A stretch of DNA of 38,946 bases, from the sequence record SRR31156797_3141. One strand, given 5' to 3'. The notes under the pieces were generated by a model, which saw only the letters and a list, made by a program, of their open reading frames with translations, searched no databases and was not told the origin of the DNA. Below, piece by piece: positions 1 through 38,946 of the stretch. Numbering within the stretch: the stretch's first letter is position 1; every line of letters begins with the position of its first letter. Both the position numbers and the translations under genes were made by a program.

Positions 1-1
1 T

Positions 2-331
2 GAATTTGTTCAACCCACCGAAATGCAGGCCGATGCTTTTTGGCAGCTGTATGATGAGTACGAAACCAAACGCAAGGAACTTGGCCTAAAACGTATCGAG
101 CTGCTAAACCAGTATGCTGAAAAGTATATGACCATGACCAACGAAGAAGCTGATGAGTGGACTAACGCAGTAATGAAGTTATCCGCTTCAACCGACAAAC
201 TGATTAAAACGTATTACAAAAAGATTAAAAAGGTGACTAATCCTATTGTAGCTACCCAGTTTTATCAGGTAGAGGTTTATATTCTCACCGGCATAAGAAT
301 GGAAGTTCTGGATGAGGTTCCGTTCCTGTAA
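2..331 (+). CDS. Hypothetical helical protein, 5'-truncated by the window edge
   Basis: The frame is open from base 2 (EFVQPTEMQADAFWQLYDEYE...) to TAA at 331 and is followed by a terminator-like hairpin. Confidence 0.75.
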   Translation, partial: EFVQPTEMQADAFWQLYDEYETKRKELGLKRIELLNQYAEKYMTMTNEEADEWTNAVMKLSASTDKLIKTYYKKIKKVTNPIVATQFYQVEVYILTGIRMEVLDEVPFL

Positions 332-357
332 AACGAGATGCGAGGATTTGAAAAGAA

Positions 358-409
358 AGCCAGTGAGCAGGCCGCCAGGATTACCAGAGGCCGGCTCACT
401 GGCTGTTTT
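358..409 (+). terminator. Probable Rho-independent terminator
   Basis: agccagtgagc (358-368) pairs with gctcactggct (394-404), with an inner ggcc/ggcc pair, followed by gtttt. Confidence 0.55.
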
Positions 410-502
410 CGTGTGTAGCGCATCTTTTGAAATATATGGATATAACTGGATTTAGTATATTTGAAGCAGGGATAGTACTAATTTCAAATACTATAGCTCA
501 CC

Positions 503-1021
503 ATGAAAAAAGAAAATAATGACAAAAGCCTGAAACAAAAGTTAGGCAAAGAGTTAAAAGAATACCTGATCAATGCCTCCTACCTTGCGGTTTATTTTGC
601 TATGTTTGCGGTATACCGCAGGCTGGTGCTGGAACAATACGGAATTCAGCTTGATGATTATGGTATCAGTGTTATTAAGGCACTTATTCTTGCCAAAGTG
701 ATTATGATCGCTTCCTTTTTGAAAGTTGGCCAAAGGTTCGAAGGTCAACCACTCATTTATGTGGCGCTAATCAAAGTTGCACTATTCACTTTTATTGTTG
801 CGGTATTTGATTTACTGGAAGCATCAGTGCGGGCCTTGATCGAGGCTGAACCACAAGAATTTACAACGCATATTGCGCATCATTTCAATTTCATTTGGCT
901 GGGCGGGTTACTCGTTGTATTTTTCACCTTTATTCCCTTCTTTGCGTTAAAGGAGGTGAACCGGTTGATGGGTGACGATTATGTAAGAAAGCTGTTGTTT
1001 AAAAAACATCCTCAGGTGTAA
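503..1021 (+). CDS. Hypothetical membrane protein (about 4 TM helices)
   Basis: 172-aa ORF with four hydrophobic stretches; TATATTTG promoter element at 456-463. Confidence 0.8.
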   Translation: MKKENNDKSLKQKLGKELKEYLINASYLAVYFAMFAVYRRLVLEQYGIQLDDYGISVIKALILAKVIMIASFLKVGQRFEGQPLIYVALIKVALFTFIVAVFDLLEASVRALIEAEPQEFTTHIAHHFNFIWLGGLLVVFFTFIPFFALKEVNRLMGDDYVRKLLFKKHPQV

Positions 1022-1255
1022 AATCGCCGATCGTTGCCACAAAGCCCACGCCTCTTTGCCAGAACAGCACAAATGTCACTCCGAAGGTGCTTGCAACTAA
1101 GCGGCCTGTTCTATGATGATAAAAGACTGTTCAAAGAATTTTTGATTTATAACGAAGTGAGGTATCTGTTCATTACGCGGCAAAAGGCCTGCGATGTTTC
1201 GCGAAAAACAACGGAAAGTAGTTTTCTGAAAATGGGTCCTTCTACTCAGGATTCT

Positions 1256-2626
1256 TTATACACCACCAAGATTGGACAGTGCAAGTGAAGCAAAGCTTAA
1301 GGCCAGGAAAAAACCAAACATATCAGTCACTGTAGTAAGTATGGGCCCCGATGCTAAAGCAGGATCGATATTGAATTTTTTCAGGATGAGCGGAATTGTT
1401 CCACCCAGCGAAACTGCCACAACAGTGTTAACAGCCAGTGCTCCGCCGACCACCAAACCAAGGTATATGTTGCTTTTCCACAAGTAAGCGGCAAAACCAA
1501 TGAGCAACCCAAGCACCAAACCATTTATTAACCCAACCGAAATTTCCTGCAACCACACTCTTATTACTTCTGTTGGCCTTACCATACCCAGCGAAAGTTC
1601 GCGCATACTCACTGCAACAGCCTGATTTCCTGAACACCCACTCATATCAGAAATGATGGGCAGAAATACCGCAAGTGCGATAACCGCCTGCAATGTATCC
1701 TGGTAAAAGGCAATCACACTGGCAGCAACAATATTCAGCAGTATATTTACCGATAACCAGGACAAACGACGTTTGGAACGCAGTAAAACCGGTGATGCCC
1801 TATATTCATCTCCACCAACAATACCCTGTGTTTCCAGGTGCTCAAATGTTTCTTGTTCATTAACGGCTTCAACAACACTTTTTCGTTGCAGCACCCCTAT
1901 CAGTTTATTACGATCATCAAGCACCGGAAGCCCGTAAAAATCGTATGTGTCGAACAGTTCGCTAATCTCCTTGAGTGGAGCATTAACATTGACAGTCATA
2001 ACATCTTTTACCACGATTTCCGAGAGTGTTTGACCGGGCATCGAAAGCAATAAATCCTGCATCTGTAAAACCCCGACAAACCGACTCTCTTTCGAAATAA
2101 CGTAAATGTATCTTACGGGATAGTATTTGTAATCTTCAGCATTCTTTCTAAAATCCTGAACCACTTTATTAATTGTCGTAGATTCATCATAACAAAAGAA
2201 TTCGGTAATCATTAAACCACCGGCAGTATCATCGTCATAATTGATCAGTTGTCTGGCGTCTGCGGCTTCCGATGGATCCATTTCAACCAGTATGGCCTCC
2301 AGATCTTTTTTATCTAATTCCCTGATCAGATCTGCACGATCATCACTCATCAGCTCGTTGATGATGGCTGCTGCTTCGCCGGAATTCATGTCTTCGATAA
2401 TATCAGCAGCCATGATATCGGGCAACTCATCTAAAACATCTGCAGCATCCTCCGGATCAAGCAAAGTCATTAATTGCTGTTGCTCCCGTTTGCTCAAACG
2501 GCTCATTAAATACACCACCTCACTTGCTGCAAGGGTATCAAGAAACTGTGTCAATGCTATCCGGTCGTCTGATTCAAGTAATAACCGGACATTCGCAACC
2601 GATACAATGCTTTCGTTTATATTCAT
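1256..2626 (-). CDS. mgtE: Magnesium transporter MgtE
   Basis: Acidic N-domain, CBS pair (AGGLMITE, LPVLDD), TM domain with RLSWL, PIISDMSGCSGNQ and DPALASGPILTTVTD. Confidence 0.95.
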   Translation of the reverse strand: MNINESIVSVANVRLLLESDDRIALTQFLDTLAASEVVYLMSRLSKREQQQLMTLLDPEDAADVLDELPDIMAADIIEDMNSGEAAAIINELMSDDRADLIRELDKKDLEAILVEMDPSEAADARQLINYDDDTAGGLMITEFFCYDESTTINKVVQDFRKNAEDYKYYPVRYIYVISKESRFVGVLQMQDLLLSMPGQTLSEIVVKDVMTVNVNAPLKEISELFDTYDFYGLPVLDDRNKLIGVLQRKSVVEAVNEQETFEHLETQGIVGGDEYRASPVLLRSKRRLSWLSVNILLNIVAASVIAFYQDTLQAVIALAVFLPIISDMSGCSGNQAVAVSMRELSLGMVRPTEVIRVWLQEISVGLINGLVLGLLIGFAAYLWKSNIYLGLVVGGALAVNTVVAVSLGGTIPLILKKFNIDPALASGPILTTVTDMFGFFLALSFASLALSNLGGV

Positions 2627-2736
2627 GATAAATATGATTTACAGATAAGCGTGAACCAAATTGGTAAATTTTTGCATCTGCTGAAGTATAGCAGTACATT
2701 AATTTTTTGCAAAATATGAAAACTATGAGAAAGGAG

Positions 2737-4989
2737 TTATTTCAATTTCTCCTGCCAGAATTCAACTTGTTGCCTGTTACCTGTTTTGGAATAGAAATCT
2801 ACCAAAGCATAAATGAAGTTTTGGTTTTCGGGTTCCAGTTCAACAGCATTTAACAGGTTTTGCTCTGCCTTTTCAGGTTGATTGATGTACTGGTAAATTA
2901 AACCCAGGTTGTAGAAAACCCTGCTTCTTTCCGGCATACGTTCACCAGCTATCTCAAGTATTTCGGCTGATTCGGGCAACTTATTCATTTCGGCAAGCAG
3001 CAGGCCCAGCGAGTAGTATACCTCAGATTGGTCCGGATGATCGCGGATGACTTCCCGGAACAGCTTTTCTGCCTTCTGGTTCTCAGCCTTTGCATTATAA
3101 ACCATAGCGAGATTGATTTTTGCCGGGTAAAACCGGTTATCCATCTCAACGGTTTTCTTATAGTATTTTTCGGCTTCAGCAGCATTGCCTTTTCTGGAAT
3201 ACAGGTTGGCCAGATTAAAGCTGCCTGTTGGGAAATCAGCCATATATTCCATGGATTGCTCATATTCTGCCAGGGCTTCATCATATACTTTGACCCATGC
3301 GGTATCGAAGGTTTCTGGAGGCAATTGCGAAAGTTGCAGAGCGGCTTCCGCTCTCACGGCCTTCACTGGGTCCGTTAACATTGGCACAAACGCCGATTTA
3401 AACTCCTCAATGGTCTGGGGGTGAAGGTTTCGCACTGCATAGTGGCGGATAATCGGATCCTCGTCAGTCAGGCGCAATTTCAACGTATTGAAAGCTTTTT
3501 CATCAGGATAGTTGCCCAGCAGAGCCAGCGCAGTAGCGCGCACCATTACCGGGTACAAATCCACCGAAGCATTGGCAATGGCAATCAGTCCGTCTAGGGC
3601 TGCAGGATCGGTATTCTCGCCGGCGGCAATGGTAGTTCCGTAATGTGCAAGACGGCTTTTGCCGTACCATTCGGTGATGTAACTCTCTGACCATTCGGCA
3701 GATTTATCCGTGTGGCAGCTGTTGCAGGCATTGGGCACACCCAGACTGATAGTCAGGTCAGGCCGTGGAATTCTGAAACTGTGGTCACGTCGGTAATCCA
3801 CGCCCATGTAATATCCTCCGTCCATATGGCAATTAATACAAAGTGCTCCCTCGCCTTCCAGGTTGTACATCTGGCGGTGGTTGCCTTCCTGGAGCTCAGG
3901 ATTGTCTTTGATTTTATGAAAGTGATGATTGTATGTGTCGTATTCTTCTGGGCGGTGGCATTGCAGGCAAAGATCGTTCCCGGTCTTCACCAGTTTGAGG
4001 CTGTGTACATCATGGCAATCGTTGCATTTTACGTCCTGCATAAACATTTTACTTTGCAGGAATGACCCATACACATAGTCCTCCTCCAGTATTTGCCCAT
4101 CAGAATAATAGTAGGGTTCACCAGTGAGCTGTGGAATATAGTGATCAAGTAGGTGACTGCTGAAGTGGTCAAAATCACCCAGTGCCGAACGGCGCAGGTG
4201 GCAGCGGGCACAAAGGTCGGCATAAGCGCGGGTGCCCAGATCGCGGGTGTTGACAACCAGGGCAGTGTTATTATCCAGCGGACGGGCCATCTCGGGAAGC
4301 TTTGCCCAATCCAGGTGTGCTGAGCCCGGCCCGTGGCACGATTCACAATTCACGTCAATATCCGACCAGGTGGTTTGGTAGGATTCCGTTTTCAGATCGT
4401 AGTTTTTTTGCAGATGCGTTGAATGACAATCAGCACACATGCCATTCCAGTTTTGGGCCTGGTTGGTCCAGTAAAGCCAGTTATCCGAATCAACTTCTTC
4501 ATCAGGGTAAACAGCTTCCGACATGTCGTACCATTTGTTATCCCGCGAATCCCAGGTCATGTGCAGGGTTTGCATTTTGCCGTTTTCGAACGGGATGAGG
4601 TATTGCTGCAAAGGCCACCAGCCAAAGGTGTGCGTAATTTCAAACTCTTTGAAAATGCCTCCGGGGCCGTTGGTAAAAACAAAGTACCTGTCATCTTTTT
4701 TGTAAAACCTGCTGGTATCGCCTATTCTTGAAACAAAGAAGCCATCATCAAAATCTCCCAGGACGGATTCTTTGGTGGCGATATCCATGGCCAGGTCATG
4801 ATCGGAATGTTTCCACAGGTCATGCTCAATTTTGTGGCATTCGATGCATGTTTCGCCGCCCACGAAATGGGGTTTGGCCGTAACAGCGCCTTCTCCAGGA
4901 TCTGAATCCTGGAATTTCATCCACTGCGCCGGAAAAACCAGCACGATGACCAGTGTTGCGATAAACCCTATGATGCGATAGTTTTTGAT
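2737..4989 (-). CDS. Octaheme c-type cytochrome with C-terminal HEAT and TPR repeats, N-terminally anchored
   Basis: Eight CxxCH motifs (CIECH, CADCH, CESCH, CARCH, CNDCH, CLQCH, CINCH, CNSCH), then HEAT-like (DEDPIIRHYAV, DPVKAVRAEAA) and TPR repeats. The ORF track starts at GTG 4944, but the frame stays open to ATC 4989, adding IKNYRIIGFIATLVI. Confidence 0.9.
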   Translation of the reverse strand: MKNYRIIGFIATLVIVLVFPAQWMKFQDSDPGEGAVTAKPHFVGGETCIECHKIEHDLWKHSDHDLAMDIATKESVLGDFDDGFFVSRIGDTSRFYKKDDRYFVFTNGPGGIFKEFEITHTFGWWPLQQYLIPFENGKMQTLHMTWDSRDNKWYDMSEAVYPDEEVDSDNWLYWTNQAQNWNGMCADCHSTHLQKNYDLKTESYQTTWSDIDVNCESCHGPGSAHLDWAKLPEMARPLDNNTALVVNTRDLGTRAYADLCARCHLRRSALGDFDHFSSHLLDHYIPQLTGEPYYYSDGQILEEDYVYGSFLQSKMFMQDVKCNDCHDVHSLKLVKTGNDLCLQCHRPEEYDTYNHHFHKIKDNPELQEGNHRQMYNLEGEGALCINCHMDGGYYMGVDYRRDHSFRIPRPDLTISLGVPNACNSCHTDKSAEWSESYITEWYGKSRLAHYGTTIAAGENTDPAALDGLIAIANASVDLYPVMVRATALALLGNYPDEKAFNTLKLRLTDEDPIIRHYAVRNLHPQTIEEFKSAFVPMLTDPVKAVRAEAALQLSQLPPETFDTAWVKVYDEALAEYEQSMEYMADFPTGSFNLANLYSRKGNAAEAEKYYKKTVEMDNRFYPAKINLAMVYNAKAENQKAEKLFREVIRDHPDQSEVYYSLGLLLAEMNKLPESAEILEIAGERMPERSRVFYNLGLIYQYINQPEKAEQNLLNAVELEPENQNFIYALVDFYSKTGNRQQVEFWQEKLK

Positions 4990-5008
4990 GGTTTAGTTTT
5001 ATTTTTTC

Positions 5009-5040
5009 ACGTTGATACGCACGGCCGTGCGTATTTACGT
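5009..5040. repeat. REP-like palindrome
   Basis: Perfect 20-bp palindrome atacgcacggccgtgcgtat (5015-5034), flanked by acgt on both sides, between the Rieske and octaheme genes. Confidence 0.7.
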
Positions 5041-5070
5041 GATGTTTCCTTTATTTTATGTTCTGTTTTG

Positions 5071-5580
5071 TTATGTTCCATACACCGCCTGCCCCTTCTC
5101 AAACCTGTCCCGTTTCATGGGCCTTCCGGTATCCACCTTCACCACACCATTTTCTACGATCACCGGGAAATAATCCAGGGCCCGAGGTGCCGGAGGGTTG
5201 ATTACATTTCCGGTGATATCAAACTGTGAGGCATGACAGGGGCAGATGAATTTTCCTTCGGCAGCATCCCAGTTTACCGAGCAGGCCAGATGTGAACATT
5301 TCAGCGAAAGCGCCAGCAATCCGCCATCCTCCAGCCTTACCAGGTAAAACTGCCCGCTTCGCACAGGGGTTACCGATCCTTTGGTAATCTGGTTGAGGTT
5401 TCCAACGGTTTTTAAGCTGGTAATCTGTCCCTGAGATTTTCTTTCTGACGGCGAAAAAAATGAAGAAAACACCCAGGCCAGTTCCAGCCCTGCAACAGCA
5501 CCCAAACCTACCCACAGTTTCTTAATGAAGCCACGGCGGGGTTCCGTCTTTTGGGTTTTATGTTCGTTCTGTTTTTGCAT
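5071..5580 (-). CDS. qcrA: Rieske [2Fe-2S] subunit of a Rieske/cytochrome b complex (QcrA/PetC-like)
   Basis: Twin-arginine motif RRGFIKK followed by a TM helix; box I CSHLAC, box II CPCHASQF; C-terminal PPAPRAL. Confidence 0.92.
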   Translation of the reverse strand: MQKQNEHKTQKTEPRRGFIKKLWVGLGAVAGLELAWVFSSFFSPSERKSQGQITSLKTVGNLNQITKGSVTPVRSGQFYLVRLEDGGLLALSLKCSHLACSVNWDAAEGKFICPCHASQFDITGNVINPPAPRALDYFPVIVENGVVKVDTGRPMKRDRFEKGQAVYGT

Positions 5581-5582
5581 GT

Positions 5583-6896
5583 TTAAAAAATCAGTTTCAT
5601 CCCTTCACCCCTGAAAAATGTCCCAACAAGCATCAAAATGATATATGCCGTTGAAAATAAAATGAATAACGCCAGCACCAAATCGATGCGCTGGCTGCTG
5701 AATTTTTTCTTTATGAAAAATACAAATCCATATGTCATGCCTGAGAGGACCACCAAAGGAATTAAACCTTCACCAATCCATGCCGGCAATATTTTTTCGT
5801 TTTGCTGAAAATGCAAAACATATTCATCCAGTAAAATCAATAAAATAGTTATCACAAAGCCGGTAATTGACGACCAGAAAATGATGGGTTTAAAAGTTGT
5901 CATTGTAAAGTCCCGGTGATCCTCGTTTTTCTGAAATTTCAGAAATGGAAAGCATGTAAATCCAATCAATAAAATCAACGGGATAATAAATACGGCAAAA
6001 GTAGGGTGAAAATGCAGCAACAATTCCTGAAAACCCTGGAAATACCACGGCGATTTTGCGGGGTTGGGGCTGAATGCCGGGTTGGCTTTTTCCTGCAGGG
6101 GTGCATCCAGCGCCAGGCTGAAAACAAGGATAAACGCGATAAGGGCCAGTGCGGTTGCCATTTCACGATTCACCAGGTTGGGAAATGAATCGGTTAACTT
6201 CATTTCAGATTTATCAACTTTCCGTGGAAGAATGACACCTCCATTTTTCCTCACTTTATAAAAATGCCACACCAGCAAAATCGTAAGTAATCCGGGGATT
6301 ACCGCAGTGTGAAAGGTATAAAAAATAGTCAGAGTTTCTGTGCCAACATCAGAACCACCACGCAAAGCTGTTTTCAAGCCTTCACCGATTAGCGGGACAT
6401 ATTCCAGCATGCTTGTGTTCACCGTTACCGCCCAATACGAGAGTTGATCCCAGGGCAACAGGTAGCCGGTGAAGTTGATAAAGATCACACCGAGAAATAA
6501 GCCAATGCCGATCACCCAGTTCCAGTGGCGGGGCGGGAGGAAAGCGCCTGTTAAAAATACCCGCAACAGGTGCAAGAAGGAAATGATAATAAGAAAAATC
6601 CCGGACCAGTGGTGGACGTTACGGATTAGCTGCCCGAAGATGATGCTGTTTTGCATGAACAGGATTGAATCGTAGGCGCCCCCCGGTGAGGGATCGTAAT
6701 GAAACAGCAGCAATATCCCGGTAATTACCTGTAAAAGTATCACTGTAAGTGCCATCCCGCCTAACCCAAATGTATGTGCAAAAGCCAGATTGGCTTCTGG
6801 TATCCTTAGTGGATGAATGGCCGTGAACAGGTTTTGTGTTCTTCTTTTTGGAAGCGGGCTGGTATTTGTTTTATCTTTTGACAAGTCTGGTTTCAA
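5583..6896 (-). CDS. qcrB: Cytochrome b (b6 plus subunit IV-like fusion; QcrB/PetB-like)
   Basis: GLGG, ITGILL, RNVHHW, LHLLRVF, FTGYLLPWDQLSYWA and FHT...WHF give four heme-b His. The Qo-loop region reads NPAKSPWYF. TTG start. Confidence 0.92.
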   Translation of the reverse strand: MKPDLSKDKTNTSPLPKRRTQNLFTAIHPLRIPEANLAFAHTFGLGGMALTVILLQVITGILLLFHYDPSPGGAYDSILFMQNSIIFGQLIRNVHHWSGIFLIIISFLHLLRVFLTGAFLPPRHWNWVIGIGLFLGVIFINFTGYLLPWDQLSYWAVTVNTSMLEYVPLIGEGLKTALRGGSDVGTETLTIFYTFHTAVIPGLLTILLVWHFYKVRKNGGVILPRKVDKSEMKLTDSFPNLVNREMATALALIAFILVFSLALDAPLQEKANPAFSPNPAKSPWYFQGFQELLLHFHPTFAVFIIPLILLIGFTCFPFLKFQKNEDHRDFTMTTFKPIIFWSSITGFVITILLILLDEYVLHFQQNEKILPAWIGEGLIPLVVLSGMTYGFVFFIKKKFSSQRIDLVLALFILFSTAYIILMLVGTFFRGEGMKLIF

Positions 6897-6959
6897 TCAG
6901 GTATTGTGAGGTAAAAATACCTTTTCTTAACTGAAACCCTTGAAAGTTACAAGATATCA

Positions 6960-6988
6960 GGTTAATTTGAAACCAGTTTAAATTAACC
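6960..6988. promoter_or_regulatory. Imperfect palindrome upstream of the cytochrome b cluster (possible operator)
   Basis: ggttaatttgaaac-ca-gtttaaattaacc, about 65-90 nt upstream of the qcrB start and next to a TAACTTTC -7-like element on the minus strand. Confidence 0.35.
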
Positions 6989-7103
6989 GGAATCCTTTGA
7001 TATTATACATGTTGGTTCTGGGTTTTAATTGAAACAAAGGATATCTGCAATTTATGTAATTCAACGAGCTATTTAAATTCAAATGCAAACATGGTTGAGA
7101 TAA

Positions 7104-9038
7104 TCAGGATTTATCCGGTTTATCTGTAACGTCTTCATTAGATTGTGCATAAATTTCCTGAATCTCCTCGCGCAACGTGGTGTCATCCCAGGCCATATCC
7201 GATTCATGGATCGAGTCTTCACGCTCAGCAGAAAATATTTGCTGGAGATCCTGCGAAAACCTCCGGGCCTTTTGAATATAAGTTTTGTCCTCGGCTTTCC
7301 ACAATTTAAACATTTCATCCATAATTTGTTCGTCGTGAAACTTAAACCTTTGCATGGCCCTGTATGACTGGTAGTGGTTAAATCCCAATTCGCACACTGC
7401 TTTTGATACCAAATCCAGAGAAGCGTCATAGGTTTCACGGCGATAATAATCCACATTTTTATCCTTGAGTGCAAACATGTGCCAGACATCATGAGCCCGT
7501 GCGAAAATCTTCACATGCGGATGGTGTTTTTTCACGTAATCCACAATTTCAAGATTCTTCTCCTGTTCATCAATAGCGATAATAATGAGTTTTGCATTGG
7601 CAATGCCGGCTGACTCCAGCAAATCGTGGCGCGATGTGTCGCCATAATAAACTTTATGGCCAAATTTGCGGAGTATTTCTACATTTTCGGGATTATTATC
7701 GAGGATAGTTGCATTAATTCCTGAAATCTTTAAGAAACGCCCGATTATCACGCCAAACCTGCCAAAACCGGCAAGGATAACAGGGTTCTCATTTTCTTCA
7801 ATCTCATCTTCCTCCAATTCATTGGCAGCATTTTCCATCATTGGCTGGAAAACTTTTTCGTTGAGTAGCAAGAGGAGTGGAGTAATGGCCATTGATAGTG
7901 CAACAACGATCAGCAGAATACCTGCAATTTCATCGTCATAAATGGCATTTTGACGGGAGAATGAAATCAACACAAATGCAAATTCCCCCGCCTGGGCCAG
8001 CGAAAAAGAGAACAGCAATTCCTGTCCGGATTTCAGTCCAAAGGCTTTTCCAAGCCCGAAGAGTATTCCAAATTTGATCACCACAAGCAGTCCGAGCAAC
8101 CCCAAAATCAGCCAGGTACTATCGAAAAGCACATTAAAATCGATGCCGGCACCCACAGCAATAAAGAACAATCCCAGCAGCAAACCTTTAAACGGTTCGA
8201 TATCAGCTTCCAGTTCATGGCGGTATTCGTTGTCGGCAAGCACAACGCCGGCCAGGAATGTTCCAAGTGCCGGAGAGAGTCCAACTGCATTCATAGCAAC
8301 TGCAATGGCTACGACCAGCAGCAGGGCAGAAGCCGTGAAAATCTCACGCATACCGGTGCTGGCAATCATCCTGAAGAAATGTCGGGCCAGGAACCGGCCG
8401 ATAAAAATAATGGCGGCCACTATGCCAATTATAACCAGTAATTGCAGCCAGCCGGCCAGGGCTGCAACTCCGGTTTCATGATATCCATCAGCGTTGTTGA
8501 TGTCGTGAGCAACTTCAGCAGCCAGAAGTGGTAAAATGGCCAGGATGGGGATTACGGCAATATCCTGGAAAAGTAAAACGGTAAAACTCGATTCTCCACC
8601 TCTGGATTTGAGCAACCCTTTCTCTGCCAGCGATTGCAGCACGATAGCCGTGGATGAAAGCGCCAATGTTAAGCCAATTGTGACCGATTGGGAGAGGTTC
8701 AGTCCAAAAGCCAGCAGGGATATGCCTCCGATTATGATCGCTGTCAGCACAACCTGTAAGCCACCCAACCCGAAAATCATCCGCCTGAGTTTCCAAAGCA
8801 GCGAAGGTTTCAACTCCAGGCCAATAAGGAACAACATCATCACCACACCAAATTCTGCAAAGTGCATCACATCGGCGCCTTCCTCGCCAACCCAGCCTAA
8901 AACAAATGGCCCGATTATGATCCCTGCAAGTAAATATCCCAAGACTGATCCCAGCCCCAGTCTTTTGGCAATGGGCACCGAAACCACAGCAGCCAACAGA
9001 TAGATCGTGGCCTGAAAGAAAAATCCGTCGTTATGCAT
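7104..9038 (-). CDS. kefB: CPA2 K+/H+ antiporter with KTN domain (KefB/KefC family)
   Basis: AEFGVVMMLFLIGLEL, LLFQDIAVIP, regulatory loop HELEADIEPFKGLLLGLFF, KTN Rossmann motif GFGRFG. Confidence 0.9.
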   Translation of the reverse strand: MHNDGFFFQATIYLLAAVVSVPIAKRLGLGSVLGYLLAGIIIGPFVLGWVGEEGADVMHFAEFGVVMMLFLIGLELKPSLLWKLRRMIFGLGGLQVVLTAIIIGGISLLAFGLNLSQSVTIGLTLALSSTAIVLQSLAEKGLLKSRGGESSFTVLLFQDIAVIPILAILPLLAAEVAHDINNADGYHETGVAALAGWLQLLVIIGIVAAIIFIGRFLARHFFRMIASTGMREIFTASALLLVVAIAVAMNAVGLSPALGTFLAGVVLADNEYRHELEADIEPFKGLLLGLFFIAVGAGIDFNVLFDSTWLILGLLGLLVVIKFGILFGLGKAFGLKSGQELLFSFSLAQAGEFAFVLISFSRQNAIYDDEIAGILLIVVALSMAITPLLLLLNEKVFQPMMENAANELEEDEIEENENPVILAGFGRFGVIIGRFLKISGINATILDNNPENVEILRKFGHKVYYGDTSRHDLLESAGIANAKLIIIAIDEQEKNLEIVDYVKKHHPHVKIFARAHDVWHMFALKDKNVDYYRRETYDASLDLVSKAVCELGFNHYQSYRAMQRFKFHDEQIMDEMFKLWKAEDKTYIQKARRFSQDLQQIFSAEREDSIHESDMAWDDTTLREEIQEIYAQSNEDVTDKPDKS

Positions 9039-9639
9039 TTTTAATGGTTATTAGGTCATTTAAATATTGATAACTCAAAATTTCTGGTTCATCAAAAAGA
9101 TCATCGCGTAGGGAGACCAACAGGTTTTTATACAATCTGCCATAGTCCTCGATTTCTTTATCGTCAAGCAAATGGGTCCCGTGCACAACAAAAGGTGGGT
9201 AATACTCCATTTTGCAGAGTCTCACAGTTCGCTCAAAAGGAGCCAGCATTTGGTTTATAGTGTAACCTGCGCCGCCTTCAGGTTGATAACGATCCCTACG
9301 GCCACCGGCTGTTAGCACATTAAACATCTTTTTGCCAACCAGCGCATTTCCTTTACGGCCGTATGCCCAGTTATGCTGCAACACCAGGTCGATCCATTCC
9401 TTGATAATGGCTGGTGAACTATACCAGTAAAACGGGTGCTGCCAGATGATGATGTCATGTTCAGACATCAACTCCTGCTCACGCTTAACGTTGATGTGGA
9501 AATCAGGATAGGTATCATACAAATTATGAATTTTCACACCCTCAACCTCTGTGATATGTTTCAACAGGGTTTTATTACTCCTTGACTTGTGCAAGGTTGG
9601 GTGGGCAAACAGAACCAGAATTTTCTTTTGATTTTTCAC
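9031..9639 (-). CDS. kefG: Kef ancillary NAD(P)H oxidoreductase (KefG/KefF, flavodoxin-2 fold)
   Basis: LVLFAHP...S, LYDTYPDFHINVKREQ, QHPFYWYSSPAIIKEWID; overlaps the kefB start by 8 nt; GTG start. Confidence 0.9.
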   Translation of the reverse strand: MKNQKKILVLFAHPTLHKSRSNKTLLKHITEVEGVKIHNLYDTYPDFHINVKREQELMSEHDIIIWQHPFYWYSSPAIIKEWIDLVLQHNWAYGRKGNALVGKKMFNVLTAGGRRDRYQPEGGAGYTINQMLAPFERTVRLCKMEYYPPFVVHGTHLLDDKEIEDYGRLYKNLLVSLRDDLFDEPEILSYQYLNDLITIKNA

Positions 9640-9789
9640 GATAACCCAAGTGTAAATCGTGGAAAATTGTTCAAAACCAAAATGAGCTCTTCAGGTTGAT
9701 TTGCTGAGCAGGAAAACTGAGAACCTCATAAAAGACGCCTGAAAAACGTATTGTAATCAAAAAAATACGTCTAAAATTTTTATTTCACA

Positions 9790-9821
9790 AAAAAAGCCAC
9801 TCTTTGCGGAGTGGCTTTTTT
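9790..9821. terminator. Bidirectional Rho-independent terminator downstream of tdh
   Basis: aaaaaagccactc-tttgcg-gagtggctttttt. Confidence 0.85.
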
Positions 9822-9828
9822 CTTATTA

Positions 9829-9874
9829 AGTCACGGGGTGAATTCTTCGCGAACGAAGAATTCACCCCGTGACT
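9829..9874. repeat. Perfect 21-bp inverted repeat with a 4-nt loop
   Basis: agtcacggggtgaattcttcg-cgaa-cgaagaattcaccccgtgact. Confidence 0.9.
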
Positions 9875-9896
9875 GTTTATCTGAAAGGACGAAAAG

Positions 9897-10859
9897 TTAA
9901 ACCAATCCCTTCTCGTGTTTTTCTTTGATCACTTTGAGCATATCCTGTGTCATGCGGTCGAGGTCCCATTTGGGATCCCAGCCCCATTCTTCGCGGGCGG
10001 CGGTGTCGTCCATTTTGTTGGGCCACGATTCGGCGATGCCTTGTTTCACAGTATCCACATCATAATCCATCTGGAAATCAGGCACGTATTTCTTCACGGC
10101 ATTATAGATGATCTCCGGATCGAAACTCATGGCTGTAATGTTGAAACAGTTGCGGTGCTTCAGTTTATCCGGATCTGCTTCCATCAGGTCGATGGCCGCA
10201 TCCAGAGCATCAGGCATATACATCATATCCAGGAAAGTGCCTTTTGGCAGCGGGCAGGTAAATTTGCCTTTTTTGATGGCATCGTAATAAATTTCCACAG
10301 CATAGTCAGTGGTACCTCCACCCGGGAGTGTCAGGTTTGAAATAATTCCGGGATAGCGCACACCACGCGTATCCACACCAAAACGCTTGTAATAATAATC
10401 GCTCAATAATTCACCTGATACCTTGGTAACTCCATACATTGTTCCGGGGCGCTGGATGGTATCCTGAGGGGTGTTGTCAAGCGGGGTGCTTAAACCGAAA
10501 GCACCAATTGAACTGGGGAAAAACACTGCGCAATTGTGTTCGCGGGCAATTTCAAGTACATTGTAAACGCCGTTAACGCCAACATTCCATGCAGCCTGTG
10601 GATTTTTCTCGGCCACTGCCGAAAGCAAAGCAGCCAGGTTGTAGATGGTGTCGATCTTATATTTTTTCACCACTTCATTGATACGTTCAACGTCAGTTGC
10701 ATCAACGATTTCCAGCGGACCGCTTTCAGCAAGTTCCTGTGATGGTTTGGTTTTGCGATAACCAGCCACAACATGATCGTTTCCGTACCTATTGCGCAAT
10801 TCCATGGTCAATTCCGAACCAATTTGTCCAACCGACCCAATAACAAGAATATTTTTCAT
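9897..10859 (-). CDS. tdh: L-threonine 3-dehydrogenase (SDR/epimerase-like type)
   Basis: GSVGQIG, LAALLSAVAE, PSSIGAFG, YGVTK, PGGGTTDYAV, MMYMPDA, IAESWP; divergent from kbl. Confidence 0.92.
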   Translation of the reverse strand: MKNILVIGSVGQIGSELTMELRNRYGNDHVVAGYRKTKPSQELAESGPLEIVDATDVERINEVVKKYKIDTIYNLAALLSAVAEKNPQAAWNVGVNGVYNVLEIAREHNCAVFFPSSIGAFGLSTPLDNTPQDTIQRPGTMYGVTKVSGELLSDYYYKRFGVDTRGVRYPGIISNLTLPGGGTTDYAVEIYYDAIKKGKFTCPLPKGTFLDMMYMPDALDAAIDLMEADPDKLKHRNCFNITAMSFDPEIIYNAVKKYVPDFQMDYDVDTVKQGIAESWPNKMDDTAAREEWGWDPKWDLDRMTQDMLKVIKEKHEKGLV

Positions 10860-10908
10860 TTTCGTGTAAGATTTTATATAATTGTGAAACTTTTAACAGT
10901 AATGCGGG

Positions 10909-10998
10909 CAAAAATATAATTTTTTCGATAACAGCTATTTAATGTAAGAAAATTACAAATTCCGTCCCTCTTTTTAAAAAACAATTCAACTATATTTG
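10909..10998. promoter_or_regulatory. Back-to-back Bacteroidota housekeeping promoters for tdh and kbl
   Basis: TAnnTTTG -7 elements: TATTTTTG on minus (10909-10916) and TATATTTG on plus (10991-10998). Confidence 0.65.
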
Positions 10999-11052
10999 CC
11001 AGCTGTTATTTGATAAACAAACACATTTCACACAATACAAAAATCAACGATT

Positions 11053-12246
11053 ATGTACGGAAAAATCAAAGAGCATTTACAACAGGAACTTGCAAACATT
11101 AAGGATGCCGGGCTTTACAAAGATGAAAGGATTATAAACTCACCTCAGGGTGCGGAAATCAGCTTGACCACCGGACAAAATGTTTTAAACTTTTGTGCCA
11201 ACAATTACTTAGGATTATCAAATCACCCGGCTTTGGTTGAAGCTGCAAAGGAAGCCCTTGATGATCGTGGCTTTGGAATGTCATCCGTTCGTTTTATCTG
11301 CGGAGCACAGGATATCCACAAAACCCTGGAAGCTAAGATCGCCGAATATTTCGGTACTGAAGACACCATTCTTTACGCTGCATGTTTTGACGCCAATGGC
11401 GGTGTTTTTGAGCCCATCCTTACTGCTGAAGATGCTATCATCTCCGACTCGCTAAACCATGCTTCAATTATCGACGGCGTGCGTCTTTGCAAAGCCCAGC
11501 GTTTCCGCTATCAGAACGCGGATATGGAAGATCTGGAAGCCAAGCTTAAAGAAGCCAGCGAAAGTGCACGTTTCAAAATCATCGTTACCGACGGTGTGTT
11601 CTCGATGGATGGAAATGTGGCACCTATGGATAAAATCGTAGCACTGGCTGAAAAATATGATGCCATGATCATGGTTGACGAATGCCACTCTGCAGGCGTT
11701 GTTGGTAAAACCGGCCGTGGTGTTACCGAATTGTTTGATGTGCGCGGAAAAGTTGATATCATCACCGGTACACTCGGTAAAGCTTTTGGTGGTGGAATTG
11801 GCGGATTTACTACCGGCCGTAAAGAGATCATCGAAATGCTGCGTCAGCGTTCACGTCCGTATTTGTTCTCAAACTCATTGATTCCCGCTGCAGTTAACGC
11901 CGGTATCAAAATGTTTGATATGATGGCCGAAACCAATGAACTGCAGGACAAGCTTCATGAAAACACCGACTACTTCATGGGAAAAATGAAGGCTGCGGGT
12001 TTCGATATCAAGCCATCAAAGTCTGCTATTTGTGCAGTAATGCTTTATGATGCAAAACTTTCGCAGGATATGGCTGCCAAATTGCTCGACGAAGGCATTT
12101 ATGTGATTGGGTTCTACTACCCGGTTGTACCAAAGGGCCAGGCTCGTATCCGTGTTCAGCTTTCGGCTGGCCACGAAAGAGCACACCTGGACAAAGCCAT
12201 TACAGCTTTTACAAAAGTTGGAAAAGAATTGGGTGTGATCAAGTAA
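11053..12246 (+). CDS. kbl: 2-amino-3-ketobutyrate CoA ligase (glycine C-acetyltransferase)
   Basis: NFCANNYLGL, SSVRFICG, LNHASIIDG, DGVFSMDG, PLP lysine in GTLGKA, RSRPYLFSN, ARIRVQLSA. Confidence 0.97.
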   Translation: MYGKIKEHLQQELANIKDAGLYKDERIINSPQGAEISLTTGQNVLNFCANNYLGLSNHPALVEAAKEALDDRGFGMSSVRFICGAQDIHKTLEAKIAEYFGTEDTILYAACFDANGGVFEPILTAEDAIISDSLNHASIIDGVRLCKAQRFRYQNADMEDLEAKLKEASESARFKIIVTDGVFSMDGNVAPMDKIVALAEKYDAMIMVDECHSAGVVGKTGRGVTELFDVRGKVDIITGTLGKAFGGGIGGFTTGRKEIIEMLRQRSRPYLFSNSLIPAAVNAGIKMFDMMAETNELQDKLHENTDYFMGKMKAAGFDIKPSKSAICAVMLYDAKLSQDMAAKLLDEGIYVIGFYYPVVPKGQARIRVQLSAGHERAHLDKAITAFTKVGKELGVIK

Positions 12247-12266
12247 GATCAACAACTTCAGATTTA

Positions 12267-12300
12267 TAAAAAAGGGCAGCCGGAAGGCTGCCCTTTTTTA
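12267..12300 (+). terminator. Rho-independent terminator of kbl
   Basis: taaaaaagggcagcc-ggaa-ggctgccctttttta. Confidence 0.9.
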
Positions 12301-12420
12301 TGCACTGATTCTGACAAAACTTTACAACCTGAAATTTTACGATCCTGGCTTTTTTGTCTGAAAGTAACAGCTGGTGTAACCTTTTCGATAATTCCGGGTA
12401 TTCTTATCAAAAGGTGAGGT

Positions 12421-12447
12421 TGTAACAAACCCAGGTTTCAAGCGTCT
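12421..12447 (+). promoter_or_regulatory. ECF sigma-type promoter upstream of the GRAM/PH gene
   Basis: TGTAAC-N16-CGTCT matches the generic ECF AAC...CGT architecture. Confidence 0.5.
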
Positions 12448-12602
12448 CAGTAAATACAGTACAATTAAAGTGTTTGATTTCGGACAGAGGAGGATGATAC
12501 CGGACACTTTTAACAGGCGGTATAATCACAACCTGATGAAAAACAATCCAATAGCTAGTTTGGCATTGTTTCTGAAAAGTATTAACCATAATCAACAATG
12601 AT

Positions 12603-12914
12603 ATGAAAATTGACCTGAAAGCTAACGAAATGGTAGTTAAAGCAACAGACAGCAACCTGTTACTCGACACCACCCAACAAATTGCCGGGAAGTTGATCAT
12701 TACAAACCAGCGGGTATATTTTAAAGGGACCAACGGAAATGCAGGCAAGCATGACCTCGAAATAGAGCCCAATTCAATCCGTGATGTATTGTATTTTAAC
12801 CAGGGCATTTTTTCGCGTAATGGATTAAACCTGGTAACTGACGAAGGCAACGAACTGAGATTTACCTTAAAGCAGCGCAGCAAATTCGGCGAGATGATTG
12901 CCGGAATGTGCTGA
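12603..12914 (+). CDS. Small GRAM/PH-like domain protein
   Basis: 103 aa with the GKLIITNQRVYF strand pair typical of GRAM/bacterial PH folds; has its own terminator. Confidence 0.7.
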   Translation: MKIDLKANEMVVKATDSNLLLDTTQQIAGKLIITNQRVYFKGTNGNAGKHDLEIEPNSIRDVLYFNQGIFSRNGLNLVTDEGNELRFTLKQRSKFGEMIAGMC

Positions 12915-12958
12915 TCCAACCTATAAACCATACCAGATATTTTTATGTAGATGTGCTA

Positions 12959-12985
12959 AAAAGCCCCGATTTTTTCGGGGCTTTT
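12959..12985 (+). terminator. Rho-independent terminator
   Basis: aaaagccccga-ttttt-tcggggctttt. Confidence 0.85.
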
Positions 12986-13127
12986 GTTTTTGTGCTTGTT
13001 TGAATCCCAGACTGGTAAGACACATGGGTAAAAAAGTATTTTAGAATCATTAGAAATTAGATTGAAAACTTTTTTGGAAAAAGCAAAAAGTATTATCTTT
13101 GCACTCCGTTTTTACGGAAAGTTCTTT

Positions 13128-13198
13128 TGCCCGATGGTGTAATGGCAGCACAACAGGTTTTGGTCCTGTCGGTCAAGGTTCGAGTCCTTGTCGGGTAA
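13128..13198 (+). tRNA. trnQ: tRNA-Gln (anticodon TTG)
   Basis: Acceptor stem TGCCCGA/TCGGGTA, D-arm GGTGTAATGGCAGCAC, anticodon arm ACAGG-TTTTGGT-CCTGT, T-arm CAAGG-TTCGAGT-CCTTG. TATCTTTG promoter at 13094-13101; no encoded CCA. Confidence 0.97.
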
Positions 13199-13211
13199 CA
13201 GATTCAAAATG

Positions 13212-13245
13212 AAAGCCCTGGATCAGTTTTGGTTCAGGGTTTTTT
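13212..13245 (+). terminator. Terminator after tRNA-Gln
   Basis: aaagccctggatca-gttt-tggttcagggtttttt, with G-U pairs. Confidence 0.7.
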
Positions 13246-13369
13246 CATTTTGTGGCAATGGCACAGGCATTACAGATTGCCTTTTTGATCTTCCGGTTGG
13301 AATAATTCTTCATCGTTATAAATGTGTATCTGAATCCAATTGTGTACCTTAGCAGTAAATAATGCTGCC

Positions 13370-16303
13370 ATGAAACGGATACTGCTAATCACCCTTACCA
13401 TCATTTCACCCATACTGCTTTTTGCAGATGAAATAACCAAAACGTACCACTTTTCCGATCCTCAAATAGAGCAGGTTGGTGATTATCAAACCATTCAATT
13501 TAGAAATTGCCTGCTCACTTCCCCTGCAGGCCATCCACTCATGCCCTATCAGTCGGTGGCCCTGTTGCTGCCTCCGGGGCATGTTGCTGCAGATGTGGAA
13601 TTGGTTATGGAAGATGAAATTCAACTGAAAGGCAATTTTTCCATTTTTCCCCGTCAGCATGCTCAGCCGCTCTCCAAAGGTGGTTCAGGAATTTTTGTGA
13701 AAGAGAAATCCGTTTATCAAAAAGATGCCAATTACCCCGAAAAATCCTATGGTGAATTCGACACCGAATACCTGAATGGCTTTTCCATTGCACTATGCAG
13801 CTTCACACCCTTGAAGTACAATCCTTTTACAGGAAGAATCTCGTGGTATAAAACTGTGACTATAAAAATCACAACAGAACCAAACCACATTGCTGAAGAT
13901 GCGCTTCAAAACCTGGATCGGTCAAAAACAAATCCGAAAAAAATAAATAAACTCGTGCAAAACCCTGTTGCTGTAAAATCATATCCGGCCACTGCTTCCC
14001 GATCATATTCCTATGACCTGCTTTACATTACTCCGGAAAATTATGCAAATGATCTTCAGCCACTGGTTGATTTTTATTTTCCGCGTGGGTTGATCGCGAA
14101 GGTTGCATCTACCGAAGATATTTATTCAAATATGCCAGGGCAGGATAATCCCGAAAAAATCAGGAATTATATCATCCAGGAATACCAGGATCACGGCATT
14201 GCACATGTTACCCTTTGCGGGGATATAGAGCACATTCCGTATCGCGGATTTTATTGTGGGGTGCAATCGTCCTCATGGTACGAAGATTCAAATATTCCAT
14301 CAGACCTTTATTATGCTGCTTTGGATGGAAACTGGAATGATGATGGCGATAATCTTTGGGGTGAGATTGGCGAAGATGACCTGCTGCCCGAAATCGGGAT
14401 CGGGCGTATGAGTTTTTCCACACAGGCCGAGTTGGATGCCATGATCAACAAAACCATACAATATCAGCAAAGTCCAGTTGCCGGAGAAATGGAAAATCCG
14501 TTGTTGGTGGGAGAATTTTTGTATGACGATCCGCTGACCTATGGCTCTGATTACCTGGAACTGCTCATCGGTTTTCATGATGACAACGGATATGAAACCA
14601 CAGGTATTCCGGAATCGCAAAATACCGAAAAGTTATATGCCAGCGATGCTGCATGGAGTAAGTCTGATCTTATGACGCTCATGAACCAGGGTGGGTCATT
14701 TATTCATCACGTTGGACATGCCAATTCCTCTTATACCATGAAATTTTCGAACAGTGACATATCAAACTCGAATTTCACAGGCCTGAATGGCGTAGACCAT
14801 AATTTTGCGATTATTTATTCTCATGGTTGTGTTTGCGGGGCATTCGACAACAACGATTGTATTGCTGAAAAAATGACGAGCATCGATAACCTGGCAGTGG
14901 CTGTTTTTATGAATTCCCGCTATGGTTGGTTCAACGAAGGCCAAACCGAAGGTCCGGCTGCACATATCAACCGTGAACTTACGGATGCCTTTTATGATAA
15001 GCAAGAGACACGTCTTGGTGCAGCCTATTCACTTGCCCGCATTTCTACTGCACCCTGGGTGAATGCGCCCGGGCAATGGGAAGAGGGTGCCTTGCGCTGG
15101 AACTTTTATGATTGTAACCTACTGGGTGATGCAGCCCTCAGTTTCTGGACCGGTGAACCGGTTTCTGTTACCGCTACTTTTGAAGATACTATCCAAACAG
15201 GAACACCGTCCTTTCAGGTTCAATTACAAGGTGAAAACGATTTGGAAGGATTGACCTGCCACCTTGTTCAGGGCGATACGCTTACTTGTGGCATTGCCCA
15301 TACTGATGAAACCGGCCTTGCAGAAATAGTATTTGGAAGTCCGCTGGCTGATACCGGAACGCTAATGCTATGCATCTCCGGGAAAAATTATAAGCTTTCG
15401 GAATTTGCTGTATCGGTAATTTCAGGGCCAGCTACCTTTTTTGAGCCGGTATGGACAACACCTTTCAACCCCATGGCCATTTTTGTAACGGAGGCCATGA
15501 TCGATGAAACGGCTATGCAACCCGGCGACGAAATTGGTGTTTTTGATATTGATCCGAATAGCGGTATTGAAATTTGTGTAGGGGTGGGCGTACTTTCGGA
15601 AGAGTTAACGGGTGGAGATTTTCTTGAGATTACAGCATCAATGGATGACGGTTCAGGCACCGGATCGGCAACGGGTTTTACGGCCGGAAATGAAATGCAC
15701 TTTAAACTTTATAAATCTGCCACAGGCCAGATTGCCGAAGGTATTCCTGAATTTCCCTTTCCCGGATACGATGAGGTTTTTACGGCGCTCGGCAATGCGA
15801 TTGTTAATCTTTCCGGTACGCTCTCAGTACAGCACATTTTAACGATGGATGCCGGGTGGTCCGGCATTTCTTCATGGGTAGTACCCTACAACACATCAAT
15901 TAATGACCTGCTTTCCGGAATATCAGAACAGGTTGTGATTATCAGCGACAATAATGCCTTTTATCAACCCGGAACGGGCACAGGCACCCTTGATAGCTGG
16001 GATTACCAGTCGGGGTATTTGATCAAGCTCACCGGTCAGGCAGCTATAACCTTTGATGGTGAAGAGCCATTACAAAAGACAATCCAACTCAGCGAGGGCT
16101 GGAACCTGATCCCTGTTTTAAGTGAATCGAATGTTTTGCTGGAAGAGGTATTCAGCGGCAACCTCGACAAAATTGTGGTTGTGAAGGATGCAGTTGGAAT
16201 AAATTCCTTCTGGCCCGGGCAAAACATCACTACATTGCAGATATTACAGTCAGGAAAAGCTTACCTTGTGAAGGCCAGCTCCGGCTTTACGATCACTTTC
16301 TGA
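13370..16303 (+). CDS. Peptidase C25 (gingipain family) with propeptide and C-terminal beta-rich modules
   Basis: Signal peptide MKRILLITLTIISPILLFA (ATG 13370); C25 motifs LCGDIEHIP, SDLYYA, PEIGIGR; candidate catalytic His in VGHAN and Cys in SHGC; LLGDA. Confidence 0.88.
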   Translation: MKRILLITLTIISPILLFADEITKTYHFSDPQIEQVGDYQTIQFRNCLLTSPAGHPLMPYQSVALLLPPGHVAADVELVMEDEIQLKGNFSIFPRQHAQPLSKGGSGIFVKEKSVYQKDANYPEKSYGEFDTEYLNGFSIALCSFTPLKYNPFTGRISWYKTVTIKITTEPNHIAEDALQNLDRSKTNPKKINKLVQNPVAVKSYPATASRSYSYDLLYITPENYANDLQPLVDFYFPRGLIAKVASTEDIYSNMPGQDNPEKIRNYIIQEYQDHGIAHVTLCGDIEHIPYRGFYCGVQSSSWYEDSNIPSDLYYAALDGNWNDDGDNLWGEIGEDDLLPEIGIGRMSFSTQAELDAMINKTIQYQQSPVAGEMENPLLVGEFLYDDPLTYGSDYLELLIGFHDDNGYETTGIPESQNTEKLYASDAAWSKSDLMTLMNQGGSFIHHVGHANSSYTMKFSNSDISNSNFTGLNGVDHNFAIIYSHGCVCGAFDNNDCIAEKMTSIDNLAVAVFMNSRYGWFNEGQTEGPAAHINRELTDAFYDKQETRLGAAYSLARISTAPWVNAPGQWEEGALRWNFYDCNLLGDAALSFWTGEPVSVTATFEDTIQTGTPSFQVQLQGENDLEGLTCHLVQGDTLTCGIAHTDETGLAEIVFGSPLADTGTLMLCISGKNYKLSEFAVSVISGPATFFEPVWTTPFNPMAIFVTEAMIDETAMQPGDEIGVFDIDPNSGIEICVGVGVLSEELTGGDFLEITASMDDGSGTGSATGFTAGNEMHFKLYKSATGQIAEGIPEFPFPGYDEVFTALGNAIVNLSGTLSVQHILTMDAGWSGISSWVVPYNTSINDLLSGISEQVVIISDNNAFYQPGTGTGTLDSWDYQSGYLIKLTGQAAITFDGEEPLQKTIQLSEGWNLIPVLSESNVLLEEVFSGNLDKIVVVKDAVGINSFWPGQNITTLQILQSGKAYLVKASSGFTITF

Positions 16304-16443
16304 TTTGAATAAAAAGCAGAAGAAATATCTTGCCTTTTGATCAATTCGTTGCGTTGGTTGTTTGATTATATTTGTTGAATTATTTGAACTGGTAGTATCA
16401 GTAAATCAAATGTAATTTTAATCCACAGTATACAAGTCAAGCA

Positions 16444-17523
16444 TTGATCAGGGTTGCACTCATATCAAGGTCCACCATGCATTCCATTATAGGTGGCGAT
16501 ACTATTCAGGTTGTAAAAACGGCAGATGAGTTGAAAAAGATCGGTGTGCAGGCTGAAGTTTTCAGGGCCAGTGATAAAATTGACTACGACCGGTTTGACC
16601 TGCTTCACTTCTTCAACATTATTCGTCCTTCCGATCATCTTTATCATATCAGCAAAAGCAATAAACCCTACGTAGTTAGCACCATTTATTTGGAGTACAG
16701 CGGGTTTGATAAATATGGCCGCGACAAGCGACACCGCATATTTTTTGGAATGCTAAACGACTCTGTTTCCGAATATGTGAAAAACCTTTTCAGGTTTTAT
16801 AAGAAACAGGATAAAATGATCAGCGCAGAATATCTTTGGGGTCACAAACGTGCCATCAAAAAAATCCTCAACAATGCCTCGGCTATCCTGCCTAATTCTT
16901 TATCTGAAGGAAACAGGATCGTGAAGGATTTTGGTTTCCGTGGAGAAATAGTTGTTGTGCCAAACGGAGTTGACCTGGATATTTTTAATAGCATTCCCGG
17001 TGGAATTGAAAGACGACAACAAGTAATATGTGTGGCGCAGGTATTTGGTATGAAAAATCAGCATGCAGTAATTGAATCCTGCAAGAAGCTAGGGGTGCCG
17101 GTACAAATCGTTGGAAACCCACCTCCAAATCATACAGGTTATTATGAGTACTGCAAAAAAATTGCTGATAAAAACGTAACCTTTATTTCGTTTTTGCCAC
17201 AGGAAAAACTCATTGAGCATTACGCTGCAGCAAAAGTTCATGCTTTGCCAAGTTGGTTTGAAACTACCGGGTTGAGCTCACTTGAGGCGGCTGCCATGGG
17301 CTGTAACCTGGTTGTGAGTCCCAATGGTGATACCCGTGATTATTTTGAAGGGCATGCCTGGTTTGGTAGCCCGGAAGATCAACCAAGTATCGACAAAGCA
17401 ATTGAAGATGCGTTGAATAGTCCGTCAAATATGAATTTCCGGGAAATTGTTTTGGAAGAATATACCTGGAGAAAAGCCGCCGAAGTTACAAGTCAGGCTT
17501 ATGAAAAAGTCCTAAAAATCTGA
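16444..17523 (+). CDS. Glycosyltransferase family 4
   Basis: N-terminal GGD, VVPNGVD, ETTGLSSLEAAAMG (EX7E), YTW; TATATTTG promoter at 16367-16374; TTG start. Confidence 0.9.
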   Translation: MIRVALISRSTMHSIIGGDTIQVVKTADELKKIGVQAEVFRASDKIDYDRFDLLHFFNIIRPSDHLYHISKSNKPYVVSTIYLEYSGFDKYGRDKRHRIFFGMLNDSVSEYVKNLFRFYKKQDKMISAEYLWGHKRAIKKILNNASAILPNSLSEGNRIVKDFGFRGEIVVVPNGVDLDIFNSIPGGIERRQQVICVAQVFGMKNQHAVIESCKKLGVPVQIVGNPPPNHTGYYEYCKKIADKNVTFISFLPQEKLIEHYAAAKVHALPSWFETTGLSSLEAAAMGCNLVVSPNGDTRDYFEGHAWFGSPEDQPSIDKAIEDALNSPSNMNFREIVLEEYTWRKAAEVTSQAYEKVLKI

Positions 17524-17531
17524 TCCCTCGG

Positions 17532-18452
17532 ATGGAAGTAAAAAATACAATTCGTCAAATTGAGGAAGGATGTGTGCAGTGCCTGCACTATTTTGGGATT
17601 TTTCAATATCCGTTAACTGCGCATGAAATTCACCTTTTTAGTGCTGTCAAATCTTCAAAAAAGGAAATGGACCATGCACTGCAGCATCTTGAGCAAACAG
17701 GCCGAATTTACAAACATCTTGAGTTTTATATGAACAATGATGAACCCGGCTGGGCTGAGGAAAGGAAAGTCGGAAACCTTCGGGCAGCTTTTTGGCTTGA
17801 AAAGGCTGCACCATATGTAAAAGTGATTTCTTCGTTTCCTTTTGTGAGGGGAATTGCCATCAGCGGTTCACTTTCAAAAAACTATGCTTCAGAGGAACCG
17901 GACATCGATTACTTCATTATTACTGACGCCAACAGGCTGTGGATTGCGCGCACATTGCTTCACTTGTTTAAAAAGCTCACTTTTATTACGGGGCATCAGC
18001 ATTATTACTGTATGAATTATTTCATCGATACGGAAGCCCTGGAACTTGAACAGCGAAATCAATATACAGCCATTGAGCTGGTTACATTGTTACCAGCCTA
18101 TAATGCGCCTTTGGTACAGGAGTTATTGAATAAGAATGGTTGGCTTAATGAATTCCTGCCCAATCATCCGGTTCAGTTAAACATGGATTATCTCCTACCG
18201 CAACGCAAACAGTCCGGAAAACGTTTCATCGAAAGCATGTTGAATTTACTTTCTCCTGAAAAACTGAACCGGGCTCTGATGAAAATCACCGACAGGAAAT
18301 GGCGAAAAAAATGGCGCTATGCCGATTATTCGCCTGAGGAATATCACCAGGCTTTACAAACGGAAATTCACATTTCAAAAAACCATCCTGATAACTACGA
18401 GAAATTTGTACTCGACGGGTTGAAGGAATATAACCGCGAAAAAAAATCCTGA
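17532..18452 (+). CDS. Nucleotidyltransferase-fold protein with an N-terminal winged-helix-like region
   Basis: Pol-beta-like signature ISGSLSK...DIDYFII. Confidence 0.75.
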   Translation: MEVKNTIRQIEEGCVQCLHYFGIFQYPLTAHEIHLFSAVKSSKKEMDHALQHLEQTGRIYKHLEFYMNNDEPGWAEERKVGNLRAAFWLEKAAPYVKVISSFPFVRGIAISGSLSKNYASEEPDIDYFIITDANRLWIARTLLHLFKKLTFITGHQHYYCMNYFIDTEALELEQRNQYTAIELVTLLPAYNAPLVQELLNKNGWLNEFLPNHPVQLNMDYLLPQRKQSGKRFIESMLNLLSPEKLNRALMKITDRKWRKKWRYADYSPEEYHQALQTEIHISKNHPDNYEKFVLDGLKEYNREKKS

Positions 18453-19348
18453 TGAAAAAAGCGCTGGTCGTTGGTGGCTCCGGGTTCCTGGGCAAACATC
18501 TGCTTGAAGCATTGAAAAGTAAGGAGATGGAGGTTTTTGCTGTCCGACATAAAAATCCACTTAACGGAATATCAAAAGGTCACCAGATAGCAGGTGGTTT
18601 AAGTAGTATCGATATAAAATTGTTGGATAAGATAGAACCAAACATCATCTTTCATTTGGCCCGGCCGACATTCCCTATGCTTAAAAAGTGGGGAAGAAAG
18701 TTTGCTGCTCTTCATGCTGCATGGTTGAATTACAACCTTTTAAAAAACCTGCAAAGTTCATCATCAAAGCCTTTGCTGGTTTTTGCTTCGGGAAGCCTGA
18801 TGTACGGAAACAGTGCGGATCCGCATTTCGAGGACAATCCATTAAATCCGATCAGCTTTGCCCGGCAATACTACAAAGGAGAATTGCCCATTGTTGATGC
18901 TGCAAAAATAAACAAATACCCGGTTCAGGTTTGCCGGTTGCCCTGGCTTTTGGGTAATGGTTCCTGGTTTAAGTGGTTTTATCTTGAGAATATCCGTAAA
19001 AGCAAATCCATCCCGAAATTTGGAGATGGACAAAATCTTATGGAGATCATCGATGTTAGAGATGCCGTGAAGCTGATGGTTAAAATTGCTTTTGAAAATG
19101 GAAATCATGGGATCATTAATATTCCTTCCAAAAGTGCAATTACACAGCAACAATTTCTCGAACAGGCAGCCAAAGTTTTTGATGCCCGAATTGTTGATTT
19201 TCCAATGCTTTACCCCGGAAAGGTTGAGAAGGCTGTTATCGAAGCTTATACTTCCAATATTGTTTTGCGTTCGAAATATCCTGAGTTTTTTAAGGGTTTT
19301 GAGTATTCCTCTTTGGAAGATAACCTTGAGTTTGTGAAAGATGGGTGA
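18452..19348 (+). CDS. NAD(P)-binding epimerase/dehydratase-like (atypical SDR) protein
   Basis: GGSGFLG Rossmann motif, IFHLA, IDVRDA; TGATG coupling to the upstream gene. Confidence 0.8.
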   Translation: MKKALVVGGSGFLGKHLLEALKSKEMEVFAVRHKNPLNGISKGHQIAGGLSSIDIKLLDKIEPNIIFHLARPTFPMLKKWGRKFAALHAAWLNYNLLKNLQSSSSKPLLVFASGSLMYGNSADPHFEDNPLNPISFARQYYKGELPIVDAAKINKYPVQVCRLPWLLGNGSWFKWFYLENIRKSKSIPKFGDGQNLMEIIDVRDAVKLMVKIAFENGNHGIINIPSKSAITQQQFLEQAAKVFDARIVDFPMLYPGKVEKAVIEAYTSNIVLRSKYPEFFKGFEYSSLEDNLEFVKDG

Positions 19349-19385
19349 AATGCCATTGTGAGGGAATTAATTGATTCCCGCCGGA

Positions 19386-19698
19386 ATCGTTTCAGGATTT
19401 TCCCGCATAAATGTAGTCTGATTGAAAAATGTCACCCTTTCAGGGTTTGTTTTTTTTCGGCTCTGGCCAGGGTATAGTAATACCATCCCTTCGGGATTTT
19501 CATGGCTTCCTGGTCTTTTCCAATTCTCCTGCTCCTTTGGGATTATTGCATATTCAGGATGTGACCTAATGGTTGATCAGATGAACACAAACCCTTGATA
19601 TCCTGAACCATTTGAGCTTTTTCATGTATCCGCGAAGGGGTGAAATGAACATAAGTGCTTAGTACCTGTCCAATCCAAAAATTCCGAAGGAGTGACAA
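19386..19698. repeat. Decayed cluster of REP-like triloop hairpins with about 50-nt period
   Basis: Plus-oriented copies: atcgt-ttc-aggat, gtcaccct-ttc-agggt, ccatccc-ttc-gggat, gctcc-ttt-gggat. Minus-oriented copies: tttcacccc-ttc-gcgga and tgtcactcc-ttc-ggaat. Confidence 0.65.
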
Positions 19699-19848
19699 GG
19701 CCGTTTGGCTATGGTTTAAAAACCGGGTCATCGGTAAGTTGAATTATCAAAGCATAAATGCCATTTTGGTCAGATATCTCCGTCTGTGATTGTAATTATT
19801 TCCTCATTCTGACAGGAAAAATTTTTGGTCGGGAACAATAACAGGCAT

Positions 19849-19871
19849 TACTTTGTAGTTCAAAGTACTTT
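19849..19871. promoter_or_regulatory. Palindromic operator, copy 1
   Basis: TACTTTG-tagtt-CAAAGTA-CTTT just upstream of ATG 19888; repeated at 20834. Confidence 0.8.
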
Positions 19872-19887
19872 AGAAAAATTTAACGCT

Positions 19888-20529
19888 ATGGAAAATTCAA
19901 AAGAACTCAAAGACCTGCAGGAGATCAAAAGCCTCATGGAAAGGTCATCCCGGTTTCTTTCATTAAGCGGTTTGTCGGGTATTTCTGCCGGCATCATTGC
20001 GCTGGTGGCTGCCGCAATAACCTACTATCTGCTGGATTTTGGCAGAATTAAGTACGACGAAAGTTTCTATCTGATCCGACCGATGCTTGAGCTGGATTAT
20101 GAGTTGAACCTACTCCCTAAATTATTACTTCTGGCAGTTGTTACTTTTCTGCTGGCACTCACTTCTGCCATCTATTTTTCATGGCGAAAAGCCAAAAAAC
20201 ACAATTATCCGGTATGGGATCACACCACAAAACGTATGCTGTTCCAACTGCTTATTCCATTAATTACAGGAGGGTTTTTTTTGCTGATCCTGCTTAGCAG
20301 AAACGATGGAACTTTGTTGGCAGCCACAACGCTGATATTTTATGGTCTGGCACTTGTGAATGCCGGAAAATATACACTCCGCGAAGTTCAATACCTCGGT
20401 ATTTTGGAGATAATATTAGGTTTGCTGGCCGGAATCTACACCAATTTGGGATTGTTGTTCTGGGCTGTTGGTTTTGGAGTGTTACACATAATTTACGGAT
20501 TGGTGATGTATTACCGCTATGAAAGATGA
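19888..20529 (+). CDS. Integral membrane protein associated with the creD cluster
   Basis: IKSLMERSSRFLSLSGLSG followed by about 6 TM helices and GFGVLHIIYG; likely start ATG 19888. Confidence 0.85.
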   Translation: MENSKELKDLQEIKSLMERSSRFLSLSGLSGISAGIIALVAAAITYYLLDFGRIKYDESFYLIRPMLELDYELNLLPKLLLLAVVTFLLALTSAIYFSWRKAKKHNYPVWDHTTKRMLFQLLIPLITGGFFLLILLSRNDGTLLAATTLIFYGLALVNAGKYTLREVQYLGILEIILGLLAGIYTNLGLLFWAVGFGVLHIIYGLVMYYRYER

Positions 20530-20819
20530 AAAACATCATTGCGAATTTAAATAAGGCTTTTGAGAACCGGATCAGGTTGGGGATCATGTCGGTGCTGATG
20601 GTGAACGACTGGGTGGATTTCAATACCCTGAAAGACTTGCTGGAAACCACTGACGGTAACCTGGCCAGTCACTTGAAAGCGCTTGAAGATAAGGCACTCA
20701 TCCGCATGAAGAAGCAATTCGTAGGCCGAAAACCCAAAACAAGCTACCAGACAACAGAACAGGGGAGGGCTTTGTTCCGTCAGCACCTGACAGCCCTGGA
20801 AGATTTGATAAATCAATAA
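20526..20819 (+). CDS. Winged-helix transcriptional regulator (ArsR/MarR-like, HTH_34 type)
   Basis: RIRLGIMSVL, DFNTLKDLL, TDGNLASHLKALE, KPKTSY; ATGA overlap with the upstream gene. Confidence 0.9.
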   Translation: MKNIIANLNKAFENRIRLGIMSVLMVNDWVDFNTLKDLLETTDGNLASHLKALEDKALIRMKKQFVGRKPKTSYQTTEQGRALFRQHLTALEDLINQ

Positions 20820-20833
20820 TTTTTTTCATCAGT

Positions 20834-20856
20834 TACTTTGAATTACAAAGTACTTT
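20834..20856. promoter_or_regulatory. Palindromic operator, copy 2
   Basis: TACTTTG-aatta-CAAAGTA-CTTT just upstream of the creD ATG. Confidence 0.8.
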
Positions 20857-20868
20857 AAAAAACGAATT

Positions 20869-22185
20869 ATGCAAACAGCTCAAGACATTTATCAGCGATT
20901 ATCACGCTCGGTCACGGCGAAAGTGATCATCATCGGGATCATGATCCTGGTGCTTTTAATTCCATCATTTATGGTTCAGGGGCTTATTGAAGAACGACAA
21001 AGAAACCGGGATGAAGTGGTGCAGGAGGTTAGCGATAAGTGGGGGCGGTCTCAAACAGTTGCAGGCCCCATTCTTTCGATACCATATTTTCAGTATCGGC
21101 AGGTAAATGGCGAAATCATTAAAGATAACCGGACTTTGTTTGTGCTCCCGGATAAACTCGATGTGGAAGGACAAATCACTCCTGAAATCCGGCAACGAAA
21201 TATATACAAGGTCATCGTTTACAACTCGGCTGTTGCGATGGGGGCTGTTTTTGATATGCCGGATATAAACCAGTTTGATATTCCGTTGGATCAGGTTAAA
21301 TGGGACAAAGCCACCATCCTGTTTGGGCTTTCTGACCTTCGCGGTATCCAGGAGGAGATCAATGTGCAATTTGACGGAAACGAATATCCCGCCGAATCCG
21401 GGCTTAAATACCATGGGTTTTCAAATTCGGGATTTACTTCACTGGTAAACCTGAATCCCGAAAAGAAGCAATTCAATTTCAGCTTAAATTTAAAACTCAG
21501 TGGCAGTAAAAGCATCTTTTTTACGCCTGTTGGGAAAACCACCAAGGTTACTCTCAAATCACCATGGTCTACACCTTCGTTCGATGGCAACTTCCTGCCC
21601 GATAACCACCAGGTGAATGATGATGGTTTCGAGGCCAGCTGGACGGTGCTTGACCTGAACCGGAATTACCCGCAAATCTGGGACAACCAAACGCGATTTA
21701 TCGAAGACTCTGCTTTCGGTGTTAAACTTCTCTTTCCGGTGGATGAATACCAAAAGTCGATGCGTTCGGCCAAATATGCCATCATGTTCATCGCCCTCAC
21801 ATTCCTGGTTTTTTTGTTTGTTGAGATCATCAACAAAAAGCGCATTCACCCCGTGCAGTACCTTTTGGTGAGTGTTGCCCTACTGGTTTTTTACACCTTG
21901 TTGCTGTCCTTATCCGAGCAAATCGGGTTTAATCTGGCATACATCATTTCAGCGGTTGCCATCATCAGCATGATCACCATTTACACCTTCAGCATTTTCA
22001 AATCTACCCGCCTGATGTTTGGAACTGCCGGATTTTTAACGATTCTTTACGGTTTTATGTACAGTATTCTCCAGATGGAAGATTATGCTTTGCTTTTCGG
22101 GAGTATAGGGCTTTTCATCATTTTGAGTGCGATCATGTATTTATCCCGAAAAATCAACTGGTACGGGCAAATCAGCTCATCATAA
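20869..22185 (+). CDS. creD: Inner membrane protein CreD
   Basis: LLIP...LIEER, Q.VAGP, DLRGI, PSFDGNFLP, RSAKYA, IHPVQYLLV, LLLSLSE, EDYALLFGS, RKINW. Confidence 0.93.
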   Translation: MQTAQDIYQRLSRSVTAKVIIIGIMILVLLIPSFMVQGLIEERQRNRDEVVQEVSDKWGRSQTVAGPILSIPYFQYRQVNGEIIKDNRTLFVLPDKLDVEGQITPEIRQRNIYKVIVYNSAVAMGAVFDMPDINQFDIPLDQVKWDKATILFGLSDLRGIQEEINVQFDGNEYPAESGLKYHGFSNSGFTSLVNLNPEKKQFNFSLNLKLSGSKSIFFTPVGKTTKVTLKSPWSTPSFDGNFLPDNHQVNDDGFEASWTVLDLNRNYPQIWDNQTRFIEDSAFGVKLLFPVDEYQKSMRSAKYAIMFIALTFLVFLFVEIINKKRIHPVQYLLVSVALLVFYTLLLSLSEQIGFNLAYIISAVAIISMITIYTFSIFKSTRLMFGTAGFLTILYGFMYSILQMEDYALLFGSIGLFIILSAIMYLSRKINWYGQISSS

Positions 22186-22444
22186 AATTATAGAAGTAAA
22201 AATCACGGATTACACAGATCCGGTAAAACAAACAACTTCATTTTATCATCAAAGAAAAAAGTAATCATCTAATTGCTCTAATTATACCGCAGGTGCGGTA
22301 TTTATTCGTGAAATTAGTTGAATACGATGAAAAAAACACAAATGACAAAAAATAATTGAAAGCTGGAAATATAAAAATCGTGAATTTGTTAGCAATAGCG
22401 ATTTTGCAAAACCCTAGTTTTAATCGAAACCATTAAAAATTGAT

Positions 22445-23140
22445 ATGAATACATTGCGATATAATTGGCTGAGCGAAACGTTCATTAAGCATAGATTGCT
22501 GGCAATTGCAATGCTTGCCACATTGTTTAGTTTGGGATTACAGAGTTTTAGAATCGTTTATACCGGGTCTTTGTTTTATTCCAACCTGGTTTGGAACCTC
22601 TTTCTGGCTTTCATTCCTTTATTGATTAGTTATCTGATGCTCAAGGCGAACTACAAACAGCGCTATTTTTTCCTTCTGCCCGGCTTCTTGTGGTTGTTGT
22701 TTCTCCCCAATGCTCCGTATCTCATTACAGATTTCGTGCATTTCGACGATCGGAAAATAATTCCACCTTGGTTCGACCTGATGTTGCTGATGTCGTTTGC
22801 CTGGACAGGTTTGATTTACTGGATGATCAGCATGCGGTATTTCAACGAAATACTGAACAGGGGAAAAGTCTCAGGCATTAATTTGGCAATAAACCAGTTG
22901 ATTATATTTTTAACAGCTGTTGGTGTTTACCTGGGCAGGGATGGCCGGTTTAACAGTTGGGATGTGTTTATAAACCCGGGTGAAATCATCAGCTATGTTT
23001 TCTACATGGTATGGTACCCTTTTGAAAATCTAAGTTTCTATGGGATGACTTTGACCATGCATGTTTTCCTTACGTTGCTCTGGTACTTTTTTTCCTGGTC
23101 GAATAAGGTCGGTTCGGGATACAAATCGATTTTAAAATAA
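22445..23140 (+). CDS. DUF1361-family membrane protein
   Basis: LVWNLFLAFIP, WLLFLPNAPYLITDFVH, GVYLGR..RFNSWD. Confidence 0.88.
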   Translation: MNTLRYNWLSETFIKHRLLAIAMLATLFSLGLQSFRIVYTGSLFYSNLVWNLFLAFIPLLISYLMLKANYKQRYFFLLPGFLWLLFLPNAPYLITDFVHFDDRKIIPPWFDLMLLMSFAWTGLIYWMISMRYFNEILNRGKVSGINLAINQLIIFLTAVGVYLGRDGRFNSWDVFINPGEIISYVFYMVWYPFENLSFYGMTLTMHVFLTLLWYFFSWSNKVGSGYKSILK

Positions 23141-23145
23141 AAAAA

Positions 23146-23170
23146 AACCGGCAACCCAATGGCTGCCGGT
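23146..23170. terminator. Terminator between the convergent DUF1361 and P460 genes
   Basis: accggcaacc-caat-ggctgccggt preceded by an A-run (a U-tract on the minus strand). Confidence 0.65.
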
Positions 23171-23276
23171 ATTAGATTGCCTGTAAATCCAGTTGTTTAT
23201 GAAATTATGCGTAGCAAAATGAAAAACTTGAAATCAAATTTTGATTTACAGGCTTTGTATGGTTGCGTAAGTTGGT

Positions 23277-23771
23277 CTACTTTGAAAACACATAATCGGT
23301 GTCAGCAGTAGCCGCATGACAACCCCAGCACATACCGTCAAACAGGCCACGTTCGGCAATGTCGCCGGTGGCAGGATCGAGCATGAACCACTCCCAGTCG
23401 TTGTGATCTGGATCGAAACCGTTGCCACGTTTGGCCATGGCCGTTAATCCGATAACGTCCCCACCTTCGTTTTTTACCTCCTTAAAGAACATGGTTCCCA
23501 CAGGGTATTTGCCACCATCACTGCGGTTGTCGGTGTTGTTTTGCCAGACTTTTCTGGTTGCAGTTGAATCATTACCCGCATGTGCAGGGCCTAAAGCGGC
23601 ATCAGGGCCCATGGTTTCCACGATGAAACTCCATGCATCGTAGTTTTCAAATGAGCTGTCGTCGGCAATAAATTCCGTAACAGGGTCATCATCATCGTCA
23701 TCATCGCATGATGTTAGGACGAAGCCAAAGGCCGCTAAAAAAATTAACATTAAAGAAAATTTACGTTTCAT
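23277..23771 (-). CDS. Cytochrome P460-family lipoprotein
   Basis: Lipobox VLTSC, acidic linker, YPVGTMFFKE, AMAKR..GF...DWEW, C-terminal CWGCH...DYVF. Confidence 0.8.
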   Translation of the reverse strand: MKRKFSLMLIFLAAFGFVLTSCDDDDDDDPVTEFIADDSSFENYDAWSFIVETMGPDAALGPAHAGNDSTATRKVWQNNTDNRSDGGKYPVGTMFFKEVKNEGGDVIGLTAMAKRGNGFDPDHNDWEWFMLDPATGDIAERGLFDGMCWGCHAATADTDYVFSK

Positions 23772-24134
23772 AAGCTTAAAATTTAAAGGTTTAACATTCG
23801 AATGGTTATTTATTTAGTTATTAGGTCATTAAGTTATTCGTTATTCGGGAAATTCTAAAAACCTGATCTTCATTTGATCAACCATTAACCAATAACTTCT
23901 CAAACAAGACAGGCAGGCAATTTCCAGATATATCATGGCAGTGAGTAGCGTGTAGCTTATGAGTAGACTTGAAAATGTAAATTGAGAAATGTTACCTACC
24001 TGGAAATTGCCGCCTGATATTTTATACTTCAGGTACTGATATTGCCATGGTTTTTCCTGTCTGGCAAGTACTGGTGAAAATGACCTTTTTTGAAAATTTC
24101 ATATTTGTAAGTATTTTAAAATTGTTCCGGTATA

Positions 24135-24163
24135 TTGGTCGAAGCCTATTTAAAATCCTTACA
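24135..24163 (-). promoter_or_regulatory. ECF sigma-type promoter just downstream of the anti-sigma gene, pointing at the P460 gene
   Basis: Minus strand TGTAAG-N16-CGACC. Confidence 0.55.
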
Positions 24164-24171
24164 AAAAAGGC

Positions 24172-24462
24172 TTACTTTTTTCCAAGATTTTTTTCTATTT
24201 CTTCCTGAATCCTGTGCCTGATCTCACTTTGGAGGTGTAAGTGGTTTTCTGGGAAATTACCTGTAAATGAATTAAGCTGGATGGAAATTGCGTCGTTGAG
24301 CAGGTTGCTCTGTTTTTGATACTGTTTACAGGCATTGCACATGGTGGTATGCATCGAAAGCCTGATGGTCTCTGCGGTGGAAAGTCCATCGAATGATTTT
24401 TTTTCGATCAGCCGGGTTGCTTTCGTACACGACAACATCAAAATATTCATCAAAGTATTCAT
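24172..24462 (-). CDS. zf-HC2 (ZAS) anti-sigma factor, soluble
   Basis: LSCTKATRLIEK...LSMHTTMCNAC (C...HxxxCxxC); no TM segment; follows the ECF sigma gene. Confidence 0.85.
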   Translation of the reverse strand: MNTLMNILMLSCTKATRLIEKKSFDGLSTAETIRLSMHTTMCNACKQYQKQSNLLNDAISIQLNSFTGNFPENHLHLQSEIRHRIQEEIEKNLGKK

Positions 24463-24482
24463 TGCAGTTTTCTGATTAATGG

Positions 24483-25088
24483 TTAATCTAAAAAGTTTTC
24501 TTCAATACACGCCCTGAGTTGAAGTTTTGAGCGGTGCATAATCACCCATAAATTTGACGGCGTGATATTTAAATCCTTACAGATTTCAGGCGTTCTTTTT
24601 TCTTCTAGAAATTTTAATGTGATGAGCGCAAGCCACTTATCTGGTAAGAGTTCCATGCAAAATTTAAGTATCCGCGTGAACTCATCATCATCCAGTAATT
24701 CGTTATCATCTTCGTGCCAGTTAACAGGCCGGTCTTTTTTGTTCCATCTTCCATACTGGTCAAAATACCTGTTGAGAAATGGGGCTCCCTGGTTGTCATG
24801 TTTCATTTCACTTTCGCCCATTTCATATTTCACAAAGGCCTTCCTGAAATGATCTACAATTTTATTTTTGAGAATGGCAAACAGCCAGGTTTTTTCAGTG
24901 CTGTTTCCTTTAAAGTTTTCCATGGCATGAAGCGCAGAAAGAAAAGTTTCCTGTACCAGGTCTTCAGCTACAGCCTTTTTACCAGTGCGATGATATGCCC
25001 AGGAGTAAAGGTCGTCGCCATACTTTTTTACCCACAATTCAGGATTAAATACTTTGGATGCGCTCTTTGTCATAACAGACTTCTTCAA
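24483..25088 (-). CDS. ECF sigma-70 factor
   Basis: AEDLVQETFLSA, TWLFAILKNKIVD, EICKDLNITPSNLWVIMHRSKLQLRAC. The start may be TTG 25088 or ATG 25073. Confidence 0.92.
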   Translation of the reverse strand: MKKSVMTKSASKVFNPELWVKKYGDDLYSWAYHRTGKKAVAEDLVQETFLSALHAMENFKGNSTEKTWLFAILKNKIVDHFRKAFVKYEMGESEMKHDNQGAPFLNRYFDQYGRWNKKDRPVNWHEDDNELLDDDEFTRILKFCMELLPDKWLALITLKFLEEKRTPEICKDLNITPSNLWVIMHRSKLQLRACIEENFLD

Positions 25089-25400
25089 CTGTTACTGTTG
25101 TTTTTTGTTCACATCCTTCTCCTGAATCCGGGCTGAAAGGGAACTATATTATTCACGGTAATTGAAAAAAAACGTCAAAAACAAAGCGCATGAAATTCTC
25201 GAGCCTGATGAGTTTACTAATGATAAAAGGGGTGGTATTAAAGCGACCGACATGTAGTCCTTTGGCGTTTCCTGCAAAGACTAATTAAATCCTTTCCAAA
25301 TTGGTTTGGATCGTAAATTTGTCATTTTCTAAAAAGGAATATTTTGTTCCTTTGAAGGTTCAATTCACCATTTGCTTATTGAAATAAAAAACCAGATTTT

Positions 25401-26921
25401 ATGACCTATATAGTTACCGGATCCAACCTTCAGATCGAAGATATTGTAAACGTTGCACGATATTACCAAAAAGTAAAAATACATCCTGATGCACTGGCGA
25501 GAATAAAAAAATGCCGGGCGATGCTTGAGAAAAAAATCGAGAACAAGGAAATCATGTATGGCGTAAATACCGGGATAGGCGAATTTTCGGAAGTTGTACT
25601 TGATGATGACCAGGTAAAAGATTTCCAGAAATATCTCATTTACAATCACGCTGCCGGGATTGGCGATCCAATGCCTTTGGAATATGTCCGCGGCGCCATG
25701 TTGGGAAGAATAAACGTGCATGCTCACGGGAACTCGGGTATCCGTCCTGAGATTACGCTCACACTTGTGGAAATGTTGAACAAAGGTGTTACACCCTGGG
25801 TGTGCCAAAAAGGTTCTGTTGGTGCCAGCGGAGACCTCGCTCCGATGTCACAGATTGCGTTGCTGATGATGGGAGAAGGCAGGGCCTATTTTGAGGGTGA
25901 ACTTTACGAAGGCAAAGAAGCAATGGACAGGGCAGGCATTGAAATTCCGGGATTACAGGCACGTGATGGGCTTGGTACGATCAACGGCTCAAATGTGTTA
26001 ACGGCCATGAGTGCCCTGTTTTTGTATGATGCCAACAATTGGCTCAAGCAGGCCGAAATTGCAGCGTCCATGTCGCTGGAAGCGTTAAAGGCAAACATGA
26101 AACCATACAACAGTAAAATCCATGAAGTACGTGGTTTTAGTGGTGCCGTTAGAAGTGCTGCAGCCATCAAAAAAATGGTTTTGGGCGGTGACCTGGACGA
26201 GTGCCGGATAGCCTGTAAAGTTCAGGACGCCTACTCGATGCGCTCCACCCCGCAGGTGATTGGTGCCGCCCACGATGCACTGGATTATGCCCGTTCGCAG
26301 GTTGAAATAGAATTGAATGGCGTGGGTGATAACCCGATCTTTTTCCCGGATGAGAATTTACAGCTTTCCGGAGCCAATTTCCAGGGAACACCGGTTTCGC
26401 TACCCATGGATATGGCCGGGGCTGCCATCACCATGGTGAGTGTGCTTTCGGAACGCCGCATGAACCGCCTGAATAACCCTGCACTCAGCGTTGGTTTACC
26501 GGCATTTCTCACCAAAGGAGCAGGCATGTTTTCAGGATTGATGCTTAGCCAGTATACTGCCGATATGCAAATTGTGGAACAGCGGATCCTGAGTGCTCCC
26601 GCTTCTGTTCAATCCATTCCTGCCGCCGCAGACCAGGAAGATTTCGTGTCGATGGGAATGAATACTGCCATTAAAAATTTCCAGATTCTGGATAATGCCT
26701 ATGGAATTCTGGGTATCGAATTTATGGCTGCAGCTCAGGCACTTGATTTCAGGGAATACGAATTTGGTAAAGGAACCAAAAAAGCAAAAGAGGTTGTAAG
26801 GAAACACGTGGAATTTCTGGATGTTGACCGTCCGCTTTATGACGATCACAACAAAATGAAAGCACTTGTGAAATCGTGTGAAATTCTGGAGGAAGTAGAA
26901 AAAGAGATCGGATTGCTGTAA
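25401..26921 (+). CDS. hutH: MIO-dependent aromatic amino acid ammonia-lyase, histidine ammonia-lyase-like
   Basis: YGVNTG, GSVGASGDLAP (ASG triad), INGS, QDAYSMR, DNP, ANFQG, QEDFVSMG; TAAATTTG promoter at 25314-25321. Confidence 0.8.
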   Translation: MTYIVTGSNLQIEDIVNVARYYQKVKIHPDALARIKKCRAMLEKKIENKEIMYGVNTGIGEFSEVVLDDDQVKDFQKYLIYNHAAGIGDPMPLEYVRGAMLGRINVHAHGNSGIRPEITLTLVEMLNKGVTPWVCQKGSVGASGDLAPMSQIALLMMGEGRAYFEGELYEGKEAMDRAGIEIPGLQARDGLGTINGSNVLTAMSALFLYDANNWLKQAEIAASMSLEALKANMKPYNSKIHEVRGFSGAVRSAAAIKKMVLGGDLDECRIACKVQDAYSMRSTPQVIGAAHDALDYARSQVEIELNGVGDNPIFFPDENLQLSGANFQGTPVSLPMDMAGAAITMVSVLSERRMNRLNNPALSVGLPAFLTKGAGMFSGLMLSQYTADMQIVEQRILSAPASVQSIPAAADQEDFVSMGMNTAIKNFQILDNAYGILGIEFMAAAQALDFREYEFGKGTKKAKEVVRKHVEFLDVDRPLYDDHNKMKALVKSCEILEEVEKEIGLL

Positions 26922-27007
26922 TAGATAAATGTGCTATACGCTCTCATTTAACAATGAATGGTTAAACCATTTGTTAGGTCATGGGTTAAATATCAAAACA
27001 CAACATT

Positions 27008-27559
27008 ATGAAAGATTGGGAAAAACATGCACTTGTAACGCTTGTAGCAGCCCCGTATATTCAAAAGGCTACTGCTTTAATTGGTGTTGCCCGCAAAGTT
27101 GGAGGCAATCAATTCAGACATATGATGGCTACCTTTACTATCCTTATTGATTACCACTACTTCGATCATGTTTTGCTCAAGGCATCACTGATACACGATC
27201 TTTTTGAAGATGTTCCTGATACTGATCGGGAAAAGATTCGACATCTCGATGAGCATGGGCATGATGTGGTAACTTTGGTAGAAGAAGTAACCCGCAGGCC
27301 AGGACAAACAAAAATTGAATATCTTGAACAGGTGATGAAGAATGGCTCAGATAATGCCAAAATACTGAAAGTTGCCGATAGGATCAGCAACATCACGGAT
27401 CTGCATCTCGACATCATGATCCAGGAAAAAATGGCCAATTACCTCGAACAGACCGTCAACTACATTTACCCAATGGCTGAAGAAGTGAATCATCTCATGG
27501 CCATCGAACTGCGAGACCTGGTTGAGCGCCGTAAGATGTATCTGAATGCATACCGTTAA
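27008..27559 (+). CDS. HD-domain protein of the RelA/SpoT hydrolase (small alarmone hydrolase/Mesh1) type
   Basis: RKVGG...RH, LIHDLFED, LVEEVT, LKVADRISN; no synthetase domain. Confidence 0.75.
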   Translation: MKDWEKHALVTLVAAPYIQKATALIGVARKVGGNQFRHMMATFTILIDYHYFDHVLLKASLIHDLFEDVPDTDREKIRHLDEHGHDVVTLVEEVTRRPGQTKIEYLEQVMKNGSDNAKILKVADRISNITDLHLDIMIQEKMANYLEQTVNYIYPMAEEVNHLMAIELRDLVERRKMYLNAYR

Positions 27560-27586
27560 AAAACTGACCAAAGCCATGAATTAGTT

Positions 27587-28015
27587 ATGCAGCAGGAATC
27601 CGAAAATCGTCCAGTGCCTGCAAACAGGCCTCAAATGCTTACCATATTATGTGTCCTGAGCTACATTGGCAGTGGATTGGCCAGTGTTGCATTCTTTTCA
27701 ATCTGGTCAACCTATCACGATGTAATACCGGTGCTGGCTGAATCGGAAGCCATGCTTCCCGGCATGGAGTATTTCGTTTCTGCCGGACGTAATTTTTATT
27801 TTGCCGGATTTATCCTGTATTTTTTATCATTGATTGGTGTTAGCCTTATGTGGCGGATGCGAAAAGCAGGGTTTCATTTTTACGCAGGTGCGCAAATCAT
27901 GATTGCGTTGCTGCCCATCGTTTATATTGATGGATTTCCGATTTCATTCCTCGAATGGATGTTAACAGCCGCTTTCATCATATTATATGCCCGTTTTTTC
28001 CGTTTGTTTACCTGA
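27587..28015 (+). CDS. Hypothetical membrane protein
   Basis: RP..LTILCVLSYIG, GVSLMWRMRKAGFHFY; about 4 TM helices. Confidence 0.8.
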   Translation: MQQESENRPVPANRPQMLTILCVLSYIGSGLASVAFFSIWSTYHDVIPVLAESEAMLPGMEYFVSAGRNFYFAGFILYFLSLIGVSLMWRMRKAGFHFYAGAQIMIALLPIVYIDGFPISFLEWMLTAAFIILYARFFRLFT

Positions 28016-28016
28016 G

Positions 28017-28481
28017 ATGCAAGAAATGAACGAACAGAAACAATCCATACCCTCAGGGGAAAATAACATCGAAAAATCCAACCCCGAACCAAAACAGGAA
28101 CGAAACCGCAACCTTGGCCTCTCCGTACTTTTAATTTTTTCGTTCGTTTACACCGGTATGCTGCTGCTTATTCTGATTGCCGGATTGTTTTATCCCGAGC
28201 TGGTGAAAGATACGTTGCAACAGTATTACAAGCAGGTTTATATTTCTTCCATCGTATCTTTTCTGATTAACTTTTCGGCAGCTATGATCATGGGTGTCGC
28301 TTTTTATGGATTGGTACTGCTTTGGCGATTTAAAAAACTGGGCTTTTATCTTTTTGCTTTTGCGCAAATGGCGGTGTTAATGACAATGGTACTCATACTC
28401 CAATCGTACGATTGGATTAACATTGCGTTGATCGTGATACTGCTGGCCATTTTATGGCTTTCCTCCAAAAACATGGATTAA
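28017..28481 (+). CDS. Hypothetical membrane protein resembling the upstream gene
   Basis: GLVLLWRFKKLGFYLF motif matches the upstream protein; likely start ATG 28017. Confidence 0.75.
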   Translation: MQEMNEQKQSIPSGENNIEKSNPEPKQERNRNLGLSVLLIFSFVYTGMLLLILIAGLFYPELVKDTLQQYYKQVYISSIVSFLINFSAAMIMGVAFYGLVLLWRFKKLGFYLFAFAQMAVLMTMVLILQSYDWINIALIVILLAILWLSSKNMD

Positions 28482-28521
28482 TCCTTATATTTGCCCGAAA
28501 GCCGGCATTTTTTAGCATCTC

Positions 28522-29094
28522 ATGCAAAACATCAACTTCCACAAATTTAATCTTATCGAATCCTATTTCGATAATCACAGCCTCAGGCATGGTATTAAAC
28601 ATACTTACCGTGTTATGGTACATGTGCTGGAGATTGGTGAACAGGCAAAACTGAACCATGAAATTTTGCCGGCATTTTGTGGCGCTTTTATCCACGATAT
28701 GGCACGCAAGCATGACGGATATTGTGTCCAGCACGGAGCATGGGCTGCACAAAACAAACTACCTTCCTTTTGGAAGTTGTTCCTTTCCGAGGGTGTTGAT
28801 GATGCCGGCTTTAAAGACATCAGCCTTGCTGTGAGTAATCATTCAGTTCACGAAGAAATCGAGGCTTCAAATGCCGCTTACAAAACCGTGGCACTGCTGA
28901 AAGATGCCGATGCGCTGGACCGGATAAGGATTTCGAAAAACTGCCTGGACCCTGAATATTTACGTTATCCCGTGTCCCATGATCTAATCGCATTTGCCGA
29001 AGATTTGTTCTATGAAACCGATAAAATGAGGATTGAAAGTTTTACAGAAATGCTCCAAATAGCCCGAAAAATTAGGGACAAGCACCCTGCGTAG
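28522..29094 (+). CDS. HD-domain metal-dependent phosphohydrolase
   Basis: HGIKHTYRV, IHDMAR, HG, NHS, LKDADALDRIR; TATATTTG promoter at 28486-28493. Confidence 0.82.
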   Translation: MQNINFHKFNLIESYFDNHSLRHGIKHTYRVMVHVLEIGEQAKLNHEILPAFCGAFIHDMARKHDGYCVQHGAWAAQNKLPSFWKLFLSEGVDDAGFKDISLAVSNHSVHEEIEASNAAYKTVALLKDADALDRIRISKNCLDPEYLRYPVSHDLIAFAEDLFYETDKMRIESFTEMLQIARKIRDKHPA

Positions 29095-29170
29095 GGCTCG
29101 CTTCCACTTTCCCGGTTGTAATGTTTTTCCGGTTCAATCGTTATCCCAATCCAATTAAAAAACTTCTATC

Positions 29171-29827
29171 TTGAGATATCTTCGAAAAATCCACCTGATA
29201 ATCATCGTAGCATTTGTTCTGCTATTCCAGAGTTGCATCGAAATCACCGAAAAAGTTATTGTGAATGATGACCGGTCGGGCAGCATGTCCCTTTCTGTGA
29301 GTCTCGGAACCAACAATCCGATACTTGCCCTTATTGGCCAGTATACCGATCTTGAAATGGATGACGACATGCTTGGTGATGTGGCACAGGCGGTTCAGGT
29401 TTTAAAATCCAGCGATGGAATCAGCAATGTGCAATTTGCCGATAATATGAGGAGAGGGAACATTAAACTCACCTTTGATTTTGAAAATGATAAAAGCCTG
29501 AACAAGGCACTCTATGCGGTTGGGGAGGTCGAGAAAGGTTTTTTTCAGCCCAATATCTACAAAGTGAAATCCGGCAAATTTGTTCGCAACAATACCACCA
29601 GATGGCTACTCATGTTTTTAAAACATGAAGAAGATAACCTGCCTGATGAAGCACTCTTCGATCTGGTGGAGGTGAAATCAATATATCAGATGCCAAAAGA
29701 AATTACAAGCGTAAAGTCCTCCGGAGACTATAAAACCTCATCAGATAACCGGACAATTGCCACTACCCACTTCCTGTCTGATCTTATAGACGAAAAAATC
29801 AACACAAGGGTTAAGGTGAAATATTAA
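29171..29827 (+). CDS. Hypothetical lipoprotein
   Basis: Lipobox LFQSC followed by IEITEKVIVNDDRSGS; TTG start; TGTAAT-N16-CGTTA at 29117-29143. Confidence 0.75.
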   Translation: MRYLRKIHLIIIVAFVLLFQSCIEITEKVIVNDDRSGSMSLSVSLGTNNPILALIGQYTDLEMDDDMLGDVAQAVQVLKSSDGISNVQFADNMRRGNIKLTFDFENDKSLNKALYAVGEVEKGFFQPNIYKVKSGKFVRNNTTRWLLMFLKHEEDNLPDEALFDLVEVKSIYQMPKEITSVKSSGDYKTSSDNRTIATTHFLSDLIDEKINTRVKVKY

Positions 29828-29838
29828 ATTGTCATAAC

Positions 29839-32800
29839 TTACTCGAGGACAACTTTTTTGGTTATGCTACTCCCATCGGATTTTAGTAACCGGATAAAAT
29901 AAATGCCCGGGCCAACATCACCCTCCAGTGAAATACTATATTCCCTGCTGCCCTTATCAAACAGCATTTTTTCATCCAATATGGTTTTCCCAAACAAATC
30001 AATGAGGCTTATTCTTGCTGATTGTTTTTCTGATGTGCTCCAAACAAAACGTATTGAATTTCCTGCAACCGGATTGGGATAAACCTCAAAGACCTGATCT
30101 GTGGTTTGGGAGCGCACTTCGGTTTCCTGAGTAAATTCATCAGCCACATCCAATCCCGACTTCAGGATTTCAACTTCATCCCATGAAATATTTATAAGTT
30201 TCTGATCAGCAGTTCCATTGAATGATACAACCTCGCCACCATCACTATCAATGGAAGAAAACCCTGTTTCTGAATCGATCAACAGTGTTAGGTCGTAATT
30301 TCTAAGGTCTTCAGGGAGCAATTCGGTGTTGATGTAAATCGTGAGTTCTTGTCCATCCAAAGCATAGGAGATTTCGCTTTGATCCCTCGCCAGCAGGTAT
30401 TCGTAAACCTCCTGTACCGGAGCCATCCAAATCCTGTCTGAACCACTCTTGCCGTAGGTTTGCTCAATGTAATTCATGTAATATTCAAAAGTGGGGAACA
30501 CCAGGCTTGCACCGGTTTGCTCGTACCGTACACGGTGCGTGAATTCGGTCCACCAGTAATGATTGCCATTTGTACTCCATTGTGCAACATCATCAAGATA
30601 CCTGCTCACATTATCCGGTGTAAATTCATCGTCATAAATCATTTTACGGTAAATGCGCAAACCATCAAAATTGATCGGGGCATCTATCGGGAGGCCATCC
30701 TGCAAACCAAGATAGCAACCGTGTTTCGAATAGTTCACCTTGTTGCCCAGGTCGAAAGCGGGTTGGATGTAGTTGGCGTCGCCACTGGGTGGAACAAAAT
30801 GGGTCATATCAATACCAGCCATCTGATTGACGTATTCCCTGTTCTGGGTAATCTCAAAGTTGTAATCAGTACTGCCATAAGCGGCATGCGAGTAACTGTG
30901 ATTTAGTACATCCCATCCGGCGTCATACATTTCGGTCAATTGTGTCCAGGTAATGTAATCCGGGGTGTTAATATGAAGATCAGAGTAGTTTGAGTTTACC
31001 GAATTCCAGGCCAGTGCTCCTCTAAAAGGAATGTCATTGCCACAACCATCCGTGTAGAACAAGCCGGGGTAATATGTAGAATTGGCTTCGATGTAACCTC
31101 CATTAAACATTTGAAAGGCGTAGGTGTAGGCGTCAATCCTGCTGTCGTCCAGGGTAAAGCTGTAGGCGAAGTCTTTGTTGTATTTCAGTTTGGCTTTTGA
31201 AACAGTCAGGTTTTCAGGAACCTCATCCAGTTGTATTGTTAGCATGATCCCCTGATCCGGAGAAAAATCTTCAATGGTGATGGTATTTGTTTCAGAAGTT
31301 GCAGTCAGCCCCTCGGTGTCGGTTACCATGGCGTAGATCTCATAAACTCCCGGTTCCTCAATGAAAAGGTCGGATTGGAAGGGAGAGGAAGCTGATTCAA
31401 AAACTTTTGTTCCATCCATAAAAAATTCCACCATTTGAACATCCAGGATTTCCTGTGAAGCTTCCACAATTGTGGCTACCAATGCTCCGGCACTTCCATC
31501 GCCGTTGTGGGCATTGTCCAGTTTATCATCGCCAAACCATAAATAAGGATTGGGGCCACCGGTAATTTCAATTTTTTGAATACCAATTTCGAAAAACCCG
31601 GCATCGGCACTGTATGGAAATTCGAAATAAGCAATCTCACTAAAATCGATTGTGGGATCAAAATCTGCAAGCGGAATGCTGATGGTTGTCCAATCGCTGA
31701 GATCACTTCCGGTTGCATCAACATATGGCGCTAAAACCAGCAATCCCTTTGCCTGCGGGCGTATGCGGATTTTGTTCCAGTTGACCTGATTACAGAATTT
31801 CTTCATCGTGATTTCAAGCGTTGTATTCCCTCCGTTTATCAAATCTACTTTCGGACTGTAAATACTGGTGGGATTGTTTCCAACCTTCACTTTTCTGTAC
31901 CCGGTTTGGGTGTTTGAAACCAGCATGTAGGCAGGCTCAGGCTGAATTATCCCTGTTACCTCAGCTTGAACATTTAGCTGGGCAGGCGCCGGAAGCGTTA
32001 ACTGATCATCCGGACATAATAATTCAACCTGAAGTTCAGAATACTGAACTGCTGGTGGCACAACGTCAAGGGTAATGTAGTTAGATAAAGCAATATTCCC
32101 TAAACTGGTGACAACTGCAGCCATCATACTGTAATTTCCTTCCTGCACTGACGGCATCTTGAAATTGAATGGAGGGAAGGATTTTTCGGCTACAAACACA
32201 TCATTTTGAAAAAATTCTACTTTACTGATGTATTCATCGGGGGGTGGTGGGATAATGGTTTCGGCAACGAGCTGTCCGGGGCTCCCATTTCCATCATGGG
32301 CATTATCAGTTTTTTCTTCACCAAACCAAACAAAATCATGCTGGCCACCTGTAAATTTCATCGAATAAATGTTCAGTTCAAAGTTTCCTGCATTGGTACT
32401 ATATGGAAACTCAAAAAAGGCCATATTTGAAAAATCTATGGACGGGTCAAAGTCAGTGAGGGGTATTTTTATCAGGTTTCCATCGGGCCCTACTCCTCCT
32501 GCAGCAACAACGTATTTATGAAGATTAAGGCTGCCGGTTGCCGAAGGCCTTATTCTTATTTTCGACCAGTTGGCATTGCCCAGCTCATCCGACAAAACAA
32601 TTTCAAGGGTATCGTTTCCAGAGGCAACCGGATTAATTTTTGGCCCATAAATACTACCGGCATTATAGCCGAATTTTATTTTCCGATACCCGGTTAAATC
32701 ATTGGTTACATGCAGATAAGGCTTTGGCAATGGGTCAGCCCCTGAAACAGTTGCATCAACAAAAAGATCAGCCGGAGCTTCAAGCACCTGGCCCTCCTGT

Positions 32801-33675
32801 GGCGAGCTGATACTTATGTTAAGGTTAACCTCAGGAGGTTCGTTTAAAAGTATTGTCACTGGTTGCGAAAGTTCTGTGGTTCCATCAAGATTGAGCACTT
32901 CGGCTGTGAGCGAATTCATGCCGGCCAGCTGGAATTCATGCAGAAAAGAAAATGGAAATTCGGTATCTTCTCCCAAGGGCTGGCCATTGAGGCTAAAAAT
33001 AACCTTCTCAACATTACTTATCGGTTCGGTGCCCAGATCAACTATGGCAAACAGTTGGCCGGGGCCGTTAAACCCATCATGAATGTTGTCGTTTTTGTTT
33101 TGGCCAAACCAGATATAGGGTACTGAGCTGCCTGTAAATTTTATTTCGCTGATGCCCAGATCAAACGGATCAGCATCCGCACTGTAAGGGAATTCGATAA
33201 AATTAACAGCCGTAAAATCGATGGATTCATCGAAATCAGCAAGTGGAATCGTAATAGTCGTCCAATCGTCAGCATTACCGCCGGCCTCAGCTATATAAGA
33301 TGAAAGATTTAAGGATCCTTTAGCTGTTGGCCGAAACCGGATTTTTGACCACTCAGCATCTCCGGTAAAATCTTTCAGGGTAATTTCAACCTTGTCATTT
33401 CCCGGCCCAACTACGTTAACGCTGGGGCTGTAAAGAATATCCGGATTGTTTCCAAGTTTTAGTTTCCTGTATCCGGTCTGATCGTTGATTACCCTTAGAT
33501 GGGCGGGTTCTCCGGGGATTACCCCATCCACTTCAGCAGTGAGGTTTACAACTGCAGGGATTTCAAATTCATCTCCATTTGTCGGGTTGGTAATGTGGAC
33601 TAACTGTCCGCTAACGTTTACGGTAATAAATGCACCAATCAATACCAGGATGAGAGGTAGCAGCTTTTTTTTCAT
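29839..33675 (-). CDS. T9SS-secreted multidomain protein: three Ig/CBM-like repeats, a NodB-type polysaccharide deacetylase and a CTD
   Basis: Signal peptide MKKKLLPLILVLIGAFITVNVSG (ATG 33675); three repeats of about 260 aa; FTLDD and NHSYSH motifs; CTD VYPNP...GIYFIRL...TKKVVLE. Confidence 0.85.
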   Translation of the reverse strand: MKKKLLPLILVLIGAFITVNVSGQLVHITNPTNGDEFEIPAVVNLTAEVDGVIPGEPAHLRVINDQTGYRKLKLGNNPDILYSPSVNVVGPGNDKVEITLKDFTGDAEWSKIRFRPTAKGSLNLSSYIAEAGGNADDWTTITIPLADFDESIDFTAVNFIEFPYSADADPFDLGISEIKFTGSSVPYIWFGQNKNDNIHDGFNGPGQLFAIVDLGTEPISNVEKVIFSLNGQPLGEDTEFPFSFLHEFQLAGMNSLTAEVLNLDGTTELSQPVTILLNEPPEVNLNISISSPQEGQVLEAPADLFVDATVSGADPLPKPYLHVTNDLTGYRKIKFGYNAGSIYGPKINPVASGNDTLEIVLSDELGNANWSKIRIRPSATGSLNLHKYVVAAGGVGPDGNLIKIPLTDFDPSIDFSNMAFFEFPYSTNAGNFELNIYSMKFTGGQHDFVWFGEEKTDNAHDGNGSPGQLVAETIIPPPPDEYISKVEFFQNDVFVAEKSFPPFNFKMPSVQEGNYSMMAAVVTSLGNIALSNYITLDVVPPAVQYSELQVELLCPDDQLTLPAPAQLNVQAEVTGIIQPEPAYMLVSNTQTGYRKVKVGNNPTSIYSPKVDLINGGNTTLEITMKKFCNQVNWNKIRIRPQAKGLLVLAPYVDATGSDLSDWTTISIPLADFDPTIDFSEIAYFEFPYSADAGFFEIGIQKIEITGGPNPYLWFGDDKLDNAHNGDGSAGALVATIVEASQEILDVQMVEFFMDGTKVFESASSPFQSDLFIEEPGVYEIYAMVTDTEGLTATSETNTITIEDFSPDQGIMLTIQLDEVPENLTVSKAKLKYNKDFAYSFTLDDSRIDAYTYAFQMFNGGYIEANSTYYPGLFYTDGCGNDIPFRGALAWNSVNSNYSDLHINTPDYITWTQLTEMYDAGWDVLNHSYSHAAYGSTDYNFEITQNREYVNQMAGIDMTHFVPPSGDANYIQPAFDLGNKVNYSKHGCYLGLQDGLPIDAPINFDGLRIYRKMIYDDEFTPDNVSRYLDDVAQWSTNGNHYWWTEFTHRVRYEQTGASLVFPTFEYYMNYIEQTYGKSGSDRIWMAPVQEVYEYLLARDQSEISYALDGQELTIYINTELLPEDLRNYDLTLLIDSETGFSSIDSDGGEVVSFNGTADQKLINISWDEVEILKSGLDVADEFTQETEVRSQTTDQVFEVYPNPVAGNSIRFVWSTSEKQSARISLIDLFGKTILDEKMLFDKGSREYSISLEGDVGPGIYFIRLLKSDGSSITKKVVLE

Positions 33676-33940
33676 ATAAAGTTTTTTGTTTATTGATCGG
33701 AACTTTTTAATCGGCCTAAATCTTATTTGTTTCAATCTGGGAAAAAACATCCCGATTCGGAACCCACTCCCAATAGCAAAATAATGCATCAAACAGTGAA
33801 AGTTTACCTTACACATAATGATGAGAAGGGCCAATCGAAACTGCTATCAACAGCGTGATTGGGGGAATAAGACCCGGGAATTGACCAGTTGATTAAGCAA
33901 ATAAAATCAAGGCATAATTAAAAGAACGCCGGTTAATGCG

Positions 33941-34927
33941 TTACAGTTTGACAAAAACCCTGCCTTGCATTTTTCCTTTTAAAATTTGACTGATCTCATG
34001 GGGTAGATCACCCAAATTAATTTCACGGGTCATTTCAAATAATTGATCAGGCTTCCATTCTCCGGCCAGCTTTTTCCAGATTGCCGCCCGATGCGGCATT
34101 TCACAATTCTGCGAATCAATGCCAATAAGTTTTACGCCCCGCAGGATGAATGGGAAAACGTTGATGGGAAGATCCGGTGAGGCCACATTGCCACATGCCG
34201 TAACAATGCCGTTCAGGTTTGTTGCTTTGATGGCGTTTGCCAGTATTTCGCCACCAACCGTATCCACCACACCGGCCCATTGTGGTTTTAAAATGGGGCG
34301 CTCTTTTTTTTCGAGCACTTTTTCTCTTGAAAGGATTGTTGTGGCGCCGAGGTTTTTCAGAAATGCATGGGCGCTTTCTTTGCCCGTAACAGCAGCCACT
34401 TCATAACCCAGCTTTGCAAGGATGGAAACAGCCAAACTTCCTACACCGCCGGTGGCTCCGGTAATCAGGACAGGGCCTTTTTCGGGACTGATTTCTTTTG
34501 CAATTTCTGCAACCGCCATGCCCGCAGTAAACCCGGCAGTTCCCAGAGCCATACTTTCTTTTGGAGATAATCCTTCCGGCATTTTAACAACCCATTCTGC
34601 AGGTACCCGGATGTACTGGCCAAATCCGCCTGAGGTGTTCATGCCCAGGTCATAGCTTGTAACGATGACCTCATCACCCGGCTCAAACCAATTGTTTGAA
34701 GATTCTTCAACAATTCCGGCAGCATCAATTCCGGGGGTATGCGGATAAGTTTTGGTAACTCCCCGGTTTCCCGACGCGGAAAGCGCATCTTTATAATTGA
34801 GTGATGAATAATGCACACGGATCAGTACGTCCCCTTCCAGGAGCTGAGCGGTATTGCGTTCTTTGATGGATCCTGTAAATTCTTTTTCGCCGGTTTGTTC
34901 AACGAGGTATGCCTGGTAGGTTTTCAT
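33941..34927 (-). CDS. yhdH: YhdH/YhfP-family (AcuI-like) zinc-independent quinone/enoyl oxidoreductase
   Basis: YSSLNYKDAL, PGIDAAG, GTAGFTA, ITGATGGVGS, VFPFILRGVKLIGIDS; likely start ATG 34927. Confidence 0.92.
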   Translation of the reverse strand: MKTYQAYLVEQTGEKEFTGSIKERNTAQLLEGDVLIRVHYSSLNYKDALSASGNRGVTKTYPHTPGIDAAGIVEESSNNWFEPGDEVIVTSYDLGMNTSGGFGQYIRVPAEWVVKMPEGLSPKESMALGTAGFTAGMAVAEIAKEISPEKGPVLITGATGGVGSLAVSILAKLGYEVAAVTGKESAHAFLKNLGATTILSREKVLEKKERPILKPQWAGVVDTVGGEILANAIKATNLNGIVTACGNVASPDLPINVFPFILRGVKLIGIDSQNCEMPHRAAIWKKLAGEWKPDQLFEMTREINLGDLPHEISQILKGKMQGRVFVKL

Positions 34928-35125
34928 AAAATCTCCATTTTGATTTTCAAAAAACGAAAGTAGGAAAAAGTGATGAATACGTTTAGGCATATCAAAATCG
35001 GCAGATGAGCCAAAACCTAAAATACCACAAAAGCTTTTGCCCCGGGGGAATGATTTTTTATTGGTGGCTTTCAAATAATAATTTCACTATATTTGACGGC
35101 CTAAAAAACAAAAGTTGAACCGGGA

Positions 35126-35254
35126 ATGAGGAATCCCCAAATCACACTGGCCTTTGACGAATACCGCAACCGCGGGATGGTGAGCCTGTGTTTTGATGAG
35201 GAACCCTCAATTGCATGGTCCGATCAATTGCAATCCGGTAAAACCGAATTTTAA
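35126..35254 (+). pseudogene. 42-codon ORF, possibly a remnant of a Bacteroidota tyrosine integrase gene
   Basis: Has its own TATATTTG promoter (35088-35095). MRNPQITLAFDEYRNRGMVSLCF...WS resembles, from memory, N-termini of Bacteroidota integron-like integrases. Lies just before an attC-like site. Confidence 0.3.
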
Positions 35255-35387
35255 AAGTAACATACTCATGCACTGATGAATAACTAATAATTTTAAAAAT
35301 GAAATTTTCACTAAAAAATATTCTTTTTAACGGCATACGTCCCAGAACAAAAAAAGAATATTTTTTGAAACGGTATTCATCAGCCCG

Positions 35388-35455
35388 ACGGCTGATAACA
35401 TGCGAGACATAATGAATTGAAACATCATCATACTCGCAAAACGTTGTGCTTCATT
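35388..35455 (+). mobile_element. attC-like cassette recombination site (degenerate)
   Basis: GATAAC-a-TGCGAG ... CTCGCA-aaac-GTTGTGC: outer AAC/GTT boxes, an inner 6-bp inverted repeat and unpaired extra bases; sits at the composition shift. Confidence 0.5.
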
Positions 35456-35464
35456 CTACAGACA

Positions 35465-36310
35465 CTAAAGTGATTTCAAATTTGACTTTTTATAATCGCC
35501 TGGACTCAAGCCTTTTATTTTTCTAAAGGTACGATTGAAGTGACTTATACTTTCAAATCCCGAAGAGAATGCAATGGTTTGTATGGATAGGTCTTTAGTA
35601 AGTATAAGCTGACAAGCATTCTCAATTCTTGCAATATTTACAAAGGTTATAAATGAATACCCGGAGTGTTGCTTAAACCAACGACAGAAAGACTGGGGAA
35701 CCATATGAGCAACTTGGGCAACTTGAATTACCGTAAGCCTTTTGTCGAGATTTTCAAGTATGTAGTTGTTAATTCGTGAGAATTTAAACTGTCCTGAAGT
35801 TTTTTCTAGTTTTACCTTATACCGCTCAGATGCTAATAGGCTATATTCCTGATGAACCTCCAGATTACCAAGTAATTTAATTAGGCTACTAATCCTTTCC
35901 AATTCATTGAGATCTCCAAATGTTTGAATATCCTTTATGAGTTGATAATTTGGGTTTTTAAATAGAATACCTCTTTTGGCTCTTTCAAAAAGAACTTGTA
36001 GACGATCACATTCTCTAAACATTTTAAAAAGTCCATCAGAAAACTGAAAGACAAAGGCTATTTGGTCATTTTCAGTTGTGGGACTAACCCAATGGTGAGG
36101 TAGATTTTTTCCAACCAAAACCAGATCTAAATCACCAAACGGTAATATGGAATCACCAATAAATCGTGTGCCTCTGCCTCTGTATATCAATGTTAATTCC
36201 ATTTCTGGGTGATAATGCCAGTAGGGTTTAAATGCTTTGGATACCAGCCTAAAATATTTAAAAGACTGCTGAGATTTCTTTAAGTTGATTTGCTCTAAAA
36301 CTGGCTTCAT
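35465..36310 (-). CDS. AraC-family transcriptional regulator with cupin sensor domain
   Basis: WHYHPEMEL, GTRFIGD, NLPHHW; C-terminal FCRWFK, RIENAC, SGFESISHFNRTF; TACTTTTG promoter at 36325-36332. Confidence 0.93.
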   Translation of the reverse strand: MKPVLEQINLKKSQQSFKYFRLVSKAFKPYWHYHPEMELTLIYRGRGTRFIGDSILPFGDLDLVLVGKNLPHHWVSPTTENDQIAFVFQFSDGLFKMFRECDRLQVLFERAKRGILFKNPNYQLIKDIQTFGDLNELERISSLIKLLGNLEVHQEYSLLASERYKVKLEKTSGQFKFSRINNYILENLDKRLTVIQVAQVAHMVPQSFCRWFKQHSGYSFITFVNIARIENACQLILTKDLSIQTIAFSSGFESISHFNRTFRKIKGLSPGDYKKSNLKSL

Positions 36311-36449
36311 GAACTGTATTTTAGCAAAAGTAAATAAAAATTACCTAATATTTGTTTAGATATGCATAGTATTGGTTAAATACCGAAAACATTAATCTTG
36401 AGACACCCATTAATTTTGTAAATATATTTTATCTAAAAAAGCGTTCAAC

Positions 36450-38492
36450 ATGAATAAAATAATATTGTTTATTTCATTATTTATGATATTTTCTTGTAAG
36501 AATTCTAAAGAAAACTCTCAAGGTGAGAACTTCTCAAAAAATGTTAATCAGGTTGCTGCCACAATTGTAGATGATGGTGATAAACTACAGTTTTTCAACA
36601 ATGAACTTCAACCTTTAGATGTTGCATTTCAGCCATTTAAAGCAGGAAGCATAAAACCAAAAGGATGGATTTTAGACATGATGCAAAACGACCTTAATAA
36701 AGGCATTGTAGGTGCTTTGGCGGATTTGTATCCTGGAATTAAAGCAGACGATTTATACAACACCGCGCGCCGTGGTGGTATGGAAGATATTCCTGAAATG
36801 GGAGACTTGGTTCTTTCTGGTGAAGCATGGGAAAAATCTATCATGTGGTGGAATGCAGAAACTATTGGTAACTGGTGGGACGGATTTGTGCGTCATGCCT
36901 TTTTAACCGATAATGATAAAGCGATTCAGCAAGCACATGAAATTATTAACAATCTCTTGGCATCGCAAGATGAAGATGGTTATGTTGGTATCTACAAACC
37001 CAATTTGCGATATCAGCACGATGGTTCAAATGGAGAACTTTGGGCACAGACCACAGCGTTTAGAACCATGCTGGCCTATTATGAATTTACGCATAAACAA
37101 GAGGTTTTAAAGGCTGTTGAACGTGCAATGGTGTTAACCATGAAAAATTATGGCGAAGAAGGCAGCAATCCGTTCGATTTAAAAGATGAGTTTGGCGGTG
37201 TTACGCACGGATTAATGCTTACCGATGTTTGCGAAACATTATTTCAAATTACAGGGAATATAAAGTATCAAGCGTATGCCACCTATTTGTACAAAGCCTT
37301 TTCAACATTTTCAATCAATCGCTCGTTTAACGATTTGCGTTATCCATTTCTCAGTGAAAAAGAGGCTATGTTTCAAGGTCATGGGGTACATACATACGAG
37401 CACATCCGTTCAATGGTCAATGCCTACTACAATACAGGTTACCCCGAATTAAAAACCGCTTACCATAATATGTTAGATAAACTGGAGGTATGTATTTTAC
37501 CTAGCGGAGCAGGTCATGGCGATGAGTGGATCTTAGAATTACCCGCTGACCCTGATAAAACGGCTACCGAATACTGTACGATGTTAGAATTGCGAAACTC
37601 TTATGGAAGTCTTCTTCAGAAAACGGGTCAAATTAAATTTGCAGATGCAGCAGAAAAACTCACCTATAATGGAATGTTGGGCTTTAGAAATAAAGATGGT
37701 ACAGCCATTACTTACAGCAAGTTTGACAATTGTTATGTGTTAGACGGTCAACATCATAGCCATGGAGAAACTAAGCCGGAACCGCGCTATAAATATTCAC
37801 CAACGCACTCAGAACCTGCAGTGTGCTGCGTACCAAACTATGGTAGAAATTTAACCTATTTTTTGAATCAAATGTATATGAAGTCTGAGGGTGGAATTGC
37901 CATTACGATGTATGGTCCTTCGGAATTGACGACAGAAATCAATTCTACTCAAGTATCTATTACTCAAGAAACCAATTATCCATGGACAAATACCATCAAT
38001 TTTAAAATAAAAACAAAACAACCTGTTGCATTTACATTAAAATTGAGAAAGCCTCAATGGAGTGAATCTTTAGAATTTTCGAATATTGATGAGGTGAAAT
38101 TGGAGGGCGATTTTTATGTCATCACTAAAGAATGGCAACCGGAAGATAGTTTTTTGGTAACTTATAATAATCCTATTCAGACAAAAACGGCGGGAAATAA
38201 TGAGGCTTTTATACAAAAAGGACCATTGGTGTATGCCTTAGAAATTCCGCATGTTGAAAAAGCTATCAAGTATTATAATAAACCCAATTTCAAAGACTAT
38301 TACTGTTACCCGGAATCTGAAGCGTACAAAAATTTAATGATTATGGAGAATTCTGAGTTTACAACTTCTGATTCTGCAAACCTTCAGGGAAATTTCTATG
38401 ATACTAATAAACAAACAGCGATTGAAGCAACCCTAGTTCCTATGGGCAAAACCGTCTTAAGACGAGTAACTTTCCCAAAAAAGTTTAATTAA
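36450..38492 (+). CDS. GH127/GH146-like (beta-L-arabinofuranosidase family) glycoside hydrolase lipoprotein
   Basis: Lipobox IFSC, IKPKGW, QDEDGY, GHGVH, EYC and CC motifs (Zn/Cys site), QETNYPW, LRKPQW, GPLVYAL; TAATTTTG promoter at 36411-36418. Confidence 0.85.
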   Translation: MNKIILFISLFMIFSCKNSKENSQGENFSKNVNQVAATIVDDGDKLQFFNNELQPLDVAFQPFKAGSIKPKGWILDMMQNDLNKGIVGALADLYPGIKADDLYNTARRGGMEDIPEMGDLVLSGEAWEKSIMWWNAETIGNWWDGFVRHAFLTDNDKAIQQAHEIINNLLASQDEDGYVGIYKPNLRYQHDGSNGELWAQTTAFRTMLAYYEFTHKQEVLKAVERAMVLTMKNYGEEGSNPFDLKDEFGGVTHGLMLTDVCETLFQITGNIKYQAYATYLYKAFSTFSINRSFNDLRYPFLSEKEAMFQGHGVHTYEHIRSMVNAYYNTGYPELKTAYHNMLDKLEVCILPSGAGHGDEWILELPADPDKTATEYCTMLELRNSYGSLLQKTGQIKFADAAEKLTYNGMLGFRNKDGTAITYSKFDNCYVLDGQHHSHGETKPEPRYKYSPTHSEPAVCCVPNYGRNLTYFLNQMYMKSEGGIAITMYGPSELTTEINSTQVSITQETNYPWTNTINFKIKTKQPVAFTLKLRKPQWSESLEFSNIDEVKLEGDFYVITKEWQPEDSFLVTYNNPIQTKTAGNNEAFIQKGPLVYALEIPHVEKAIKYYNKPNFKDYYCYPESEAYKNLMIMENSEFTTSDSANLQGNFYDTNKQTAIEATLVPMGKTVLRRVTFPKKFN

Positions 38493-38697
38493 ATGAAAAA
38501 GCAACTTCTATTACTGGCATTACTCACTTTTGTTTTTAGTTGTAAAACAGAGCAAAAGAGCTAAATAGGGAGTTTAAAACAACTGAATTTTCTAATCCGC
38601 CTGATGGGCCAAAGAAGCTATTTGACATCAAATTTTTGCTGAAAGGTTCAGAAATGGAGACCCTTCCAACGACCCTGGTAAAGAAAACTTAACATAG
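38493..38697 (+). pseudogene. Remnant of a GH13 (neopullulanase/cyclomaltodextrinase-like) lipoprotein gene
   Basis: MKKQLLLLALLTFVFSCKTEQKS* then, across two frameshifts, ...FSNPP / WAKEAI*HQIFAERFRNGDPSNDP, which matches the GH13 N-terminal W.K.AIWYQIF.ERF.NGD..ND motif. Confidence 0.75.
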
Positions 38698-38932
38698 TAA
38701 TGTTGCTAAAAATGATTTGATACACATTCATCGCTACGGAGTAAAAAAATTCGGTGTGGCTCAAGCGGACAAATACTTTAATACTTTTTTTGAATATTTT
38801 GACATTATTGCCCAACGACTATATTCATTCGAGACGGTGGATTATATAAAAAAAGGTTATCGAAGATGTGTATGTGGTTCTGATAGTATTTACTATAAAG
38901 TGAACGATACGATTGTTGTAATCGGTAAATAA
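38696..38932 (+). pseudogene. parE: Truncated RelE/ParE-family toxin gene
   Basis: SNVAKNDLIHIHRYGVKKFGVAQADKY...GYRRCVCGSDSIYY. The first strand and start codon are missing, the C-terminus is shortened and there is no antitoxin upstream. Confidence 0.75.
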
Positions 38933-38946
38933 CAATGTACATTTTT

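Follow-up and report, generated by a model that had tools for sequence, protein, structure and literature searches.

Three linked genes for a cytochrome b, a Rieske protein and an octaheme cytochrome c: a conserved module that may form a b6f-like complex

Is an octaheme cytochrome c that is encoded beside a Rieske/cytochrome b pair a subunit of the same complex, and where would its electrons come from and go to? The question is raised by three genes on the minus strand of a 38,946-nt stretch of DNA (SRR31156797_3141, hereafter the window). The ORF listing, translations and Pfam matches confirmed the co-oriented order read in an earlier note: a fused cytochrome b (5583..6896, 437 aa, TTG start), a Rieske [2Fe-2S] protein (5071..5580, 169 aa) whose gene starts 2 nt beyond the stop codon of cytochrome b, and an octaheme cytochrome c with HEAT-like and TPR repeats (2737..4944, 735 aa from a GTG; 2737..4989 in an extended reading). 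The lack of a c1/f-type gene was upheld as well, with no Pfam match to cytochrome c1 or cytochrome f in the 30 larger window ORFs scanned. The three reading frames are intact and every cofactor ligand is kept; a protein of equal length and 85% identity to its window trio counterpart exists elsewhere. On the 5′ side, the trio is preceded by a KefC-like/KefF-like pair (7104-9639) and on the 3′ side followed by MgtE (1256-2626), neither of them respiratory. The 207-nt spacer that separates the KefC-like stop from the cytochrome b start (6897..7103, minus strand) would presumably contain the promoter of the trio; a promoter was sought in it and none was identified.

Synteny was surveyed in the best 80 genome loci for the octaheme, chosen on the motifs of the heme domain alone. 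The Rieske gene lies directly upstream of the octaheme gene in 69 of the 72 loci having at least 600 nt of upstream sequence, and cytochrome b is found upstream in 54 of the 58 having at least 2100 nt. The order cytochrome b-Rieske-octaheme, on one strand, is kept in all loci showing both partners (63/63). Overlap of the Rieske stop and octaheme start codons is the commonest arrangement in other loci (25/70 related loci; 20 share 4 nt and 5 share 1 nt). Moreover, the identities of the three proteins vary in step from one pair of loci to the next (r 0.87, 0.85 and 0.78; Mantel p 0.001, 36 loci). The earlier note had considered that octaheme homologs might rarely sit next to cytochrome b and Rieske genes. 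Adjacency, constant order, codon overlaps and correlated identities show the opposite, and the octaheme-HEAT-TPR family thus gains a concrete redox partner, as that note had anticipated. The trio is therefore a conserved module, not a local oddity. Nor is it special to Bacteroidota, the setting first given to it, since its loci span Bacteroidota, Desulfobacterota, Ignavibacteriota, Calditrichota, Gemmatimonadota, Acidobacteriota, Latescibacterota and Gammaproteobacteria. Desulfobacterales frequently carry the family, a MAG titled Eth-SRB2 being one example, and cultured carriers include Saccharicrinis aurantiacus and Desulfoluna butyratoxydans. Recurrent in many anaerobic bacteria, the trio has never been studied. 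Its only other recurrent neighbour is a sulfatase (17/80 loci, in variable places), and in the 80 loci no conserved gene for a redox enzyme was seen up to 8 kb away from it. The octaheme gene stands alone, without neighbouring cytochrome b and Rieske genes, in 3 of the 72 loci (L002, L074 and L077), and L002 encodes the closest relative of the window octaheme (76% identity).

The window cytochrome b matched Pfam Cytochrome_B with 149.6 bits (cut-off 27.2), and also Cytochrom_B_N_2. Against NCBIfam, the ExtP-like (250.3 bits, cut-off 290) and ExtQ-like (42.5 bits, cut-off 150) families were both sub-threshold. Hydropathy analysis gave nine hydrophobic segments (4+5), corresponding to a b6-like four-helix part fused to a five-helix subunit-IV-like part; the top PDB matches are cytochrome b6 chains (E 1.8e-62). 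His95, His109, His196 and His211, invariant in 54/54 relatives, are predicted to be the ligands for two b hemes in the b6-like part. Their spacing of 13 and 14 residues follows the b6-type rule. The heme-ci cysteine is missing, with a glycine in its place. The Qo-site motif reads SPWY in the window (residues 282-285; 6042..6053, minus strand), the family consensus being APWY: the first position is Ala in 52 and Ser in 2 of 54 relatives, the window being one of the latter, and the following Pro, Trp and Tyr occur in 53, 54 and 52, respectively. This APWY motif, devoid of the usual acidic residue, is of an uncharacterised type. The window protein has A26 at a position occupied by His in 44/48 relatives. 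Short cytochrome b relatives carrying TWCMGG exist, with about 43% identity.

The Rieske protein (Pfam Rieske, 46.7 bits, cut-off 20.3) carries a twin-arginine (TAT) signal, whose RR at residues 15-16 is found in 54/56 relatives, together with a single hydrophobic segment at its N-terminus. The cluster boxes C95, H97, C100, C113, C115 and H116, including the disulfide cysteines, are invariant, as is the 'S-F' signature (S118 and F120, 56/56 relatives); the window reads CSHLAC where 54/56 relatives read CTHLGC. Its top PDB matches, 9rk4 (6.1e-26) and 9rk3 (3.4e-20), are the anammox proteins Kuste4569 and Kustd1480, measured above +300 mV (PMC12954380), and PetC models are also matched. Kao and Hunte describe a Rieske class with the S-F signature, of about +260 mV, paired with APWY/GPWY cytochromes b (PMC4122944). 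Fusions of the Rieske protein were looked for and none turned up, which is weak evidence against a joint complex.

Octaheme relatives possess an N-terminal membrane anchor starting WKxxGLIATxxIVLxxP. In the window, the open frame extends upstream past the GTG as far as an ATC at 4989, directly after TAA 4993-4995, and encodes the matching residues; this putative signal-anchor (4918..4989, minus strand) is reached only from that ATC. The octaheme gene is therefore more likely 2737..4989, encoding 750 aa from a non-canonical start, which would reduce the Rieske-octaheme gap from 126 to 81 nt. In a DNA alignment, which is gapped at this point, L002 starts with GTG and L001 with ATG, and we read ACC at the equivalent place in the window. 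The spacer contains a stem-loop (5007..5042, minus strand) with a perfect palindrome core (5016-5033) unique within the window. Its RNA fold reaches -19.9 kcal/mol (z -5.35), a stability equalled by none of 200 shuffles, and it has no Rfam match.

The heme domain (residues ~40-450 of the 750-aa reading; 3640..4872, minus strand) contains eight CxxCH motifs in translation, CIECH, CADCH, CESCH, CARCH, CNDCH, CLQCH, CINCH and CNSCH, beginning at C48, C185, C215, C260, C322, C341, C384 and C422, respectively, the first of them about 28 residues past the anchor helix. As judged by sequence profiles, the domain is related to the OcwA/MccA/c554 group (PDB matches: OcwA 6i5b, 1.4e-22; 6qvm, 2.1e-12; c554, 3.8e-5; MccA, 6e-5). 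Across 71 proteins, 87 of its 411 columns are invariant, and the most conserved stretch lies around heme 2 (WLYWTNxxQNWNGMCAxCHST), with 11 invariant positions and 6 more kept in 69 or 70 proteins. Eight histidines outside the motifs are conserved: H64, H225, H329, H355, H358 and H403 are invariant and H356 and H449 reach at least 90%. The tail consists of a HEAT-like helical repeat region (residues ~453-567; 3289..3633, minus strand) and a TPR region extending to the stop codon (residues ~568-750; 2737..3288, minus strand). HEAT_2 is marginal in the window (27.9 bits against a cut-off of 27.7) and found in 14/18 relatives; the family profile matches HEAT-like alphaRep PDB chains over positions ~444-567, with E down to 4.5e-27. 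Several TPR families scored well above their cut-offs, and TPRs occur in 18/18 relatives. The best 150 octaheme representatives are mostly 720-810 aa long; heme-domain clusters without TPR exist. The tail is the least conserved part, with 2 (HEAT) and 4 (TPR) invariant columns compared to 87 in the heme domain, and a median identity to the window of 40-41% compared to 57%.

Taken together, these results lead us to favour, as a probable reading, that the three genes encode one membrane Rieske/cytochrome b complex of b6f-like type, in which a membrane-anchored octaheme would replace cytochrome f/c1. The frequencies and fixed order of the partners, the codon overlaps and the parallel identities all argue for it, as do the invariant b-heme histidines, Rieske ligands and disulfide cysteines and the octaheme anchor present in the family. 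Consistently, the 4+5 segments of cytochrome b match the five-helix subunit IV modelled for anammox complexes, the nearest solved Rieske structures are high-potential anammox proteins, with the S-F signature invariant, and Geobacter offers a precedent in ExtO and ExtP, clustered with multiheme cytochromes. The earlier note had a periplasmic octaheme fed by the Rieske/cytochrome b pair. The link holds, and the N-terminal anchor and the kinship with OcwA, MccA and c554 suggest that the octaheme is rather a c-type subunit belonging to the complex.

In such a complex, the Rieske protein would be exported by the TAT route, both it and the octaheme would be held by N-terminal helices, and the latter would take the place of cytochrome f/c1. 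Menaquinol would be oxidised at the Qo site, the first electron passing from the high-potential Rieske cluster to the octaheme chain and the second crossing the membrane via hemes bL and bH to the Qi site, and the resulting Q cycle would conserve energy. The final acceptor would have to be of fairly high potential and could be reduced at an octaheme heme or by a loosely bound partner. The sequences establish the gene anatomy, the conserved ligands, the synteny and the kinship of the families; the physical association, the quinol-oxidising direction and such an acceptor are what we infer. OcwA is described as redox-active only between +100 and -450 mV (PMC6703420); a Rieske cluster near +260 to +300 mV would pass electrons uphill unless the octaheme hemes are tuned higher. 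Other observations speak against this reading: the solitary octahemes (3/72 loci), including the closest relative L002, the proposal that APWY-type complexes work in reverse (PMC4122944) and, in the window, the non-canonical octaheme start and the strong hairpin between the Rieske and octaheme genes.

Possibly, the octaheme is itself the terminal reductase. In this tentative variant, clearly less probable than the general reading, the three-subunit complex is the same, a heme with a free coordination site, most likely heme 2, would reduce a high-potential substrate in solution, for instance nitrite, nitric oxide or hydroxylamine, and the HEAT/TPR tail would be structural. It draws on the homology to OcwA, c554 and MccA, in which heme 2 either is five-coordinate or forms the active site, and on the reduction of nitrite and hydroxylamine by OcwA (PMC6703420). 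As we read the alignment, the eight motifs correspond to OcwA hemes 1-4 and 6-9, an MccA-type arrangement (PMC6703420). The peak of conservation around heme 2, the many invariant heme-domain columns and the lack of a conserved partner enzyme gene near the trio point the same way. Furthermore, a high-potential Rieske needs a high-potential sink, such as nitrite to NO at +380 mV (PMC12954380), and in Caldithrix a Rieske/cytochrome b pair lies beside an octaheme epsilon-Hao (PMC5317091). However, with eight conserved non-motif histidines for eight hemes, all hemes could be six-coordinate. In addition, the His-His pair over heme 2 of OcwA has no conserved counterpart in the octaheme, as read from the alignment, and neither CxxCK nor another catalytic heme motif is present.

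It is less probable still that the octaheme only carries electrons and that its TPR tail holds a terminal enzyme encoded elsewhere, as the first reading of the locus had it. TPR and HEAT repeats generally serve as scaffolds for protein binding, the tail is kept in all 18 relatives and in most of the best 150 representatives, judging by their length, and the eight non-motif histidines would fit an all-bis-His wire. Nevertheless, docking is left unsupported because no terminal enzyme is conserved beside the trio, within 8 kb in 80 loci, and because the tail is under much weaker constraint than the heme domain; heme-domain clusters lacking TPR also tell against it. In the anammox model, the multiheme subunit wraps its long helices around its own complex (PMC12954380), which suggests a structural role for such a tail.

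Reverse operation, in which a periplasmic or extracellular donor would feed the quinone pool through the octaheme and the Rieske protein by a pmf-driven reverse Q cycle, is unlikely, slightly more so than docking. Kao and Hunte call APWY characteristic of reverse-working complexes, citing the Geobacter metallireducens p-cresol system, but the proposal rests on that one uncharacterised case, none being characterised according to this source (PMC4122944). For the anammox systems, whose Rieske proteins come closest, quinol oxidation has been proposed (PMC12954380). The abundance of the family in Desulfobacterales, Eth-SRB2 included, and the absence of the acidic Qo residue would suit reversal; low-potential donors, however, would presumably not need a Rieske/cytochrome b machine. 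Many trio carriers are, moreover, fermentative or facultative Bacteroidales that are not known to be lithotrophic.

Least probable is that the genes are co-inherited while the octaheme is a separate membrane-tethered cytochrome that meets the pair transiently, and may in the window lineage be on its way to uncoupling or decay: the solitary genes of L002, L074 and L077, the long hairpin-bearing spacer, the lack of a canonical start codon and the departures from near-invariant residues (cytochrome b A26 and S282, Rieske CSHLAC) fit this, but the intact frames with every cofactor ligand, the 85% identical protein of equal length and the prevalence of stop/start overlaps in other loci do not.

Read as one b6f-like complex, the trio can be compared with several known systems. 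Cytochrome b6f provides the best solved cytochrome b matches, the same histidine spacing and the PetC likeness; in contrast, the trio cytochrome b is fused, not split, lacks the heme-ci cysteine and has APWY/SPWY for PEWY, and the octaheme stands in place of cytochrome f. Small subunits of b6f type were sought for the trio and none were found. The APWY clade of Kao and Hunte (2014) shares the Qo motif, the pairing of S-F Rieske signature and APWY/GPWY cytochromes b (PMC4122944) and, through the short relatives, TWCMGG. It is described, however, as mostly split and with WCMGG, and the likeness is by motif, not by tree.

OcwA of Thermincola potens (PDB 6I5B) is the best solved heme-domain match of the family profile; heme motifs are common to both, seven conserved histidines align, and the likeness includes a c554-like plus NrfA-like build (PMC6703420). 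OcwA itself has nine hemes, a Gram-positive cell-surface location and a C-terminal three-helix bundle, whereas the trio octaheme has eight hemes, without the heme-5 motif, an N-terminal membrane anchor, a HEAT/TPR solenoid end and the Rieske/cytochrome b linkage. In the nap locus of Caldithrix abyssi, from the same superphylum, a c1-less Rieske/cytochrome b pair adjoins the octaheme epsilon-Hao and is proposed to feed it (PMC5317091). That octaheme, however, belongs to another family (Hao-like, no TPR), the pair lies inside the nap cluster and the gene numbering suggests Rieske first, unlike the trio.

In Geobacter extHIJKLMNOPQS, an ExtO (Rieske)/ExtP (cytochrome b) core is clustered with multiheme cytochromes c, with no c1 described (PMC5877670), and ExtP is the best NCBIfam match of the N-terminal part of the trio cytochrome b and ExtQ a match of its C-terminal part, both below the family cut-offs. 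There, ExtP is not fused to ExtQ, the cluster has its Rieske gene in front, and it adds porin-like and rhodanese-like proteins and several other cytochromes, absent from the trio. The anammox complexes of Kuenenia stuttgartiensis (Kuste4569-4574, Kustd1480-1485) differ in their unfused cytochrome b/subunit IV with a heme-ci cysteine where the trio has glycine, in their gene order, and in the NAD(P) oxidoreductase subunit and HAO-like protein, neither conserved near the trio; the HEAT/TPR tail is borne by the trio octaheme, and the likeness of the multiheme subunits is one of description. They nevertheless combine a b6-like cytochrome b with a five-helix subunit IV, a cytochrome c of six or eight hemes, equipped with a membrane helix, in place of cytochrome f and a high-potential Rieske protein in a menaquinone organism (PMC12954380), and no solved structure matches the window Rieske protein better than theirs.

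The module consists of three consecutive, co-oriented genes on the minus strand of the window. The cytochrome b gene (5583-6896, TTG start) encodes 437 aa matching Pfam Cytochrome_B with 149.6 bits, and its stop codon is separated by 2 nt from the start of the Rieske gene (5071-5580), whose 169-aa product has RRGF as its twin-arginine motif and CSHLAC and CPCHASQF as cluster boxes. The octaheme cytochrome gene follows (2737-4944 from a GTG, 735 aa), with eight CxxCH motifs, a HEAT-like stretch and TPR repeats. Open reading frames, translations and Pfam matches thus agree with the order, the 2-nt gap and the HEAT/TPR architecture described in the earlier note. Its statement that the cluster has no cytochrome c1/f-type gene also holds, since a Pfam scan of 30 larger ORFs across the window gave no match to cytochrome c1 or cytochrome f; their place is taken by the octaheme protein.

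The trio is bordered downstream by MgtE and directly upstream by a KefC-like K+ efflux protein and a KefF-like flavoprotein (7104-9639, minus strand), whose genes overlap each other by 8 nt. The KefC-like match (715 bits) is just under the cut-off of 752, and the pair is not conserved beside the trio in the other loci. A secretion-system sorting domain and a C25 peptidase encoded in the window are compatible with a Bacteroidota genome, and the nearest relative of the octaheme protein comes from a Lentimicrobiaceae MAG (76% identity). About 18 kb from the trio, beside an ECF-type sigma factor gene (24483-25088), lies the gene of a predicted 164-aa P460-family lipoprotein with a C-terminal CWGCH motif (23277-23771, minus strand). 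P460 proteins act on hydroxylamine and NO.

Linkage was examined in one genome per species, using two heme-domain motifs only as seeds. This gave more than 599 pattern matches, 390 of which were confirmed by tblastn, and synteny was called by tblastn with the proteins of the window as queries. Among the best 80 of the 390 loci, a Rieske gene was found in 69 of the 72 with at least 600 nt 5' of the octaheme gene, and cytochrome b in 54 of the 58 with at least 2100 nt upstream. All loci showing both genes (63/63) have the order cytochrome b-Rieske-octaheme on a single strand. Eight loci were too short upstream to be judged, two of which still show a partial Rieske gene. The synteny on which the reading of a wired module depended therefore extends well beyond the window.

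Only three of the 72 loci lack the Rieske gene. The closest octaheme relative, L002, has QueA upstream; L074, from Flavobacterium maritimum, has mannose-6-phosphate isomerase upstream and an octaheme with a lipoprotein-like N-terminus and no membrane anchor; L077, an Acidobacteria MAG, has a helicase on the other strand. The same three loci lack cytochrome b, together with L024, a closed-looking MAG chromosome in which a scaffold gap of 100 N (7010-7109) lies exactly at the expected cytochrome b site, so that this absence is an assembly artefact. The stand-alone octahemes of L074 (7962-10202) and L077 (4376-6715) sit on the longest branches of the octaheme tree (lengths 1.13 and 1.06; median 0.21).

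The Rieske stop and octaheme start overlap in 25 of 70 related loci, 20 of them with a 4-nt and 5 with a 1-nt overlap; these figures are based on longest-ORF starts, which can overreach. Pairwise identities of the trio proteins correlate across 36 loci (r 0.78-0.87, Mantel p 0.001), part of which would also be expected from shared ancestry alone. A search for Rieske domains fused to longer proteins found none, which is weak evidence. In a FastTree of 71 octaheme proteins the topology largely follows phyla, with Bacteroidota, Ignavibacteriota, Chlorobiota and Calditrichota on one side and Desulfobacterota with several smaller groups on the other; a few gammaproteobacterial sequences are nested among Desulfobacterales. 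MAG labels are possibly unreliable.

Additional partners were sought by clustering ORFs over the 80 loci, and no other gene was common to more than 17 of them. The most frequent, a sulfatase found in 17 loci, was rejected since its distance and strand vary and it is not a redox protein. A conserved fourth subunit in the larger intra-operon gaps of other loci was rejected as well, the small ORFs found there (L007 7002-7361, L031 793-1065, L032 6825-7256, L010 7589-7897 and L055 3907-4296, ends approximate) being unrelated. By eye, we take three of them to resemble the four-helix-bundle proteins of 23S rRNA intervening sequences and two to resemble GxxExxY-type proteins; such ORFs have apparently been inserted into an operon that is compact elsewhere. 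Seven Bacteroidota loci (including L023 10331-10981, L025 4442-5086 and L066 10782-11399) encode an ankyrin-repeat protein of some 205 aa near the trio, in two of them immediately downstream on the same strand; the protein is absent from the window.

The cytochrome b is a single protein rather than a split b6 plus subunit IV, with 4+5 hydrophobic segments by hydropathy analysis, and its 54 full-length relatives measure 382-494 aa. The b-heme ligands H95, H109, H196 and H211 are invariant in all 54, the two pairs being spaced by 13 and 14 residues. A 14-residue histidine spacing is the b6-type pattern. The best matches among solved structures are b6 chains. The cysteine that holds heme ci in the CxGG motif of b6f is replaced by glycine in 51/54, giving [W/F]GLGG. 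The Qo motif, a variant of the PxWY type, reads APWY in 52 of the 54 and SPWY in the window, its tryptophan being invariant (54/54). The best NCBIfam matches, ExtP (NF040969, 250.3 against a cut-off of 290) and ExtQ (NF040970, 42.5 against 150), are both sub-threshold. Short split relatives with 42-57% identity also exist, some with TWCMGG or TFCLGG. A WCMGG form is reported for the APWY clade by Kao and Hunte (PMC4122944), according to whom no APWY complex has been characterised. Long cytochromes b without the cysteine arose by fusion inside the diverse subfamily G, according to Dibrova et al. 2017 (PMC5600118); in the supplement text searched, no sequence from Bacteroidetes, Caldithrix, Ignavibacterium, Melioribacter or Desulfobacterium is mentioned.

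Directly 3' of the Qo motif lies a conserved stretch, QELLLHFHP (residues 290-298, 6003-6029), in which Q290, E291, H295 and P298 are invariant and H297 nearly so. These residues might serve as proton acceptors in place of the acidic residue that PEWY has and this family lacks, or else coordinate a metal or heme. Another conserved motif, LHx[H/R]P, lies at the N-terminus; in anammox models, an N-terminal histidine is proposed to bind an additional b heme.

In the Rieske protein, the cluster ligands and disulfide cysteines (C95, H97, C100, C113, C115 and H116) are invariant in 56/56 relatives and the twin-arginine RR is kept in 54/56. S118 and F120, two and four places after CxCH, are present in all 56. 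The family thus pairs an APWY Qo motif (SPWY in the window) with an S-F Rieske protein. S-F corresponds to about +260 mV in the scheme that Kao and Hunte quote, and they find Rieske proteins of this class or higher paired with APWY/GPWY cytochromes b (PMC4122944). The closest solved relatives are Kuste4569 and Kustd1480 of Kuenenia, whose potentials were both measured above +300 mV (PMC12954380).

The start of the octaheme gene is unusual. Its relatives carry an N-terminal hydrophobic anchor with the consensus WKxxGLIATxxIVLxxP, and in the window the corresponding residues, IKNYRIIGFIATLVIVLVFPAQW, are encoded in frame immediately 5' of the GTG, after a TAA. No ATG, GTG or TTG is present 5' of this anchor (4945-4995, minus strand), the first near-cognate candidate being an ATC at 4989. 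In the DNA alignment of the start region, which is gapped there, we read GTG in L002 and ATG in L001, another octaheme locus, where the window has ACC. Given how c-type cytochromes mature, the anchor is presumably needed for heme attachment: if translation began at the GTG, the protein would lack an export signal and could not receive its hemes. A sequencing error would explain such a start, but a homologue found elsewhere is 85% identical and has the same annotated length of 735 aa, so the odd start looks like a lineage trait.

The Rieske-octaheme spacer of 81-126 nt contains a hairpin (5007-5042, -19.9 kcal/mol, z -5.35) followed by an A-rich tract on the coding strand and by a T-rich tract on the opposite strand; it is therefore not a classic terminator. 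An Rfam search of 2600-7200 gave no match. Neither the sigma-70 promoter scan (11 against 9.2) nor the terminator scan (7 against 5.7) exceeded shuffled sequences, and a Bacteroidota promoter pattern had no match near the trio.

Several otherwise conserved positions differ in the window. Its cytochrome b has Ala26 (6819-6821) where 44/48 relatives have His, and SPWY (6042-6053) instead of APWY, and its Rieske protein has CSHLAC (5281-5298) where 54/56 have CTHLGC. These departures, the odd start codon and the absence of a cytochrome b/Rieske pair from L002 may jointly reflect relaxed constraint in the lineage of the window.

Conservation of the octaheme protein is concentrated in the heme domain, with 87 invariant columns of 411 against 2 in the HEAT-like and 4 in the TPR part; the flanks of heme 2 form the most conserved stretch. 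Hydropathy analysis indicates a single hydrophobic segment, at the N-terminus. The Pfam model Cytochrome_C554 matched 18/18 relatives. Against the PDB, the heme-domain profile retrieved OcwA (6i5b, 1.4e-22), c554 (1bvb, 3.8e-5) and MccA (4rkm, 6e-5), as well as 6qvm and a c552. TPR_CcmH_CycH also matched 18/18 relatives (best E 4.5e-13), but generic TPR models were stronger (to 6.5e-27); the matches were read as cross-matches and a link to cytochrome maturation was rejected.

PMC6703420 describes OcwA as a nine-heme protein with hemes 2 and 5 five-coordinate under His-His pairs and heme 9 His-Met, redox-active from +100 to -450 mV and slowly reducing nitrite and hydroxylamine. The protein studied here has eight CxxCH motifs, which we read from the alignments as OcwA hemes 1-4 and 6-9, the OcwA heme-5 motif having no counterpart; the numbering of the 6i5b chain was taken as that of the paper minus 29, judged from both His-His pairs. 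PMC6703420 equates the arrangement 1-4 and 6-9 with MccA. Eight histidines outside the motifs are conserved for eight hemes, and by this count all hemes could be six-coordinate. However, OcwA has enough histidines and yet two open hemes (PMC6703420), and the count was rejected as indecisive between an electron wire and an enzyme.

The family is large: with the heme domain as query, 6881 clusters at 50% identity were found at E <=1e-3 and 1593 at <=1e-30. The best 150 representatives are mostly 720-810 aa long, and heme-domain forms without TPR exist. Databases name these proteins only "tetratricopeptide repeat protein" or "CXXCH cytochrome", with no functional name, and for P0110, a 51%-identical homologue, the ESM Atlas matched only unnamed clusters of its own family. 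The link to a Rieske/cytochrome b core makes this very large octaheme-TPR family testable and assigns a defined redox partner to the APWY-type cytochromes b, which are uncharacterised. The trio is open to experiments in cultured carriers (Saccharicrinis aurantiacus, L067; Desulfoluna butyratoxydans, L068; Thermophagus sp., L066).

In the working model, the Qo site would oxidise quinol, electrons would move from the Rieske cluster to the anchored octaheme, and the b hemes would run a Q cycle. For APWY complexes, reverse operation has been proposed from one Geobacter metallireducens gene cluster, and menaquinol lies at about -80 mV, both according to PMC4122944. A Rieske protein of about +260 to +300 mV working from menaquinol needs a high-potential sink, and nitrogen oxides or similar acceptors would fit this. 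Low heme potentials like those of OcwA, if shared by the octaheme, would sit poorly with such a sink, unless the hemes are tuned higher. With the trio, the respiratory chains of many sediment anaerobes would gain a step resembling complex III, probably one that conserves energy. Among these anaerobes are Bacteroidales, which are usually described as being without complex III.

A bolder reading, which we regard as rather doubtful, is that the trio represents a widespread undescribed class of energy-conserving enzymes, in which a Q-cycle core is hard-wired to an OcwA/MccA-like octaheme acting as terminal reductase; its acceptor would be soluble and of high potential, for instance nitrite, NO, hydroxylamine, or a chelated metal or sulfur species. 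If true, this reading would offer a proton-motive route where quinol dehydrogenases of the NrfH, NapC and CymA type give none, to the benefit of anaerobic Bacteroidota, Desulfobacterota, Ignavibacteriota, Calditrichota, Gemmatimonadota and others.

Anammox bacteria and Geobacter already provide examples of Rieske/cytochrome b cores with multiheme subunits, and an ancestral status of such cores has been discussed (Dibrova et al. 2013, as cited in PMC5317091). Subscription papers aside, among them Dibrova 2013 and ten Brink 2013, which may show related operons, full-text searches found no description of the trio, its inverted gene order or the octaheme-TPR link. Compared with the anammox complexes, the trio differs in having no conserved NAD(P) oxidoreductase subunit beside it in the 80 loci. 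Shared features are a subunit IV part with five helices and a multiheme c anchored in the membrane, as judged here by hydropathy; the anammox complexes likewise have a five-helix subunit IV, and their hexa- or octaheme cytochrome, held by a membrane anchor, stands in for cytochrome f (PMC12954380). Because of this match in anatomy, the trio probably forms one complex. By the same analogy, the HEAT/TPR tail may be structural, since the multiheme subunit of the anammox model embraces the complex with long helices (PMC12954380).

Follow-up and report, generated by a model that had tools for sequence, protein, structure and literature searches.

The right-hand end of the window (the whole stretch of 38,946 nt analysed here) raises the question of whether genes were once captured at this place by a recombinase. 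A sequence-only reading of the DNA had described it as the start of a Bacteroidota integron-like cassette array with a lost integrase. Parts of this proposal stand, namely the recombinase stub, the GTT core and the kinship to a family that heads integron-like arrays, but the window contains no array. We consider the region from 35 kb to the end to be, with a probability of roughly two in three, the dead remains of a platform from the integron-like systems with which Bacteroidales capture genes. These systems work with Xer-like recombinases, and rAID-1 is their published type. This kind of system has already been described; it resembles an integron but is not one in the strict sense. All junctions were read from one assembly, and comparisons were made at the level of contigs.

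Truncated recombinase gene behind a conserved promoter

The native flank includes a yhdH-like gene of the acrylyl-CoA reductase family (33941-34927, minus strand; NCBIfam TIGR02823, 3e-133), with 84% amino acid identity to L001. Synteny with relatives covers 25.4-34.8 kb, and the yhdH-like gene is the last syntenic gene. Nucleotide homology to recombinase loci begins at about 35074-35080 and amounts to 80% over 35080-35202 for L094 and 73% for L095. It marks a promoter and leader region (35074-35125, plus strand) that is conserved in front of the recombinase gene and contains TATATTTG at 35088-35095, a motif of the form TAnnTTTG that we take to be the Bacteroidetes -7 type. The same motif occupies the equivalent position in L094 and L095, and further copies in run X1 show it at their loose ends. 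The promoter together with the 5' end of the gene is kept at 73-86% nucleotide identity in L094, L098 and L095. A scan for sigma-70-type promoters and terminators revealed no excess (11 against 14.4 expected and 2 against 2.9, respectively).

The promoter precedes a 42-codon open reading frame (35126-35254, plus strand), for which the sequence-only reading had considered an integrase stub. Indeed, BLASTP relates it to the N-termini of a family of Xer-like tyrosine recombinases, with E values of 2e-10 for L098:537-1694, a recombinase of 386 aa in the closest relative genome, and 9e-11 for L094. The stub retains residues 1 to about 43 with an internal gap of 10 aa, followed by unrelated codons and a stop. 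When five recombinases of the family were compared with the whole window, 35135-35224 was the sole match (E 9e-6), and the same five gave no significant recombinase remnant in the spacer behind the stub (35255-35439). The locus can no longer be rearranged by its own recombinase. The segment from 35118/35122 to 35166..35202 is matched by two other contigs of the source run and by two contigs of run X2; since two other contigs share the 5' end of the gene, the source genome may hold further recombinase copies that could act in trans.

GTT-core site and the AT-rich block

The stub is separated from the cargo by a 210-nt gap, in which the GC content drops. The spacer (35255-35439, GC 0.308) contains the perfect 16-bp inverted repeat noted earlier (35313-35328 and 35351-35366), two 29-nt direct repeats (at 35313 and 35353) and an outer 10-bp inverted repeat (35273 and 35374). 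These repeats are possibly accessory binding sites of a docking region, because direct repeats, recognized by eye, precede the core in intact platforms. An attC-like site had been proposed at 35394-35449. Its letters are present (GATAAC at 35394-35399, a, TGCGAG at 35401-35406, CTCGCA at 35433-35438, aaac, GTTGTGC at 35443-35449), but the hairpin it implied is not distinguishable from chance: 35385-35455 has a z value of -0.47 on the plus strand, where 58 of 200 shuffled sequences fold at least as well, and of -0.34 on the minus strand (64 of 200).

GTTGTGC at 35443 matches the GTT-core site found 30-170 nt 3' of intact recombinases of the family. The recombination-site-like sequence (35439-35464, plus strand; G of GTT at 35443) was delimited by profile, pattern and homology to L088. 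A profile made from seven recombinase-flank sites, with the window left out, had its top match in the window at 35439-35458 (E 0.66); the highest-ranking match overall was the corresponding position of L088 (E 0.089). For the pattern CGTTRNNNNTCAT, the window has a single match, at this very site; the pattern is short, with 0.71 matches expected per window and at least one in 52 of 100 shuffles. When a broad weight matrix of 22 sites was used, the site ranked fourth in the window, within the shuffle scores. The match at 35443 is thus significant by position only.

L088, a 12.7-kb marine contig in which no recombinase was found, carries a homologous AraC...GH127 block, and its homology to the window starts at ACGTT of the site. 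The segment 35439-35464 is the junction between the native platform and the foreign block. L165 and L166, two copies in one genome, have an identical gene through GTTGTGCG and differ beyond it, and the contigs L146 and L147 stop one base past GTT. These three hints suggest crossover at or near the GTT core. A second site was found in the window neither with the profile nor with the pattern; the single site therefore demonstrates no array and no cassette bounded by two sites, and the earlier claim that a cassette array starts here was not borne out.

As had been noted, the DNA beyond the site is AT-richer. GC content is 0.358 for 35440-38692 and 0.321 for 38693-38916 versus 0.432 for 1-35073, and the lowest value among 128 sliding 3.25-kb segments left of the block is 0.387. 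The genes named earlier were also recovered, three of them by Pfam and the GH13 remnant by synteny with L089. The apparently intact gene for an AraC-family regulator (35465-36310, minus strand; HTH_18, 8e-23; GC 0.348) encodes a protein with 37-56% amino acid identity to regulators adjoining GH127 homologues in L087-L092. The gene for a GH127-family glycoside hydrolase (36450-38492, plus strand; PF07944 and PF20736, 2.7e-16 and 3.8e-15; GC 0.371), likewise apparently intact, specifies a lipoprotein-type signal peptide and has full-length matches of 58-69% in six metagenome loci; a contig of run X2 is about 98% identical in this gene (33 differences in 1858 nt). The two genes probably still work as a regulated glycosidase unit.

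Next comes what is left of the 5' part of a GH13 lipoprotein gene (alpha-amylase family; 38493-38692, plus strand), with a premature stop, two 1-nt deletions and a cut at 38692. A 23-aa piece of it matches the start of the intact alpha-amylase-family gene behind GH127 in L089 (L089:12046-13974; PF00128, 2.9e-41). In run X4, an extra A is present after 38553 and after 38603, and the contigs of X2 and X4 extend past 38692 with sequence unlike the window. The adjoining ParE toxin gene fragment (38693-38916, plus strand, a stop-to-stop frame) matches PF05016 (1.9e-7; 32 bits versus a cut-off of 23) over profile positions 6-79 of 89. It has no start codon and no antitoxin ORF upstream, and does not pass as a full-length ParE with antitoxin. 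Its 5' end was lost at the 38692/38693 junction, and its 3' end is cut by an insertion sequence.

No match to GH127 was found in the closest relative genome (G001), and 3 of 401 genomes of the phylum have one; copies of the block at 91-98% identity are present in lake and marine metagenome runs. In agreement with the earlier reading, relatives show no AraC-GH127 pair adjoining yhdH. The AraC-GH127-GH13' block is, on sequence grounds, foreign in origin. AraC and GH127, in their divergent arrangement, form a conserved unit known from ordinary chromosomal contexts as well, and its presentation as a special array cargo was not supported.

TAACAATGTA at the window end had been taken for the start of another att-like site. 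This candidate was rejected: the motif belongs to an IS21-family terminal inverted repeat, recognized from repeat contigs and genome matches, of which the first 30 nt are present (38917-38946, plus strand). In the source run, 38913/38917-38946 recurs in three further contigs behind different sequence, and the summed depth of this end is about 4.6x single copy, i.e., roughly a five-copy element. Among 401 Bacteroidales genomes, 8 contain the terminal 30-mer, at 12 places in total (reversed control, 0). Tandem subterminal repeats follow it; the elements have TGT termini and 3-4 such repeats. L191 has the exact end (30/30) together with an IstA-like ORF and IstB_IS21 (1.6e-54), and the element in L190 is 2.65 kb long and has an inverted end. 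What marks the IS21 family (IstA and IstB, terminal and subterminal repeats) is found in elements sharing the 30-mer, of which the window contains the first 30 nt only. Judging by these letters, the contig stops in an ordinary IS21-family insertion sequence.

Recombinase family and its relation to integrons and rAID-1

The intact relative L098:537-1694, our stand-in for the 42-aa stub, carries PF13495 and PF00589. Its best NCBIfam models are of XerA and integron-integrase types, both under cut-off, its best structure matches are XerA, and it has an N-terminal extension of about 105 aa. With IntI4 (PDB 2a3v) it aligns in two pieces, with 17 residues opposite 58; therefore, the IntI-specific insertion is absent. 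At a threshold of E <= 1e-50, the family is present in 125 of 301 sampled Bacteroidales genomes; among the 151 matches listed, the 3' end of the gene lies <=400 nt from the contig start in 26. GC content downstream is below that of the recombinase gene itself in 10 of 13 loci. In L172, small ORFs of GC 0.26-0.39, among them the T6SS immunity gene Tdi1, lie behind the recombinase and in the same orientation, and five intergenic stretches of 58-85 nt share a hairpin of 13 pairs, 7 with compensatory changes. This family member demonstrably heads a rAID-like cassette array. In L163, a second site lies beyond a block of three ORFs, among them those for a restriction endonuclease of the BpuJI type and for a DNA methylase.

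A classical integron (IntI, attI, attC) with its integrase deleted would account for the stub of a tyrosine recombinase, for a core that contains GTT and for AT-rich cargo in which a toxin-antitoxin remnant is found. Toxin-antitoxin genes are a feature of what sedentary integrons carry. TIGR02249 (integron integrase) is indeed the second-best NCBIfam model for L098:537-1694, but its score, from two separate stretches, is 204 bits and stays below the cut-off of 265. The best structures and the missing insertion tell against an IntI-type integrase in this stand-in, and a Xer-like family without that insertion therefore does not represent a classical integron. The spacings of the R and L boxes, 1 and 4 nt, do not fit attC, whose box spacing differs from these values. 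Of the attC hairpins typical of integrons (at least two, with R''/L''/L'/R' boxes) none was found: the only candidate folds at shuffle level, and the window lacks a second site. We regard this explanation as hardly tenable. Chromosomal integrons share with the platform a tyrosine recombinase, an adjacent GTT-core docking site with cassettes behind it and, in relatives of the window platform, hairpin sites between cassettes. They differ from it in that the platform recombinase has no IntI-specific insertion, is transcribed towards the cargo and carries the N-terminal extension.

The likeness to rAID-1 is closer at several points. The name stands for recombinase-associated acquired interbacterial defence clusters of gut Bacteroidales, found in 226 of 423 genomes (Ross et al. 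2019, bioRxiv 10.1101/471110) and called 'reminiscent of integrons' (bioRxiv 10.1101/471110; PMC12247911). They are defined by a XerD-like tyrosine recombinase on the 5' side that is 44% or more identical to BF9343_RS08045, at least two co-directional downstream genes, GC content of 41% or lower, repetitive intergenic motifs and orphan immunity genes as cargo (bioRxiv 10.1101/471110). Shared features are, at the 5' end, a tyrosine recombinase that is XerD/XerA-like and has a promoter of its own, foreign genes of low GC content downstream, a conserved motif just 3' of the recombinase gene, hairpin-forming intergenic repeats in arrays of family members, and frequent occurrence in Bacteroidales. 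The likeness of the recombinase is set at the family level, by its Xer-like character and the 46-47% identity of L098:537-1694 to the L172 recombinase. AraC, GH127 and the block as a whole lie below the GC limit; GH127 and the remnants of GH13 and ParE run in the same direction as the stub, AraC in the opposite one. In contrast to rAID-1, the window recombinase is dead and one site is left; no second copy of the site was found in the window, and its relatives L172 and L163 have repeats. The cargo is a self-regulated glycoside-hydrolase unit with a toxin fragment instead of immunity genes: Pfam gives AraC, GH127 and ParE only, and no orphan immunity gene was found. The first gene, AraC, lies on the opposite strand, and the unit has its own regulator and promoters, whereas the published rAID-1 pattern is one of short co-directional genes. 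Finally, rAID-1 belongs to gut Bacteroidales, and the window host is an environmental Lentimicrobiaceae-like organism, named after the nearest records.

The locus could also be an ordinary strain-variable spot. The stub would then be what is left of a Xer-like recombinase that had another role (as invertase or as integrase of an integrative element), the AT-rich block would have come in by a horizontal transfer of its own or by illegitimate recombination, and the GTT-core match and hairpin would be coincidence or AraC 3' region. The weak site statistics described above, the chance-level hairpin, the single site and the normal chromosomal occurrence of AraC-GH127 elsewhere are all compatible with such a history, and illegitimate events did occur at the locus (the 38692/38693 fusion and the IS21 insertion). 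Yet the same core lies behind the stop codon of several family recombinases without AraC nearby, it coincides here with the GC break and the start of L088 homology, and one family member does head a cassette array; we therefore consider this history unlikely, though not negligibly so. That the contig end is an assembly chimera, with two organisms or loci joined at a short repeat, is very improbable. The GC break would fit, the source genome carries 35118-35202 as a dispersed repeat, and the junction evidence comes from one assembly. However, the depth of the source run is high (word depth about 379) and that of the repeat-sharing contigs similar (318-397), as for one genome; the copies of 35118-35202 are about 87% identical, too divergent for 31-mers to merge, and pseudogene debris with two frameshifts next to an IS end is typical of real decay.

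Proposed history and implications for gene capture

We favour the dead gene-capture platform and propose the following history. An intact platform would comprise a recombinase gene with its own TAnnTTTG promoter and a GTT-core docking site 30-170 nt 3' of its stop codon; AT-rich foreign genes would go in behind the docking site, parted in arrays by further sites or hairpins. In the window, the gene is cut down to about 43 N-terminal codons, and the core at 35439-35464, recognizable by homology, would have been kept as the former docking point. The foreign AraC-GH127-GH13' block, directly behind the core, may have arrived by site-specific recombination at GTT. At the 38692/38693 junction, the 5' end of GH13 is joined to the 5'-truncated ParE gene, which we ascribe to a later deletion; an IS21-family element then went in at 38916/38917.

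A wider reading is tentative and, in our view, somewhat doubtful: the Xer-like platforms of Bacteroidales might be general gene-capture systems for multi-gene, self-regulated units several kb long, and not stores of immunity genes only. Multi-gene blocks lie at such sites in L163 (three ORFs between two sites) and in the window (AraC-GH127-GH13). The AraC-GH127 unit occurs in three settings: L089 and L087 have it as an ordinary cluster in the chromosome, in the marine contig L088 it adjoins a GTT-core site behind a hairpin, and in the window it follows the docking site of a Lentimicrobiaceae-like platform. On this reading, it would be cassette genesis caught in the act, together with gene movement among distant Bacteroidota, and the crossover would fall at GTT or immediately behind it.

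Gene acquisition by rAID-type arrays is called open in a published account (PMC12247911). The conserved GTT-core docking site and the three independent hints of exchange offer handles on this process, as does a cargo block that can be traced in and out of its platform context. In annotation, a short orphan ORF that follows a strong Bacteroidetes promoter can turn out to be the stub of a recombinase gene, and contig ends such as the one seen here are IS ends, not att sites.

Recombinase remnant at a break in base composition

All the features that the sequence-only reading had listed to the right of the yhdH-like gene (33941-34927, minus strand; TIGR02823, 3e-133) were found to be present: the promoter motif TATATTTG (35088-35095), a 42-codon ORF (35126-35254, plus strand), a perfect 16-bp inverted repeat (35313-35328/35351-35366), the sequence GATAAC-a-TGCGAG...CTCGCA-aaac-GTTGTGC (35394-35449), an AraC-family gene (35465-36310, minus strand), a GH127 gene (36450-38492) and, downstream of the latter, gene debris followed by a ParE fragment. 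GC content is 0.432 in 1-35073, compared to 0.358 in 35440-38692 and 0.321 in 38693-38916, and both of these lower values lie below all 128 sliding 3.25-kb windows to the left (minimum 0.387). The window is one entire contig (38,946 nt) from a deeply sequenced sample; among the contigs (not reads) of public runs compared, one from the source run (X1) is identical to it, at a word depth of ~379. The nearest database records to the window are Lentimicrobiaceae and Bacteroidales MAGs. One such locus, L001, is syntenic with 25.4-34.8 kb (80-96% amino acid identity), and its contig stops inside the yhdH-like gene. A 1331-aa protein of this flank (29839-33834, minus strand), carrying Big_7, polysaccharide deacetylase and T9SS C-terminal sorting domains, is 81% conserved there. 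The sole tRNA of the window, tRNA-Gln (TTG; 13128-13199, plus strand), does not adjoin the platform, that is, the recombinase gene with its promoter and downstream docking site.

The 42-residue ORF had no match in Pfam (E ≤ 10), in NCBIfam (E ≤ 1) or among longer proteins in a word-index search. Its identity came only via nucleotide copies in the genomes of relatives. A DNA search of four of these returned three significant copies: L094 (80% identity over 35080-35202, including the promoter), L098 (86%) and L095 (73%). In L098, the copy opens a 386-aa ORF whose domains are Phage_int_SAM_4 (4.7e-18) and Phage_integrase (8.6e-37). In BLASTP, the window ORF matched this protein (E 2e-10; 18/42 residues identical, with a 10-residue gap) as well as the L094 remnant (E 9e-11). 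When five family recombinases were compared with the whole window by tblastn, a single match was obtained (35135-35224, E 9e-6) and no second recombinase remnant. The earlier suggestion that the ORF might be an integrase stub is therefore right. What had been called an orphan promoter is the conserved promoter region of this recombinase gene.

The stretch from 35118/35122 to 35196/35202 also matches two further source-run contigs of 4.5 and 10.7 kb, at 9 or 11 differences per ~80 nt, and two contigs of a lake-water run (X2). Every such 5'-end copy has a TAnnTTTG-like motif of its own upstream. An Rfam scan of 34000-38946 (E ≤ 5) matched nothing, and the idea that the promoter with its 80-nt repeat was a small RNA or riboswitch was therefore dropped; the repeat itself proved to be protein-coding. 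At 35207-35232, where the similarity of the stub to intact recombinases ends, TCAATTGCA is present in two exact copies 17 nt apart, and this pair may be the trace of a slippage or deletion that took out 10 codons. The closest relative genome (G001) carries a decayed copy as well: in L094 (1539-1881, G001:C709), the recombinase stub is 83 codons long, has the same promoter and is followed by two near-perfect palindromes, after which the stretch ends.

Recombinase type and docking site

The L098 ORF is the closest intact relative of the stub. Its best NCBIfam models were NF040815 ("tyrosine recombinase / integron integrase", XerA type; 204.6 bits, cut-off 220) and TIGR02249 (integron integrase; 204 bits in two stretches, cut-off 265), so that both remained under the cut-off. 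The closest solved structures are XerA proteins (4a8e, 1.4e-43). Alignment to IntI4 (2a3v) splits in two, with 17 query residues facing 58 of IntI4; therefore, the IntI-specific insertion is missing. Judged by these comparisons, the protein is Xer-like with an N-terminal extension of ~105 residues.

Intact recombinases of this family are followed, 30-170 nt past their stop codon, by a conserved core (...ATAcAcAaaC-GTT-Rnnn...), which in the closest subfamily goes on with ...(G)TTCATT..A.A.AGAC. Window 35436-35464 fits this core left and right of GTT. Exchange probably occurs at or just after GTT, as indicated by two platform copies of one genome (L165 and L166) that are identical through GTTGTGCG and differ afterwards, by two contigs (L146 and L147) that stop one base past GTT, and by L163, where a second site follows a three-ORF block including a restriction endonuclease and a methylase. 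The hairpin to which attC architecture had been ascribed is no more stable than expected by chance (z -0.47 and -0.34; 58 and 64 of 200 shuffles fold no worse). The GTT-core element is best read as the docking (attI-like) site of the platform and not as attC.

A classical integron is the least likely explanation of the locus, since the feature that defines integron integrases, the IntI-specific insertion, is missing in the closest intact relative of the stub. Taken alone, the match statistics of the site are weak. A profile built from seven recombinase-flank sites, with the window left out, was run over the window and 12 loci (~230 kb), and its top match was in L088 (2226-2250, E 0.089), followed by 35439-35458 in the window (E 0.66). 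A single copy of the pattern CGTTRNNNNTCAT is present in the window (35442-35454), for an expectation of 0.71 per window and at least one match in 52 of 100 shuffles. A broad 22-site weight matrix ranked the window site fourth, inside the range of shuffle scores, and was rejected as too weak a site detector.

The match carries weight because of its position: its strand is the right one, and it falls at the GC break within the 210 nt that separate the stub from the cargo. Homology to L088, a marine contig of 33% GC with homologues of AraC (56% amino acid identity) and GH127 (66%), also starts at this site, with no alignment left of ACGTT and ~85% identity right of it, the 24 nt ahead of the AraC stop included. 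In L088, strong hairpins directly precede the core, and the contig contains no recombinase. We consider coincidence unlikely. An assembly chimera is much less probable still.

Cargo and contig end

AraC and GH127 are conserved as a unit, with AraC upstream, divergent and within ~1.8 kb in genome G100 (L087) and in five of six metagenome loci. In L089, GH127 is followed by an intact lipoprotein gene of the alpha-amylase family (PF00128, 2.9e-41), of which the window keeps only the first 200 nt; these contain a premature stop and, compared with run X4, two deletions of 1 nt each. A contig of the lake-water run is ~98% identical over GH127, and contigs of both this run and X4 pass 38692 with sequence unlike that of the window. 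GH127 has no match in G001 and one match at 38% identity among the four nearest relative genomes; across the phylum, 3 of 401 genomes match it (E ≤ 1e-30). The block is thus foreign to the lineage. From two loci, we infer that the AraC-GH127-GH13 block may have entered by site-specific recombination; no right-hand boundary site was seen in the window locus or in L088. The ParE frame begins at 38693, at about profile position 6, with neither a start codon nor an antitoxin gene, and 38692/38693 is therefore an illegitimate deletion fusion and not a site-specific junction.

The end of the contig (38913/38917-38946) is common to at least three other source-run contigs and to contigs of run X3, with differing sequence before it, and its summed depth is ~4.6x single copy. 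The terminal 27-mer is absent from the four nearest relative genomes and was found only in the wider sample of the order. There, 8 of 401 Bacteroidales genomes carry the terminal 30-mer (≤3 mismatches; reversed control: 0) at a total of 12 places, often ~24 nt from contig ends, and three or four tandem repeats of ~24 nt come after it in subterminal position. Elements sharing this end encode an IstA-like protein and IstB_IS21 (1.6e-54; L191 11-3000, exact 30/30 end), or an rve ORF and an IstB ORF (9.7e-67) within 2.65 kb closed by an inverted end (L190 7346-9997). The window end, which had been taken for the start of another attC-like site, is therefore an IS21-family terminal repeat. The source genome contains ~5 copies of the element, which has TGT termini and whose repeat cuts the 3' end of ParE and halts the assembly. 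A Tn7- or Mu-like transposon, considered earlier, was replaced by IS21 once IstB was found. L192 contains a solo pair of such ends, facing each other within 95 nt.

Recombinase family and integron-like arrays

A search of 301 sampled Bacteroidales genomes detected the recombinase family in 125 (E ≤ 1e-50). Assemblies tend to break just 3' of its genes, the 3' end lying ≤400 nt from the contig start in 26 of the 151 listed matches. Downstream gene content on the same strand, taken from 12 extended loci, includes a BpuJI-type restriction enzyme with a methylase (L163), HamA (L167), Fic/DOC (L174), a KilA-N protein with group II introns (L165), and introns (L166). In L172, a recombinase gene of 0.48 GC precedes a series of small co-directional ORFs, one being a T6SS immunity Tdi1 gene, with 0.26-0.39 GC in the next six. 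Five intergenic stretches of 58-85 nt in this locus have one motif and one consensus hairpin in common (13 pairs, 7 with compensatory changes). In 10 of 13 loci, the recombinase gene exceeds its downstream region in GC. Arrays headed by this family are integron-like and of an already known kind.

Genome G498 has two identical platform copies (L165 10086-12455; L166 9665-15101). ORFs for a group II intron reverse-transcriptase/maturase follow the sites at a distance of 1-4 kb downstream; over both loci, three copies have identical Pfam scores. Integron attC sites are known targets of group II introns. Directly upstream of the intact recombinase in L098 (3-536, G001:C646) lies a gene for a UvrD-like helicase C-terminal domain with a zinc ribbon, and a similar gene (30% amino acid identity, E 8e-15) is located upstream of the recombinase-less site and cassette region of L088 (3-830). 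This gene may belong to the platform or be a favoured neighbour.

The sequence-only reading was largely right in what it observed. Its interpretation holds in outline, in that the recombinase is dead, a docking site is present and the cargo is AT-rich and foreign, but not for the IntI/attC family, the hairpin or the second site. In the accessible parts of the literature on integron-like systems in Bacteroidota, nothing closer turned up than the papers on rAID-1, the acquired interbacterial defence clusters of gut Bacteroidales that are associated with a recombinase (Ross et al. 2019, 10.1101/471110); their published recombinase criterion is at least 44% identity to BF9343_RS08045. PMC12247911 calls the assembly of rAID-type arrays unresolved. 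With a probability of about 0.7, the locus is a decayed, single-site relic of these known systems in an environmental Bacteroidales lineage, and its cargo is unusual for a rAID-type system.
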